Shown: positions 1 through 64,000 of the stretch, in pieces | Numbering within the stretch: position 1 is the first letter of the stretch | How the letters are laid out: each line of letters starts with the position of its first letter | Source: a virus | Lineage: Duplodnaviria > Caudoviricetes | Virus record (IMG/VR): IMGVR_UViG_2974613666_000001 | Location: 64,001 to 128,000 of that record | Reading direction: 5' to 3' (one strand) | Length of the DNA: 64,000 bases | Made by a program: the position numbers and the translations under genes | Notes under the pieces: generated by a model | The model's database searches: none | What the model was told of the DNA's origin: nothing | The model's input: only the letters and a program-made list of their open reading frames with translations

Positions 1-2
1 AG

Positions 3-1025
3 GCACGATCGCTCGTAACCAACTTAACTAATGCACGGGAGACACTTAAAGAGCTAGGTAATTACAAGCGTGATAAAGATGGAAGTTGGTATTCTCCCGA
101 CTATGAGGATTTTAAACAAGACAAAGAATACAGTGATGATATTAAGTCAGCACAGAACGAAATTAAGGACACCTACACCCGATTACTACCATCAACCAAA
201 ATCAAAGGACTGCAACCAGATTTACTTGGTGGTGACATGACTGCGATCATTTCTCTCCCAGGTGGTGGTACTGAGGTGTGGAACACTTCAAAGGTCAAAC
301 CTGCTAAGGATGTACCTAGCTTGCAAGATAAGGAAAGTGGTCTGTATGTTTATCCCACGTTGCCGGGGCAGGAAGGTAAGGTTGAAAGCAAGCAGGAAAG
401 TAAGGGTAAGTCTGAACCTGCGGCTAAAACAGAAACTAAACCAAACAAGAAGTTAAGCGACTTTCAGACCAAACTAAGTGCTGCAAAACCCTCAGAACAG
501 TCTGATATGTATTTTGAAGCTAAAAAAGAAATATCTGATTATGATGACAGGTTAGCCAATCCAAAAAAATCAATAATGAAGCGAGGTAATAAGTATTTTC
601 TCACTGATGGACAAGGAGATCCAATAGGCGAGGGCTACAGAACCCAAAAAGAAGCTGTTGCACTAGAAATAGAAGCTACTAACCAGAAACGGGATGAAGC
701 AATAGATAAGATGAAAGAGGCTTACAAAGCTGTACAACCATCAACAGATTTAGGCAAAATTAGCCGTGAGTTCAGGGATAGTAGAGATAATCAAGGCAAC
801 TTCATAGGTGAAATTAAGTTCCCCAACGGTAAAGTAGAGAAAGTACCAGCAACAACAGCAGCGCCTACAGCAAGACTGGGTGAAGATTTACCTTACCACG
901 AGGATACCGTTATGGAGAGATTTATTTACCCTCGGTTCCCTGCTAAATCTAAACCTGATAAAGAGGAAGAAATGATGGCAGGGGCTTCTAACTCAGCAGC
1001 TAGTCCTCGTAGTGGGGGTTTGTAA
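3..1025 (+). CDS. 3' part of a large Lys/Glu-rich hypothetical phage protein (starts upstream of the window)
   Basis: The frame of ORF 237..1025 is open back to position 3 with no stop codon. Confidence 0.7.
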   Translation, partial: ARSLVTNLTNARETLKELGNYKRDKDGSWYSPDYEDFKQDKEYSDDIKSAQNEIKDTYTRLLPSTKIKGLQPDLLGGDMTAIISLPGGGTEVWNTSKVKPAKDVPSLQDKESGLYVYPTLPGQEGKVESKQESKGKSEPAAKTETKPNKKLSDFQTKLSAAKPSEQSDMYFEAKKEISDYDDRLANPKKSIMKRGNKYFLTDGQGDPIGEGYRTQKEAVALEIEATNQKRDEAIDKMKEAYKAVQPSTDLGKISREFRDSRDNQGNFIGEIKFPNGKVEKVPATTAAPTARLGEDLPYHEDTVMERFIYPRFPAKSKPDKEEEMMAGASNSAASPRSGGL

Positions 1026-1109
1026 CTGTTCGGTAATTTCTACCTATAACTAGACAAACCTAACGGAACGTCCATATAATTAACTCAGTCAAGTAAAGGA
1101 GTTAATTAT

Positions 1110-1748
1110 ATGGAAAACCACGAAGTGATGATTTCAATAGGAGATACTGCTAAAGAACTTGGTGTTTCGGTAAAAACAATTCGCAGATGGGCAAATGCTG
1201 GCAAATTGCGCTTTGAGCGCAGCCCATCAGGTCATAGAAGATTTTTTCTTGCGGATATAAAACGGATAACACCGAGAGATTTTAACAAGCTAGAAGACCG
1301 TGTAACGATTAACTACGCTCGCGTTTCTAGTCATGACCAAAAAGATGATTTAACCCGGCAAATACAAGTATTAGAAGCTTTTAGTGGTACTAATGGCTGG
1401 CAGTTTGAAACTATTCAGGATTTAGGGTCTGGACTCAACTACAACAAAAAAGGACTTCAAAAATTGCTTAAGCGCATCATGAAAGGCGATGTTGGTCGAT
1501 TGGTGGTGACTCATAAAGATAGATTGCTCAGATTTGGCTCAGAACTTGTCTTTGCAATGTGTGAGGAGTACGAGACTGAGGTAGTAATTATCAACAAATC
1601 TGCTGAAGAGATAACATTTGAGCAAGAGCTAGTCACGGACATGATTGAGTTAATCACTGTGTTTTCGGCACGTTTGTATGGTTCTCGGAGTCGCAAAAAT
1701 AAGAAACTTTTAGATAACGTAGCTAAAGCTGTGCAAGAATCTTCCTAA
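1110..1748 (+). CDS. tnpA: IS607-family transposase TnpA (MerR-like HTH + serine recombinase)
   Basis: N-terminal HTH (AKELGVSVKTIRRW..SGHRRF), YARVSS catalytic motif, DLGSGLN, HKDRLLRFG, ELVTDMIELITVFSARLYG. Confidence 0.95.
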   Translation: MENHEVMISIGDTAKELGVSVKTIRRWANAGKLRFERSPSGHRRFFLADIKRITPRDFNKLEDRVTINYARVSSHDQKDDLTRQIQVLEAFSGTNGWQFETIQDLGSGLNYNKKGLQKLLKRIMKGDVGRLVVTHKDRLLRFGSELVFAMCEEYETEVVIINKSAEEITFEQELVTDMIELITVFSARLYGSRSRKNKKLLDNVAKAVQESS

Positions 1749-1750
1749 AT

Positions 1751-3073
1751 ATGTTGACATGGGGTAGATTTGGGTATATATTTAAGAAGTCACCAAAACA
1801 TTGTGAGGTCGAAACAGTGCTGCTTTCCTTTAAAACAAGTCTAATCCCAAATAAAAAACAGGTAACTGCTTTTCGTAAAGCCTCTGGTGTTGCTAGACAC
1901 GCCTATAACTGGGCTAACGCTCAAATACAAGATGCTCTAGCTAATAAAGTTGAAGGAGAGAAACTTAAGGTTCCCAGTTCTATCGACTTGCATAAAAAGC
2001 TAGTTGCCGAAGTTAAACTGGAAAACGCTTGGTACTACGAAGTTAATAAGAACACCCCTCAAAAAGCTTTAGCTGATTTGCGGCAAGCATGGGATAGATG
2101 TTTTAAAAAGACTTCAAAACAACCAAGATTTAAAAAGAAAGGTCAACGAGATTCATTCTATCTAGAGTCAGGCACTAAAGCCAAACCAATGATTAAGAAT
2201 GACGGTAAGAGAATCAAATTACCCTCTATTGGTTGGGTAAGATTAGCCGAGCCTTTACCAATTACAGCAATTCATAATTGCGTTATTTCAAGGCAAGCTG
2301 GTAGATGGTTTATCGCTATTAAATATGAAGTTGAACAGCCAAGTGTTACTAGCGACAGACCGACTATTGGTGTTGATATTGGAATCAAAGAATTAGCTGT
2401 TTGCAGTAATGGCAAAGTGTTCTCTAACCCTAAAGCATACCGACGTATGAGCAAGCGTATGAAGCGTTTGCAGCGTAGTGTAAGCAAAAAAGATAAAGGT
2501 TCTAAAAATCGTAACAAAGCGATTAAAAAACTTGCTAAATTACACGCTAAAGTGTCAAACATCCGTAAAGATTCAATTCACAAATTGACTCACTATCTAG
2601 CTAAAAACCACAGCATTATAAAGATAGAGGATTTACACGTTAAAGCGTTTTTGAAGAATCATAAATTAGCAGGTGCGATTGCTGATTGTGGAATGTATGA
2701 GTTTAAACGTCAGTTGGAGTATAAGACAGAGAAATTTCAAAGTCAGTTAATATTAGTTGACCGATTTTTTCCTAGTTCACAAACTTGTTCTAACTGTGGA
2801 AATCATCGCCATAGAATGCCATTGAAAAACCGCATCTATGTTTGTCCCGATTGTGGTCATACAGAAGACAGAGATTTGAATGCAGCTAAGAATATAGACC
2901 GATGGTTTGAGAATATTTTTATTCCTGAACGGTCAGAAATGGTGAGTTCCACCAAGATAGCCTGTGGAGTAGAAAAACCGCTTAGAAGTCATTCTAAGAC
3001 TACTGTGAAGCAGGAAGTAAGCGCTAAAACTACTGATGTCCAGATAAGTCTAGATTTAAGTAGTTTTGGGTAA
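1751..3073 (+). CDS. tnpB: RNA-guided endonuclease TnpB (IS607 type); true start may be the GTG near 1817
   Basis: RuvC I GVDIGIK, RuvC II IEDL, zinc finger CSNCG..CPDCG, RuvC III DRDLNAAKNI. Confidence 0.95.
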   Translation: MLTWGRFGYIFKKSPKHCEVETVLLSFKTSLIPNKKQVTAFRKASGVARHAYNWANAQIQDALANKVEGEKLKVPSSIDLHKKLVAEVKLENAWYYEVNKNTPQKALADLRQAWDRCFKKTSKQPRFKKKGQRDSFYLESGTKAKPMIKNDGKRIKLPSIGWVRLAEPLPITAIHNCVISRQAGRWFIAIKYEVEQPSVTSDRPTIGVDIGIKELAVCSNGKVFSNPKAYRRMSKRMKRLQRSVSKKDKGSKNRNKAIKKLAKLHAKVSNIRKDSIHKLTHYLAKNHSIIKIEDLHVKAFLKNHKLAGAIADCGMYEFKRQLEYKTEKFQSQLILVDRFFPSSQTCSNCGNHRHRMPLKNRIYVCPDCGHTEDRDLNAAKNIDRWFENIFIPERSEMVSSTKIACGVEKPLRSHSKTTVKQEVSAKTTDVQISLDLSSFG

Positions 3074-3191
3074 GTTTTATAGAACGGCTACTAATTACAT
3101 CTAAATAATCTCGACATCTCATGTATATCACTTATCTGAGATGTTTCTGCTGTTTCAAAAATCTGCTATGATATAGAACTACCAGCATGAA

Positions 3192-4088
3192 ATGGAGTGC
3201 GACAACACCCCAGATCATTTAACTTTCGCTGGTGAGTCCCTTAACAAGTTGAAACACAAGGAACCTATGACAAGTTTAACATTTTCAAAAGAACTCGCTC
3301 AAAGATTACTCGACTCAGACGAAGAATACCCTCTAACTTTAGATTTTGCTTGGCGATGCTTAGGTTACGCCTCTAAACAAAAAGCTAAGGACAAGTTAAC
3401 AAGAAACTTCGATAGAGGTGTTGACTACATCCTCAACCAAATGGTTGAAAATACTGCTGCACAAGGATCACAGACAGCAGGTCGTTTGTCTGAAGACTTG
3501 AGACTAACAGTTGAGTGTTTCAAATCTCTAGGAATGATGGCAGGTACAGAACAAGGTAAAACTGTCAGAAAATACTTCCTTGAATGTGAGAAGGTAGCCT
3601 GGAAAGCCTATAAAGAAAGTCAGCACCAGCCGCAGGTATACCAACTACCACCAGTGGATCGTAGAGTAAACGACTTGATGAACTCAGTAGCAATGATGGA
3701 TAAGCTACTTGGTTTAAATCCTTATATGCAACAGCAATTCAAGGATTTAATCGGTAATATGTTAACAACAGAGAACCAAAAGTCACTACTAGGAGAGCAA
3801 ACAGACTTCAGAGGAATTGTTGCACTAGCTGAGGACTTAGGTTTTAAAGTCTCAATTAAAGGCGACAAATGCAGAACTAATCTTGGCAAATTCATTAAAA
3901 TAGCTGCGCCGCATCTCGCCAATAAGAAAGAGAAAAGACTGTGCAACGAGACTCAACGACCAATATATGTTTACCCGTTGCATATTCCAGAAGTTAAGCA
4001 AGAGTTAACAGCATTGGTTTACGAGTTCTTTGAGGTTGCACCAATAACTAAGACCTTACCTATGAGACAGGTAGAATATCTGAACTAA
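3192..4088 (+). CDS. Phage antirepressor-like protein (AntA/AntB-type N-terminal domain)
   Basis: AWRCLGYASKQKAK..NFDRGVDY and LTVECFKSLGMMAGTEQGKTVRKYFLECEK resemble antirepressor motifs. Confidence 0.75.
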   Translation: MECDNTPDHLTFAGESLNKLKHKEPMTSLTFSKELAQRLLDSDEEYPLTLDFAWRCLGYASKQKAKDKLTRNFDRGVDYILNQMVENTAAQGSQTAGRLSEDLRLTVECFKSLGMMAGTEQGKTVRKYFLECEKVAWKAYKESQHQPQVYQLPPVDRRVNDLMNSVAMMDKLLGLNPYMQQQFKDLIGNMLTTENQKSLLGEQTDFRGIVALAEDLGFKVSIKGDKCRTNLGKFIKIAAPHLANKKEKRLCNETQRPIYVYPLHIPEVKQELTALVYEFFEVAPITKTLPMRQVEYLN

Positions 4089-4320
4089 CAAGCACATAAC
4101 CAGCACTTAACCTCATACAACCAATAAACCCCAAAAGCCTAGCAGACAACAATGATCGCTGGGCTTTTATCATATTCTAACTAAGTATAAAGAGTTGATA
4201 ACAGTATATAAAATATTACCTACCAAATCTTAAAAAGTGTGATAAATTAATATAATAGATATATTGCAATTTTTACCATAATGTGCATCTACCGTATCAC
4301 CACTACAACAGGAGGGGGAT

Positions 4321-4731
4321 ATGTGCTATTTAGAGACGGTACACGATCGCAGTAGAGAACCTGAAATTACAAACTTGCAGGGTGTCACCACTGTACTGGT
4401 AGGCAGATTTGCAGTATCTGATATTGTACTAAGCTACAAGTTTATTTCACGGCTACAGTGCGGTATTGCACTATTCCCATTGAAAAGTCATCCCGTATGG
4501 ATTGTTAAAGATGGATCACTAATTGATGACAAAAGAAACAGTAGTTATGGCACGTATGTGAACGGTTATAAATTAGGTGACATTGAGATACGACAACTAA
4601 AACCAGGAGACTTGATTAGTTTCGCCAATAAAGCCTACCCGCATATTATCTTTAATTGTGAAAAGGAAGATAACAATGAGAAGAACAGCGAAACTTTTGG
4701 GTGCGAATTTCCAGAAGATATTGAGCAATAA
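4321..4731 (+). CDS. FHA domain protein
   Basis: VGR..SDIVL..ISR, SSYGTYVNG and LKPGDLI motifs of the FHA fold. Confidence 0.85.
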   Translation: MCYLETVHDRSREPEITNLQGVTTVLVGRFAVSDIVLSYKFISRLQCGIALFPLKSHPVWIVKDGSLIDDKRNSSYGTYVNGYKLGDIEIRQLKPGDLISFANKAYPHIIFNCEKEDNNEKNSETFGCEFPEDIEQ

Positions 4732-5302
4732 AAAGCTCATCATATTTATTAGTATCACCAGTGGTAGTGTTAGTATCTTCTACGTTGTGGGCTATATGCT
4801 GCCAGATTTCAATGCTCGTTTCGGTGCAGCTTTTTCTATATTTTCCACAGCGATAGGGCTATGGGTGAAATCTGATGCGGATCTGAGTAAGAGATGCCGA
4901 GAAACAGAACAGGTCGAAGCAAACTTTAATCAAGAATTAAAAACACTAAAACAAGATATAGTGAAATCTCTGGATAAAGTGCTACTAGAGAGTAATTCTA
5001 AAGATGACTCGCACAGTAAGGATATCAACGCAGCGCTGCGATCAATTGACAGAGTAGAAGTTGCTTTGAACCAACATATAAAGTCAGCAGGACATAGTGA
5101 TACGCGAGTTGCTCTGGCTGATATAAGGGCTGAACTTAGTTTCCTTAAGTTACGGCAGTCACAAATTACCGACGACATAAAGACAAAGCAGAACCTAGAT
5201 ATAGTTACCACGAGTATCAGAGACTTAACAGCACAAGTTAATAGTCTCAAACTCCAGATACAGCAAATAACACCATCTGATTCAGAAGGTGTAAGTGGTT
5301 GA
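4658..5302 (+). CDS. Two-TM membrane protein with C-terminal coiled coil
   Basis: Two hydrophobic stretches followed by a heptad-like tail. Confidence 0.6.
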   Translation: MKRKITMRRTAKLLGANFQKILSNKKLIIFISITSGSVSIFYVVGYMLPDFNARFGAAFSIFSTAIGLWVKSDADLSKRCRETEQVEANFNQELKTLKQDIVKSLDKVLLESNSKDDSHSKDINAALRSIDRVEVALNQHIKSAGHSDTRVALADIRAELSFLKLRQSQITDDIKTKQNLDIVTTSIRDLTAQVNSLKLQIQQITPSDSEGVSG

Positions 5303-5322
5303 GTATTTGGTTGGTTGTAATA

Positions 5323-5661
5323 TTAAGCGGCTATTGCGGTGAAATTACATTGGTCATTTTCGTTAGTCATGGTGTAGCTCTTAAGAGCAAATTTATAAGC
5401 CATCATGTAGTGACTGAACCTTTCAACCTCAGCGCCATCAACAATGATCACCCAAGGTTCAAAACTGTCACCATCATTAACTAACATGGCTTCTGGTTTA
5501 ACAGGTAATAAGGTTAGCTGAGGTTGGTGGTTAAGGATTGCTGTAACCCAGGTTGCTTTATAGCGTTTATCTCCTTTTGGTGTGATACCAAGTTGAGATG
5601 CGATCGTTTTTAAGGTGCGGAGTTTTTTATGGTTGAGTTGTTTTTCGTTAAATTGTGGCAT
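5323..5661 (-). CDS. Hypothetical protein (likely start MPQFN; the ORF track extends it to 5766)
   Basis: The upstream part of the called ORF overlaps a promoter (TTGGCA-N18-TATTAT at ~5766-5737), so the internal ATG is preferred. Confidence 0.55.
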   Translation of the reverse strand: MPQFNEKQLNHKKLRTLKTIASQLGITPKGDKRYKATWVTAILNHQPQLTLLPVKPEAMLVNDGDSFEPWVIIVDGAEVERFSHYMMAYKFALKSYTMTNENDQCNFTAIAA

Positions 5662-5780
5662 GATAGTAGAGCCTTTAAATGGGGTGAAGCAGTTGCCAAA
5701 GTTTCCAGCCCAAGCAACTGCTTCTTTATGCCTACTATAATAAACCCTCGGTTTAGGGTTTGCCAAGTAATTGCTAAATG

Positions 5781-6146
5781 TTAAACCTGATCAACGCGAA
5801 CTGGTAGATCCGAGCGATCAGGCTCACGACTGTAAGCCATCCCAGAAAGGTCAAGCCCCAATACCACATAACCCTCTACCAAAGCTGGATAGTCCTCTAG
5901 CACGTAGGTTATTCTAATCTTCGCAAGCTGTTGTCCCGTGTACTTTTTAGTTGAGCGATCAAACTCTCGCAACAGGATGTAATCACCGACTTTGAAATTG
6001 CGATCGTTGTTACGCACTTCAAAGGGCTTCTTCTTTGTGGCAACTAATCCAAAATAGTAAGGATCTACTTTCAGATCGTGTGTAACTGACATTCTTAAAT
6101 CTACATCCTGTAATGCTTTGGTGTAGCTATCTGACATCTGTTTCAC
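5781..6146 (-). CDS. DUF3850 / ASCH-PUA-like domain protein
   Basis: HDLKVDPYYF..KKPFEVRNNDRNFKVGDYILLREFD..YTG..ITYVL..GYVVLG. Confidence 0.85.
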   Translation of the reverse strand: MKQMSDSYTKALQDVDLRMSVTHDLKVDPYYFGLVATKKKPFEVRNNDRNFKVGDYILLREFDRSTKKYTGQQLAKIRITYVLEDYPALVEGYVVLGLDLSGMAYSREPDRSDLPVRVDQV

Positions 6147-6245
6147 CTCTGTAATTAATGACTAAAGCATTACACACTTGTTTACCGCTTGTCAAGTCTC
6201 GGTTTAGGGTTTACTATATAAAAGTAACCACAAGTTAGAGGATAG

Positions 6246-6503
6246 ATGCAACTAGAACGAAAAATACACAAAGATGTAACAGGACTAGGGGAGCGAATAC
6301 GACAAGCCAGAATTGCCGACAAGCGATCGCTCCCCAAGTTAGCCGAGCTTGCTGGTATAAGCCACACATACTGGCGGGAAGTGGAAGCAGAGACAGTTAA
6401 GAACCTACAAGAACACACACTTGCCGGAATTGAGAAGGCGTTAGGTGTAAACTTTGGATTGACACTCCCCACGTCTAAAGCCGGGGGATTCTTGCCCACC
6501 TGA
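6246..6503 (+). CDS. Xre-family HTH regulator whose last 14 codons come from an IS end
   Basis: LGERIRQAR..SLPKLAELAGISHTYWREVE. The tail LTLPTSKAGGFLPT is translated IS200/IS605 right-end hairpin. Confidence 0.85.
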   Translation: MQLERKIHKDVTGLGERIRQARIADKRSLPKLAELAGISHTYWREVEAETVKNLQEHTLAGIEKALGVNFGLTLPTSKAGGFLPT

Positions 6504-6615
6504 AAAAGGCGACAACGGGACATTCAAGTATCCCTCTACTCACTCAAAGAGCTTTTGCTCTCATTCGCGCATACTTTCTGAGTCAACCCATTATGGGGAA
6601 CCTCGCTAGGCTTCT
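6459..6615 (-). mobile_element. Remnant IS200/IS605 right end / orphan TnpB omegaRNA-like scaffold
   Basis: Minus strand GAATCCCCCGGCTTTAGACGTGGGGAGTGTCAA is nearly identical to the right end of the 41866-43428 element (GAATCCCCTCGCCTTTAGGCAGGGGAGTGTCAA). The far boundary is approximate. Confidence 0.75.
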
Positions 6616-6684
6616 TGAATAAACTTGAGATTGATAAAGGAAGCTACAGCGATATTGTTGCTGATGACGAGGATGATACGTTAG

Positions 6685-6885
6685 ATGAAATCAAAGCAGC
6701 CTAAAACCCTACAAGATAAAATCAAAGATTTACCACCTGAAAGACAACAAGTGATCGCACTTCGTCACGATCAGTTGGTAGCCGATGAGTTAGCTAGACA
6801 GGAGGTACACATAAAAGATTTAAACGCTTTTTATGAAATTTACGACGAATACAGGGAAGTATTTGAGAATCTAGCCAAAAATTGA
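6685..6885 (+). CDS. Small protein resembling antitoxin segments (no DNA-binding domain)
   Basis: The N-terminus KTLQDKIKDLPPERQQ..QLVADEL resembles Xre/HigA-type antitoxin N-termini. The C-terminus YREVFENLAK resembles AbrB/Phd-type antitoxin tails. Confidence 0.5.
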   Translation: MKSKQPKTLQDKIKDLPPERQQVIALRHDQLVADELARQEVHIKDLNAFYEIYDEYREVFENLAKN

Positions 6886-6958
6886 TAAGTAATAGCAAAA
6901 ACAGCAAAACCCCTTAGAATTAACGTTCTAAGGGGTTTATTTTGTCCAGGTGGTGAAG

Positions 6959-7306
6959 TTAATCCATTTCAATATAATTAGTCAACACATAAGCTGCTAC
7001 AGCCGTCCAGTAGTCCTTAAAGTTGGGAGCTAAACCGTTCCAAGGTTTTAACCCTAACCCCCAGCTAGCAGCGTCACCGTAGGCTTGATATAGCTTTGGT
7101 GCGAGATTGTCTACTGCGTTAGGTTCTGCTGTATTAGGTTCTGGTTCCTGGTCTACTTCAGGCTCTAACTCAACTTCGTGGGAGTCTGTATCAACTTCAG
7201 GCGAAGATGTACGCGATACATTGGCTAGGGGCGATCGCACCTCGAATGCTGATGATGGATCTGTTTCAGTGGGGGTGATCGTTCCTGTCTTCTTTTTTGT
7301 GGTCAT
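6959..7306 (-). CDS. Hypothetical protein
   Basis: 115-aa ORF followed by a hairpin terminator at ~6907-6938. Confidence 0.6.
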   Translation of the reverse strand: MTTKKKTGTITPTETDPSSAFEVRSPLANVSRTSSPEVDTDSHEVELEPEVDQEPEPNTAEPNAVDNLAPKLYQAYGDAASWGLGLKPWNGLAPNFKDYWTAVAAYVLTNYIEMD

Positions 7307-7468
7307 TTTGGTTGTGGGTATGGGTTTGTATTGATTGTATCTATTGTATCACGTGGGCAGTGAAGACTGAAAAGTGAGTGTCTTTGTTAAAAAGTGAGTG
7401 TCTTCTGGTATGATAGAGAAAAGAAAACCCCAGTCACAATAACTGAGGTTGGAAAGCTTTAAATTTGA

Positions 7469-8980
7469 TTAGTTAGTTCTGTAGCTCTTGAAAGCCGTTT
7501 TTAGCCCATGCTGAACACGGCTTTCAATGTCTTTGGTGAACCATTCCAGGCAATACTCATCTATTTCTGGATCTCTTCTGAGTATTTTTAAGTCAGCTAG
7601 GAATTTTTTATTGTGTAGCACAACGCACTCGTCAATTAGGTCTTTCAGTTCTGGCAAAAAGAAGTGTTCTCGTTTTGGCTTACTGAAATGGGTGAACTGT
7701 GGATAAACCCAAGCTTCGGTTTTAAAGTTGAAATCTCCTGAGTTAACGTCTAGATCATTGTTGCAAACACAAGCAATGTATAGGTTGGCTTCCCAGTAAG
7801 CTGTGAGCCTTGCATCAATAGATGTAGATGGCTCAAGCATTGCCCTACTTGTACTCTTAAGGCAGTTCAGCCATTTCTTAGACTGCTCATAGTGTTCAAT
7901 AGCTTCTAGCACCTTTTGACAGGTATCCGGGCAATGCCTGATTAGTCTGTCTGTAACTTGAGTAGAGATTATCCTATGCTCAAGCATAACAGCGAATATG
8001 TCGCGCACTTTGAAATCTTGAGGGTAGCCCGCAACTATAGACTTGCATAGTCTGTAGATTATACGCTCGTGTTCCAATTCTTCCTTATCGCGTCTTATAC
8101 TGTCGTTAATGTCTATAAGATCGCGACGTTCACCAAATACCGTGAACCTATCTCTGCTTTGATATAGCTCTGTTTGCTCATAAAGGTAGTCGAAGTCCAT
8201 CTGAAATAAGTCTGACCACTCTTTGTCTTTAACTATGTGTCCTTTTCCGGGCAAGCCTTTCTTAGCTATTATGTCAGCCGGGGCAGACGCTACGACGGCT
8301 TTTATTTTATCTCTGGAAAGCTGTAGCAATGATTCTACCCCTGTGTCCTTACGTGCCTTATAAATGAACCAGAACGCATTCTTAATCATGTACATTGCCT
8401 TGAACACGTTTCGCTGTATTTGAGGAGCTAGCACAGACAAATCATTGAAGTATTCAGCAGACCCCATGATCTTGGTGAGGTCTTGTAAGAGGGGGGATGC
8501 TTGGTTAGTAACATAAAACTCTAAGCTGTCTATTTTATGCTCCTGACGACGTTTAATCTCTTTCAACACGTCTATTTGGCGCTGCAAAGCCTCTATATCA
8601 GCATCACTACCTTGGTGCATCTTAAACTTGGTCAAATCCTGAATAAATGCAGTAATGCCAATACGTCCTAGAGAAATTAAGGCTTTAATTGCTTCTGGTC
8701 TTTTTTCTGAGGCGTAGTAGGAGATTACGGCATGGCAGACTATAGAGTTGTAGACTTTCTGGTATTGGTGATCACAGATGACTAAATCAGATTCTTTTTT
8801 TCCGAATAGATTAAACAATTCAGAAAAATTAGATTTATTCTGCATCGCGTTATTTATCAGAGAGGATACAGCCTGTTGTGATACCCCTGACATCCTAGCG
8901 ATCGCTGTTTGGTTCATCCCACTTACACCAGTATCCAGCGATATAAACACTTGATCGTTTGACTCAAATATAAAACTCAT
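7469..8980 (-). CDS. 503-aa protein with an N-terminal HTH/antirepressor-like DNA-binding domain; the rest is unknown
   Basis: TGVSGMNQTAIARMSGVSQQAVSSL..ISYYA..LGRIGITAFIQ pattern. Coupled to the upstream HTH gene by an ATGA overlap. Confidence 0.6.
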   Translation of the reverse strand: MSFIFESNDQVFISLDTGVSGMNQTAIARMSGVSQQAVSSLINNAMQNKSNFSELFNLFGKKESDLVICDHQYQKVYNSIVCHAVISYYASEKRPEAIKALISLGRIGITAFIQDLTKFKMHQGSDADIEALQRQIDVLKEIKRRQEHKIDSLEFYVTNQASPLLQDLTKIMGSAEYFNDLSVLAPQIQRNVFKAMYMIKNAFWFIYKARKDTGVESLLQLSRDKIKAVVASAPADIIAKKGLPGKGHIVKDKEWSDLFQMDFDYLYEQTELYQSRDRFTVFGERRDLIDINDSIRRDKEELEHERIIYRLCKSIVAGYPQDFKVRDIFAVMLEHRIISTQVTDRLIRHCPDTCQKVLEAIEHYEQSKKWLNCLKSTSRAMLEPSTSIDARLTAYWEANLYIACVCNNDLDVNSGDFNFKTEAWVYPQFTHFSKPKREHFFLPELKDLIDECVVLHNKKFLADLKILRRDPEIDEYCLEWFTKDIESRVQHGLKTAFKSYRTN

Positions 8981-9186
8981 GCGTTGTTTCCTTTAGATAC
9001 GTGTTGTGCCAAAACTTCCTGAACTTTTACCAACTTTGCCAGTGATATAGTCTGGTATTGTGTTCGCTCCCACCTAGCTATCTGTTGCCTATGCAAGCCC
9101 AACTGATCAGCTAAAACTTGCTGTGACCAGCCTAGCTGATGTCGCAAATCTATCAGATGTTTAGGCAAGTTCTGTAAATCTATCAT
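8977..9186 (-). CDS. Xre-family HTH regulator
   Basis: LIDLRHQLGWSQQVLADQLGLHRQQIARWE. Confidence 0.9.
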   Translation of the reverse strand: MIDLQNLPKHLIDLRHQLGWSQQVLADQLGLHRQQIARWERTQYQTISLAKLVKVQEVLAQHVSKGNNA

Positions 9187-9512
9187 TAGTATATCACCTG
9201 TAAACGAAAATGTTTCAACTATCCCACTTTATTATTGCTGACAAGTTGAGTATTGTCCAGATGTTGATTATAGGACTACTAGCTTAGAAACTACTAGCAC
9301 TTAGCATAAAATAAAGTATTTGACACCGATGTATATAATACTGCTTGTAGCTCAAATATATTGCTGTATAAGGGGTTCAGATTATTTTATGTGTGTTTGC
9401 TTGTACCTTGGATTTTTCTATGATTACCATAGAGATGTTACAAATTGTATTTTAGAGGCTGGAACGCTTATACAGTACATACTACAATGTTTACACTCCA
9501 TTTTTGCCGCCG

Positions 9513-9570
9513 AGGGTGTGTCAGATTCTGAAGTAATTAAATTCAGATTATTCCGATTTTGACACACCCT
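9513..9570. repeat. Inverted repeat AGGGTGTGTCA..TGACACACCCT
   Basis: Perfect 11-bp arms plus an inner TCTGAA/TTCAGA stem. Confidence 0.75.
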
Positions 9571-9794
9571 ATTTATTTACATCTTTATAGCGATCACCAT
9601 AATCTAATTTAGTCAAAAGTTATACTATTTTAAATTATCTAATTAAGTTAAAGTATTGATATATAAGGATTATTGTCTAAGTATTACTATGAAGTTATAA
9701 CTCAAGCGGAAAAAATACTGATACTTAGTTAGATCGATTTAGGTCGTTTTAGTAGAAAGTATAGTTATGACAAATGGCTGAACATTATTGAACT

Positions 9795-10196
9795 AAAAAA
9801 ATAATGCTCTCGATGCTATTTAGTTTTGTAAAACTCCAGGACACTGCCAGATGCTTTATCAGTGCCGCTAAGAGGCATCTGGGGAGTTTGTTTTGCTATC
9901 ATCTTGCGAGTCAAGCGTTTTTCTAAAGACCGATGCTTTCACCATTGCTGGCAGCTTTCCGATTTTAATTAACTTTAGGGTTTATTAGGTAGATGGTGAC
10001 AGATGACCTTTTTTCTCGGTTCTTTTCATCCCTTTACACTGGTTTGGGTCTATTCGCACCAGCCCCGTCGGCCTTAACGACGTACCACTTTGCTTTTTGA
10101 GAGCTTCAACCCATTACTGGAGGCACTAGCGAACTAGTTGTGGATTTGCCTGGGTGTAGCTCGTCTCTTTCACCGATGAAGGCTACTTACGCACCC
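9795..10196 (-). ncRNA. Candidate large (~400 nt) structured non-coding RNA of unknown class
   Basis: No ORF of 60 aa or more and locally GC-richer. Own promoter (TTGCTA-N17-TATTAT-N6-GGG), many stems with GNRA/UUCG loops, a 3' pseudoknot and a terminal hairpin followed by T7. Confidence 0.75.
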
Positions 10197-10202
10197 AAAT
10201 AT

Positions 10203-10231
10203 ATAATAAGGTATTTCTCACCGTTTAGCAA
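10203..10231 (-). promoter_or_regulatory. Sigma70-type promoter of the candidate ncRNA
   Basis: -35 TTGCTA (10231-10226), 17-nt spacer, -10 TATTAT (10208-10203), predicted TSS G at 10196. Confidence 0.7.
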
Positions 10232-10319
10232 GTATTTCCGTAAAATAATCTGCTGCTGAGTTGGTAGTGTTTGTTTCTATCCATTTCTATCCCTAGGTTA
10301 GATAAAGATTCACCACCAA

Positions 10320-10356
10320 AAACAAACCCACTACGGTTAAGGTAGTGGGTTTGTTT
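10320..10356 (-). terminator. Intrinsic terminator hairpin
   Basis: AAACAAACCCACTAC/GTAGTGGGTTTGTTT stem; it would insulate the ncRNA promoter from upstream genes. Confidence 0.75.
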
Positions 10357-10377
10357 GTTTCATCATATTCAGATTAG

Positions 10378-10632
10378 CTAACTCACCGGATACCATCCAT
10401 CACCTTTCCAATAGCCAATGTCACCCTTTCTTGTAACTTCCCAATCTTCATCACTCCAATCCTTGGAATGTTCGTCGCACTTTTCGCAAAAGTAAAGGCT
10501 GTAAATCTCATTATCCTAGCTCACAGCGTTAAAACATCGCATCTTTGAGCCTGCTGGGAACGATCGCTGGCAACCATAGCATTGGTGTGTTTTGCATGTC
10601 TTAGCCTGTTTGTCTTCTAGAACTCTGGTCAT
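10378..10632 (-). pseudogene. Small zinc-ribbon protein (CYGC..CEKC) with an in-frame TAG
   Basis: Translates as MTRVLEDKQAKTCKTHQCYGC..FNAVS*DNEIYSLYFCEKCDEH..WYPVS, with the stop at 10516-10518. Confidence 0.65.
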
Positions 10633-10655
10633 TGTTTTACCTGCTGTCCTCTAAT

Positions 10656-10973
10656 TCAGTTGCCACTTGTTTTAACATCTTTGATTGCGATTATATTTAC
10701 TAATCTCATCGATCTAATATCTGTTTTCCATTCATTCCTACATTGCCTGAACGCAGGTAAAGAATAATCAGTGAATTCAAACTCCAGTAAATGAGCATAA
10801 CGCCCCTGTACCCACTGCGAGTTATTAAATTTACCATTCATAGGGTTGGTTTTAATCCAGGCAATATTAGGACTAAAGCACTTTTCCCGGTTACGGTGAA
10901 ATTGTAAGCTTTGGTGGTAGAGTGTTAAATCTCTTTCTACTTGGCACATCGCACGGTATAGAGTAAGGCTCAT
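10656..10973 (-). CDS. Hypothetical protein
   Basis: 105-aa ORF preceded by a GAGG RBS. Confidence 0.6.
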   Translation of the reverse strand: MSLTLYRAMCQVERDLTLYHQSLQFHRNREKCFSPNIAWIKTNPMNGKFNNSQWVQGRYAHLLEFEFTDYSLPAFRQCRNEWKTDIRSMRLVNIIAIKDVKTSGN

Positions 10974-10982
10974 AGCAAACCT

Positions 10983-11147
10983 CTATTCGTTTACTCCTGG
11001 GATATGGAAGTGCTTCCGCATAGATTTGATATAATCTCGCAGCACTTCCGCCATAGGCTGCTGTTTTGATTCAGCATAATCCTGTAACAAATTATATTCA
11101 TTTTCACTCAGTCTCACTTCTATTTTCCGTGTTCTTTTAGTTCGCAT
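10983..11147 (-). CDS. Ribbon-helix-helix (CopG-like) regulator, 54 aa (below the ORF-track cutoff)
   Basis: MRTKRTRKIEVRLSENEYNLLQDYAESKQQPMAEVLRDYIKSM. Confidence 0.75.
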   Translation of the reverse strand: MRTKRTRKIEVRLSENEYNLLQDYAESKQQPMAEVLRDYIKSMRKHFHIPGVNE

Positions 11148-11315
11148 AGTGTTAAATGTAATGCTTTATGCTATGCTTAGTCTATCACAGATACGAGGTT
11201 AATGACGATAGTATATCACCTATTTCAAGACATGATTAGAAATTATTGAGTAATAAAGTAGTACATCTGACTCTATATTTACATCAAATCTACACAAATT
11301 CACATAGTATCAATT

Positions 11316-11582
11316 ATGATAGGTATTGTCTACATGAAATTAAACAGGTTAAACATTGCACTAAGTGACTCTGATTTAAGATGGTTAACGATTTGGGCTT
11401 GGGTTAGTGGTCGAACTCCTGGTGCTTATGCTTCTCACATAGTCTCTAATCGAGTTTCTACAAACCTGAAAGAGATTAAGGGGCGACTACAGGATGAGGC
11501 AGATTTAAAGGGTATAAGCCTAAAAGAACTGATAAAAGAAATTGTAGGAGAGATAGATGATCCAGAAAGTAAGGAAGATTAA
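11316..11582 (+). CDS. Small putative DNA-binding protein (RHH-like)
   Basis: RLNIALSDSDLRWL strand-helix pattern. Confidence 0.5.
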   Translation: MIGIVYMKLNRLNIALSDSDLRWLTIWAWVSGRTPGAYASHIVSNRVSTNLKEIKGRLQDEADLKGISLKELIKEIVGEIDDPESKED

Positions 11583-11588
11583 ATTGCC

Positions 11589-11831
11589 ATGACATTAGAA
11601 ACCAACACTAAATTCACAGGCATGATTATGTTCAGCCTGCTAAACCTGCTGATAGGCAGCGCAGCACTCAGTACCTTATCAAAAGTCTCACAAACAGCAG
11701 ATGAGACAGTTAGAATGCGTGTTGAGTTAGCTAATTTAAGCAAGTCACTGGATAATTATGTTGCTACCCATACAGAGCAATGGCGGCTTATTGATGCCAG
11801 ATTGCGCGATGTGGAATCCAAGATTAGGTAA
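11589..11831 (+). CDS. Single-TM coiled-coil protein (holin/XhlA-like by topology)
   Basis: N-terminal hydrophobic helix and a C-terminal DARLRDVESK coiled coil. Confidence 0.5.
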   Translation: MTLETNTKFTGMIMFSLLNLLIGSAALSTLSKVSQTADETVRMRVELANLSKSLDNYVATHTEQWRLIDARLRDVESKIR

Positions 11832-11851
11832 TAGACATCATCTCATTAAAC

Positions 11852-11887
11852 AAAAAACCCACTTAAAGCACTAAGTGGGTTTTTTTG
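11852..11887. terminator. Bidirectional intrinsic terminator
   Basis: AAAAAACCCACTTA/TAAGTGGGTTTTTT between convergent genes. Confidence 0.8.
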
Positions 11888-11907
11888 ATCAAATCTAAAA
11901 GGTGATA

Positions 11908-13995
11908 TTAGAAATCGACTTTCTTCAGTTGATCTTTAAACTCAATCAAGGCAACAGAGCCGTCAAAATAAATCACGTTATCAGCAGGGGCGATCGCTTG
12001 CCAATCTTTTCTGCTACCGTTTAGGTCTGCTGACAGGGTAAGTAAAGAAGCGTCTCCAGGTACATCACCGTATTTGGGTAGCGTTTGCCCTAGCACTTTG
12101 CGAGAGTCACGCCCTTGTACCTTGTAAGCTGCCATACCGCCAACGAAAACTGAGTCTTCATTCACTAACAGGGTTTTGGCTCTCAAAGCGTTCCCGTCCA
12201 TCGAGTCGGTGCGAGTCAGTGTAAATTGACCACTAATAACTTTCAAAGTATTAGCGGCTAAAACACCTGTGTAAGATATATGATTTGCTTTGGTTTTTGT
12301 TCCCAATGAGAACCAGTCCACACCCTCAGCAATAGTCTGTGTTTTCAGATCGAAGCCATTCCATCTGAAAACGCTATTACCACCTGCTGACTCGCCTAAA
12401 ACGTATAACTTGTCTCCCACAAGTTGAATACGGTAAAGCCTAGCGTCAGCCATATCGTTACCGAGAGATTCGGGATCAAAGTTCCAACCGCTTCGGACAA
12501 TTTGGAAACTTTTGCTAGCATCAAATACTTTTAAGAAAGCAACTTGAACTGGCACACCTTGACGGGTGCGGTTACTGAAACCAGCAACATAGATTTCATT
12601 ATTGCTTATTTGGACATCTTGCAGATATGTGCCAGACTCACCCCATCTAAAAACTTCTTTATAGTTGGAGTCGTAAACTGCAAATTGATTTCCGTTTTCG
12701 CCAACATTTTCAACAATTACTGTGTACAGCGTACTTGCAGCTAACCTTACACCGTTCAATTCCTTACCTAAACTTTTAATTACCTCTGTTTTCGCTGTGC
12801 TTGGGTTATAGCTAATAAGTAAGCTTCTAGTAACTGCCAAAATCACATTACCGCGTAAAGCTACAGCTAAAGTAGGTTCAGGCGAGATAACCTTTGCCTT
12901 ATCTCCATCAATTTCTACAAACCCAGACCCTTTAGACGCAACATACAGTTTACCGTTGTATTTAATGGCATCTTGAGGTTGCAGTATAGGTAACTCTTGG
13001 ATGTTGGTTACTTCTTTTCTGGGTGCAGTCTGGATGGGAGTAGAAAGGAAGTAGGGGGTGAAGTAAGGTTCTTGCCCACCATGTCTAACGTAAGTAATCA
13101 ATTCATTACCTACTTTCGCAACAGAGCGAGTGTATCCAACGTCTAAGCGTTCTTGAGGATAGAATCTATCTTCTTTTGCCTTGTACAGTAGCGTACCTTG
13201 GTTGGCGATAAAGATCACTTCACCTGGAGCGATAACTTCAACCATACCATTGTACCAAGCGGGGCTGATTTCCCGCCAACTCTTTTCATTGAGTTTGCGC
13301 TGAAACTGACCCTGTTGAGTGTGAGCGTATAGTGTGTTAGTGGTAGTATCCAGAGCAAGTTGGCAATTAGAGGAATTGGGTTTATTTCCGGTAGCATTGG
13401 TTAGGTTTAGACCCTCAATTTTACTTGTTACTTCACCAGTAGCTAGGTTGCATTCAACCATACCGTCAAAATCCCTAAAACCAATATAGAGAACATCTCC
13501 CAGAAGAATAAACGAGGTCATTACCCGACCTTTAATTAAGGGATTCGACTCTAAATTGATGCTTCTGGTAGAGCCACTGGCACTTAGTAAGCTCCCTTTT
13601 AACTCTCTCTCCCCTAGAGTTAACGCAGAAACGTCATTGCAGATTATTTTATTTGCTTTAATCCCAGGGAAGCTAACCCAAGACTGAATATCTTGATTAC
13701 GAATGTCGGGAACATAATAAACATCTGTATGTAATTTCATCCACCCCTTGTAGGGGTCGGTAGAGGATGGGCGGTACTCGTAGTTGTTGTAGAAGTTTAC
13801 AAGTTTGTTCTTATCCAAGGAGCCGAAAGGTTTGATCGAGAGTCTTTCTTGCGCCCCACCTCCCCCATAAATAACAATTTCATCACGCAAACAAAATACT
13901 ACCTTACCCGCAGACGGGCTTAAAGCAAATGATTTGTAGTACTCATTTGGGTCATTGTGGTTTGTGTCGAAGCCTAAATCTAGTCTTGTAGTCAT
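11908..13995 (-). CDS. 695-aa predicted beta-propeller protein
   Basis: Repeated beta-blade-like patterns (GDVLYIG, NGKLYVAS, NNEIYVAG, GDKLYVLG, DSVFVGG). Confidence 0.6.
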   Translation of the reverse strand: MTTRLDLGFDTNHNDPNEYYKSFALSPSAGKVVFCLRDEIVIYGGGGAQERLSIKPFGSLDKNKLVNFYNNYEYRPSSTDPYKGWMKLHTDVYYVPDIRNQDIQSWVSFPGIKANKIICNDVSALTLGERELKGSLLSASGSTRSINLESNPLIKGRVMTSFILLGDVLYIGFRDFDGMVECNLATGEVTSKIEGLNLTNATGNKPNSSNCQLALDTTTNTLYAHTQQGQFQRKLNEKSWREISPAWYNGMVEVIAPGEVIFIANQGTLLYKAKEDRFYPQERLDVGYTRSVAKVGNELITYVRHGGQEPYFTPYFLSTPIQTAPRKEVTNIQELPILQPQDAIKYNGKLYVASKGSGFVEIDGDKAKVISPEPTLAVALRGNVILAVTRSLLISYNPSTAKTEVIKSLGKELNGVRLAASTLYTVIVENVGENGNQFAVYDSNYKEVFRWGESGTYLQDVQISNNEIYVAGFSNRTRQGVPVQVAFLKVFDASKSFQIVRSGWNFDPESLGNDMADARLYRIQLVGDKLYVLGESAGGNSVFRWNGFDLKTQTIAEGVDWFSLGTKTKANHISYTGVLAANTLKVISGQFTLTRTDSMDGNALRAKTLLVNEDSVFVGGMAAYKVQGRDSRKVLGQTLPKYGDVPGDASLLTLSADLNGSRKDWQAIAPADNVIYFDGSVALIEFKDQLKKVDF

Positions 13996-14109
13996 ACAAC
14001 AAAATAAATTACTTACTACAAAACTAGCAAAATAGATTATTTTGTTGTATGACCAACTTAATAGAACAAGTGATATATGTTACTTTAGTATTAATTAGGC
14101 ATTAAATAA

Positions 14110-14292
14110 ATGAAACACGATCTAGTAATACCAATGTGGTTTGGTAGCCTTGGTGTTGTCCTGATAATACTCCTGATATTTAAACCACCTACCAATGAGA
14201 AAATAGTAGAAATTATTGGTGCAACGGCTACGGGTCTAGTTACAGGGGCGATCGCTGTAGCAGTACCCACTATAAAGAATGGGAGACTTTGA
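14110..14292 (+). CDS. Small two-TM membrane protein
   Basis: Two hydrophobic helices in 60 aa. Confidence 0.55.
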   Translation: MKHDLVIPMWFGSLGVVLIILLIFKPPTNEKIVEIIGATATGLVTGAIAVAVPTIKNGRL

Positions 14293-14353
14293 CTCAAGGA
14301 AAAGCACTTAAGTAATCACTTAAGTGCTAGTTCAGTGTCCAAGGTAGCATCAG

Positions 14354-14425
14354 TGTCGGGTATGGGAGTTGAACCCACTTTTTTCAGGATATGAGCCTGA
14401 CGTGAAACCGTCTCACTCACCCGGC
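14354..14425 (-). tRNA. tRNA with CAT anticodon (Met or Ile2), atypical
   Basis: Acceptor GCCGGGT/ACCCGAC, D stem GTGA/TCAC, anticodon arm TCAGG-CTCATAT-CCTGA, T arm GTGGG-TTCAACT-CCCAT. No encoded CCA. Confidence 0.85.
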
Positions 14426-14490
14426 TATTTCAATATATCACTTAAATTCTATTTCAACAACTAAACCATGATAGGTGCTTTGGTAGTCAC

Positions 14491-14976
14491 TTATTCCCAT
14501 CCTTTTTCAGCTTCCTTAAGTTTCACTGGATCAACTTCCTCACCTGCCTCAGCTTCGTGCTTCATATTCAGCACCTGCAAACACTCAACAGCGATTGGTA
14601 CTAGCCTCCCTGTGTATGTTTGACCTAAAAGCATATAGGACATAGGTGGAATAATAATACCAGTTAAAGCACAGACTTCCTCACGCCAGGTTTGAGAAGC
14701 GATCGTACTTTTGATATCTGCTGCTACAAGTTTACGTTCATGCTCTGGTTTACTAGGTAAATGTTCATCACAGTAAGCCGTGAGAATATTAACAGCCAAT
14801 TGGTTACGGGAAATTGCACAAGGTTCGGCTTGTGCTGCTAAAGTTTCTAATCTCCTAATTAGCTCTTTAGGTAACGCGATATAAATAGCTAGTTCGTTTG
14901 ATGCAAGAGATAGTCCCATATTAACCAGCCCATAGATAACAGTATTTGTCTGGTGAAGCTGAAATTTCTTTCTCAA
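14491..14976 (-). CDS. RHH-domain protein (likely start MGLSL near 14919)
   Basis: IYIALPKELIRRLETLA..ISRNQLAVNIL. Confidence 0.55.
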   Translation of the reverse strand: MRKKFQLHQTNTVIYGLVNMGLSLASNELAIYIALPKELIRRLETLAAQAEPCAISRNQLAVNILTAYCDEHLPSKPEHERKLVAADIKSTIASQTWREEVCALTGIIIPPMSYMLLGQTYTGRLVPIAVECLQVLNMKHEAEAGEEVDPVKLKEAEKGWE

Positions 14977-15214
14977 TCTCGTACCAATTGTTGCAACCCG
15001 ACATTGCTGAAATTGCCTCTAACTGGTGCTTTACTTCTTTGGCTGGTTTACGGTTGTAGTTGTTGCATAGGCTGGACAGACTGTTGCCATCTTCATCAGT
15101 ATCGTTGGTCATTGTTAATCTGTGGCACTTGTGTGAGCCGTCGAAAGCGTAATGATAGGCAAACGGAAGCTTTTCAGGTTCCAGCAAAGTTAACATTACA
15201 GTCATTTTATGCAA
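14921..15214 (-). CDS. Hypothetical protein
   Basis: 97-aa ORF in the same operon. Confidence 0.5.
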   Translation of the reverse strand: MHKMTVMLTLLEPEKLPFAYHYAFDGSHKCHRLTMTNDTDEDGNSLSSLCNNYNRKPAKEVKHQLEAISAMSGCNNWYEIEKEISASPDKYCYLWAG

Positions 15215-15321
15215 GTGGTGATATGTCTCACTTATTTTACATTGTCTGGTAACAGTAAGGCAATAAAAAAAACGACCAACTCGGAGGAGCGATCGTCTCT
15301 GTGAGGTTATATCGTTATTGA

Positions 15322-16065
15322 CTACTCAAGAGTTTCTAGCAATTCCCGCAACGGAATTATTTTACTTTTGACTAGATTTATGAATGCTTTTTTGATCATG
15401 GATTTATCAGCTTCTGTGGGTAATCTTCTTGGTGGGTTTGAAAATATAAAATTAACCTTCAAGTTTTCTACAGTGTCCGTTTCTCCCCAGTCGTCTGATG
15501 CTAAAGGTTGATCAAATAGTTTATCTAACAGCTTAAGAGCTTCTCCAGCTATACCCTCCGTATTGTAGATTTCAACAAACCCCACAGATATCAAAGCATT
15601 TACCCAAGCGTCGGACAAACCTCTCAACCAAGCATTATATTTTTTGATATTGTGGTTCTCGTCATCAGCTATAAATGATATGTACTCCCCATTTCTATAA
15701 AGTGAAACAGCATCTAAGGTTATTGTGTCTATGGCGTTCATACTTATTAAGGTCTGCAAATCTGACCATACTTTTTCTATATATTCAGGTTCATAGTCCT
15801 TGCTACCGTCGTAGATTTGAAGCAAGAGGCTGTCAGTTGATTCATGTGGGGTAAGTGAATAACCATTAGGTAACTGTGGACGAGTTATTACACTCGTGTC
15901 ACTTAATGTTTCTAGCTTTACAGTTATTGGTTTTTGTGGTGTTGCCTTATCCCATTTTACTGGGGTTATGAAGTAGGTGTTTCCAGGCTTGGGTTTTCTT
16001 TTCTTAGCTGTCGCGTAGCTGATCGGTTCTAGTTCTTGTTTGTTTAATGATGTTATGTTCAGCAT
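15322..16065 (-). CDS. Hypothetical protein
   Basis: 247-aa ORF with an RBS and the conserved promoter motif upstream. Confidence 0.65.
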   Translation of the reverse strand: MLNITSLNKQELEPISYATAKKRKPKPGNTYFITPVKWDKATPQKPITVKLETLSDTSVITRPQLPNGYSLTPHESTDSLLLQIYDGSKDYEPEYIEKVWSDLQTLISMNAIDTITLDAVSLYRNGEYISFIADDENHNIKKYNAWLRGLSDAWVNALISVGFVEIYNTEGIAGEALKLLDKLFDQPLASDDWGETDTVENLKVNFIFSNPPRRLPTEADKSMIKKAFINLVKSKIIPLRELLETLE

Positions 16066-16130
16066 AGTGTGCTTACCTTCTCAAAATTACTTATTTACTT
16101 TTATAAGTTAGCATACTCCCTATTACACAT

Positions 16131-16151
16131 CAACAGTAATTACACTGAATT
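16131..16151 (-). promoter_or_regulatory. Conserved promoter-associated motif, copy 1 of 5 (others at 20509, 49627, 51097, 53728)
   Basis: Plus-strand consensus CAAC(C/A)GTAATT(A/C)(T/C)ACTGAATT. Its CAA is the TTG of a minus-strand -35 box in each copy. Confidence 0.75.
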
Positions 16152-16343
16152 AATAGAACTCACGCACCCAAATAAAAATATCTACTATATAACCAGATCC
16201 CACAAAATAACCCCGCTTTTTGCATTCCAGAATTACCTTTTTTAATTACTCTGGTCATATTTTAAAAAGGTTAGATCGCTGCAACCCTTGTTATATAATG
16301 CTTACATTAATTTTTAAGCCATCAAAAATTAATTGTGCTTAAC

Positions 16344-16454
16344 TGTGGAACTGCCAGAAAATCGTCAATAGTATGGTGTGGAACTGCCATTTGTGAGTAT
16401 ATAACTATATGGTAATACTGTTCTAGAGTTCAATAGTATGGTGTGGAACTGCCA
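16344..16454. repeat. Direct repeats TCAATAGTATGGTGTGGAACTGCCA x2 plus a partial TGTGGAACTGCCA
   Basis: Copies at 16365-16389 and 16430-16454; partial copy at 16344-16356. Confidence 0.85.
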
Positions 16455-16634
16455 CGGCGTTTTGCTAGACTGTTAATTGATCGCCAAAATAACCCTTGAA
16501 TATGGATAAGAGTGATCTCACCTGAGATGTGTGGTTATTTACAATTTGATGTAAGTGTGGTTGGTTATTGGTAATAGCTAGACATAAAAAAAACCGACCT
16601 AAATTTAGGTCGGTTTTTGTAGTTGGTCTACTTT

Positions 16635-17438
16635 TTACCCTAAATTAATACTTGCCATTCCACTTGTGGATTCTTTAGCTCTACCATTTATAGTTCCGCT
16701 ATAGTTAATTTTAACCATCCCTGATGCGTTTGCTTTGTAAGCACCATCAACAGTACCGCTAGTTTGGATTTTTGAAGTACCTGAAGAATTGGCTTTAACT
16801 GCGGCAATACTTTGGTTGCCGTAAACTTGTAAACTTGCACAACCAGAAGTATCTGCTTTTAGTTCCCCACCAGCAACAGTAGCTCTTAAACTGGAAGTAC
16901 CAGATAAGTTAGCGTTCAGGTCATCGCACATGAATAAATCAACTTTAGCTGTACTTGATAAATCTATTTCCACATCAGCTAGTGCTAGTTTAGCCGATAA
17001 TTCTGCTATCTCATCTAACTCAATACTGCAATCAATCTTAGGACATTTTATCTTAATTACTGGCGGTTCATTATTTTCAGAACTAGAATCGTCGCCACTG
17101 AAATCAGATAAATTAATCTTTTTACCGTTGATGGTAACATTACCTGAGAATCCCGAAATGTTAATACCACCATTAGATTGAATAACGTTCATCCCATTAC
17201 CCCGCACTACTCTGGTATTACCTGATTGGTAAATGTTGCCGATTTGGATGTTACCTGACCCTGTGGACTTCTGAATTACCCTAACTTCTCCATTACTGTT
17301 CTCAACTTTAAATTCTTTCAACTGGTCGGGACTACCTTTGATATCTACTGTGGTTGAGGTGGTGGCGGACTGTTCAATGACTACTTTACCAAAGCTTACT
17401 TTGATGTCTAGCGCTGTGATGTTTTGAAACTTTTGTAT
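16635..17438 (-). CDS. GIN-domain / DUF2807-like beta-helical protein
   Basis: Repeats such as ANLSGTSSL, ADTSGCASL, ANSSGTSKI, ANASGMVKINYSG. The frame is open to an ATA at 17438 behind GGAGG (the ORF track starts at 17321). Confidence 0.75.
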   Translation of the reverse strand: MQKFQNITALDIKVSFGKVVIEQSATTSTTVDIKGSPDQLKEFKVENSNGEVRVIQKSTGSGNIQIGNIYQSGNTRVVRGNGMNVIQSNGGINISGFSGNVTINGKKINLSDFSGDDSSSENNEPPVIKIKCPKIDCSIELDEIAELSAKLALADVEIDLSSTAKVDLFMCDDLNANLSGTSSLRATVAGGELKADTSGCASLQVYGNQSIAAVKANSSGTSKIQTSGTVDGAYKANASGMVKINYSGTINGRAKESTSGMASINLG

Positions 17439-17569
17439 AATGTCCTCCTGTTGTTTTGTTGATTACGTGGTTTAAATTCATTAATTCATTTTATTACAGC
17501 ACCGCTACTATAATATATTTTAAATTATGCGTGTAGGAAAGAAGCCCTAGTCTGAGAGCTTCCTTATGC

Positions 17570-18610
17570 CTAACCAGCAGCGCTCCCATAATAAGCACTG
17601 TGCCAACCCTGCTTACGCCGACGCGCAACATACTCCTTCCATCTATCACTATGGTGGAACGATCGTTTGTGCTTGACTTTAGGTTTCACTTCCTCTTGCA
17701 GTCTGTCAATCTCCAAATCAACACCTACACCATTGTCATACTCTGAACAAGTATTCAGCACAATCTGAAAAGCGTTAGCATTCCTAGCCATACATACATC
17801 AGGGTGGACAGCCTGCGATAGCTTGCGTCTGCCAGATTTCCCAAACTTTTTGATAAATTTTAGGCAAACTAACCGCATTCTGTTTTCATCAACGCCATAA
17901 CTGTGCAAATCTTTCTTGATACGGGTGATCGCCCTTCGGCATTTCTCATCATCACTCATCTGGTTGTCTACAATTGGGACTACTTTTAGCTGACATTCCG
18001 ACTGTTGCAGTAGCTCAATTACAGTCTTAAGTGTGATCGCTCTTTCGACCAATGACTTTGATAGTGAAGTCAAACCCCAGGTAAGTTTGTGAACTTTATA
18101 GTATTCACGCTCTAGTACCCCATTAATTACAGCACCTGATAAGCAGTTGCAGTCATACACCTGTCTCACACCGTCGTTTGTTTCGCGTAAATACTCACCT
18201 ACTTTTTTCTTCAAAGAGTAGTCTGATAAACGTTTTAGTCCACAACCAACCATTGCATCTGATAAAAACTTCAAATCCTTGGTTACTGTTTCAGGTAATC
18301 TGATTGATCGTAATTTCTCAATGCTAGTCAGGAGTTGGGAAGTAAATTTGATGTAATCTCCAATCTCGCCACTATTTAATCTAGCTGCTATTTTTTCAAC
18401 TGCTTGTTGAGGATAAAGTTGCAGAGCGATCGTCCTTAATAGCATTTGGGTTACAGCTTCCTTGGAGAATGTTGGCTGTCCTATTTTTTCACGGTATTGG
18501 CGGTAAATAACTTGCATTTGGTGGTCGCTGTAGTGTTTACCCCTAATTGCCCACAGTAAATGCTCGATCTCCTTGCGGCTGTAGTGGTCTTTTATTTGTA
18601 GTTGTTTCAC
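17570..18610 (-). CDS. Hypothetical basic protein
   Basis: 346-aa ORF preceded by AAGGT RBS. Confidence 0.65.
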   Translation of the reverse strand: MKQLQIKDHYSRKEIEHLLWAIRGKHYSDHQMQVIYRQYREKIGQPTFSKEAVTQMLLRTIALQLYPQQAVEKIAARLNSGEIGDYIKFTSQLLTSIEKLRSIRLPETVTKDLKFLSDAMVGCGLKRLSDYSLKKKVGEYLRETNDGVRQVYDCNCLSGAVINGVLEREYYKVHKLTWGLTSLSKSLVERAITLKTVIELLQQSECQLKVVPIVDNQMSDDEKCRRAITRIKKDLHSYGVDENRMRLVCLKFIKKFGKSGRRKLSQAVHPDVCMARNANAFQIVLNTCSEYDNGVGVDLEIDRLQEEVKPKVKHKRSFHHSDRWKEYVARRRKQGWHSAYYGSAAG

Positions 18611-18687
18611 TTTGTTTTACCTTATAGCAGTAACGCTATTATATATGATAAACCACCAAGCTGTATCAGTTGGTGGTTATGTTTGGT

Positions 18688-20456
18688 TTAACGTGTTAGC
18701 ACTTCCAACTGTTCAGTGCTTATAGCCTCAGAAAATGCTTGAAACAGGGTTATCTCCGTTCCGAATTTAAACACCCTATAAGGATCACTAAGCACGGACT
18801 TATGCCATTCTTCTATGAAAGCCTTAACTTTTGGGTATCTCTTCCATAAGTAGTAAATACCTGTAGCTGTTGGGTTTGTGATAGCAGCTTCAGTTTTGAG
18901 CCTGTGAAGCTCAGAAAGTATATCTCTTTTCCAGCCATGATACACAGCCAGATCGTTGCCGTTTAGATATTCATCACCGTCTCTAACTGATATAAACCAG
19001 TAACGGTCTAGCCCGTTAGCAGCTAAACAACCCGTGAATCCCATCAAATCATCTGGATTATCCAGTAGCTCATCACAGCAAAGCAGTTCCCGCCCTCTCA
19101 CTCGGATTATCATTGCTTGTCTCCTTAAAAACTAAAACTATCTTGCGCTGATTCCCGGCCACTATTACTCGCACTTGCAGCTACCCAAGCTAGTAAATGT
19201 GGACATCCTAGCTCTATACATTCTTGAGCCAGTGCCACACCGAAAGTGAACTTATGATACGTGTGGCTCGTCCTATGTGGTGGGTTGTAGGGCTGGGAAC
19301 AATTCTTAATCAACTGCCTAGCCGCTTCAGGTAATTGTAGGAAGTCGTGGTCTGATGTGGTGTAAATTATTGTAGTTTCCATCAACTTATGTCTACCTCG
19401 TCTAAAATTGATACTACTCGCTCTAATATCTCGGTTGGAACCTTCTTAAAATTCCGTCGCTGCTCAACATACTCCATAATTGATCGCTGCAAGCCTATCC
19501 TGTAGGCTTTTTCTTTATCTGTGATGAAGTGGTTGGTTTCAATGAAACCTTTTAGCTGTAATGGATTCATACTGTTACTTTACTCCGGATAGATTTGAAA
19601 CCTGCTTTAACTTTCTTGACTGATTTAACTGGTGCTGGTTGCGGATCTTCAGTAATAACTGCTTCCTGCGTGACTTCCTCAGAAACGATCACATCCGCTT
19701 GATTTTCTACTTGCAGTGCTGTTTCTACGACTGCTTCAGGTTCTACGCTTTCCCTCACTTGTTCAGTTGCTTCAGGTTTAGCAGTTGGTTTTATTTCACT
19801 CATAAAACCAATGTACTGCTGCTTTCCGTAAGTTGTCCAGGGTTTTGCTAGAGTGTGAATTGCTTGGAAAACTACGATTACAGCAACAATCAAAATGACT
19901 GCGGGCGCAATTGGGCTTTGTGTGTTGAAGTTGTTTGTGGTTGTCATCAGTCTTACCTTTTGTTGTGGTTGGCTTATTTTGGTGGCTACCTGTTTTAGTT
20001 GAGGTAGCCTTGCGATTAAAATTTGGTGAGGAGTTCTGCTATTAGTTCTTGGTCATTTGTGGGGTCAAGCCGGGTTACTTTCTCTAGTAACTCCTGATGA
20101 AGCTTTTTCAGCTTATGTGCTGCATCTCGTTTTATTGCATTATCCACTGCTTTTTCAACTTCTTCAGCCAGGAACAAAGATCGGTAAGATGCACCACCGA
20201 CAGCATCAGTAACTTTTTGGGTACTCGTACAGTCTCTAGAAGATGTAGAAAAGTTGATACCGTGGGAAGTCTTCACTATTCCCCTAGCATCTACCTTAAT
20301 TACTGACACTTCAATAAGCTCTTGGTGGAGTTGGTACACATCACCTATAAAAACTCTTGTACCTGGTTGTAGCTGCTTGCCCTCTTCTGAGGACATTGCA
20401 TAAAGTTTAGGGTGTGTTTTTGTTAATGCTTGGTTGATTTCTGCGATTGTCATCAT
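18688..20456 (-). other. Run of small hypothetical phage genes (18688-19113, 19125-19385, 19382-19570, 19567-19947, 20016-20456)
   Basis: Tightly packed or overlapping co-oriented ORFs downstream of promoter-motif copy 2. Confidence 0.6.
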
Positions 20457-20645
20457 GTTCCGCTACCTCGTTTACTTCCTCTATCTTGCCCTACTTCCTC
20501 AATTAAATCAACCGTAATTATACTGAATTTAATTATACTTAAGACAGGAGTACACCTAAATCTGATATATTTGGTTGACAAGATAAGATAGTATAGCTAC
20601 TATAACTATAAGCTGACGAACTGACAAGCTCGTAGGCTGAAATAC

Positions 20646-21314
20646 TTGAAACAACTAACAAAGGTAAAACAAATGTCGGATTTAGCAATTTTCAGCGAGA
20701 ATAATGATACGGAAAAGAAGCCTACTTCTAATGGAGCTACCACAGGCTCAATGACCAAGAAGGGTAAAGGTGGCGGGTTATCAAAACGGAATGCCAATAA
20801 AAACGCACTCGCCAACGCTGTACCCCCTGAAGCAATTCAAAACATTGAAATAATTAACAGGAAGTTCGGGGCTGAGTTTACCCCGGCATTACTTGCTAAA
20901 CTAACTGAGGTAGCAGATAGCTGGGAAGCTAACTACACTCAGGAAAGAATGCTAGAGGAAGCATTAGTAATCGCTGCTGATAAGAGATCGCGTGATGCGG
21001 CTGTAGAGGGTCGTCAACGGGCGCAACTGCAAATCAAAAGACGCGAGTTACTAGCGCTCAAATCAGAAGCCGAAGAATGGATGGAAAATACCTTTGATAC
21101 TTTCATCTCGAAACAGTTGGGCGCTGGTTTACCTGTAGCTTACGTTCAGCAACTTGCAACTTCGCAAGCAGCTAATTTCCACGTTGACTTGAACGACTTT
21201 AAACTGAAGGAAGATGGTAGCTGGGGAGAGTTCGCACCTGTGTTTATTCACGAGGATGAGATTGAACTTACTACGCAACGCCTGATTGAAATGGGCGTTG
21301 AGGTAGAGAACTAA
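20646..21314 (+). CDS. Hypothetical coiled-coil protein (likely start MSDLA at 20673)
   Basis: First gene of a plus-strand operon; promoter TTGACA-N17-TACTAT at ~20575-20603. Confidence 0.65.
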   Translation: MKQLTKVKQMSDLAIFSENNDTEKKPTSNGATTGSMTKKGKGGGLSKRNANKNALANAVPPEAIQNIEIINRKFGAEFTPALLAKLTEVADSWEANYTQERMLEEALVIAADKRSRDAAVEGRQRAQLQIKRRELLALKSEAEEWMENTFDTFISKQLGAGLPVAYVQQLATSQAANFHVDLNDFKLKEDGSWGEFAPVFIHEDEIELTTQRLIEMGVEVEN

Positions 21315-21493
21315 TGTACTACCTCATAAGAGCGATAGCGTGTCTCATTATCGTGGTTGCTATGTGTCAGCTTTTTACCAGCAAAGATAGATTAGCCGCT
21401 TATGCTGGGCTTGCAATTCTTTTCTCAATACGATTGCTACTAATCTAAAACAATGGAAACCACAGCACGACAAAACAACAACAGATCACTAAC
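21314..21493 (+). CDS. Small two-TM protein, 59 aa (below the ORF-track cutoff)
   Basis: TAATG coupling; MYYLIRAIACLIIVVAMCQLF..AAYAGLAILFLNTIAT. Confidence 0.55.
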
Positions 21494-21677
21494 ACTAGCA
21501 GGTGTAAATAAGCTTTTCTCCTGCTTAGAACCCGCACCAGTAGTGAAACAAGACCCGAAGCTAGGTTACTACAGTGTAGCCTACAGAGGTGAGATATTGA
21601 TGGATAAAACCCTGACAAATGTCAGCCAGGAGTTGTTAAAGCTGGTCGCAAACCAAAGAACTGAGGTGACTGAATAA
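21453..21677 (+). CDS. Hypothetical protein
   Basis: 74-aa ORF coupled to the next gene. Confidence 0.55.
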   Translation: METTARQNNNRSLTLAGVNKLFSCLEPAPVVKQDPKLGYYSVAYRGEILMDKTLTNVSQELLKLVANQRTEVTE

Positions 21678-22024
21678 TGAAGAAAAGAAGTGGGGGATCT
21701 TTTGAACTTCCCCCACAATCTGAAACCAACCAACGAGAACTACAGTTAACCGACTGCGAGATCGAAGCTTTACGTTCTGAAAGAGAGAAAAGCTATCTAT
21801 ACAGGATGGCACTGATAGACAACGCACTAGATTTACTTCCATTACTGCTTTTAGCAAAGGACAAGAAAATGATTGATTTCATCAACTCTGCTTTAGAGGG
21901 TGCTTTAGGCTCTGGTTCAGCACTATTTCTTGGTGCAGCCGCATTGGGAATTACAGTGAATGCCCCAGTTATTTTGTCCGCTTTATTTGGTGGCGCTTTG
22001 ATCAACTATGCTGTGAGGGAATAG
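21677..22024 (+). CDS. Membrane protein with Gly/Ala-rich C-terminal TM helices
   Basis: GALGSGSALFLGAAALGITVNAPVILSALFGGALINY. Confidence 0.6.
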   Translation: MKKRSGGSFELPPQSETNQRELQLTDCEIEALRSEREKSYLYRMALIDNALDLLPLLLLAKDKKMIDFINSALEGALGSGSALFLGAAALGITVNAPVILSALFGGALINYAVRE

Positions 22025-22382
22025 TTATGGAACCTGGTTATTGTTGATTACTACCATCACGATCAGTATTTAGTAATTGAGAAAATCGACAATGGTTACT
22101 ATTTCACAATTGAAGGTAGTAGATGTAAGGAACCCTTCAAATCAGCATCAGAAGCTGAGATAGCAGCACAAATGACAATTGAGCATGATTTAGAAAATGA
22201 GGACATTGAGTAATGCTACAACTATACCGAGTAATTTACACACCACACAACACTGACACAAGGATAAAGGTAACTAAGCCTATGACCTTACAAAAAGCAA
22301 TCAATACTGCATCAGAGCTAACAAAAGAAAACACTACTGACAACTTATGCTATTCACTTGAATTAGTAATGGAGAATGCTGA

Positions 22383-22838
22383 ATGCTAACCTTACCAGCA
22401 GGTTCTGTAGAACGGAAACCACAAGGTAAACTTAAACCTAAAGTATTCTGGTTAGGTTCTGCAATGGTAGCAAGTCTGTTACTTTACAGTAAAACTACAC
22501 AGCAGCCTAAATTAGTGCAACTCGAAACCAGTAACCAACCAGCACAATACACAGCAGTAGTAGATCGCTTGGCTGATAATTACCTAGTAGTGGCTCAACA
22601 GTTAACAAGTACACCAGGAAACAACTGCTACAAGCGATCACTCAATGACTGCCTAACTTTGATGAAGCCTGAAGAGGTGCGATCGTTTGAGTCTTTACCA
22701 CCACAGCAAGCCATCAACTCTGAGTTAAAGTTTCTAGTTTTTCAAGTGAGGGTAGAAGCTTTGGAACTGGCAAAAGAACGTGTAAGCAGTAGTAGCAGAA
22801 AACTGAGATTAGTTCAGGAGAAGAGCCATGCCGGGTAA
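22383..22838 (+). CDS. Single-TM protein
   Basis: VFWLGSAMVASLLLY helix followed by a soluble domain with a Cys pair. Confidence 0.6.
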   Translation: MLTLPAGSVERKPQGKLKPKVFWLGSAMVASLLLYSKTTQQPKLVQLETSNQPAQYTAVVDRLADNYLVVAQQLTSTPGNNCYKRSLNDCLTLMKPEEVRSFESLPPQQAINSELKFLVFQVRVEALELAKERVSSSSRKLRLVQEKSHAG

Positions 22839-23469
22839 ATTGAATTTAAGCTTGAATGCACCAGCTACTTACACAGCATTAGGACAGTGGACTGGTGTTT
22901 CTCAAGCAACAGTAAACGCAGCTTTAAACGGTGATCAAGGTGCAGCAGCCCAAATATTAGATTTTTCTGAGCAAGCTAAGGCTAGAGCGTCTAATGCAGA
23001 AACTATACTTAATGCGGCTACTGAGGGTGTGGAGGCTCTAGGTGAAGTGATAGCCTTAGAGGCACAATTCTTAGGTACTGCTTCTCAGACTTTTACTACA
23101 GCAGCGAAGGCTGTGAACTCTACTTTCCAAAAAGATAAAAAGTTTCAGCACTCACTAATTGAAGGGCAAGTGCAACATAGGTTAGCCGTTGATGAGGAGA
23201 ACGTCAGACATAAACGAGCATTGAACTTGTTACCTATGGAATCTAAAACACGAGAAACCATTGCTGGGATAAACTACGAAACCAAGCGTTACCAGTTAAA
23301 TCAGCAGGTAAACGAAGCTAGAGAAAACCGCAAAGAAGCCTTAAATCAACTATCTACACGTCAAAAACAACTGCAAAGTCTACAGCGTGTCGGTGGCGGT
23401 GGCAAGGGCTTAGGTAGTCCTATCGCCAACGGTGTTAAAGGCTTTTTCAATTTCCTGTTTGGTCATTAA
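22828..23469 (+). CDS. Long helical / coiled-coil protein with an amphipathic C-terminus
   Basis: AGGAG RBS; Ala-rich helices; ends IANGVKGFFNFLFGH. Confidence 0.65.
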   Translation: MPGKLNLSLNAPATYTALGQWTGVSQATVNAALNGDQGAAAQILDFSEQAKARASNAETILNAATEGVEALGEVIALEAQFLGTASQTFTTAAKAVNSTFQKDKKFQHSLIEGQVQHRLAVDEENVRHKRALNLLPMESKTRETIAGINYETKRYQLNQQVNEARENRKEALNQLSTRQKQLQSLQRVGGGGKGLGSPIANGVKGFFNFLFGH

Positions 23470-23486
23470 ATTTAAGGAGGATTGCA

Positions 23487-23666
23487 ATGTTCGATGATTT
23501 TCTATCTAGCGCACTGATCACAGGTTCTGCTGTAGGTATATTAAGTTTCACCTCTTACATAGTAGCTGGCGTGATCGTCTCTGTGGGTAGTGGGTTAATT
23601 GTTCCTGCTGGTTTATTAGCTGGAATTGTGTTTGCTGTTGGCGGTTTAGTTAGAGGTAGGGTGTAA
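23487..23666 (+). CDS. Very hydrophobic Gly-rich 59-aa membrane protein (below the ORF-track cutoff)
   Basis: Strong AAGGAGG RBS; MFDDFLSSALITGSAVGILSFTSYIVAGVIVSVGSGLIVPAGLLAGIVFAVGGLVRGRV. Confidence 0.7.
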   Translation: MFDDFLSSALITGSAVGILSFTSYIVAGVIVSVGSGLIVPAGLLAGIVFAVGGLVRGRV

Positions 23667-23865
23667 TGCAAACCACAAAGTTACTCTTAACTAAATACGA
23701 ATTACAAGAGGCTAGAGATTAAATGCAAAGACTGCTTACCGTGGCAGGATCTGATAACTGATGAGGATGTCGATGCTTTAACTGATAAGCAGGTTGAGGA
23801 CGGCATTGCTATGAACTACGACGGCGGTTTAAGTGGGTTCAAAATGGCTTGTGTAGGTAATTAAA

Positions 23866-24138
23866 ATGTGTTTAACAGATATCTCAATCGGTCAAAGTTG
23901 CGTAGTCAGATATGGAAACAGTCACTGCATCCCCACAAATGTAAGCAAGGTTAGCAAACTAGATGGTACTTTCCAGGTACATTCCCATCCCAACTTTCCA
24001 GGACTGGAGAAAGAAAAATTTACCCTCAAACTCGTGACTGCGGTATCTGATCCAAGTAAAAAGCAGAGACATTACAATCACGTCGGCGGATCAAAAGTAA
24101 TAGATGTTAATTGCTGGGTCGAGTTCATAGTTTACTAA
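23866..24138 (+). CDS. Hypothetical protein
   Basis: 90-aa ORF. Confidence 0.5.
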   Translation: MCLTDISIGQSCVVRYGNSHCIPTNVSKVSKLDGTFQVHSHPNFPGLEKEKFTLKLVTAVSDPSKKQRHYNHVGGSKVIDVNCWVEFIVY

Positions 24139-24253
24139 TTTTGCCAATATGTACAGTATGGAACACCTTAGTTATTTCTAGGGTGTTTTTCGCTCTTGAT
24201 ATAAGATAGCAGCAGTGCTATATTATTGAAATAACTTAAACAAGTGGAACAGC

Positions 24254-24568
24254 ATGAAACGACGATCGCTCACACAAACACTCAACTACTATGGACAATC
24301 ATGCTTATTGATGTGTGGGGCTGAGGCAATGTGCCAGGATCTACCCCGTCAGCTAGGGATTGATATGTTCATGCTTTTAAGCGAAATCAACCCTGATAAT
24401 TCAACAGCCGAGGATTTTACTTTGCTTTTACTGAGACTAATGAAGGCTTATCCCAACGTAACTCAGACACAACTACTAGACTTACACGCTGAGATAGTCA
24501 AGATTATTGGCGACTATGGTGATCGCATTTTGCAAGAAATAGCAGGAGGTCAACGAGATGTTAGCTAG
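24254..24568 (+). CDS. Hypothetical protein
   Basis: 104-aa ORF overlapping the next gene. Confidence 0.55.
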   Translation: MKRRSLTQTLNYYGQSCLLMCGAEAMCQDLPRQLGIDMFMLLSEINPDNSTAEDFTLLLLRLMKAYPNVTQTQLLDLHAEIVKIIGDYGDRILQEIAGGQRDVS

Positions 24569-25100
24569 AAATAATGGCTATTATCAGCAGGAGCAGCAAG
24601 AACCAGACTACTTATATGAGCAGTATGACTCACAGCAAGTGCAGCGACGTATTGAGGATAGTGATGCGTGGGTTGATACTGGTATTGGTGTCGGACAAGG
24701 GGTGGTATTAGCAGGTATTCAGATGGTAACAGTCGAAACCTTGTATATGTTTGGTGCTGTGGGATTTTTCCCGATGGTAGTTGCAGCAATACCTGTAACC
24801 CTAGCCTTTGGCACTGTGCTGAACACCATCACCATAGATAACGGTTTCTCAGTAAGTGATTTGGGTAAATTTGGTGGAGGTTTGTCGAGGTGTGCTTTGC
24901 TGTCGCTGAGTTCTTGGAAACTTTACAGTGATAACAAGAGATCACACGAGATAGCCAAAGAAGGTATCTCCACTATTCAGTACCAACTGGATAAATATGA
25001 AGGTAGGCAGCAGCCGGCTAACTATGATAATTTGGGGTTGATTGCGATCGTCCTTGGGCTGTTTCTTGTGGGAGTGGTTATGGGTGGTAGAAGGAAATGA
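24558..25100 (+). CDS. Multi-pass membrane protein
   Basis: GGAGG RBS; three to four hydrophobic helices and a basic C-terminus. Confidence 0.65.
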   Translation: MLARNNGYYQQEQQEPDYLYEQYDSQQVQRRIEDSDAWVDTGIGVGQGVVLAGIQMVTVETLYMFGAVGFFPMVVAAIPVTLAFGTVLNTITIDNGFSVSDLGKFGGGLSRCALLSLSSWKLYSDNKRSHEIAKEGISTIQYQLDKYEGRQQPANYDNLGLIAIVLGLFLVGVVMGGRRK

Positions 25101-25331
25101 GTTATTGAGTTAAAAAATATAGGTGCAAAATAAAACCCCTAACTATTACAGCTAGGGGTTTTTGGTTATCTAATAAACAATTGTCTCTACTGCCACTAAA
25201 ACCCCGACATTAAGAATGTTATGGGATACGAGAAAGTTAAAACTCTGTTCACGGAGAACAACGGTACTAGATGCCATTCCTTAGTGGAAGATGCCTTTTC
25301 AAGAGCAGTATTGCAAAGATTAGGCTAAGTA

Positions 25332-25616
25332 ATGACCAGACCTAAAATACATTATATAGGCGATCCATGCTGTAACAGTAAAGGACGATCACCTTTATTA
25401 GCAGACAGTATTTATGATGTGACCTGCCAAGGATGTATTGCTGCTTTTCACGGTAAAAAATTGGGTGGTCGTCCTCCTAAGAATGAAACCAAAGGTGTGA
25501 CTGTAGCTGTGAATTTATCACCCAAGGCTTACGACAAACTACAAAGTATTCCAAGCGGTGATCGTTCTGGTTGGGTGAGTGAGTTGATTGAGAAAAGTAA
25601 TGAAAAGGTAAGATAA
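25332..25616 (+). CDS. Small DNA-binding protein (AT-hook-like GGRPP + RHH)
   Basis: GGRPPK..VTVAVNLSPKAYDKL..RSGWVSELIE. Confidence 0.6.
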   Translation: MTRPKIHYIGDPCCNSKGRSPLLADSIYDVTCQGCIAAFHGKKLGGRPPKNETKGVTVAVNLSPKAYDKLQSIPSGDRSGWVSELIEKSNEKVR

Positions 25617-25724
25617 TGCTACTGAAAATCACGATACCAAGTAATGAAAATAGTATAAGCCAGGAAATTGTGGCAGAAATTGCAACTTACTCTAAAACTG
25701 GACTCCATAAACAATCTTGGTATC

Positions 25725-26072
25725 TCAAAGAACCTTATGGGTTGTATCATTCACTACTGCTAGCTGCTGTTCCAGTAACTTATTATTGTTTTCTGCTAAC
25801 TTCCTAATTACTTGCTTTTGACCCAGTAACTTAGTGTATTCATATTGTCTTTTGGATGATTCCCTACTCCTCACCTTTGCTTCTTTTATGGTTTCGTTAG
25901 GCATATTTGCGCCTGGGGTTAAATAAACTTCGCTAAAGACTTTCTCAGGTTGATCAGGATAATACTTGTTAAACCTTCTGTAAAAAGCCGCTCTAGAAAT
26001 GCCTAGATGCTCAATCCATCGTGATTTGGTCAGTGTTAAACCATTGTAGGTTAAGAATACTTTTTTTGGCAT
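25725..26072 (-). CDS. HTH DNA-binding protein resembling the C-terminal domain of HNH homing endonucleases
   Basis: LTYNGLTLTKSRWIEHLGISRAAFYRR; start chosen at MPKK. Confidence 0.5.
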   Translation of the reverse strand: MPKKVFLTYNGLTLTKSRWIEHLGISRAAFYRRFNKYYPDQPEKVFSEVYLTPGANMPNETIKEAKVRSRESSKRQYEYTKLLGQKQVIRKLAENNNKLLEQQLAVVNDTTHKVL

Positions 26073-26076
26073 ATTG

Positions 26077-26752
26077 CTAAATCTCGATAACCCAGTAATC
26101 AGATAATTCAGCTTTAACTCTGTTGGCAACATTAAGCCAGTTAACAGATTTCCAAGCTGATTCACACGCTATAGATATCAAAGTATGCGGCAACCAATCA
26201 ACGTTGTCTGCGCCGCAAACAGAATCAACCATTTTATCTCTATTACTAAAGTCAAAGTGAGGGTAGTTATCTTGCGAACTTTTCTTACACTTTTCAGGTG
26301 TTATAGCATCTACATTTCCCTTATAGTCATAGAAAACACCTTCAACTAGATCACCAAATATTTCCTCTTCAAAAGCTGTTAACTCATTACTGCTCATCTG
26401 TCTTACTTCCTTATAGTTCACAAACATCTTACTGATTTAACCCCGTAGCACCTATTACGATTTATTCAGGGTCATCAACTTCACCAGACCTGTACCTTAT
26501 AAATTCCGCAATAATAGCTTCCCAGTTTGCTTGTCGCCAGAGTACACCCATAGCGGCTAATGCTAAAGGGCTACAAGCCCTATAGTGCGGATCCCGTTCT
26601 GGTTTTCCTTCTAAGTAATCTACAGTTTTAGCAATCTGACTATTGCTGCTACCTAGTATTGCTTTACAGTTATCTGCTGTTAGAGGCAGATCATTGGGAA
26701 TATAAGCCTCAAATAAATCCTGTAGTAATTCCTTTTCAAATGCGTTCATCAC
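26077..26752 (-). other. Two small, possibly paralogous hypothetical genes (26077-26427, 26462-26752)
   Basis: Both contain AFE.E...DL.E, T...CK and W...NW...A patterns. Confidence 0.55.
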
Positions 26753-26834
26753 TTTACCTCTGCGTTACTACTTGTTTTATCATAGCACCCCTACTATAAT
26801 ATATTGCATAAAGGTAAAACAAAAGGTAAAACAG

Positions 26835-28973
26835 ATGTCACGCTTAGATTTAGATAAGTACAGCTACACCACGCCGAAAATAGCCATGCTCTCGTGGTCA
26901 CTACTAGCAGCAGCACTCGGAAGCGCGATCGCTTCTCACTACGGTAGTTACCCACATTCCTTAGATATGTGTTTCTATCCGGTAGCCGCACAGAAAAGAG
27001 ATGCAAAAATAGAGCAATTAAGGATAGACAACTTAATTACAGAAATTTCAGACAAATCACCACAGCCGTCGCTAGGTACAAAACACTGTAATCCCGGACG
27101 TGGTGATATCGGGACTATACCAGCGTCTTATATAAAGAAAGCCCACAATGGTAGCTTGAATGATCGTGCATCAGAACTAGCGCCAATTACTCAAGGTTTA
27201 CGGGGTGGTTGGTTAAAACAGGTTTCAGAAGTGCCAGCCGAAAACCCATTTAAAATTCCTTTTGGTGCTGGTGCTATCGTTCTTGGTACAGGTGCGATAT
27301 TTGCACTTAAGAAACAGCAGGATCAAGCTGGACAATTACGCCCGATGTACAGGGCTACTCAAAGGGGTGCAAGTCTACAGGCAGGTTATGCTTTAGCTCT
27401 GCATGAAGGAGATTTAAAGTTGTCGGCTGAGTTGATGCTTAATAAACTGCGTGGTTTACGTGAGAGTGATGCTCGTATTATGTTCGCTCGGTCTGTAACT
27501 GATGAACAAGCCCACTTCATGCTGCAAGCTATGGACGAGGACGATTATCACTCGTTCGGTTACTTATTAGATAACGGGGCTAGTTTTAATAAGTTTCTAG
27601 CTCCTGCAACTACCCAAGAAGTTCAACTAGAAGCACAACCGGATTTTGTAGCCGAGCCTGTAGCTAACCAACCACCAGACGGTGAACCTGTCGATAAAGT
27701 AGAGTACACAAAAACTGCTGATATGCCAAGGGCTGATAAATATGAACCTTATCGCCAAATAGGTTTACAGATCCTCCAGCAAGCAGGTACACCCGGAAAA
27801 TGTAAGGCTATTGTTGCACCATCGCGTACAGGAAAAACCACAGTTCTTTACTTCATGCTTGAGGAATCCTACAGAGTTCTAGGTGACAACCTAACTTGTT
27901 ATGTGTGGCAAGGAAAGGGCATTGAGCCTATACACCCAAACATCCCACGTAAAAATCATAGTGGGTTCACACTCAAGGAGTTTAACCTTGATGCACTTGA
28001 TGCTGTCTGGGAGGAATACGAGTTACGTCAAGAATTACTAGAACAAGGACATCGTAACTTTGCTCCTACATTACTAATCATTACGGACTGGCAATCAATC
28101 AAGGATCAAATCTCCAGCTTCTCACCAAAAGAATTTAAGGAGATTCAGGCGAAACTGATGACCTTAATCAATAATGGTGCAGCTTTGGGTACAACAATTT
28201 GGTTAGATAGTCAGTCCCCTTCAATTGATGAGTGGGGTTTAGGGTCAAGCTCAATTCGTGACAACTTCGATATCTTTGCCATTGCCAGGATAGGTAAAGA
28301 TAAAAGCGGAGTACCAATGGGTGACACTAAATGTATTACCAAAATGGTAAACAATCCTTATTTAGTACCTGGTGAAAAAGATAGGGTACGATCGCTTGAG
28401 CAGTTCGGTGTACTGGTTGATGGTATGGAATCGGGACAAATCAAAACCTCTGTTATTCTCTCTACTGCTGGTATCGTGCGGTTGGGGATTACACCTGAGT
28501 TTGAGCGTAAGGTTTTACAGTTTCAAACTAAGCAGCCCGCAAGCGACTCCCAACCCACAGACACACCAAAAGAGGTAGAACGTAAGCCTAAAGAGCCTTT
28601 AGAGTTTCCGAAACCTAACCCTAGTCCAGAACCACTACCCAAACCAGAAGATAAGGTGAGGTCTTTATTAGCTGAGGGGAAAAATTACCGTCAGATTTGC
28701 GAAATTCTAGGAGGTAAACACCCTATAAAGCACACAGCAGCAATACTAGGTTCTATGTGTCGTATCGATAAAATTGATATTTTATCAGTTAATGCCAAGA
28801 GTCTGCTAGATGTTCTACGTGGTGAAGGCTGGATAGAAATTGACAGCAGTAGATTTACAGAGCTAGTGTCCCCTCTGGGGTTTAGTGGTTATGATCTAGC
28901 CACTTACTTAGAGGAATTGGAACTGCTTACTTTTACTCAGGTTAAGGACGGTTGTGTAAGAGCCTTGTATTAA
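26835..28973 (+). CDS. Membrane-anchored FtsK/HerA/VirD4-superfamily P-loop ATPase
   Basis: Two N-terminal TM segments, Walker A APSRTGKTT, Walker B LLIITDW, IWLDSQSP (hhhsQ motif), IRDN, Pro-rich linker, C-terminal domain. Start chosen at the ATG after AAGGTAAAAC. Confidence 0.75.
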   Translation: MSRLDLDKYSYTTPKIAMLSWSLLAAALGSAIASHYGSYPHSLDMCFYPVAAQKRDAKIEQLRIDNLITEISDKSPQPSLGTKHCNPGRGDIGTIPASYIKKAHNGSLNDRASELAPITQGLRGGWLKQVSEVPAENPFKIPFGAGAIVLGTGAIFALKKQQDQAGQLRPMYRATQRGASLQAGYALALHEGDLKLSAELMLNKLRGLRESDARIMFARSVTDEQAHFMLQAMDEDDYHSFGYLLDNGASFNKFLAPATTQEVQLEAQPDFVAEPVANQPPDGEPVDKVEYTKTADMPRADKYEPYRQIGLQILQQAGTPGKCKAIVAPSRTGKTTVLYFMLEESYRVLGDNLTCYVWQGKGIEPIHPNIPRKNHSGFTLKEFNLDALDAVWEEYELRQELLEQGHRNFAPTLLIITDWQSIKDQISSFSPKEFKEIQAKLMTLINNGAALGTTIWLDSQSPSIDEWGLGSSSIRDNFDIFAIARIGKDKSGVPMGDTKCITKMVNNPYLVPGEKDRVRSLEQFGVLVDGMESGQIKTSVILSTAGIVRLGITPEFERKVLQFQTKQPASDSQPTDTPKEVERKPKEPLEFPKPNPSPEPLPKPEDKVRSLLAEGKNYRQICEILGGKHPIKHTAAILGSMCRIDKIDILSVNAKSLLDVLRGEGWIEIDSSRFTELVSPLGFSGYDLATYLEELELLTFTQVKDGCVRALY

Positions 28974-28990
28974 TCCGACGATTGGGTATA

Positions 28991-29032
28991 AAAACAAACC
29001 TCCTTAGACCCGTATCTAAGGAGGTTTGTTTT
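28991..29032. terminator. Bidirectional terminator
   Basis: AAAACAAACCTCCTTAGA/TCTAAGGAGGTTTGTTTT. Confidence 0.8.
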
Positions 29033-29049
29033 GCACTAATAAAGTATAA

Positions 29050-30456
29050 TTAAGCGCTTTTAGCCTCACCTGATTCCAAGCTACCCAACAACATGGGAAA
29101 GCATAAAGAACCGATTGCCACCAAGTCGCAGGGTTCAAACTTAGCACCGGGGTGTTTTGCATAAAGTAATAGTCTCCAAGGTTCTACTACAGATACAACG
29201 TACATTCCAAACACTTGGTTAAAATCACTTTGGGATATGGTAGCTGAAAAGTAGCCATCATCCGCCTGCTTAACTTTTTGCTTGTAACCGGATCTACTTT
29301 TTATCTTTCTAATATTCCCGGATAATGCTTTATTATCCCTGTCGTCTGTAAGTAGTTGTCTCAGTAATTCATCTAAAGCCCATAGATAAGTAGCCTGCAC
29401 CTTCTCAAAGTCCACTTCTAAAGCGAACACATCAAAATTAGCACCCTCAGCTATTTCAGAAGGTGTTACTTTTATACAGGTAGTTTCAAGAAATTTAGAA
29501 TAACCGGACACTATTGCGTCAACATCTATAGGTCGTTTAGCATCGGGATCTTCTGCCAGTTCTACACCTAAAGCAACCATAACAGTTCTGAGACTTATTG
29601 CAGCATCATTACCTCTGAGGAAATTACCACTCTGGAGTCTATTAGGCTCAAGTATGGGGAACTTACTAGCTAATGCTTTTGTCAGCAGTTCAGGATTTAG
29701 CTCATCTTCATTGTCTAGCAACTCCAACCCGTAGCATACCATATTATGAAACTTATTAGCCCGTTTGACCCACTTGGCTATCATCTGCTTTGATATCTTT
29801 AATTTACTGGACATGGTGACGTTACTTTCACCACTCAACTTACCCGTAAGGATTTGCTTAAACATTTTCGGATATCGATCCAATAACTCAGGTGTTAGTT
29901 TATCAGCATTAGATAACTGGGCTTGTGACTGGGGTAGTTTACCAGCGTCATACAGTTCACCATATTTATAGTTTAAATAGTCAAGGATGATATCAAACCC
30001 TTGATTACCTGTATTTTCTAAGATTTCAGGTGTCACTTTGTTGGAAAAACCACCATGAGCATGGTAGTGGAGAATTAAACCAACCAGCATCAAAAAGTAG
30101 TTAGGTTGTGTCGTGCCTTTTGTTGATTTCCCTGGGATTGAATAAAAATCGGATTTACTGATTCCTAATAAATCACATAAAGTATCAATGCGAATACCTT
30201 TAGTTTGGCTAGGGAACGGTACGCCTAAATAACCAAGTAAATGATCACAGAAGTGAGAGCATTCCCATTTCTGGATTAATTTACCTTCTTGCAGTTTGTC
30301 ATCAAGATGAAAAAGGTCATACCTTACTTCTTTTGAATATCGAAAGGTTTCTTGAAGAATTATGATCTTATCTTCTGGTGGGTGTTCAGCCATCCATTCT
30401 CGAAGCTTGCTGATAGTGTACTGGACTTCTAGCGGTTGTATAATTGTAGCGGTCAT
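29050..30456 (-). CDS. Hypothetical protein
   Basis: 468-aa ORF in the replication/recombination operon. Confidence 0.7.
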   Translation of the reverse strand: MTATIIQPLEVQYTISKLREWMAEHPPEDKIIILQETFRYSKEVRYDLFHLDDKLQEGKLIQKWECSHFCDHLLGYLGVPFPSQTKGIRIDTLCDLLGISKSDFYSIPGKSTKGTTQPNYFLMLVGLILHYHAHGGFSNKVTPEILENTGNQGFDIILDYLNYKYGELYDAGKLPQSQAQLSNADKLTPELLDRYPKMFKQILTGKLSGESNVTMSSKLKISKQMIAKWVKRANKFHNMVCYGLELLDNEDELNPELLTKALASKFPILEPNRLQSGNFLRGNDAAISLRTVMVALGVELAEDPDAKRPIDVDAIVSGYSKFLETTCIKVTPSEIAEGANFDVFALEVDFEKVQATYLWALDELLRQLLTDDRDNKALSGNIRKIKSRSGYKQKVKQADDGYFSATISQSDFNQVFGMYVVSVVEPWRLLLYAKHPGAKFEPCDLVAIGSLCFPMLLGSLESGEAKSA

Positions 30457-30502
30457 TGTTTTTTTTCTCTTGTTGTAGTGATTACTTATTTTAGCGGTAG
30501 TG

Positions 30503-31033
30503 TTATGTTTTGATCAAGTATGGCTTCTGCAATATTGGCAGGTATGCTTGGTAAACATAATGAGCAAGTAGAAAGCTTTCTGCCAAATTACTAGACTCGG
30601 CGATCGCTCCTCCTCTTTTTTTGCTTAATCCGTGGGGAGGGTAAACTAGCCCCATATTTTTAGCGAGAGCAATTGACAGGTTCTTGTTGGAAGTTAACCC
30701 CCATTTAGCTTTCCAGTCTTGCGGTTTAGCTGTAGCCAGATCGACGTGAGGCTCATTATCAATTTGAGCAATTAAATTTACAGCAGATCCAAAAGTCATC
30801 GCTCCTTTAGTCCCCTGGTTAAAGCTATAAATAGCCTCAGCCATAAATTTAATCTGCGGGTAGGTTCTAAGCCAATCAATAGTAGCCACAATGTTTACTG
30901 CTATCGCATTCTTGTACTTAACTGGAATTAGTGGCAATAGTTTTAGCTCCACTGTCCTACCTTGTTCATCCAAAATAACAATCCAACCGTCATTCACCTG
31001 GCTATCCATACCAGCAAAGTATATTTCGCTCAT
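30503..31033 (-). CDS. RuvC/MOC1-like Holliday junction resolvase
   Basis: FAGMD, MAE..QGTKGAMTFG, KPQDWK..GLTSNKNLSIALA, LAESFLLAHY. Confidence 0.75.
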   Translation of the reverse strand: MSEIYFAGMDSQVNDGWIVILDEQGRTVELKLLPLIPVKYKNAIAVNIVATIDWLRTYPQIKFMAEAIYSFNQGTKGAMTFGSAVNLIAQIDNEPHVDLATAKPQDWKAKWGLTSNKNLSIALAKNMGLVYPPHGLSKKRGGAIAESSNLAESFLLAHYVYQAYLPILQKPYLIKT

Positions 31034-31153
31034 TTATCTCGCCTGTTTCAACTATCTCAATACCATATCATAGCATTGTTGCTAGAATATACTAAATAAA
31101 AAAGACCGCAGCTAACAACTGCGGTCATTCCTTGCTGTTATTTAGAGGCAAAT

Positions 31154-32374
31154 TTAGAAAGGTACGTCGTTGGGGTCAGGTTCAGCAGTTCCAACACCAA
31201 CACCTACAGGTACTTTTTCCTCAGCTACAGGTACAGCGTCAACAGGTAAAGTTTGTTGTGCTGTCACTGGTGTAGCTTGCACATTCAAAGTAGCCGCAAG
31301 GGGTGAAGCTGATTTACTTGGGTTAATAGCTGGTGCTTGCATTGCGGCTGGTTGTGCAGATTTTAATTGCGCTGCTAGGGCAATTTGAGGCAGCCTTACA
31401 TTCAAGTAAGCTTTACCAGCCTCCAGGTTGGCGAATACACGACCAATGGGGCGAACACCACCATTGGACATTACATCATCTGACTCATGAGTGAGAATAA
31501 TGCTTCCGGGTTTACCCTTAGCCGCTAATGCAAGAATACTGGAATCTTGATCACCATTGTTTGTAATGGCTTTGCCAAAAAAGGAACCCTTGGAAGCATT
31601 GACAATGTAAGATTCCTTGGTTTCCACATTGACAGCCTTAAACCGCCAGTTTTGGATTTTAATTTGCTGTCCAGCGCGATCACCTTTCTTAGCCGTGATA
31701 GTTCTATCTTCCCATTCAATTTGACTAACCTCATACCCACCGTAAGGTAACTCCTTTAACTGAGTAAAGTTAGCACCCTCACCTATAGCACCTACAGCAG
31801 GTGAGCTAATCAGGCGAGAGTAAAGCTCGCTCATATCTGCTGAGGTTGCAAAAATCTTGACAATTTCCTCAGAAGCTTTTTCTACATCACGGTTAGTAGC
31901 AATCGAGAAGGATAGTTTATTGCCATCTTTCTTAACTTGTCCTGCTACGTTGAAATCAAACGAGAAGCAAGCATACTCTCGTTTGTCTTCTCCAACCTTA
32001 ACTTCAAGAATTTCGGGAATGATTTTATCACCTGCTACTTGGAACACGTCAAGTAAAGGGAGTTTCCAATCACCTGTGGTAAAGTAAAGGTGCATTTGTT
32101 CGTTCTCGTCTTTACCGTTGCGGAAAGCTGGACTAATTACATACTTGACTTGAAACTGATCATCAATGGAATATTTAAGCAATTCCACATCTTCAGCAAT
32201 GCCGAACATTCCAGCAAGCTTAACAATTGCAGAAGCCCCAGCCCCTTTGATGTTGCGAATTTGGGCTAAGGATAAACCAAAAATACCAGGCTTGAAGTTA
32301 CCATAATCAATACCATCAAGCACTACAACATCATAAGAACGGAAAGATTCAGAATTAAACAATGCCATAATCAA
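31154..32374 (-). CDS. Putative single-stranded DNA-binding / annealing protein
   Basis: Beta-rich core, disordered Ala/Pro linker and acidic tail DPNDVPF; lies between the helicase and the resolvase. Confidence 0.55.
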   Translation of the reverse strand: MIMALFNSESFRSYDVVVLDGIDYGNFKPGIFGLSLAQIRNIKGAGASAIVKLAGMFGIAEDVELLKYSIDDQFQVKYVISPAFRNGKDENEQMHLYFTTGDWKLPLLDVFQVAGDKIIPEILEVKVGEDKREYACFSFDFNVAGQVKKDGNKLSFSIATNRDVEKASEEIVKIFATSADMSELYSRLISSPAVGAIGEGANFTQLKELPYGGYEVSQIEWEDRTITAKKGDRAGQQIKIQNWRFKAVNVETKESYIVNASKGSFFGKAITNNGDQDSSILALAAKGKPGSIILTHESDDVMSNGGVRPIGRVFANLEAGKAYLNVRLPQIALAAQLKSAQPAAMQAPAINPSKSASPLAATLNVQATPVTAQQTLPVDAVPVAEEKVPVGVGVGTAEPDPNDVPF

Positions 32375-32504
32375 AAATCCAAAAAGAGGTGTAAAAAAGT
32401 TAGTTAGGTTTTCACCCGACTTATAATATAGTAGCTCTGCTATATTATATTGTCAAGTGATCGAGTGAAACATTTTGAAAAGTAATGTGAGACAGTTGAT
32501 ACAA

Positions 32505-34742
32505 CTACGCTGCTAAAGGTTCAGGCTTTTTAGTTTCGGCTTGATAGCGCTCATTAAACTCGATTGTGAACATCCCGAACTCAGCACTTAAAGCCCCGTA
32601 AACCTTTTTGTTACTTGCATTCCCGTCATGTCCATATTTTGATCGCAAGTAAGCATGATAAAACAGGTAATTACCGTAGGTAGGTGACTCCCCAAATATG
32701 GCGTGTTTTTTCCATACGTGTGAAGGTTCCACGTCAGGGTACAGCTTTTTAAACTGGAAGTAAGACCATCCAGGACTATAACCGTACATTAGAATAGCTA
32801 ACTTGAGATAAATCCGATATACTGCTTCTGGTGATTGCCCTGCTGTAGATAATCGTTCTACAAATTTCACTACATTAGAAGTACCAAGTTGTTTTTTCAA
32901 ATCCTCCAGGAATTTATCAGCTACTTTCTTGCGGTTATCCCCCTCTTTCAAGAACGCAATACTTAACTCTTGGAACTTTTGAACCTTTTCGTACAATTCC
33001 GGTTTGTCGCTAAATAGTGCATCACTATACTGTACTAGCTCAAAGGTTTGAGTCTGCAACCTTTCATTAGGTAAGCGTTCATCATTCCTAAAAATGAAGC
33101 CATTAACAGCCTTACGCAGTAGTTCCAAGGATTTATACAGACCTTTCTGCATTTCTCTATCGTCTAGAGGTAAGGCGTTAGCTTCCTGGGTTATAGCCAA
33201 CAGGGTTAAATTAAGCTGCTTAAGTACCCGGTCATCAATATAAAACTCACCCACACTATCCTTAGAGTAAGCATCCACCAAGGCTTGAAGCTCGTTAAAC
33301 TCCTCTTCTTCAGTTTTATCCTCTGGTTTTGGCAGTTCCTCACCGCACTTATAGCACTGTTTCATCCCACGACCACAGACAGTACCACAATACTTACAGG
33401 TTTTACCCTTCTTAGGTATAGGAACCTGAGATAACTTTTCATCTTCTGGTATAGTCCAATCAAAAACCTCATCTGGCAGGGGGAAGTAAGGGTTAGCACA
33501 CATATCGAACATCCTGCACTCAGTTTTACCCGTGGACTTAGACATTCTTAATCCACGTCCAAGTATTTGGGTAAATAGCGCAAAACCAGACTGCCCGAAG
33601 GTACGAAGTAAAACAATATTTTCCACACTTGGCTCATCAAAGCCGATCGCTAGGCAAGTTACGGTGAATAGTAAAGCCTTTTTTTCTCTAAACTTTTGAA
33701 AAGCCGCAACACGATCGCTCGACTTTGTGCTGTCACAGACTAGAATCAGTTCCTTATCAATGCCAAGTTCTTTCAACTTTTCGCCAAAGTAAGCCATATA
33801 CTTACGAGCGATCGCTTGTCGTCCAAAAAAGAATATGGTCTGTTGATTGAAGACTGATTCTAAATCACCGCCGTTATGCAGATGATCACTTGGATTAGCT
33901 AGCATTTCCCACGAACTTTCAGGGCTTGCCACTTTCTCAAGTACAGCTAATTCTTCAGCTTCTGTGAAATCACCCCTTATGGCTTGTTTGCGTTCCATAG
34001 TCGCCATAGGGAAATAGCGATACGGTGAGTTAAATCCAGTTTGGATCATTTCATGAGTAGTTGTAACTTGGTGGTGGGTTACTCCCTCTGGGTATTCTGC
34101 GCCATCACCACGCCAGGGGGTAGCTGTAAGCAATAGCTCCTTAGACTTTTTGAAGTATTTGTACTTGTCTAACTGCTGGTGAAGTTCGCGTCTGAAATAT
34201 CCCTGATGTGACTCATCAATACATATTACAGATATAGGTACATCTGGGACACCCCTTGATTCAATAGTTTGACCCATAGCCACTATCACTTTTACCTTGG
34301 AAAAATCCTTACAGACAGGTTTACTGCCTGCTTGGAATCCTATTTCTGACTGCCATAGCCTACCTGCTGGCTTAGATTGTTTTAGTAGTCGGTTGTAAAC
34401 CTGTTCTACTTGAGACGTAAACGGGTTCTTGCGCTCTGGATCTTGCGCCAAAACCATCTCGTACATTTGCTTAGTCCCAATAAAGCCTTTATAAATCAGG
34501 GTTGTTACGAATTGGTCAAGTAAAGATTGGTAAGGGACAATTACCATACTTGTGTTGCCCCTAGCTCTGGCTAACCAAGCTATTTGAGCAAATATAACTG
34601 TTTTACCAGCGCCACAGGGAGCGACAAGTGAAACTATTTTAGCCCCATTAGTATACGTTTCACGAGCATAATCGATAGCCTGTTGCTGATATTCTCGTGG
34701 CTCTAGTGTGATTACTGTTGGTTTAGTTAGTGTTGTAGCCAT
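32505..34742 (-). CDS. SF2 DEAD/DEAH-box (RadD/ResIII-like) helicase with zinc ribbon
   Basis: PREYQ, APCGAGKT, IDESH, LTATPWR, GFDEP, QILGRGLR, CKYC..CYKC. Start chosen at MATT. Confidence 0.9.
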   Translation of the reverse strand: MATTLTKPTVITLEPREYQQQAIDYARETYTNGAKIVSLVAPCGAGKTVIFAQIAWLARARGNTSMVIVPYQSLLDQFVTTLIYKGFIGTKQMYEMVLAQDPERKNPFTSQVEQVYNRLLKQSKPAGRLWQSEIGFQAGSKPVCKDFSKVKVIVAMGQTIESRGVPDVPISVICIDESHQGYFRRELHQQLDKYKYFKKSKELLLTATPWRGDGAEYPEGVTHHQVTTTHEMIQTGFNSPYRYFPMATMERKQAIRGDFTEAEELAVLEKVASPESSWEMLANPSDHLHNGGDLESVFNQQTIFFFGRQAIARKYMAYFGEKLKELGIDKELILVCDSTKSSDRVAAFQKFREKKALLFTVTCLAIGFDEPSVENIVLLRTFGQSGFALFTQILGRGLRMSKSTGKTECRMFDMCANPYFPLPDEVFDWTIPEDEKLSQVPIPKKGKTCKYCGTVCGRGMKQCYKCGEELPKPEDKTEEEEFNELQALVDAYSKDSVGEFYIDDRVLKQLNLTLLAITQEANALPLDDREMQKGLYKSLELLRKAVNGFIFRNDERLPNERLQTQTFELVQYSDALFSDKPELYEKVQKFQELSIAFLKEGDNRKKVADKFLEDLKKQLGTSNVVKFVERLSTAGQSPEAVYRIYLKLAILMYGYSPGWSYFQFKKLYPDVEPSHVWKKHAIFGESPTYGNYLFYHAYLRSKYGHDGNASNKKVYGALSAEFGMFTIEFNERYQAETKKPEPLAA

Positions 34743-34761
34743 TGTTTTATTCTCGTGTAAT

Positions 34762-35745
34762 TTAATCTGTGCAAGAGCAAGCTTCGTTAAAATCATAAGA
34801 GTCTGTCTGAGGTGTGTCTGATGCAAATCTATCTTTCAACCGCTTGTCACCGAATGTTCTACGCATCTCACGCTCTTTGTCATTCCACCAAAAGTATCTG
34901 ATAGGGTTAGCCTTAAACTGCTTTTCCATTTCTTCTGTGCGATGGAAAAAACAGTAATCACAATTACTTACCTCTGGAAAAATGAATGGCGGGTGTTTGT
35001 CCCAAAAAGCCCTCACGTCTGACTGAGTAACACGATCTGTATAAAGAGGAAACTGTTTAAACCTCCAATCAGCAGATTTTATCCACCTGTGCTTACCTTT
35101 AAATGTTCCGGCTATATCACACTTATGAGAAAAATCTAGAGGCTCACAACCACCAGAGGTAGACCAATCTAGTGATTTTGTTTCACTACTGTACGAGGCT
35201 CCAAGATTTCTAAAAACTCTTTGTGCTTCATCCCATCTAAAGCCTATATTCATCTCTACCACATTATTTATGGTTAAAGAAGTATCACCTAGAGTTGGGT
35301 TGAGTAAGTTTAAATAACACCACTCAAAAATAGGCTTTAGCTTCATCTCTATAGTGCAAAAACGAGTACGTCTATTAGGTAAGGCGTTCTTAGCTCTTAT
35401 AACATCATCAAAAGTTCTATCAGACGCTAGAAACTTTATCTCTTTACCTAATTTTTGCTCTAAGGCAAGTACAACTTTAAGAGTCTCATCTAACTCTCTA
35501 CTAGCTTTGAAGTGCGGTATGCGTCTAATCATCTCTCTCTCTAAACCTTTATCTCTGGGAACTGACAGATGATCATCTGTCAGCACAACAGCAAAAAGGT
35601 TAACATCCGTAGGGTAATGAATAGCCATATAAGATGAAGTTCTACCACCACTTAAGCTTGATACTGTTGTGTTTGCTATTCCCCTAGTGTTCTGCAAGAT
35701 TAGATCAGCCTGATCAACATCAGATAGTAACGTGTTGGACAACAT
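34762..35745 (-). CDS. PAPS-reductase-family (PP-loop, Cys-rich) phage protein
   Basis: SLSGGRTSSYM, RFCTIEMK, IGFRWDE..R, FPL, SNCDYCFF, C-terminal CSC. Confidence 0.85.
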   Translation of the reverse strand: MLSNTLLSDVDQADLILQNTRGIANTTVSSLSGGRTSSYMAIHYPTDVNLFAVVLTDDHLSVPRDKGLEREMIRRIPHFKASRELDETLKVVLALEQKLGKEIKFLASDRTFDDVIRAKNALPNRRTRFCTIEMKLKPIFEWCYLNLLNPTLGDTSLTINNVVEMNIGFRWDEAQRVFRNLGASYSSETKSLDWSTSGGCEPLDFSHKCDIAGTFKGKHRWIKSADWRFKQFPLYTDRVTQSDVRAFWDKHPPFIFPEVSNCDYCFFHRTEEMEKQFKANPIRYFWWNDKEREMRRTFGDKRLKDRFASDTPQTDSYDFNEACSCTD

Positions 35746-36964
35746 TATTCAATTCCAAGTGTAGATTTTCCAAGGTCTGTTAGCTCTACTTTTCTCTGTA
35801 GTTTGCTGTCTTTTGGCATTAAGTAGATAAGCTGGTGATGCTGCAAAATTTCTACCGTTCTAACCGATGACGGGTGTACTTTTACATCAGCTATAAATAC
35901 TTCGGTGACTTCGTGGTATATAGAACCAGATACACGTACTATTTCGCCAGAAGCTAACACTTTTAAAAAGTTCAGTTGTGATTTGGTTAATTTCATGATG
36001 ATTTTTTGTCAAACACTTGTTGATTAATTGAGATTTTTCTTAGACCATCTTTAGACGGCTTACCAATATTCAAGTAGTGCTTATTTATCAGACCCGCCAA
36101 AGGAATTAAAGCTGCATTCATTAGGATCTGATTATCAATACAAAGCATGGAGCCTTTTGAAAACTTTAATTCTGGTTCAGTTGTAAAAGCACCCCTAACC
36201 TCTACAGACTTTGCTTTGTAAATACGCTGTAGTGTATACATTTGAGATGTTGTTAAGTCTTTCAAATGGTGTACGTCTGGGTATAGTTTCTTAGGACTAC
36301 CAGCTTTCGTAAATGCCATAATTTTTATCTCCTTAATTCGTGTAATGGTTGATCATTTCTCTGTGCAAGTCATAAACCATGAAGGCTTCTGATGCAGTTA
36401 GCTCTCTATCTATGTTTTCACAACAATCTTCTAGAAAAGTTTGTAGACTGAAAGACTGTAAAAAAGGTGTAAACATTATTCCTGTATTAGACAAGTTTTC
36501 CTTTTTATGGAGCGCTACAGCAATAATAGCTACAAAGCTTAGTTCTGTGTCTGGTGAAAATACACCAGCAGATATGCCCTTATCTAGATGACTTTTTAGC
36601 TCAGGGTTGTAGATTATTGCTTTAGGATTCATGGTTTAACACCTTTAATTAAAAATGAATATTCTGTATTTGCTCTTGTGACTTCCTGCCCACAACTAGA
36701 GCAAATCTCAGGTAAAAGTGGAAAACCCTGACCTATTTTATTTCTCGCAACTTCTGACAAAATACCTGATTCACATTTGTGATATGCAACGAAATCTACC
36801 TGACATTTACCCGCCACTTCTAAAGTAACTGCAAGAGCGATCGCGTAACTCTTCTCTATCTCAAGTGTACCAGCTAGCTGTTCTAAATCTTGAAAGTCAA
36901 ATGTGATATATCCCTGAAATTCGATTAAATCTTGATCAGCAATTCCGGTTTCTGGTTGTATCAT
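35745..36964 (-). other. Four small hypothetical genes (35745-35996, 35993-36319, 36333-36632, 36629-36964); the first is winged-helix-like
   Basis: Coupled overlapping ORFs; MKLTKSQLNFLKVL..VELTDLGK in the first. Confidence 0.6.
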
Positions 36965-36977
36965 GTCGCTACCATAA

Positions 36978-38420
36978 TTAAAAAATATTTAGTTGTTTCA
37001 TTGCCCGACTCGCGCCTACAAATACTGTGCGATTTCTGCGATCAGGGTCACGTCTATCGAATCTAATATCATGCCAGTAGTTGACGTACATCACTTTGTA
37101 AGATTTACCCTGAGCGTTATATCCTGTGACAGCATAACTTGGTCTGATTGGGTCAACTAAGGACATAAAGGCTTCTTTATGGTTGTAGACTTTCCACCAG
37201 TTGAACGACTTGTAGCCAAATTCTTTAGCAGCAACGGTAATACTGTTTCCCAAATTATTTAACTTAGCTTCAAACCTTTCACGATCATATTGATCCAATA
37301 TGGTGACGTTGTGGTGAACAGGCTTGTTAAATATATCATCGTCTGGATCATATACAACAGCGTCCCAGATAATCCACTCATCTCCATCATTATCAGCTAT
37401 TTTACGTGGGTTAGCTTGCTCAATTACTAGCTGCGTTGCTGTCTGGTAAAGAGTAGTTTCTAAACCTTTGGCGGAACGTTTAACTACTCCAGTAGTAATA
37501 AATAATTCACCAGGAGTAGCAGAACGCTGATCGCCATAAGGGACGATCGCTTGGCGGACTGCAAAGTTTACTCTATCTACTATTTTGTTTCTCCAACATA
37601 CGCATCTGGTGTAATCCCAAGATTGTGCTGCTAACATCAGTTTTACCTGACGAGCGAAAGACATCACGCCTAAGTTTTCATTACCGTGAACAAAATAACC
37701 CGCACCCTTATCACCATCTGGGAAAGAGTTGGGAAATGCTGACATTATATTGAAGTTAAAGTTTTTATGCTCAACCGCTTGTTGTGCTGCTGTGATTACC
37801 TTATATATGTTGCTTCCTTCAGCGTAGCGCTCAGTTTTGGTTAATTGGTAGAAGTTGTTACCTACCATTTCTTGAGCGTAAATTGAGTTCTCGTTGGGCG
37901 GGAACAACTGGTAGATGTCCATCATCACCAGCACTTTGGCTCGATAGCTGAGATTATCGTTAATCTTTTGCATATCATATTTGCTGGACATAGATAACTC
38001 ATCCCCAAGTAGCAGTTCTACTTTCTCTAGTGGGTTGTACCTATCGCAGAAAGGGTCATTTATTGATGGTTCATCCTCAATCACAAAATCTTGACCACCA
38101 CTCTCTGTAATCACCCTCTTTTTACGAAGTGCAGATGCGATCGTGATTACGTCAGGTCTTATAGTCCCACCCTTGAAAGATTTGTTAAGGGTTTTACAGG
38201 CTGAGTTGGTTGGTGTAATTGCCAAAAACCTATCCTTATCCATGCGACTGGCAAGGGCTTCGAGTATGTATCTTGCTGTAACTGTTTTACCTGTTCCGGC
38301 TGTACCATATAACCCAATGTACTTATTTGGGCTGTTAAGAACCTGGTCAACAACAAACTCTAAAGCTTGTTGCTGCTGCCAGTTCAGCTTTATATCTGGT
38401 TTCACTTGGGTTGACTGCAT
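36978..38420 (-). CDS. Dda/RecD-like SF1B DNA helicase
   Basis: LNWQQQQA, GTAGTGKT, TPTNSA, DELSM, DIYQLFP, LTKTERY, YAVTGYNAQGKSY, FVGASRA. Confidence 0.9.
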   Translation of the reverse strand: MQSTQVKPDIKLNWQQQQALEFVVDQVLNSPNKYIGLYGTAGTGKTVTARYILEALASRMDKDRFLAITPTNSACKTLNKSFKGGTIRPDVITIASALRKKRVITESGGQDFVIEDEPSINDPFCDRYNPLEKVELLLGDELSMSSKYDMQKINDNLSYRAKVLVMMDIYQLFPPNENSIYAQEMVGNNFYQLTKTERYAEGSNIYKVITAAQQAVEHKNFNFNIMSAFPNSFPDGDKGAGYFVHGNENLGVMSFARQVKLMLAAQSWDYTRCVCWRNKIVDRVNFAVRQAIVPYGDQRSATPGELFITTGVVKRSAKGLETTLYQTATQLVIEQANPRKIADNDGDEWIIWDAVVYDPDDDIFNKPVHHNVTILDQYDRERFEAKLNNLGNSITVAAKEFGYKSFNWWKVYNHKEAFMSLVDPIRPSYAVTGYNAQGKSYKVMYVNYWHDIRFDRRDPDRRNRTVFVGASRAMKQLNIF

Positions 38421-38521
38421 CTCAATTATTTTATTGCCTTGGTGAAATATTTTACTTGACTTAAAATATCATAGCGCTTATGCTATATTATAGTCAAGAT
38501 AAACAAACGCAACACAAGTAT

Positions 38522-41302
38522 ATGAATAGTTTTCAGGATTTACTAGCTCAACGTAAGGCACAAGTTAAGGCTATGGAAGCGATCGCTCCTAGCATGGAAG
38601 TAATACAGAATGAGATGCTATCGATTGAGGACGTTATTGACCCGATTATTTTGAAGGATGTTAAGGATTGTCTGATTGAAGATATCCGGTTCTTAGGGTC
38701 GCAGTCAGGTAAAGGTCAAGCCGTCGAGACTTTAATAAGTAATGAGATATTGCCTACAGCTTTTAGTTATGGCTTGGATGTTCCTACAGAGGGCGGTGCT
38801 GATGTTGAAGAAGAAGATAACTTACCTACACACACGCAGTACGAACCTGATGGCAATATACCCCACATCTATAATGATGGTAAGTATGAACTTACTGATA
38901 AGGATAATAACTTACTAGCTGTTGGTGACGCAACAAACTTCCCCGAAGTACCTACAGAACAGGAAGTAACTCTAGAAACTACGGAAATCACACCTGAAAC
39001 AGTCGTAGGCACTAACCCGCAAATAGATGCGGCAAACAACACACGCAATGCTGGCTTATTAGATGTCGTCACTACTGGTTTAGTACCTACAAATAGACCT
39101 CGGACTGTCTTTGATACACAACCAAAAGATATAACAATTGGTTGTCATGTGTATGATAAAAATACTTACGAAACAGGGATAGTAGTTGAATGCCCACACG
39201 AGGATGCTAAAGACGAAACAGATAAAAATGGACATTACCTAGTTAACACTGGTCAGCCTTACGTTTGGGTTTCTTTAGATGGGACTGACAATATCGTGGC
39301 TGTGTTTGTGAATGCTTTACAACTGCTAGTAGACCAGACCATAGTTGAAGCTAGTACAGTGCAAGTTGAAAGCAGTAACACACCAACTATTACAAGCACA
39401 AACCTAACAACTGAGGAAGATAAACCAACCAAGCGCAATAAGCGCCGTACTCAAAAGCAGTTTGATTGCCTTGTAAACAAGTTGTCCGAGGAGTTGCCTA
39501 GAGTTCAAACTATCTGGGAATTTGAAGAATTAAAGACTCAAATCGAAGAGTTTACAGGGGATGGTAAGTACACGTTACCTGATGATTTACTAGAAGATTT
39601 CAACAAGGAAGTTGAATACTGGTCTAATAAGGCTGATCAAAACATAGAAGATACTGAAGAGGTGCAGATAGAAATCTCACCAAGTATTGCAGCAGAACCT
39701 GAGCAGGAAATCACAGAAGCCCTTCAAAATACACAGGTGGATGAGTCCCAACCTGAACTTAATGTTGAACAAGCATTCATCAGTAGATTAACCAGCAACT
39801 TGTCTGAAACAGGTAGTGGTGATTTGTGGGAGGAAATACGCCAACATTATGGTAGTGTATCCGCAATTCCTGAGATGATAGCTGAGGCTTTCTCCAAGTT
39901 CTATGATGAACTACAAGCCCGATTAAGCGATGATGATGACGGGGAGGAGTTAGAAATCTATGAGGGTTATATCCCTGAAGAAGAGGAACTAGCAACTGAA
40001 GAACCTCAAGCACCTGAAGTAGCAGCCACTGTAGAACAAACTTCAGAGAGAACGGTTGAAGATAAGAACCTGGAATGGCAAGAGGCGATCGCGTCAGCAA
40101 AGGAAACAGATTTAGCAGCGTGGGATGTATGGGTTACAAATCAGTTAAATGACCGTAACCCCGAAATACTACCAGCAACTTACCAAGCACTACAATCAGC
40201 TAAAGCTAAGTTTACACCTGTTATAGAGAAGCCGGAATCAGTAGCGGTTACTGCACCAGCCACCAAATATTCGGCTGATGAAGCGGCAAACTTAAACAAA
40301 ATTTGGTTAGAATCTGCTGAAAAAGTAGCGAGCAGTGAAAGCTATACTAAAGAAGACGTGGACTACATCTGGGCAGCAATCAGAGTTTCCGATATTGATC
40401 GCACATTGCTTTCCATGCAGTTAATCAATAAGCTGACTTTCTTGCAGAATAACGTACCAGCACCTAAAGCTGTTGAAACCGTAGCACCGGTAAAAGAGGC
40501 TCAAGCGGCTGTGGTTGAACAAGTAGAAGTTACACCTCAACCAGTGGCAACCGTAGCTGAAACACCTGTACAGGAAACTCAGCCAGAACCAACTAAACCT
40601 GCATTTAGCTTATTTGGTGGTATCAAAATTCAGAAGTCTATAGCTGAAGTTGCCAGTGATGAAACCAGTAATGAACCTGAACAAGTAACTGAGGAAGTAG
40701 CGAGAGAATCAATAACGCCTAATTTCGTGGCAACAGTAAACCCACAACCGCAGCAACAGCCAACTGCTACAAATGAGACAGCTAAAACAGCAGTTAACTT
40801 CAATATGGCTAACTTTGGTGGAGGTGGGATAAAGCGATCGTCTGCAACTGTAGCTACTGAGTTATCAGAAACCGAAGGGAATACAGCACCTGTTTTTGAA
40901 GGGATTCGAGTGACCCAAAATGTGAAATTCCAAGCGTACCCAGCAGGAAGCGGTACTGAGCCGATAGCGCGTGACAGTAGGGAATATATTATCCCAGTCG
41001 GTACTCTTGGTCTGCACCCTAAGACAGATAGCCTCTTTGTAGTTGTTACCTGGGAGGAAGCATTAGACAACAATGCAGCTATCAAGGAAACACTAGATAT
41101 AGAGTCAACAAAAGATAACTTCACAGTTATACCTGTGAAGTTTACAGAACCAACACCACAATGCTACCTACCTTTACCTCCTGAAGAATGCTGCGTGATA
41201 GATGCTGCTGAGTTTGAAAGGATTAGAAGCATTCAACAGAAATGGATAGATGCCCTATCAAATGGTAAAGCCCCATTCGATGACGACGACGTTCCCTTCT
41301 AA
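38522..41302 (+). CDS. Large acidic low-complexity protein ending in an SSB-type tail (FDDDDVPF)
   Basis: ORF of ~926-940 aa, very rich in Glu/Thr/Pro; start chosen at MNSFQ. Confidence 0.75.
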   Translation: MNSFQDLLAQRKAQVKAMEAIAPSMEVIQNEMLSIEDVIDPIILKDVKDCLIEDIRFLGSQSGKGQAVETLISNEILPTAFSYGLDVPTEGGADVEEEDNLPTHTQYEPDGNIPHIYNDGKYELTDKDNNLLAVGDATNFPEVPTEQEVTLETTEITPETVVGTNPQIDAANNTRNAGLLDVVTTGLVPTNRPRTVFDTQPKDITIGCHVYDKNTYETGIVVECPHEDAKDETDKNGHYLVNTGQPYVWVSLDGTDNIVAVFVNALQLLVDQTIVEASTVQVESSNTPTITSTNLTTEEDKPTKRNKRRTQKQFDCLVNKLSEELPRVQTIWEFEELKTQIEEFTGDGKYTLPDDLLEDFNKEVEYWSNKADQNIEDTEEVQIEISPSIAAEPEQEITEALQNTQVDESQPELNVEQAFISRLTSNLSETGSGDLWEEIRQHYGSVSAIPEMIAEAFSKFYDELQARLSDDDDGEELEIYEGYIPEEEELATEEPQAPEVAATVEQTSERTVEDKNLEWQEAIASAKETDLAAWDVWVTNQLNDRNPEILPATYQALQSAKAKFTPVIEKPESVAVTAPATKYSADEAANLNKIWLESAEKVASSESYTKEDVDYIWAAIRVSDIDRTLLSMQLINKLTFLQNNVPAPKAVETVAPVKEAQAAVVEQVEVTPQPVATVAETPVQETQPEPTKPAFSLFGGIKIQKSIAEVASDETSNEPEQVTEEVARESITPNFVATVNPQPQQQPTATNETAKTAVNFNMANFGGGGIKRSSATVATELSETEGNTAPVFEGIRVTQNVKFQAYPAGSGTEPIARDSREYIIPVGTLGLHPKTDSLFVVVTWEEALDNNAAIKETLDIESTKDNFTVIPVKFTEPTPQCYLPLPPEECCVIDAAEFERIRSIQQKWIDALSNGKAPFDDDDVPF

Positions 41303-41361
41303 ATAACTTGGGGAGTGTAAAACTCCCCCTGTACTTTGCACACTTAACCCACATAAGAACA

Positions 41362-41538
41362 ATGTCAGATAAACAACTTGAAGACCATAGCCTGAGTGTT
41401 GCTTTTTTTAAATTACGAGTGGCGGAAATGCCAGATAATGAAGTGCGAGAAAGTCTAATTAATTTGTACCGGGAAATGTTGATCAAAGAAAATCAGCACA
41501 AGATAAATTTAGCTAAAGCTTGGGGAATTGGAAGTTAA
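41362..41538 (+). CDS. nblA: NblA-family phycobilisome degradation protein
   Basis: LEDHSLSVAFFKLRVAEMPDNEVRESLINLYREMLIKENQHKINLAKAWGI matches the NblA pattern (F..QV..MS..QA...L..LY.QM...E..Y..LL...WG). Confidence 0.8.
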   Translation: MSDKQLEDHSLSVAFFKLRVAEMPDNEVRESLINLYREMLIKENQHKINLAKAWGIGS

Positions 41539-41602
41539 AAGCAAAAGCGCTCTAATTACTAAACTAGAGCGCTTCTTAAACTATTAAATTCAATCCAAAA
41601 AC

Positions 41603-41791
41603 CTATTTACCTGCATGACGACGGACGATCGCTTGCACAGTATTCTGAGCTATGCGTGGTAATCCTTGCGTTAAAATTGATAATTCATAATATTCTTGAT
41701 TTTCAATTGCTTCCCCAATATATCTGGCGTTATCAAAACCGCCGAATAGTCCAACGTGTTGCATACATTCTTGAACTGGTGATAATCTCAT
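41603..41791 (-). CDS. Hypothetical protein
   Basis: 62-aa ORF with an AAGGT RBS. Confidence 0.5.
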   Translation of the reverse strand: MRLSPVQECMQHVGLFGGFDNARYIGEAIENQEYYELSILTQGLPRIAQNTVQAIVRRHAGK

Positions 41792-41904
41792 CTGTTTTAC
41801 CTTTAATGTGCTGCCTGTTCTTTTATATTACCAAGGCAGTTTTGTTTGTCAACACTTAAATTGATTTGACACTCCCCTGCCTAAAGGCGAGGGGATTCTG
41901 TAAT

Positions 41905-43089
41905 CTACCTCGTCACTTGCTCTAATAGGCTTTCGCCTAAAAGAGTAGCGGCCACGAGTCCTACAGCGTTACTTTGGGAATGCCCTTCCCTAGCTTGTCT
42001 TGCAAGATTCAAAATGTTAATTGCTGCATTTTCATCCCTATGCAAACTACATCCACAATTACAAACATGGGTGCGCGTTGATAGGGATTTTTTAACGATA
42101 GCATCACAGTTTGAACATTTTTGTGATGTGTAATGTGGTGCTACAGCAATGGCTAATTTACCAAATTTACCAGCAAAATACTCAATCCATTGCCGAAACA
42201 AATACCAGCTAGCGTCAGCAATTGACTTAGCTAAACAATGATTTTTGAGTAAATTACGCACTCGTAAGTCTTCATAGGCTACTAAGTCGTTAGACTTGCA
42301 CACGTTACGCGCTATTCTCTTAGCGTGTTCATTCCGTTGCCTACTTATTCTCAAATGCTTTCTGGCAAATATAGCTCTAGCTTTTTTACGTCCTGACGAA
42401 CCTTTTTTCTTTTTGTAAATGCGTCTTTGAGCGTGTTTGATTTTTGACTCAGCCTTTCTCAAAAACTTGGGATTAGCCTCTTGATGTCCGTTTGAGTCTG
42501 TGTAAAAGCTCTGAATTCCAACGTCTAAACCAATTTCATTACCTGCCAATGGTTGAATGTCTAAAACCTCAACATCAATACAAAATTGACAGTAATAGCC
42601 ATCAGCACGGCGTACCAATCTAACACGCTTAATTGATTTAACCGGGTAAGTTTCAATATCCCACTTACCCAGCAATTTCAACTCACCAATACCTTTTTTG
42701 TCAGTAATGGTAATACGGCGTTGAGTTTGGTTTAGCTTCCAACCTGATGTTTTATACTCAACCGAGCGATTATCATGCTGAAATCTTGGATACCCTTTTT
42801 TACCTGATACTTTCTTTTTACAATTTTCGTAAAACCTTGATATTGCTAACCATGCTCTTTCGGCTGATGATTGCACTGCCATTGAATTTAAGTTAGCCAC
42901 AAATTTAAATTCGTTGCGTAGTTCCGTTGAATACTTATTGAGCGCAAATCTATCAATTTTCAACTCTCTTGGTGCATCCATCCAATACCTCAAACACTTA
43001 TTTCTAATGAATTGAGTTGTTTTGATGGCTTCCTCAATAGCTAAGTATTGTAGTTTTTTGGCTTTGACTTTATACTCTAGAACTAGCAA
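41905..43089 (-). CDS. tnpB: RNA-guided endonuclease TnpB
   Basis: GLDVGI, AYEDL, TSQKCSNC..HVCNCG, HRDENAAINI. Confidence 0.95.
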   Translation of the reverse strand: MLVLEYKVKAKKLQYLAIEEAIKTTQFIRNKCLRYWMDAPRELKIDRFALNKYSTELRNEFKFVANLNSMAVQSSAERAWLAISRFYENCKKKVSGKKGYPRFQHDNRSVEYKTSGWKLNQTQRRITITDKKGIGELKLLGKWDIETYPVKSIKRVRLVRRADGYYCQFCIDVEVLDIQPLAGNEIGLDVGIQSFYTDSNGHQEANPKFLRKAESKIKHAQRRIYKKKKGSSGRKKARAIFARKHLRISRQRNEHAKRIARNVCKSNDLVAYEDLRVRNLLKNHCLAKSIADASWYLFRQWIEYFAGKFGKLAIAVAPHYTSQKCSNCDAIVKKSLSTRTHVCNCGCSLHRDENAAINILNLARQAREGHSQSNAVGLVAATLLGESLLEQVTR

Positions 43090-43132
43090 CTTGACTCACC
43101 CCCTTGCTTTGCTTATATTATATTTAGTATAA

Positions 43133-43339
43133 GTGAATGTTCTGATTATGTCAACAGGAAAAGGTAAGAAAAGGGTAAAAAATACACCTGTTTTATACAA
43201 TGAAATAAAGAAGAAAAGAGGCGTTATGCTCACAGATACCGCTTGGTATTCTGTGCAAGAATTAGCCGCAAAAAATGACGTAAGCGCTAGTGAATATTTA
43301 GAGGCGATGATTAGAAAATATTGCACCACAGAGGCGTAA
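43133..43339 (+). CDS. Small RHH regulator divergent from tnpB, inside the IS
   Basis: YNEIKKKRGVMLTDTAWYSVQELAAKNDVSASEYLEAMIR. Confidence 0.7.
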   Translation: MNVLIMSTGKGKKRVKNTPVLYNEIKKKRGVMLTDTAWYSVQELAAKNDVSASEYLEAMIRKYCTTEA

Positions 43340-44077
43340 ACGCCTCCAGGCAGCTTTCATCCCTTGCCTAAAGTACGGAATACGGTGCTACGCACCTGTT
43401 CCTCAAGGGTTTTCAGCCTGCCTTCCTTATAAATAGGAAAAGACCAATGTACTGCAAAATTCAAAATGAACCTTTATCAGAAATAATACCTTATTGGCAA
43501 GTAACCCCGAGGCACAGCGAGCGCGGGAAAGAAGGTAGTACGTGGGACATCTCACGGTAATCGATTAAGAGCTAGACCGAATCAGATTGGTGTGGAGTAT
43601 GAGTCTTTTACAGAGCGGTAAATTAGTAACGACCAAATAGTATATTTAGAAATAGTATAAGCACATTTATAATAATTTGGGCTTAAGTAGCTTTATTAAT
43701 CAGGTTTACTTATACCTATAAAACACACGAAACAGGTGAAATATTGATGAATACCCCAACCTTACAGCTTGTTAATCAGTGCATCGGTTAAGCAGTATAC
43801 TGAAAAAGTTTGATTAATCGGCTAAGGCAATCTCAGAAAAATAGGGTTAGAGTAGAAATATGTCACCAGTCGTAGGTGATACGTTTCACAATCTTTTAGT
43901 AAATCCTGGGTGTTGCTATGTCTATTTATACTTATATCAAGCCGTTCTATACTGAACTTTCCATAAATATGCAAAAAAATATCACCTGTTTGTCTGCTAC
44001 CGTAGCCACTACAACAAAACAGGTGATATACTAAAGGAAGTAATAATTTAAATATGAGTCTATGAGTCGAGTATATC

Positions 44078-44779
44078 ATGTTTATTGACGATATCGCAAC
44101 AATAGTCGAATTAATCTATCAGGAACCAGTACAACAACTGATAGACACCTCCATAAACTTCTTCCGCGTCTCTGAGATAGGTTGGGATAAGAAAACCCAT
44201 AAAGAGAAAGAAGTTCATAGAAATATTTACATAGTAGGTAAGTTTGCAAACCCAAACCTACAAACCAAATTTACAGATATTGCCAATGGTGGTAAATCTT
44301 CGCCTAAAACTGGCAAGTTCAAGAACCTGCTTACATCTTGGGAGGAAGTTCAAGATTGGTTATACGAACAGCGAGAAGTTGGTGGTATACCGTTTGCAAT
44401 CTTCAATGGACATAACCAAGGAACAAGGGCTGAAGATATAACTCACGGACGACTATTTCACGTTGAGAATGATGATGGGGCAGATATTGAGACTAAAAAG
44501 GATGAGTGGAAAGTTTTTGGACTACCTGCCCCATCATTACAAATAAGTACAGGTAATAAGTCAGTTCACCACTACTACATTTTCAACACGGATTACAAAG
44601 GCATAACGATGGAACGGATATATGAGATAAAAGCTCAGATAGTTCGTAGGTGTGGTTTTGATGGTTATGCAGATGGACACGTAGAAGGTTTTAAAAAGTT
44701 CAAAGTCCAGTCATATAGACTTCCTGGGTTTGCTCACAGAAAATCAGATAAAGCGGGGGAATTGATTCATGTTGTATAA
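44078..44779 (+). CDS. RepB-type (AEP-superfamily) DNA primase domain
   Basis: FHVENDD, LPAPSLQISTGNKSVHHYY, YRLPGFAHRK. Confidence 0.8.
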   Translation: MFIDDIATIVELIYQEPVQQLIDTSINFFRVSEIGWDKKTHKEKEVHRNIYIVGKFANPNLQTKFTDIANGGKSSPKTGKFKNLLTSWEEVQDWLYEQREVGGIPFAIFNGHNQGTRAEDITHGRLFHVENDDGADIETKKDEWKVFGLPAPSLQISTGNKSVHHYYIFNTDYKGITMERIYEIKAQIVRRCGFDGYADGHVEGFKKFKVQSYRLPGFAHRKSDKAGELIHVV

Positions 44780-47700
44780 TATCTCGGACTTTTCCCAACA
44801 GCTTTTTAATAACCCTGAAGTGACTCCCCTCGGATCTTACAAGAGTTCAATTAATGAATCAAAGCAAGCTAACTATAATCCAGGCTTTGTTCCCGGTAAG
44901 GACTTAATATTTGATGCCCCAAACGTTCAACCACGGGAACTACTTGGTACAGCAGAATGGTTAGAGCGCTTCTACCCTTATGAATCATTAGAGGCTCTGC
45001 AAGCTAAGTCAAAAGCAAAAGTTGAGAGAACAGCAGCAGAAGCTCTAGAACGTAAACTAGAACGGGAACGCCGCACTAAGGAACTTTCAGCCCAGCAGCT
45101 AGAAAGAAAGAAGCAAATCCTAGACAGCACTGAGCTATCAGTTAAAAATCTAGTTTACAAATCAACCCTAGCTGAAATAGAAAATGGTACTCCTGACGGT
45201 GGGGGACGATCGCACTTAAGAGCATTTGCAATAGCAGCTAACGTAGTTGAAGCAGAGAAGTGTGCTGCTGCTGCGGGTATTGCACTCGTTGACACTGCTG
45301 AACAAGTATTTGAGGAATGGATTAACAATACTTTCACGGCTACAGAAAAAGACAAAATTGATAAAGTTTGGGGCTTTTTCCGTGATAGACAAGAAGACAC
45401 AACATTTAAACCAAAACAAACAGAATACTTAGAAGATTTACTCGCTAGACGTGCGGATAAACAACTAGGTGCTGATGTAGTTGAGCATTTATTACACGGT
45501 CGCAACTTTGAGCATTTATTAGAAGCTTCTAGTCGTGGTCTGGTTCTCCCGGTTAACAAAGAAATTGACATCAGTAAGTTACCCGTTCTTTTTGATACCA
45601 ATAAGCAGGGGTGGGGTAATGTAGTTAGCTACACGACTGAAACGAGTCTAATATATGTCACAAGTTCCCCTACTTACGCTCAAAAGCTTTTAAAGAGGGG
45701 TACGATATATGGTGTTGTTTTATTTGATGATAGCACCCCCAGTGTATTAGTACACCAGTTCCTTGAGTCAGTACACTTAAATAAAATTCAACTCGTAGTT
45801 GATATGGAAGCTCCCAACTGCGATCGCTTGTTGGCTGCTAAATTACGTTCTGGACATTACAGTGAGTTGTGTGAAAACGCACGTAATAAGAAAGAGGGTA
45901 GTAAAAAGTTAAACATCTACAAACCTGAAGTAGTTGTAGTTGATCGGGAGATGATTGTCTGGGGCGCACAATATTACTGGCAACGTCAAACAGCAGCAGT
46001 TACAGCCGAGTTGGTTGGTAGCCGTAAAGATAAAGACGCTGTTATCTACGGTTTTACTGGTAACGAAAGGTATTTCTCAGATATAGTCGCTAAATGTGAA
46101 ACAACAGCTAAGAACCGTAAGCTGCTTGGATTCGTATCTGAAATGGGTACAGGTAAAACCGAAGTATTAGCCCGTGTAACAAGCAACTGGGATTCCAGAT
46201 TGACACTGGCGATCGCTCACCGTGAGTTACTTACCAAGCAAGCCGCACATCGTTTAGGTCTGGTTTACTACAAGGATAAAGACCAGAACGCCAAAGATAA
46301 ATATCAAAGCGCACTAGTAAGAGGGCTGGCAATTACAGCTAACACCTTAGTACAAGGCGGACGTGACCAAGCTGGTTACTTACCAGATTTCAAGATTGAT
46401 GATTGGGCTAAGGCACGCGTAGTAATTGATGAAGCTGAATCCTTCATGAAATATCTTATGGAGTCGGGGACTTTAGTTGAAAACCGTCAAGGTGCGATCG
46501 AGTATTTCATCAAACTAATCAAGACTGTAATTGCTGGTGGTGGTCAAGTGATTTTATCTGATGCCAACCTCAGAACATCAACAATCCAGTTCTTTGAAAA
46601 GATTGCTTGTGAAGCTTTAGGGCGTGATTGGGATAGTGAAACAAAGTCGGCTGATTTTAACTGCTACATAATCCATAACAGTTACAAAAAATTTACCCAA
46701 CGTAAGCTGACGGTTATTGACTCTCCTGAAGCAGCAGTTTCTGAAATGATGCGACGTGTTGAGGCTTCTGAGAAAATCCTGTACTTCACAGACGTTAAAG
46801 CACCCTCCAAAAAGAATTACTTCAGCACCCAATCATTAGGGATGTTTTGCCGAGAAGTTCAAAAGTTAGGACACCTAATTGACGCTGACACTAGAGGGTT
46901 TACAGATGATGTTGATCATAAAATCCTAGAATCTCTACACACCCTAATTAAACACTCACCTAAAATTATCATTGCCGTGTCACCTGTAATCGACTCAGGA
47001 ACAGACTGGAATAACTTAGGTATGAACAGCGTCTGGGCATCTTACACGGGCATCATGGGACTGGACAGCACACTACAGCAGCTAGAACGTGTACGCGACG
47101 ATATCCCACGTTTCCTGAGTGCTGCTAAACGCACAGGAATGGGAATGTCCCACGGCGATATCACAAACCTTCAAGCTAAGTTAGACGCGATCGCCGAGGG
47201 TTACTCTAAAGTTATTCCTAAACTGGTTGATACTTGGGCTGAGTACAGCACCCTGAATAAACAAGAATGTGATGAGCGTTTGGCTGAGTTGTTCCCCAAA
47301 CTGAATCAACACATCCTTGATTGGTGGCAAGAGTCATTACTTGAAAGCTACTATGCCGGGCAAGAGTTCCGCATCAACTTGGTGGCCAGACTACAGGAGA
47401 AAGGCTACTCGGTTGAGTATAAAACCTACAAAGTTGATCAAGAGGTAATTGACAACCTCAAAGATTATGGTGACAAACAACGAGAACTCAAATATAAGGA
47501 AGTTGCCGAGGCTGATCTAAGCTTGCTAGATAATCTTGAGCCAAACCAAGACACCATGCTAAAAACCCAAGCAAGAGCTAAGGATCTAAAATCCTGCTTA
47601 TATGCTATGGGTATTGATGCTGAACAATGGAAATCACAATTTGATGGTGAGGGAAGAATTGAACTGGTAAGGCGATCGCTTGGTAGAAAGTCTAAGTTCC

Positions 47701-48440
47701 GCCGCAGCTTGATTTATGGATTCTCAGCTAGATGTTTGTTAAGCGGTGAAGATGTTCAAGTTTCTGAAATCGTCGCTACGGCTGAAGACTTCCGGTCTGC
47801 TTGGGCTTCTAGAGGTCGTTCAATCAAGGATACCCAAATCGCCTTATCCCCAGGTATTGAGTTTCTAGATCAGGTTCTGAATATTAGAGTATTAGTGAAT
47901 GCTCTTGGTGTGGAAGCAATGAAGAGGGGACATTGTGAAGGAGGTAGTGAAAAAGTAGCGCTGTTCATGCACAACGAAATGCCAGTAGTTATTACAGCAC
48001 ACCGGAAAATGGTTGAGAACCGCCAACTAATCAAACACCAATTCAATATTGATATTGACATTAGACCCGAACGTGCAGCCAGTGGACTTGCTGCTTTATT
48101 CAGAGCGATCGGCTTTGTGTCTACTAAGTCTAAAGGTCGTGAGTCTGAATTAGGTAAGGACAAATCAGGTAAAGGGAATGCGATTAAGAATTCCTTCTTG
48201 ATTACCGAAGATGCCCTACACTACAAAATCTGGCAGTGCTGGATCACCAACTATAAAGATAAACGCCCGGACTTCTTTAAGTGGTTCTACAACCCATCGC
48301 AGGATGAAACAGGCGATTTAATATGGAAGAACCGCTTGGGGATTGTTGACGACGCGCCAGAGGCTGTTATTCAGACTAAAAAAGCCCAAGGAGTAAGCAC
48401 CAAAAAAGATAAGCAACTTGAACTCCAACTAGCTTACTAA
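44769..48440 (+). CDS. Replication protein with an SF2 helicase / origin-binding domain (CyRepA1-like)
   Basis: SEMGTGKT, IAHRELL, VVIDEAES, LSDANL, SPVIDSG.D, QQLERVRD; N-terminal PriCT-like GGGRSH..F region. Confidence 0.8.
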   Translation: MLYNISDFSQQLFNNPEVTPLGSYKSSINESKQANYNPGFVPGKDLIFDAPNVQPRELLGTAEWLERFYPYESLEALQAKSKAKVERTAAEALERKLERERRTKELSAQQLERKKQILDSTELSVKNLVYKSTLAEIENGTPDGGGRSHLRAFAIAANVVEAEKCAAAAGIALVDTAEQVFEEWINNTFTATEKDKIDKVWGFFRDRQEDTTFKPKQTEYLEDLLARRADKQLGADVVEHLLHGRNFEHLLEASSRGLVLPVNKEIDISKLPVLFDTNKQGWGNVVSYTTETSLIYVTSSPTYAQKLLKRGTIYGVVLFDDSTPSVLVHQFLESVHLNKIQLVVDMEAPNCDRLLAAKLRSGHYSELCENARNKKEGSKKLNIYKPEVVVVDREMIVWGAQYYWQRQTAAVTAELVGSRKDKDAVIYGFTGNERYFSDIVAKCETTAKNRKLLGFVSEMGTGKTEVLARVTSNWDSRLTLAIAHRELLTKQAAHRLGLVYYKDKDQNAKDKYQSALVRGLAITANTLVQGGRDQAGYLPDFKIDDWAKARVVIDEAESFMKYLMESGTLVENRQGAIEYFIKLIKTVIAGGGQVILSDANLRTSTIQFFEKIACEALGRDWDSETKSADFNCYIIHNSYKKFTQRKLTVIDSPEAAVSEMMRRVEASEKILYFTDVKAPSKKNYFSTQSLGMFCREVQKLGHLIDADTRGFTDDVDHKILESLHTLIKHSPKIIIAVSPVIDSGTDWNNLGMNSVWASYTGIMGLDSTLQQLERVRDDIPRFLSAAKRTGMGMSHGDITNLQAKLDAIAEGYSKVIPKLVDTWAEYSTLNKQECDERLAELFPKLNQHILDWWQESLLESYYAGQEFRINLVARLQEKGYSVEYKTYKVDQEVIDNLKDYGDKQRELKYKEVAEADLSLLDNLEPNQDTMLKTQARAKDLKSCLYAMGIDAEQWKSQFDGEGRIELVRRSLGRKSKFRRSLIYGFSARCLLSGEDVQVSEIVATAEDFRSAWASRGRSIKDTQIALSPGIEFLDQVLNIRVLVNALGVEAMKRGHCEGGSEKVALFMHNEMPVVITAHRKMVENRQLIKHQFNIDIDIRPERAASGLAALFRAIGFVSTKSKGRESELGKDKSGKGNAIKNSFLITEDALHYKIWQCWITNYKDKRPDFFKWFYNPSQDETGDLIWKNRLGIVDDAPEAVIQTKKAQGVSTKKDKQLELQLAY

Positions 48441-48718
48441 AACCAAATTAAAACTCAATCAAAAAGCTTCCCCTAAAAAGGAAGCTAAAACCGTTTGCGG
48501 GCGATCCCTTATGGCATAGTCAAAACTCTATCTATTATAGGTTTATCATAGATTTTTACTTAAGTTGAGCGATCGTTTGTGGAGGAAATAACAGATCACC
48601 ATTAATTCCACTTATTTAGATCCTTATTGGATCTATTTTTATAGTTCTTTTTGACTATTTAAATAGCTTTAAAAAATATAGTAAAGGCTAGAACGTATAT
48701 ATAGTAAGGATTATAGAT

Positions 48719-48767
48719 GTGTGTCAACGTTGGTATCAGTCTCCTCTTACCTCGAATGTTGGCACAC
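48719..48767. repeat. Inverted repeat GTGTGTCAACGTT..AATGTTGGCACAC downstream of the replicase
   Basis: 13-bp arms with two G-T mismatches; the arms resemble those at 9513-9570. Confidence 0.6.
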
Positions 48768-48969
48768 CCTGGATCGAGTCGTGGTAAGCGATCACACCTT
48801 TGGGTTGGTTTATTGTGGGGTGAGAAGCAGGAAAGTAATCAGTCGCTAATAAAAAACCCCAAGCGGTTAACTTGAGGTTTTTTGTATATTATTCGTGGGT
48901 TAGGCTATGCCTTATATTTGATCCTCACCCTCAGCGTGTCCAATCTCGTAACCATATTCATAGGCTTGT

Positions 48970-49492
48970 TTACTCTTTATCCAACCATTCAGGCGATCGC
49001 CCCAACTCCCCAAATATTTCGTGAACTGATGCCAACCTGATCTCTAGTTCTAACTCGGCTTGTTTTGCATATCTCCACCCCATAGCTTTAATTCTGTTCT
49101 CAGGTAGTGGTTCTCCTGCTTTGTATAGTTCGCAGCCAGCCATGAATATTGCTGTGAGTTTGTTTTTGGTTGCTTCATTAAGGTTTTGCATTACTTCGCT
49201 CTCTTAACATTTTTTTACGTGGTCGGTAAAAAACAGTAACTTATTTGATCAAGTCTCTAACTTCCTTTGGTACAGAATCATAACCCCATTCAAGTTCTGA
49301 GTTTTCGATAGCTTCCTGCAAGAGTTCAACCGAATAATCTTCCTCAACCTCTGTTTCCTTAACTCCCGTAACTATTCCATTACCACAAGGCTCAATATTG
49401 TCCCTGGAATCAAAGAACCAGTCACAGGTACTTACACCTGGAACCAGTATCACACCATTCTCAAATTCCCATGCTGGCGGTATAACCTTCAT
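48970..49492 (-). other. Small hypothetical genes (48970-49191, 49241-49492)
   Basis: Short ORFs downstream of promoter-motif copy 3. Confidence 0.5.
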
Positions 49493-49727
49493 CAGATTTT
49501 GGTTCTTCAGTGAACCCAGCTACATCATTTTCAATTACAGATACAATTATTTTTGTTGCCTTCATTGTTTTTACCTCTTTATTTTTTTGCTGATGTAACT
49601 ACTATCTCAAACCACTAACCTAAAGACAACCGTAATTATACTGAATTAAATAAACTCAGTAACCATGTGAAGTATTACACTGTATTCACCCAAACGATCG
49701 CTCTGAACAATCCTAAGCCTCAACCTC

Positions 49728-50015
49728 GTGATAAACTATCTGAAACATTTCAGGTATATCACTATGGGCAAAATGGCATGGCTACCTACATCATCCAGCA
49801 ACGGTACGAAAATCCTGCATTTACAGTCTGACACCTCAAGACCTTTCAGACCTTACTCAACATTCCCGCACCTTGCAGTACCAGACCATACTATTCCCGG
49901 TGGATCTAAAGGTTGGGCTACTTATCAAAAGCTACTTAAGTGCGGTTGGGAAATCGTGGCAAGCGATCGCGTGTCAGATGTCGGTGGTTTAGCTGGTGTG
50001 GTTGATGAGATTTAG
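49728..50015 (+). CDS. Conserved cyanobacterial-type hypothetical protein
   Basis: LHLQ..RPYSTFP.LAVPD..IPGGSKGWATYQKLLK.GW. Confidence 0.6.
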   Translation: MINYLKHFRYITMGKMAWLPTSSSNGTKILHLQSDTSRPFRPYSTFPHLAVPDHTIPGGSKGWATYQKLLKCGWEIVASDRVSDVGGLAGVVDEI

Positions 50016-50072
50016 GCGTGGAAAAACCCTGTAACTTATTGGCTACAGGGTTTTGTGTCGCGGTTTGTATTT

Positions 50073-51024
50073 TTACTTTAACGGGTAAAGTTTATAATAT
50101 TTGGTTAGATTGTTTGACATTCTTTGTTTTTCTGTTCTCTTGAGTCTTAACCTGCTCTTTACTTTTATCTCCTTAAACGCCTTTTTTGTCAGGTCTATGT
50201 AAGGATCTCCACTCTCACCTGAGCAAACCTCGCCTACTTGATAATCATCTGAGTAGACAATGACCTCACCTATTGGGTAGGTTTTACCTCTAATCACAAC
50301 ATCTACAGTAAATACTGGTTTCATAATTATTTCTCTTAGTAATCCATATTCTTCAAGAACTTCTCCCAGAGTCCTGGGAGATTTTATTGCTGCATCACAC
50401 ATGGACAATTAACTCAACTTCTGCATTTTCATGACCTTCGCAATTGCTAATACTAAAAGCAGGGTATTGCATAACGTGGTCTTTAGTGAAGATGAAGCAA
50501 GAGTCAAACTTCTTAGCTTCATGTACTAGCAACTTTTCTTTTGGCTTGTGCATTCTGGGTTTGCGACCTGATATATCCCATATAGCTGAGATAATACCAA
50601 CTAGGCTTGCACCTTCTTGTGCATTACCTCTACCATTCTTACTCATGATTAATTTAGTTTCTGTGTAAGAAATGCCGAAGTAATCGGCTAAAGCTACTAC
50701 TGAACAGTCATTAGCATCCTGAATACCATACTTACAATGTAGAATGTTTTGCTTTCCATTTTCCCTTTCTCTCCTCAGTGATTGTGCCACGTCCTTGTCC
50801 TAACAGTCAGCAGCAAGAGCATCTACTAGGTAGCATTCTTCATCTCCAGTCATTTTGTCTGTTGTGCTATGCCCTACTAGAATAGACAAACTCTTATTGA
50901 CTTTCATACTGATCCATGCTCCTTTGTTATGTTGTTCCGGGGTTATGAACAACTGTCCAATTTTCAACCCACTGAAAGTGAAGGATACACGGTCGTTTAT
51001 GCGAAATTCTTTAGTAATAATCAT
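50073..51024 (-). other. Small hypothetical genes (50073-50408, 50395-50790, 50800-51024); the middle one has a C39-peptidase-like NDCSVVALA..H pattern
   Basis: Co-oriented ORFs downstream of promoter-motif copy 4. Confidence 0.55.
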
Positions 51025-51186
51025 TTGCCTGTCTACCTGCTTGTTTATACAACTACTATCTCAAGTATCAAATATCTCAAGTATCAAAGGTAAAAACAAC
51101 CGTAATTATACTGAATTTAATTATACATGAAAGAAAAAACCCTGTAGCTAATAAGTTACAGGGCTAAACATTCCCCAATCATTTCC

Positions 51187-51687
51187 TCAGTTATAACCAA
51201 GAAACATATCTTTTAATCCTCCCCATAGTAGCGGGTGTTCATTTTCCGGTTTGGTCGTGTCAGACAGTAGTGCTGTGAATCTTGGTAACTCGTGTCTATA
51301 CATCTTGTACAGTTTTTCGTTATTTTGTCTACTAGCTTCCATATTGGCAATTCTATCAGCCAGTTTCACAGGTAACGCCGCAGGGCAGGCTTTGATTTTA
51401 CTCGCAATATTCTCTAGCTTTTCCTTTCTATTATTGCCAACACCTGTTACAGCATTCACAATATTGGCTACTTCTGACCCGAACACGTCTACCAGTTCTT
51501 CATCAGTAGTATCTGTATCCTCAAGTACATCATGTAACCAAGCAGCCGCAAGTAGAGTATCATCATCGCACCCTGACTGTTTTAGAATGTTTACAACATT
51601 ATTTAAATGTCTGTGGTATGGGAGTTCACCATACATTTGTCCTCTATGTTTGGTGATTGCAAAACAAAGGGCGGTAATTTCAAGCAT
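51187..51687 (-). CDS. HD-domain small alarmone ((p)ppGpp) hydrolase, Mesh1/SAH type
   Basis: AITKHRGQ..PYHRH, AAWLHDVLEDT, VKLADRIANM. Confidence 0.9.
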   Translation of the reverse strand: MLEITALCFAITKHRGQMYGELPYHRHLNNVVNILKQSGCDDDTLLAAAWLHDVLEDTDTTDEELVDVFGSEVANIVNAVTGVGNNRKEKLENIASKIKACPAALPVKLADRIANMEASRQNNEKLYKMYRHELPRFTALLSDTTKPENEHPLLWGGLKDMFLGYN

Positions 51688-52165
51688 TTTCTCTATCCTT
51701 TTTAGTCAGATCAAGCTCTCCGTTAACCAGCACTCTAACGACAGTACCAACACCTTCTAACACAATCCCAGATACATGGTCTTTGATGTATGCTTTCTGA
51801 GTTGGGTTAATCCTATAAGTCCTTACTTTTTGAAAGCTAAGTGCTGTATGGTTTCCCATTAATGGCTGATGTCTGTCCCTATTCCAGTTAAGTTCGGGTA
51901 TACCTATTTTTGGTGGTTTATCTAGAATAACTTGACACTTGCAAGCTAATATGAAATCCCATCTTCGTGTGCATCCATTTTCCTTCGGTAATCTGACTTT
52001 AAAGTAAATGGGATTGCGCCACGCTAATTTGTCCTTAAACCATTTTTCGGAGTAGCTGTTTGTTATTTCAGCGTTAAACCGCTTCACAGCATCATGGAAA
52101 AGTTTTAACCTTCCCTTGGATTGGGTTTTTAAGTAAGCATCCCAGTATTCCACTATTTCGCTCAT
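51680..52165 (-). CDS. Hypothetical protein
   Basis: 161-aa ORF coupled to the HD gene. Confidence 0.55.
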   Translation of the reverse strand: MSEIVEYWDAYLKTQSKGRLKLFHDAVKRFNAEITNSYSEKWFKDKLAWRNPIYFKVRLPKENGCTRRWDFILACKCQVILDKPPKIGIPELNWNRDRHQPLMGNHTALSFQKVRTYRINPTQKAYIKDHVSGIVLEGVGTVVRVLVNGELDLTKKDRENA

Positions 52166-52174
52166 TGTATTTAC

Positions 52175-53086
52175 TCAATAATTATTCAAAATCAATTCCT
52201 TCACACCTTCACGCCCCTCAACCTTACAAGATATTGCTCTTTTAGCCTTTACCTCAACCCTTTTAAAGTTCAAACTATCCCAGCAATCAACATCACTACT
52301 GGATAGTACAACCTTACCCTGCCTAACCTCGCTCAACTCCTTAATCCAGTTCAGTAATCTTGCGTTCTCACCATCATTCCAACCATCCTTACTATATCCC
52401 ACAAAATTGGCTGTATCGCTCATAGGTGTGTATGGTGGATCGAGATAAATCAGAGTATTACTATCCACGAACTCAGTTACCTGCTGATAATCACCACACA
52501 GTATGTAGACACCCTGCAAACGATAGCTCACCGCAAGTAAATTATCACGGTCACAAATAGCCGGATTATCATAGTCACCAAAGGAAGTATTAAAACCACC
52601 ATCACGTTTACGAACTCGCCACAGACCATTAAAACAAGTCTTATTTAAGAAAATAACCTGTGCTGCGCGAGTAACCCAAGTTTCATTGTATTGGCTGTAG
52701 TTAAACTCTGCTGCTTGTTGGTTGAATTCATCGCGTACTCTCTCGAAGTATCTGCGGCGATCGCTCCAACCGTCCCGCATAATCCCACACGTTCTAATAT
52801 AATCAGCTTGCAGCTTCTCCAGTTCATTGATTAACTGATGCACTGACTGTTGAATTACCACATAAGCCACCATCAAGTCCCTATTTGTATCATTAATCAG
52901 AACCTCACCTAGCTTATGGTAATTCAACAGGTGAAATAGTAATGCACCGCCACCAACGAAAGGCTCGCAGTATTTGGTGAAATGTTTGGGAAGCATGGGT
53001 GCAATCCTCTTTAGTAGTTGGCGTTTCCCTCCTGGCCACTTTAAGAAAGGTTTCGCTCCTTGTTTCTTCTCTGTATTCATAGTCAT
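52175..53086 (-). CDS. dam: Dam-family (D12 class) N6-adenine DNA methyltransferase
   Basis: KPFLKWPGGK, EPFVGGG, FLNKTCFNGLWR, YLDPPY. Confidence 0.9.
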   Translation of the reverse strand: MTMNTEKKQGAKPFLKWPGGKRQLLKRIAPMLPKHFTKYCEPFVGGGALLFHLLNYHKLGEVLINDTNRDLMVAYVVIQQSVHQLINELEKLQADYIRTCGIMRDGWSDRRRYFERVRDEFNQQAAEFNYSQYNETWVTRAAQVIFLNKTCFNGLWRVRKRDGGFNTSFGDYDNPAICDRDNLLAVSYRLQGVYILCGDYQQVTEFVDSNTLIYLDPPYTPMSDTANFVGYSKDGWNDGENARLLNWIKELSEVRQGKVVLSSSDVDCWDSLNFKRVEVKAKRAISCKVEGREGVKELILNNY

Positions 53087-53175
53087 TATGGTTTATTTGT
53101 AGTCCTTATGTTTACTTATGCTAAAAACCAGGATGTCTCGCAGCAATCCTGGTTATTTTCTTTATGATCCTTGTT

Positions 53176-53664
53176 TTAATAGTTAACACCCCAAGCAAAT
53201 ATCCCATTAATTGTTAAATAAATCCTGTCACACGTTTTTACCTTTTTACCATCTAAGGTTACAAAGTGAGCATCAACACCATTAGGAGAACGATCTATCA
53301 TTGGTCTTAATTTCATAGATCCTGTTGTATCCAGTTCTTCGTTAAAACTTTTTACCTCTCCACATACAAATAAGAATGGTGTCTTACGGGTGTCTAGGGT
53401 TTTGGCATTACCTGTTTTTGCTCTCTTAAGTAGTGTTCCTGCTGATGGTGTACCGTCTAATTTAAAACCTCTTGACCTAGCTTGCCCTGCTTTATCTAGT
53501 TTGAAGGTAACGTTTGACAATTCAACTGTGTCAGCGTGTCCTTGGGCTTTACCTTTAGCCCATACAGTGAACCATAATGGTTTCTTGCTTTGCGCTGTAG
53601 AGAAGCCAAAACAGTTTACTTTCGTGCTTAGTAGTTGTGTTGGTGTAGCTTTTTGTGTAGGCAT
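53176..53664 (-). CDS. Hypothetical phage protein (likely start MPTQK)
   Basis: AGGAG RBS before this ATG; promoter-motif copy 5 upstream. Confidence 0.6.
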   Translation of the reverse strand: MPTQKATPTQLLSTKVNCFGFSTAQSKKPLWFTVWAKGKAQGHADTVELSNVTFKLDKAGQARSRGFKLDGTPSAGTLLKRAKTGNAKTLDTRKTPFLFVCGEVKSFNEELDTTGSMKLRPMIDRSPNGVDAHFVTLDGKKVKTCDRIYLTINGIFAWGVNY

Positions 53665-53821
53665 CTTCTTGTCTCCTTTGTTCCAGTTGCTTTGTATCAC
53701 TACTATCTCAAAACTACTAAGGTAAAACAACCGTAATTCTACTGAATTAAATAAAACACTAAAATATACAGCCCACCCCTTTATAAGCTATATATTTTTA
53801 GAACCTTATCAAGTTTAAGTC

Positions 53822-54658
53822 CTAACTCATCAAATAGTTGATATATTTCCAGCACACTGCTGACTGTTGAGGGGTACAACCATCTCCTAGTATAGATACA
53901 CGATGCTTCCTATCTTTTTGTGATCTTGCTAAGACTTCCATTTCTCCTTTATAGGGATTAGTTCCCCACCAACCCAATCCTCTAATTTGGTTGAGTTCTG
54001 TTGAGTACCCATGATCCACTCCCGTAAATTTATATTGCTCACACAGCCTGGAGTTATTAGTCCTAATACTCTCAAGCGCATCTCCAATCTGTCCTGACCA
54101 GGTCGATTGTACCGCGCGTCTGCTGATTTGCTCATCGTCATTGGCGTGGGCAATAAGGAACACTCTTTCTCGCTTGTGCGGTGCGCCAACTTCTGATGCT
54201 GAGATAGTTGACCATTGTGTAGAGTACCCGATTTCATTAAGTGACCAGAGAACATAGCCGAGGGGCGAGATTGAGTCATCTTTAGTGGGATGTCTACACC
54301 CATCGGGATTTTCCCAAAGCACGACTCTGGGCTTAACTTCGTTGATGAGTCGGTGCATCTCCCACCATAATCCACTTCTTTCTCCGTGTAGTCCGTTTCG
54401 TTTTGGGTTAGCCAAACTGTTTTGCTGGCATGGACTTCCGCCGCAGATAACGTCGAATGTTCCTGGTTTTGCTGTGTAGCTCCTGATATCATCCCAGATG
54501 GCAATTCCTGGAAAGTTTTGTCTGAGTAAGTGCTGTCTGTAAGGGGCATATTCTATAAACTGTTTAACTTGGAACTGTTGCTGCAACCCTGCTATTTCTA
54601 TTCCTCGCTCACATAATCCAGCTAGACCACCGGAAAAGAGGCTTAAAACTTTGTGCAT
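53822..54658 (-). CDS. C5-cytosine DNA methyltransferase (alpha-type chain)
   Basis: Motif I LSLFSG, IV GGSPCQ, VI ENPDG, VIII HKRERVFL, X-like LGDG. Confidence 0.9.
   Translation of the reverse strand: MHKVLSLFSGGLAGLCERGIEIAGLQQQFQVKQFIEYAPYRQHLLRQNFPGIAIWDDIRSYTAKPGTFDVICGGSPCQQNSLANPKRNGLHGERSGLWWEMHRLINEVKPRVVLWENPDGCRHPTKDDSISPLGYVLWSLNEIGYSTQWSTISASEVGAPHKRERVFLIAHANDDEQISRRAVQSTWSGQIGDALESIRTNNSRLCEQYKFTGVDHGYSTELNQIRGLGWWGTNPYKGEMEVLARSQKDRKHRVSILGDGCTPQQSAVCWKYINYLMS
53929..54549 (-). CDS. Nested out-of-frame ORF, putative beta chain of the C5 methyltransferase
   Basis: Same strand, different frame, 206 codons. Contains MKSGT, LLPTP and SNINLREWIMG, a motif IX-like segment not evident in the main frame. 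Confidence 0.65.
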   Translation of the reverse strand: MPLTDSTYSDKTFQELPSGMISGATQQNQEHSTLSAAEVHASKTVWLTQNETDYTEKEVDYGGRCTDSSTKLSPESCFGKIPMGVDIPLKMTQSRPSAMFSGHLMKSGTLHNGQLSQHQKLAHRTSEKECSLLPTPMTMSKSADARYNRPGQDRLEMRLRVLGLITPGCVSNINLREWIMGTQQNSTKLEDWVGGELIPIKEKWKS

Positions 54659-54773
54659 CTTTAATATATTCTAGCGCTGTTACTATAATATATGATATAT
54701 TTAACCTGTTGTCAAAATATATCACCCAATTATTGAAACAGGTGGTATATTAACTAAAGTATTCAACAAAACT

Positions 54774-55238
54774 ATGCAGATAAAACGCCTACATCCCGAC
54801 GCTGTTATCCCCAACTATGCTAAACCGGAATCGTCTGGTTTAGATTTAGTATCTGTGGAGGGTATTCTCATTCCGGTCAATTCTCATAAATTAGTTCCTA
54901 CGGGAATAGCTGTGGCAGTCCCTGAACCAGAAATAGTCAGAACAGCTTCACACGGTTATCTAACAATAGCTTTTGAAATCCAAATACGATCACGTTCCGG
55001 ACTAGCACTAAAGCACTGTGTAACAGTGCTTAACTCTCCTGGCACTATTGATGAAGGCTACAGGGGGGAAATTAAAGTAATACTTGTAAATAACGGCACA
55101 GAACCATTCCAAGTTAATAAAGGTGATCGTATTGCCCAGATGGTAGTGTGTCCTATTGTGCGGGTAGCTTTAGAGGAAGTACAGGAACTTTCTGAAACAG
55201 AGCGTGGTTCCAATGGTTTTGGAAGTACAGGTGTTTAA
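54774..55238 (+). CDS. dut: dUTP diphosphatase
   Basis: GLDL, RSRSGLALK, NSPGTIDEGYRGEI, RIAQ, RGSNGFGSTG. Confidence 0.97.
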   Translation: MQIKRLHPDAVIPNYAKPESSGLDLVSVEGILIPVNSHKLVPTGIAVAVPEPEIVRTASHGYLTIAFEIQIRSRSGLALKHCVTVLNSPGTIDEGYRGEIKVILVNNGTEPFQVNKGDRIAQMVVCPIVRVALEEVQELSETERGSNGFGSTGV

Positions 55239-55240
55239 TT

Positions 55241-56038
55241 ATGGTTCAAACAAATAACAGCGTCCAGCTACTTGGTTACTATGGTGGGGATAAACGGGTA
55301 TGTTTATCGGCTTGGCAGTCCACAACGGAAGAACTAGGACTAGAACTGCCTGACAATATACATGACCGTGTGGATGTTATTTTCCAGCACATAGCGGTGC
55401 AAAAAAAGAAATCACCTTTTGAGTTATTACAGTTTTTAGCCGCTAATAATCATTCAACACCGTTCGAGAAGGCTATTCTAGATTTTCAGATTACTGCTGA
55501 CCTTGCAAGCCATATACACGCGCTTAAGCACAGGATTTCATCTGTGAATAGTGAATCGGCACGATACAAAGAATTTCAGCAAGATAAGTATTGTATACCG
55601 GATGATTGGAAAAATACCTTAGCATCGTCTGAAATTTTTGATCACAATGGTGAAGAATTTGTAAGCGTGGGTGATAAATGGGAGGTTATTTTAGATTACT
55701 ACACTCAATTAGGTTTTAACTTATATCACCAAGCTTTAGCCGACCTAGAACCCGTATTAGGACGGAAAAGGGCAAAAGAGTCGGCAAGATACTTTTTAGG
55801 CTACAACACACAGCTTAACTTTGATTGGCAAATGAATTTTCGATCATTTGTTAATATTCAACAGTTGAGGAATGATTCACACGCCCAAAGGGAGATACAC
55901 CAAATAGCAAACACAATGCTTTATCTGGTTGAAACACTACCTGGAAACCCTTTTGAGTATTGCCTTAAAGCCTTCAATCTGAAATCTGATCCTGAGTTCT
56001 GTCTAATCAGAGGTTCCAAAAATGCGATTAATGAATGA
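55241..56038 (+). CDS. thyX: FAD-dependent thymidylate synthase
   Basis: HSTPFE, KHRISSVNSESARY, ESARYFL, NFRSF..LR.DSHAQREI. Confidence 0.95.
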   Translation: MVQTNNSVQLLGYYGGDKRVCLSAWQSTTEELGLELPDNIHDRVDVIFQHIAVQKKKSPFELLQFLAANNHSTPFEKAILDFQITADLASHIHALKHRISSVNSESARYKEFQQDKYCIPDDWKNTLASSEIFDHNGEEFVSVGDKWEVILDYYTQLGFNLYHQALADLEPVLGRKRAKESARYFLGYNTQLNFDWQMNFRSFVNIQQLRNDSHAQREIHQIANTMLYLVETLPGNPFEYCLKAFNLKSDPEFCLIRGSKNAINE

Positions 56039-56729
56039 CCCCACACCCTCAAACGACGATCGCCTTGCAGTCCTTGGTCTGGCTTTAGCCGTGATCGCTA
56101 TTGTTGCAGTGTTTGATTTGACTAACAGAAACACTCAACTCAGACAAATGCTAGATAACCAATGCCAGCCACAGCGACCGGGACAGATTCTAAACCGTGA
56201 TGTGGTTAAAAAGACAATATGAAGCACTCCGCAGACCTTAAACCCGCATTATTTCAAATCTCACCTGACCAGATCACTAACTATTTAATAGCTAACGGTT
56301 GGGTGATTGATCGGGTGGTTGACGGTCACTCTGTTTTCTCACTAGAACATGGTGACACGGGTTGTAAGCTACTCCTTCCTCAGCAAGATAACGATCCAGA
56401 TTACGCGCATAGGCTGCTAGATATTCTACTTGTACTACAACTAACGCGATCACCTTCCATTGGTGATATTGCTAATGAAATAAAGCGGCTTCAGGTAAAA
56501 CATAAAGCTTGCACCATTAATTGATTTCTTGTACCTACTAGCAGAACTAATTACTAAGAGCCACGATAACTACTGGTACTTTTTGTTTGGACATTACTTG
56601 CATGATTCAGTACCTGTAGCCTTCTTTATAGCTTCAGTAGATATTTTCCTTGTCTTAACCATTCTAGTAATGGCTCTGTTGATTATTAATTGTTTTCTCG
56701 AAATATTGTTTCTCCACGACTCACAATGA
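56022..56729 (+). other. Three small hypothetical genes (56022-56222, 56219-56524, 56529-56729); two are membrane proteins
   Basis: Coupled ORFs between thyX and tmk. Confidence 0.55.
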
Positions 56730-57391
56730 AAAAAGGTAAGTTTATTGTATTCGATGGTGGTGATGGTTCCGGTAAAACCACACAACTAGAGCTAGCTGCT
56801 AAGTGGTTGTATGCTCACCAAATTCCCACATGGTCAACTAGAGAGCCTGGTGGTACTAAGTTGGGTCAACAGTTGCGGGAGATTTTGCTACACGATCAAG
56901 AAGTTTCCCCTATAGCTGAATTACTACTATATCAGGCTGATAGGGCGCAACACGTATTAGAGATAAAGAAACGTTTGCATTATGGTATATGGGTTCTGTG
57001 TGATCGCTTTACACTGTCCACGCTTGCTTATCAGGGTGCTGGACGGTATCAGCCCACAAAAATGATTGAGCAGTTGAACGAAATCTCAGCACAAGGACTT
57101 GAACCAGACTGGACATTTTTACTGGATATCGACCCTGCTATTGGATTAACTCGCAAAGGACACCAGCAAGCCTTGGATAAGTTTGAGCAAGAAGCCATCA
57201 GCTTTCATCAACGTGTGCGAGAATGTTATCTGGAAATTGCACACCATACTTTACTGGATTGTACAATTATTTACGCTCAACAGACCATAGAGAGTGTGTC
57301 TGCCCCAATTCATTATGTTTTGTCTAATTTAGCTGGTGTACCTATCACACCAGCTACAAAACCTAGCGATGCTCATCTTCTTTGTATCTAG
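56726..57391 (+). CDS. tmk: Thymidylate (dTMP) kinase
   Basis: FIVFDGGDGSGKTTQ, TREPGGT, ADRAQH, CDRFTLSTLAYQG, PD. Confidence 0.97.
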   Translation: MKKGKFIVFDGGDGSGKTTQLELAAKWLYAHQIPTWSTREPGGTKLGQQLREILLHDQEVSPIAELLLYQADRAQHVLEIKKRLHYGIWVLCDRFTLSTLAYQGAGRYQPTKMIEQLNEISAQGLEPDWTFLLDIDPAIGLTRKGHQQALDKFEQEAISFHQRVRECYLEIAHHTLLDCTIIYAQQTIESVSAPIHYVLSNLAGVPITPATKPSDAHLLCI

Positions 57392-57489
57392 TCGATACGC
57401 TTCGCCTAAAGTGGTGTAAAATGGTGGGACATTTTAGTTCATAACTAAAATGTCCCCACAATCTTTAAAAATACTGGCAGAAATGGTCG

Positions 57490-58384
57490 TTAGATTTTCA
57501 GAATCACATTTATCTCTCCACAGTCACACTCCACCTTTTCCACAAGATCCTGAAACAGCACGTACATTTCATCAACCGTCGCGCACTGCCAAAATTCCGG
57601 CTTAGAACCGTATTCAAGCAATTTCTCGTAAATACCTTCAGAACCTGCTGATTCTTTTTTTAAAGCGTTCAGCAGGTTATTTAATTTTGTCTGTTTTATT
57701 TGAATTATTTCGTTTAGATCATTATCGCCTAAACCTACCAATTTGCTTATTTGTTGCCTTAATTCCTTTATTTCAGCAGTTTCTTCTACTGTTCTGTCTA
57801 TTTGGATCGATCCAAGATCCGCTATTGTCTCAGCCGTTACATAAAACTTACTCAAACTTACCTATTTAGACTTTTCTATAATAGATAACTTGTACTAGAT
57901 GGGTAAAGCAAGCCACGTGAGCTTTCTCATTTAATCGTCTGAATTTGTGACCCTGGGAGGAGTTGAATTTGTTTTTATCCCTTACGGCTGCTGACATTGC
58001 TGCCAGTATTCGCATTTTAAACAAATCATCAGGTGTGGTTAGGTCTGTAGATCCTCCATCAAGGAACATTACGGTTACATTATGTTTCTGGAGTTCAAGG
58101 CTAGCTTGCTCCCATTGCAATGTGCTTCTGGTAAATCTGTCGAAACACGGGATAATTAGTTTTTTAATGGCTCCAGATTTGATTAGATCGAGAACCTTGT
58201 TATACCCCTTACGCTTATCGCTCGCTCCGCTTTCTATGTCCCAAAATATTTGATTATCATTAAGTCCCCAGCTTTTAAGTTGAGCTATATAGCGTTCAAG
58301 TCCATGACCTTCCTCAAACTGTTTTTGAGTAGAAACCCGACAATACCCCACGCAGTCACTATAATCTTTTAATCCAGTAACCAT
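57490..58384 (-). pseudogene. XisF-like large serine recombinase (integrase), split and missing its central domains
   Basis: The N-fragment has GYCRVST, WDIESG and DRFTR and stops at KAHVACF. The C-fragment resembles the XisF tail (EIKELRQQI..FW..LVEKV). The recombinase and zinc-ribbon domains are absent and a ~70-bp IS607-like end lies between. Confidence 0.75.
57834..57902 (-). mobile_element. IS607-derived mini-element or end remnant
   Basis: Minus strand GTCTAAATAGGTAAGTTTGAGTAAGTTTTATGTAACGG resembles the right end of the window's IS607, GTCTAGATTTAAGTAGTTTTGGGTAAGTTTTATAGAACGG. Confidence 0.7.
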
Positions 58385-58404
58385 AGATAACGCAGCCTGA
58401 TTAG

Positions 58405-58463
58405 TTTATTTTTGCCCATAGTATTATACATAACTGTATACAAACTGATAGACAAAAATTAAA
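58405..58463. other. Candidate attP-like site of the serine integrase
   Basis: Imperfect inverted repeat TTTATTTTTGCCCATAGTATTATACA-TAAC-TGTATACAAACTGATAGACAAAAATTAAA directly upstream of the recombinase. Confidence 0.5.
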
Positions 58464-58539
58464 TAGAGTGCTTATATAGGTTTAAAGGCGTTGTCTCATG
58501 AATCCCGCGTTAAAAGTAGAATATAAAGAGGTAAAATAG

Positions 58540-59457
58540 ATGATTCAGCAAACAGCTAAACCAACAAGTTTAGCCATTGAGGCACTAAAAAAGATGCTGT
58601 CTAAAGATAAGGAGACTCCTTTCAGTAATGCTCTGTGGGATATAATACACGATCCTCAGATCCCTAATGAACAGCCACAGGAGAGTGAGATATCAGCAAG
58701 GGAATACAGAGAAGCTAAATATATTTGGGATTTGGTGCGCGATCCAAGCGTGACAGAGTTGGATCAGTTTACCGCTCTAACCCTTGAAAAATATGAGAGA
58801 GCTAATTCTATTTGGGAGAGGAATAAAGGACAGTCTCGTAAAAATCGCAAACCTAGGATAAGGTTATCTCTTGACGACTTTCAAGCCATGCTGATCAATT
58901 TATACGGCTTTGAAATTATTAATCGTAGTGCCACTCACAGGTTGATACATACTGCCAATGTTAGCGGTATCGCTAAATCAGCTAAAAGTATTAATAGAGA
59001 AGGTTTAGCTGTTCTATCTAATTTTGCTAATAGAGAAAATTACCCTGATGCCGAGTTTCCGCCAGAGGATTACCCTACTAGCTTTGATGTTCTTTTAGCA
59101 ATTGGTGAACAGACCATCCAAGATGTCTATGGTGAAGGTAATAATGAGGAAGAGGATGATAGCTATAATAATATTGCTGATGTCCGTTCCAATCTTCTAC
59201 TAGGTCACGATGGTGAGCTAACTGAAGACAGACCTAACAACCTAAGAACTTTAATCCACCACTTTCTAGCTAAAAACGGTGATAGGGATTTACATCTAGA
59301 TGGTCAATTAGCGATCACTCTTATAGACCTATTGTTTAAAACCAATCCCAAGGTTGATTTAACAGCTTTGTTAAAAATTCAAGCAATGCTTGGTATCCCT
59401 GCCGAGGCTTTCTTAGAAATGCTTCGCAGGGATATGGAGGATATGCAGCAGGGCTGA
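58540..59457 (+). CDS. Hypothetical protein
   Basis: 305-aa ORF with a GAGGT RBS, divergent from the integrase. Confidence 0.65.
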   Translation: MIQQTAKPTSLAIEALKKMLSKDKETPFSNALWDIIHDPQIPNEQPQESEISAREYREAKYIWDLVRDPSVTELDQFTALTLEKYERANSIWERNKGQSRKNRKPRIRLSLDDFQAMLINLYGFEIINRSATHRLIHTANVSGIAKSAKSINREGLAVLSNFANRENYPDAEFPPEDYPTSFDVLLAIGEQTIQDVYGEGNNEEEDDSYNNIADVRSNLLLGHDGELTEDRPNNLRTLIHHFLAKNGDRDLHLDGQLAITLIDLLFKTNPKVDLTALLKIQAMLGIPAEAFLEMLRRDMEDMQQG

Positions 59458-59938
59458 CTATTTCCTCACCCAAGGGTGGTCAAGTTCCTTAATAGCCTCA
59501 GCTAAGGTTGTTAGTGTTTTCTCCTCCAACATTGATGATTTATCTGAGGTATTTTGTGTATATGATTTTTGCTTTATGGTCTTTGTAGTCATTTTCTTAC
59601 TGGATTTATATTTGATAGCCCATAGACATTACTCTATGGTTTGGGAATGAATCGAGATATATCACATAAGTTCTTAACACAAATTAGCATATTTATAAGC
59701 TTAGGTGTGAGGTGTATCACCCCTTTTTGCCTTTGTGATTCTAGTCACAAGTATTAGAGCTTATAATCACTGCTAAATTGCTGTAAGCCTAATTTTTTCG
59801 TTACTGTATCAAGTCGTTAGCTGCTATATGTGAGGTCACTAAAAATTACTTCTCTTATCTTGTAAATTAAATATACCACTAATCTCAAATCTGTGTTTTA
59901 ATATTTAAAGTGAAACAAACGAAACACAGATTTAAGAT

Positions 59939-62900
59939 ATGTCAACTAGCACAATAACCAATACACATGAGTATTTCGACTTAGTAAATCCCAGCTATAT
60001 CAGTTGGGAATTTTACTCGCAATATATTGACAAGGAACCTCCGTTTGGTGACTTGGGGTTAATTGTTTACTTAAGAACCTATAGCCGCTTTGTAGAGGAG
60101 TTAAGTAGACGTGAGAAGTGGTGTGAGTGCTGCTTGCGTACAGTTGAGTATTCTGTCAGCTTAGATAATAAAAGCCCCGTAGAGTGGAAAAAAGCTGAAG
60201 CTGAGAAGCTGTTTGACATGATGTTCAATATGCGTGGTTTCCCCGCAGGTCGTACATTATGGATGGGTGATAAGAACAAAGCGATCGCGCAAACAGCCAA
60301 TTTTAACTGCTCCTTTAGGGTTATAGACAGCATTTCAGCCTATTCTGAGATTATATATCTGCTGATGGTTGGTGCTGGCGCTGGCTTCTCTGTTCAAAAC
60401 GAGTATGTCTCTAAGCTGCCAACGTTTAACACTGATTTCAAAGTTGACCATATTCCATTTGTGAAACAGTCCAAGGTGGCTAATCAGGATGATACAGTGC
60501 TGGAACTTGCTGATGATCATGATTGGGGTTACGTATGTAAGAAGACCTTCACTGAGCAAGACCTAATTAAGCCCGAAGGCTACTTTATTCCAACCATTTC
60601 TGACATCTCTTTATATACTGAAGCCAAAATCACAGTAGGTGATAGCCGTGTTGGTTGGAGCAACGCATTACGTCTATTTTTAGAACTACTGACTCATACT
60701 AATATTAAAAACATTTCAATCAATTACAACCTAATCCGTCCTAAAGGTGCGAGATTAAAAACTTTTGGTGGACGTGCCTCTGGTTATGCTCCTCTTAAGA
60801 CGTTCTTCAGAAAAGCTGAATGGCTAATTAAGAACTGTGGTGGTAAATTTACCTCAGTAGTCGCTATGGATTTGGCTAACATAATCGCTGAAGTGGTTGT
60901 TGTAGCGGGTGTAAGAAGGTCGAGTGAGATAGGTATAGGTGATGCCTGGGATGTAGCTTTTAAGACAGCTAAGTATGACCTGTTTAGATACGATCCTGGG
61001 TTCACATCATCTGGTTTAGAACTCGTCTCAGACGACGGAAATATGAGTGCTGTTGAAGCCATAGCCGAAACGTATGAAGCTTTTAAATACCAGGTAACAA
61101 TTGCTGATATCATTGCAGACGATGCTGAACATGGTGGTCTACTTCCAACACTCGCCAAAAGATTTGACTTATGGGATACGCAAGATCCTAAAAACGTTGA
61201 GGTTCAAAAGCTTGTAGATTCAGTTGACCCTAAATTCCGCTACCGTGAAAGCCGTGTAATGTCTAATAACTCCATTGGGCTGCAAACTAAGCCCAGTCGA
61301 GAAGAGTTGGAAACTTTAGTCACTTTCATTAAGAATAACGGTGAACCTGGGCTATTTAACTATGAAGCGGGACGCAAACGCAGGGCTGATTTCCAGGGAT
61401 CGAACCCTTGTTTCACTGGCGATATGCGGTTGCTAACCTCAGATGGTTACAAGACTTTTTCTGATCTATCGGTGTCTGATGATATTGCTCTTGTAGATTA
61501 TGTCGGACGCGTACGCAGGGGTAAGGTATGGAGCAACGGTATCAAACCATGTGTTGAGTTAAGGCTCTCTAATGATGTCAAGCTTAGATGCACAGCAGAC
61601 CATAGATGGATGACTTCTCAGCAATCTAGTGTTCAAGCCTCGGAATTAAAAAATCAACAACTAATGCCTTTTATTTCCAAACCCTACCACGATAGTTCTT
61701 GGGTTAGGTATGGTTTCATTCAGGGTGATGGTAACACCAGCAGATTATTGAGCGAGACACATAAAGGGATTGAAGTTAATATCGGAGATAATGACACTGA
61801 TATATACGGCTTGTTTTCTAGCGTTAGCTTCACTAAGAATAAATCAGGCAGAGTGATATATCTCAACGACTCTAAAGATATGGCTGTTATCAGCCGTATT
61901 GGTTATTCTACCAGCACTCTACCTGAGAGGGTTTTACCTCTTTGCTACTCTAGTCTAAATAAAGCGGAAAAAGCTGCTTTTCTATCTGGTTGCTATTCTG
62001 CTAATGGGTCTGTACTTGTGTCTGCTAGGCATGTTACCTACAAATCTACTTGTAGAGAATTATTAGAGCAGATTCAGGATAGCTTACTAGAAGACTTTAA
62101 CATCAACAGCTACATCACCACTAATAAACCCAAGGATGTAGAGTTTGTCAATGGTTCTTATAAATGCAAGGAGAGTCACGACTTAAATATTGCCTCTTAT
62201 GAGGATAGGCTAGCGTTCTACAATCAGATAGGTTTTGCTCAAACCTATAAGACAGAGCGACTGCTGCATGATCTTATCAACTCTTCTCCATTTGTAACAT
62301 CTATCAAGAAAATACAACCTCAAGAAGTGTTTGATTTTAGTCTTGATTATGTACACCCTATAGATGGTGAGCTTGACACCCACTGGGGAGTAGTCGAGGG
62401 TCGTATAGCTCACAACTGCGGAGAAATCCTATTACGCAATAAGGCTGTGTGCAACCTCACAGAAGGAAATTTGAGAGCATACGTCAGACCGGATAAATCT
62501 TTTGACTTCCTCACATTTGAATCTGACCTACGCTTACTCACTCGTATCGGTAGCCGTGTGACACTAGTTAAAATGTGGCATCCAGATTGGGACACAGTTC
62601 AAAGTGAAGACCGCTTACTTGGTGTTTCATTGACTGGACAGTGTGACGCTTGGCTTGCAATGGGTAATCCTTCTGACACAGTTAAAAATGAGATTCTAGC
62701 TTTTGCCAAGAGAATAGTTAGAGATGAGGAAGAAAAGTACCACAGCTTCTTAGGTATCCCGCGCTCAAAACTCACCACTACTGGCAAACCAAGCGGAACG
62801 ATCGCCCAGTTGCCAACAGTATCAAGTGGTTGTCATCAGCCTTACGCACCTTACTACTTTCGTAACGTCAGAATTAGCAGCACTGACCCGTTGGCTAGAG

Positions 62901-63388
62901 TTTTACGTGAGGCTGGTGTACCAGTAGCGCCTAATGGTAATAAAGGCACTTTGGAAGAGGCAGATACTTGGGTGTTTACATTCCCAATCAAGACTAATGC
63001 TCAGATTAAGTCAGTTGACGAGCCTGTACTTGAGCAATTAGAGCGCTACAAGAACCTGATGCAGCATTACGTTGAACATAACCAATCAGTTACTATCAGT
63101 GTCGCGCCAGATGAATGGGATTTAGTGGTTAACTGGCTTGATGAGAACTGGGATAACTTTGTTGGTATCAGTTTCTTACCTAAGTTTGATTCAACTATTG
63201 GTGAAGACGGTAGCTTCCCTCAAATGCCCTACGTCACAGCTAATGAGGAAAGATACAACGAGATGCTCCCTAAATTCCCACGACTACAGGAAGACCAACT
63301 GATTGAGATGATTGCACAGTATGAGAAATCCCAAGAAGAATATACTCTTGAAGATAGCTGCTCTACGGGTGCTTGTCCTGTTCGGTAA
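59939..63388 (+). CDS. nrdJ: Class II (B12-dependent) ribonucleotide reductase with an intein
   Basis: YLRTYSR, PAGRTLW, NFNCSF, GARLKTFGGRASG, GVRRSSEI, SNNS, NGEPG, NPC|GEI, KPSGT, C-terminal CSTGACPVR. Confidence 0.95.
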   Translation: MSTSTITNTHEYFDLVNPSYISWEFYSQYIDKEPPFGDLGLIVYLRTYSRFVEELSRREKWCECCLRTVEYSVSLDNKSPVEWKKAEAEKLFDMMFNMRGFPAGRTLWMGDKNKAIAQTANFNCSFRVIDSISAYSEIIYLLMVGAGAGFSVQNEYVSKLPTFNTDFKVDHIPFVKQSKVANQDDTVLELADDHDWGYVCKKTFTEQDLIKPEGYFIPTISDISLYTEAKITVGDSRVGWSNALRLFLELLTHTNIKNISINYNLIRPKGARLKTFGGRASGYAPLKTFFRKAEWLIKNCGGKFTSVVAMDLANIIAEVVVVAGVRRSSEIGIGDAWDVAFKTAKYDLFRYDPGFTSSGLELVSDDGNMSAVEAIAETYEAFKYQVTIADIIADDAEHGGLLPTLAKRFDLWDTQDPKNVEVQKLVDSVDPKFRYRESRVMSNNSIGLQTKPSREELETLVTFIKNNGEPGLFNYEAGRKRRADFQGSNPCFTGDMRLLTSDGYKTFSDLSVSDDIALVDYVGRVRRGKVWSNGIKPCVELRLSNDVKLRCTADHRWMTSQQSSVQASELKNQQLMPFISKPYHDSSWVRYGFIQGDGNTSRLLSETHKGIEVNIGDNDTDIYGLFSSVSFTKNKSGRVIYLNDSKDMAVISRIGYSTSTLPERVLPLCYSSLNKAEKAAFLSGCYSANGSVLVSARHVTYKSTCRELLEQIQDSLLEDFNINSYITTNKPKDVEFVNGSYKCKESHDLNIASYEDRLAFYNQIGFAQTYKTERLLHDLINSSPFVTSIKKIQPQEVFDFSLDYVHPIDGELDTHWGVVEGRIAHNCGEILLRNKAVCNLTEGNLRAYVRPDKSFDFLTFESDLRLLTRIGSRVTLVKMWHPDWDTVQSEDRLLGVSLTGQCDAWLAMGNPSDTVKNEILAFAKRIVRDEEEKYHSFLGIPRSKLTTTGKPSGTIAQLPTVSSGCHQPYAPYYFRNVRISSTDPLARVLREAGVPVAPNGNKGTLEEADTWVFTFPIKTNAQIKSVDEPVLEQLERYKNLMQHYVEHNQSVTISVAPDEWDLVVNWLDENWDNFVGISFLPKFDSTIGEDGSFPQMPYVTANEERYNEMLPKFPRLQEDQLIEMIAQYEKSQEEYTLEDSCSTGACPVR
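61409..62416 (+). mobile_element. Intein (336 aa) with LAGLIDADG homing endonuclease in nrdJ
   Basis: Starts CFTGDMRLLT, block B CTADHRW, LAGLIDADG-like YGFIQGDG and FLSGCYSANG, ends IAHN before C+1. Confidence 0.93.
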
Positions 63389-63697
63389 TTAATTTATGGG
63401 GAGACTTTAAAACCTCCCCAACTGACTCCACAGGTACGATCGCTTCTCACCACGTCCGCAATTGAGGGAATAAAATGTTTCAGTCCTTCTCGCTCGAACA
63501 TTTGGTAGAACTAGCCACATTTTACCAACTCGCGCTACCTCTTATTTACCTAAAAAACAGATCGCAGCTAATACGTGAAATAGAGAATTATTATAAGGTG
63601 TTTGATTATGCCAAAAGATAAATTTAAAACGGGTTCCCATTACTCCCACAGGTAATTACCTCCAGAAATTACGCCGCCGAAAAAGTTTAAAGGCTTT

Positions 63698-63979
63698 GTG
63701 ATCACAGCAGACTTTGCTAGTAAATTGGCTGAAAATAAGCAACTGATTACGCATTGTCAACCCGTAGCAGATAAGCCATTCACCGGAGTGGTTGCTGAGT
63801 TTGTGTTTGGCTCTGATGTCGTGATATTACCTAATACCGAGTTCAAACCAGATCCAGTAAATGAACTTTACCAACTAACTAATTCAGCTAATACTGATCC
63901 AGAACCCAACACTAGTGTGCTATCCGAAGTTGATCTTAGATTTATCAATAGTGGTTGCTTTTCTGAATATTTAGACTAA
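63698..63979 (+). CDS. Hypothetical protein
   Basis: 93-aa ORF; start uncertain. Confidence 0.4.
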   Translation: MITADFASKLAENKQLITHCQPVADKPFTGVVAEFVFGSDVVILPNTEFKPDPVNELYQLTNSANTDPEPNTSVLSEVDLRFINSGCFSEYLD

Positions 63980-64000
63980 GTAACAATCTCCAATTACTAG

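Follow-up and report, generated by a model that had tools for sequence, protein, structure and literature searches.

The longest stretch without ORFs of at least 60 aa in the 145-kb virus genome studied here (1093 nt) contains a locus that a preliminary description, made from the sequence alone, had presented as a large, pseudoknotted noncoding RNA with its own promoter and terminator. The question was whether this locus encodes a functional RNA and, if so, of which kind. The window, i.e., the whole 64,000-nt stretch of DNA that was analysed and to which coordinates refer unless stated otherwise, spans positions 64001-128000 of a virus record of 145,400 bp that was rated complete. Positions 9700-10300 of the window showed 100% identity to Nodularia phage vB_NspS-kac65v162 (MK605244.1, genus Ravarandavirus), a tailed cyanophage from the Baltic Sea whose host is Nodularia spumigena KAC65. 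The locus is set in the phage genome of a filamentous cyanobacterium and not in a prophage, the genome being that of a tailed cyanophage isolated on N. spumigena. As had been noted earlier, no long ORF was present, which was confirmed for all frames of both strands. On eight environmental contigs, 1470 nt of this region received no call from an independent gene caller. On the two strands of the locus, GenBank lists three "hypothetical proteins" with lengths of 32-39 residues; this public annotation of the locus as three tiny hypothetical proteins is a mis-annotation. The candidate and the terminator upstream of it were located as follows.

9795..10196, minus strand: candidate noncoding transcript, about 400 nt, 45% G+C (no long ORF, RNA-library contigs, no Rfam family, tetraloop hairpins on this strand only)
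10320-10356, minus strand: upstream intrinsic terminator with a 15-bp perfect stem, a 7-nt loop and a T-run (inverted repeat I2; z = -6.1)

On its 5′ side, the RNA is preceded on the same strand by genes for an RHH/Arc-like protein (DUF6290, 54 aa) and a 105-aa protein, by two tiny ORFs and then by this strong terminator, which ends the upstream operon and sets its genes apart from the candidate RNA promoter. The RNA start lies ~120 nt from the terminator. The 3′ side of the RNA is occupied by a 600-nt AT-rich spacer with promoter-like elements and an inverted repeat with 20-nt arms; beyond it come an XRE regulator and then a 503-aa orphan with a BstA-like DNA-binding domain in its N-terminal 140 residues. 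The neighbourhood looks like a regulatory and accessory region. The RNA segment has 45% G+C versus 30% for the adjoining downstream noncoding spacer. Several neighbours were of interest in their own right. At 10656-11147 (minus strand), the 54-aa RHH/Arc-like protein, with a weak DUF6290 match, directly precedes the 105-aa protein, which has no Pfam family and 43 distant relatives, and the gene layout resembles a type II toxin-antitoxin pair. In the 503-aa orphan (7469-8980, minus strand), the N-terminal ~140 residues match the BstA abortive-infection DNA-binding domain and the PADLOC "HTH" model; its C-terminal 360 residues were unmatched and no homologue was found outside this phage. The inverted repeat at 9513-9570, whose 20-nt arms are 85% complementary, is found where the plus-strand ORF gp099 ends, within the invariant spacer described below; it may act as a terminator or bind a protein.

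Whether the locus is transcribed was assessed from metatranscriptomes. Six runs contain parts of 9300-10700, and four of them, from three studies, were compared over 8500-11500. These RNA-library runs had been picked because they contained this stretch; their contigs carry no strand information and no exact ends, and contig-free parts of the 3-kb stretch were not taken as proof of silence. A contig lay on the candidate RNA in 4/4 runs (9886-10560, 9814-10013, 9846-10173 and 9886-10170), and all RNA-library contigs were identical to the window sequence. The spacer at 9207-9812 was covered by no contig of the four runs. Two contigs ended at 10173 and 10170, falling 23-26 nt short of the predicted start. 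In one run, the 3′ half of the RNA was sampled far more deeply than its surroundings.

9814..10013, minus strand: high-depth 3′ half in one RNA library (contig of run X16, depth 94.6)

The depth of this contig was about 7-18-fold above that of its neighbours (5.2 and 12.7). No promoter-like site was found upstream of 10013; because of this, we infer processing, and the contig possibly represents a processed, stable species of ~200 nt. On the other hand, the contig of run X15 spans the RNA, the upstream terminator and the sequence up to 10560; given this bridging contig, some of the RNA-library molecules may be read-through or DNA carry-over. With regard to the transcript of about 400 nt starting from 10196 that had been predicted, contigs lay within 9814-10173 with ends close to the predicted ones, but one bridged to 10560. 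A discrete, sometimes abundant transcript is probably made at the locus, the evidence from the unstranded contigs being reasonable, not conclusive. Assignment to the minus strand rests solely on the promoter match, the T-run and the asymmetry of tetraloops.

The signals expected at the two ends of such a transcript, and its coding potential, were then considered.

10203..10231, minus strand: sigma-70-like promoter candidate TTGCTA-N17-TATTAT with 9/12 matches, the start being placed near G10196
9795..9812, minus strand: weak hairpin and T7 run, putative 3′ end (T7 at 9795-9801; no RNA-library contig below 9814)
9816..9914, minus strand: small ORF of 32 codons from UUG or 28 from an internal AUG (GenBank hypothetical protein gp100)

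The elements of the promoter claimed earlier do exist, with TTGCTA-N17-TATTAT at 10231-10203 and, 3′ of it, GGG at 10196, but matches of this quality are as frequent as chance predicts: eight of 9/12 quality were found in 2.2 kb versus 7.7 expected from shuffles. The claim of an own terminator was not upheld, since only a weak hairpin followed by T7 is present and a terminator scan at the RNA 3′ end called no terminator-like site.

The small ORF raises the alternative that the transcript, or its abundant 3′ half, serves as a short mRNA encoding a micro-protein (28-32 residues; 9816-9914, minus strand), with hairpins that are incidental or regulate translation. The ORF is located inside the 3′ half of the RNA and its stop lies 15 nt ahead of the T7 run, a typical small-gene layout; moreover, the abundant 9814-10013 contig includes the whole ORF, annotated as gp100 in GenBank, together with a leader of about 100 nt. 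However, no Shine-Dalgarno sequence was found upstream of it, its longest form begins with UUG, and a 15-bp hairpin occupies the ORF. Many cyanobacterial genes have no Shine-Dalgarno sequence. The independent gene caller left this ORF uncalled on the eight contigs, and ORFs of 28-32-codon size arise by chance on every frame at the locus. Taken together, a micro-protein mRNA appears quite unlikely.

Next to coding potential, the fold was examined. All complementary segments of the stems listed in the preliminary description were found on the minus strand at the positions given there. The elaborate structure built from them did not hold up. The 402-nt RNA has an MFE of -95.5 kcal/mol with z = +0.45, and 69/100 dinucleotide shuffles fold as well. 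In sliding 120-nt windows over the RNA on the minus strand, z ranged from -1.0 to +0.7, and the sole regional outlier was the terminator at 10320-10356. By the yardstick of a structured noncoding RNA, i.e., a fold more stable than its shuffles, neither the global nor the local values set this RNA apart. The listed stems alone gave -52.6 kcal/mol, and -79.7 with the best fill-in, versus -95.5 when unconstrained, so that, fill-in included, the proposed model is about 16 kcal/mol less stable than the MFE structure. In the ensemble, the pair probability was <=0.03 for P1, P3, P4, P5 and P11, which include the long-range stems of the multibranch domain. Two pairs of stems share bases: the UGG of the GUAA hairpin with GGGUU, and AACCC with CUAAAG.

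Individual hairpins fared better.

10125..10138, minus strand: hairpin ACUAG-UUCG-CUAGU (RNA positions 59-72; pair probability 0.92)
9940..9953, minus strand: hairpin UGCCA-GCAA-UGGUG (RNA positions 244-257; pair probability 0.85)
9831..9889, minus strand: 3′ hairpin of 7 + 8 bp, AAACUCC/GGAGUUU around CCAGAUGC/GCAUCUGG (local z -0.9 to -1.0)

Hairpins with stems of at least 3 bp capped by GNRA or UNCG loops numbered 5 on the minus strand versus 0.9 expected (P about 0.0015, a test chosen after the sequence was seen and therefore weighed moderately), and zero on the plus strand of the same stretch. Genome-wide, on either strand, the locus is the densest region of tetraloop-capped hairpins. The second-densest cluster, seven in 400 nt, lies outside the window at genome positions 131600-132050 (minus strand), in a region with ORFs, and had no match in Rfam. 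The 3′ hairpin at 9831-9889 carries a 9-nt 3′ bulge that is able to pair with the loop instead (GGCACUG/CAGUGUC). In the nested ensemble, the long hairpin (probability 0.45-0.52) and the competing loop pairing (0.45) are alternatives. The strand that would form the pseudoknot (RNA 351-357) follows directly after the 8-bp stem, with a linker of 0 nt; by geometric reasoning, the pseudoknot and the full 8-bp stem look unable to coexist, the arrangement being sterically strained. The pseudoknot proposed at 9831-9889 is in this sense reduced to complementary strands that exist but compete (0.45 vs 0.52).

These data bear on the possibility that the locus encodes a large RNA that adopts a defined tertiary fold, built on a multibranch core and a pseudoknot and representing a new class (ribozyme, scaffold or decoy). 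Stable UUCG, GUAA and GCAA loops on short helices joined by A-rich linkers, as in large structured RNAs, would fit such a molecule, as would the significant strand-specific enrichment of tetraloops, the invariance, the abundance in one sample and the absence of an Rfam family. However, the z values (+0.45 global, about 0 local), the excess of 16 kcal/mol over the MFE, the probabilities of <=0.03 for most long-range stems, the overlapping stems and the 0-nt pseudoknot linker all speak against it; furthermore, no homologue was found that would give access to covariation, and a partner protein gene, e.g., for a reverse transcriptase, is missing from the vicinity. We regard this possibility as very unlikely, and the ornate fold should not be propagated until probing data are available. 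As part of the reading that we prefer, the RNA is only locally structured, with a few tetraloop hairpins and one long 3′ hairpin separated by A-rich single-stranded linkers.

Sequence constancy was compared over 7601-14000 among ten independent copies: the window, the GenBank isolate and eight contigs of different samples and years. They differed at 51 variable sites in 7601-14000, zero of which fell in 9220-10560, and no differences were found over the RNA itself.

9220..10560, no strand assigned: invariant block without an ORF of at least 60 aa, comprising the upstream terminator, the RNA and the gp099-containing spacer of 30% G+C

A largest variant-free gap of at least 1341 has P = 0.0003 under uniform placement, and P = 0.014 with clustered sites merged. 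The ORF-poor block varies less than the flanking genes. Overall identity among the compared copies is at least 99.4%, and few differences occur in 15-18.3 kb as well. As a separate observation, the near-identical environmental copies showed two small clusters of substitutions and indels at 11857-11879 and 13109-13219, one in the gap between gp109 and the adjoining plus-strand gene, the other within gp109.

Part of this pattern could be explained without any function, if the locus were intergenic DNA with incidental transcription and its invariance came from a recent sweep or a recombination tract. The near-identity of all copies (at least 99.4%), the likewise difference-poor 15-18.3 kb and the lack of relatives outside the species agree with this. 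On the other hand, a largest variant-free gap of this size has P = 0.0003 to 0.014 in ten sequences of different samples and years; noncoding DNA should vary more than flanking genes, not less; and the locus gives the strongest tetraloop signal of the genome. We consider this the least probable of the explanations weighed here, and the feature at the locus is real and probably functional.

Because the invariant block exceeds the RNA, the constraint may fall partly on DNA sites. The function could then reside with the DNA, or with transcription as such, the block being a 1.3-kb control region and the RNA a by-product, a 3′ UTR or read-through product, a primer or an interference transcript. Such a region would hold promoters, XRE/Arc operators and possibly a replication or packaging signal. 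The reach of the invariant 9220-10560 well past the RNA into the 30% G+C spacer, with regulators on both sides, is in favour of this explanation, and so are the inverted repeat at 9513-9570, the terminator-bridging contig and a second TATTATATA...GGTG element at about 9324-9345. About 2 kb from the locus, cumulative GC skew reaches its genome-wide maximum; this peak coincides with a switch in gene orientation and is for that reason not evidence of an origin. However, the RNA segment is unlike the spacer in G+C content (45% vs 30%) and in its strand-specific tetraloops, its depth in one run was about 7-18-fold above that of neighbouring genes, and a repeat scan of the locus region found neither tandem repeats nor iterons. 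A function at the DNA level, with the transcript secondary, seems unlikely.

Homologues of the RNA were searched for in several ways. Against phages and plasmids, blastn at E<=10 returned only chance matches of 26-41 nt. BLAST against five named Nostocales genomes and 401 host-order genomes gave no RNA homologue; four host-order matches on one common 3′ segment were dismissed as lying in unrelated AT-rich contexts. Exact-pattern scans of viral contigs yielded nothing related, the five matches obtained being GC-rich coding sequences, and pattern scans of genome contigs and metagenome contigs were empty. With nhmmer, no RNA relative was detected in the retrieved loci or in the phage's own genome. 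Synteny was also used. The 503-aa and 695-aa neighbour proteins are near-orphans, and the one 56% relative of the latter was not syntenic; among the 43 distant relatives of gp105, the two closest lie in dense gene arrays without a comparable gap; and the helicase has no close relatives among viral contigs. The literature held nothing on this RNA. The RNA sequence is known from one phage species only.

Comparison with known RNA classes led to the same picture. On the minus strand in 9795-10200, Rfam 15 gave no match at the gathering score or at E<=10, as the failure to recognise a known family by eye had suggested; the families covered include GOLLD, ROOL, HEARO, OLE, raiA, tmRNA, RNase P, 6S, group I/II introns and self-cleaving ribozymes. 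Over the whole phage genome, Rfam reported one tRNA only (14354-14425, minus strand, 46.8 bits, anticodon CAU), which is annotated as tRNA-Met in GenBank and was not reported by ARAGORN. A tmRNA or tRNA-like gene was rejected, ARAGORN finding no gene in 9000-15000. No RVT_1 match was present anywhere in the 145-kb genome, and retron, DRT, DGR and mobile group II RNAs are disfavoured because the genome has no reverse transcriptase. An HDV-like fold, a tRNA-like cloverleaf, a type I toxin-antitoxin system and a replication origin were rejected as well.

Among known systems, RNAs of phages show some resemblances. Like GOLLD, ROOL and other large phage-associated RNAs, the candidate is phage-borne, has no long ORF, extends over hundreds of nt and contains tetraloop-capped hairpins. 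However, it is shorter, belongs to a cyanobacterial host, has no Rfam match at E<=10 and shows no thermodynamic signal; because there is no homologue family, it also lacks a covariation-supported fold, unlike GOLLD and ROOL. The P4 CI RNA, c4 of P1/P7, lambda oop and P22 sar are RNAs of 70-200 nt with known complementary targets nearby. The candidate resembles them as a stand-alone phage transcript between repressor-type genes (XRE, Arc) that may be processed to a shorter form. By contrast, its longest complementarity to the phage genome was 12-13 nt, and host-order genomes gave chance-level matches only. P4 CI, c4, oop and sar would be functional analogies with no shared sequence family, and membership cannot be claimed.

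RNAs of TnpB and Cas12k systems were considered since the phage has two tnpB genes and hosts of this order have type V-K CAST. Moreover, a CCUCC..UGGGUUGAAG motif in the candidate RNA recalls what we take to be the end of a Cas12k repeat. Pattern scans of genome and metagenome contigs did not find this motif. An omega RNA was rejected: the locus lies at least 6.7 kb from either tnpB (1751-3073, plus strand; 41905-43089, minus strand), not at a tnpB 3′ end, and has no similarity to the flanks of its own tnpB genes or to 80 cyanobacterial tnpB loci. A Cas12k tracrRNA was rejected too, as the genome of Scytonema hofmanni UTEX 2349, presumably the source of ShCAST, gave only chance matches, neither cas12k nor another Pfam domain appeared in the neighbours and the locus has no repeats. 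The tnpB genes themselves (OrfB_IS605 / Cas12f-like TNB; within 1110-3073, plus strand, and 41905-43089, minus strand) have relatives up to 89% identical across filamentous cyanobacteria, and a 212-aa ORF before the first may be an IS607-type TnpA. The sister isolate v162 has its IS-type transposase genes (gp090-092) where it does not align with the window, the identity between the two being only about 66-68%. Elsewhere in the window, a 1149-aa ribonucleotide reductase ORF (59939-63388, plus strand) contains a central LAGLIDADG domain, which suggests an intein.

Two further systems share the layout of the locus. A type III toxin-antitoxin system (ToxI-like) has the same-strand order of promoter, RNA, terminator and protein genes. 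It was rejected, there being no tandem repeats and the downstream products being HTH proteins, not ToxN/AbiE-type nucleases; the candidate also differs in having a 600-nt spacer and a separate promoter-like site before its next gene. An ORF-less group II (IIC) intron was brought to mind by GUGCG at RNA 3-7, the length of about 400 nt and the position downstream of a terminator hairpin. However, the candidate starts about 120 nt past the terminator, not adjacent to it, and a 3′ bulge occurs in just one GNRA hairpin, whose stem is of 3 + 4 bp, not the 9 + 5 bp of domain V. With no domain V/VI match in Rfam at E<=10 and no reverse transcriptase in the genome, this possibility was discarded.

These comparisons also bear on the claim of a new phage RNA class, which the tests run did not support, the candidate being a single sequence from one phage species. 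Because of this confinement, it is not yet callable a new RNA class. That it might be the sole known member of a new cyanophage RNA class, with packing of its tetraloops, a switchable 3′ hairpin/pseudoknot, a scaffold, decoy or ribozyme role and selection at the RNA level, strikes us as highly doubtful.

The reading that we favour, if tentatively, is that of a regulatory RNA of about 0.4 kb which is specific to the phage, transcribed independently and structured only locally. The minus-strand RNA would run from about 10196 to about 9800, within a strongly constrained regulatory intergenic block of a Nodularia siphovirus, between a terminator-ended, Arc/RHH-led operon and an XRE-led operon. Processing in an A-run near RNA position 184 may give the stable 3′ species of ~200 nt. 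The RNA would most likely regulate the infection programme in trans, via single-stranded A-rich segments or protein binding. Transcription (from unstranded contigs), the approximate ends, the absence of a long ORF, the constancy and the strand-specific tetraloop hairpins are supported by the data above, and we infer promoter use, processing, trans action and any target.

Phages of Nodularia spumigena contribute to the control of the toxic blooms that this cyanobacterium forms in the Baltic Sea in summer. To our knowledge, regulatory RNAs are poorly understood in phages that infect filamentous cyanobacteria. No stretch of its neighbourhood is more invariant than the locus described here, which was also found in environmental RNA libraries of three studies dated 2016 to 2025. 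It is best described as a species-restricted, constrained phage transcript, most likely a regulatory noncoding RNA. If it is a functional RNA, it would offer a handle on infection control by this isolated phage lineage.
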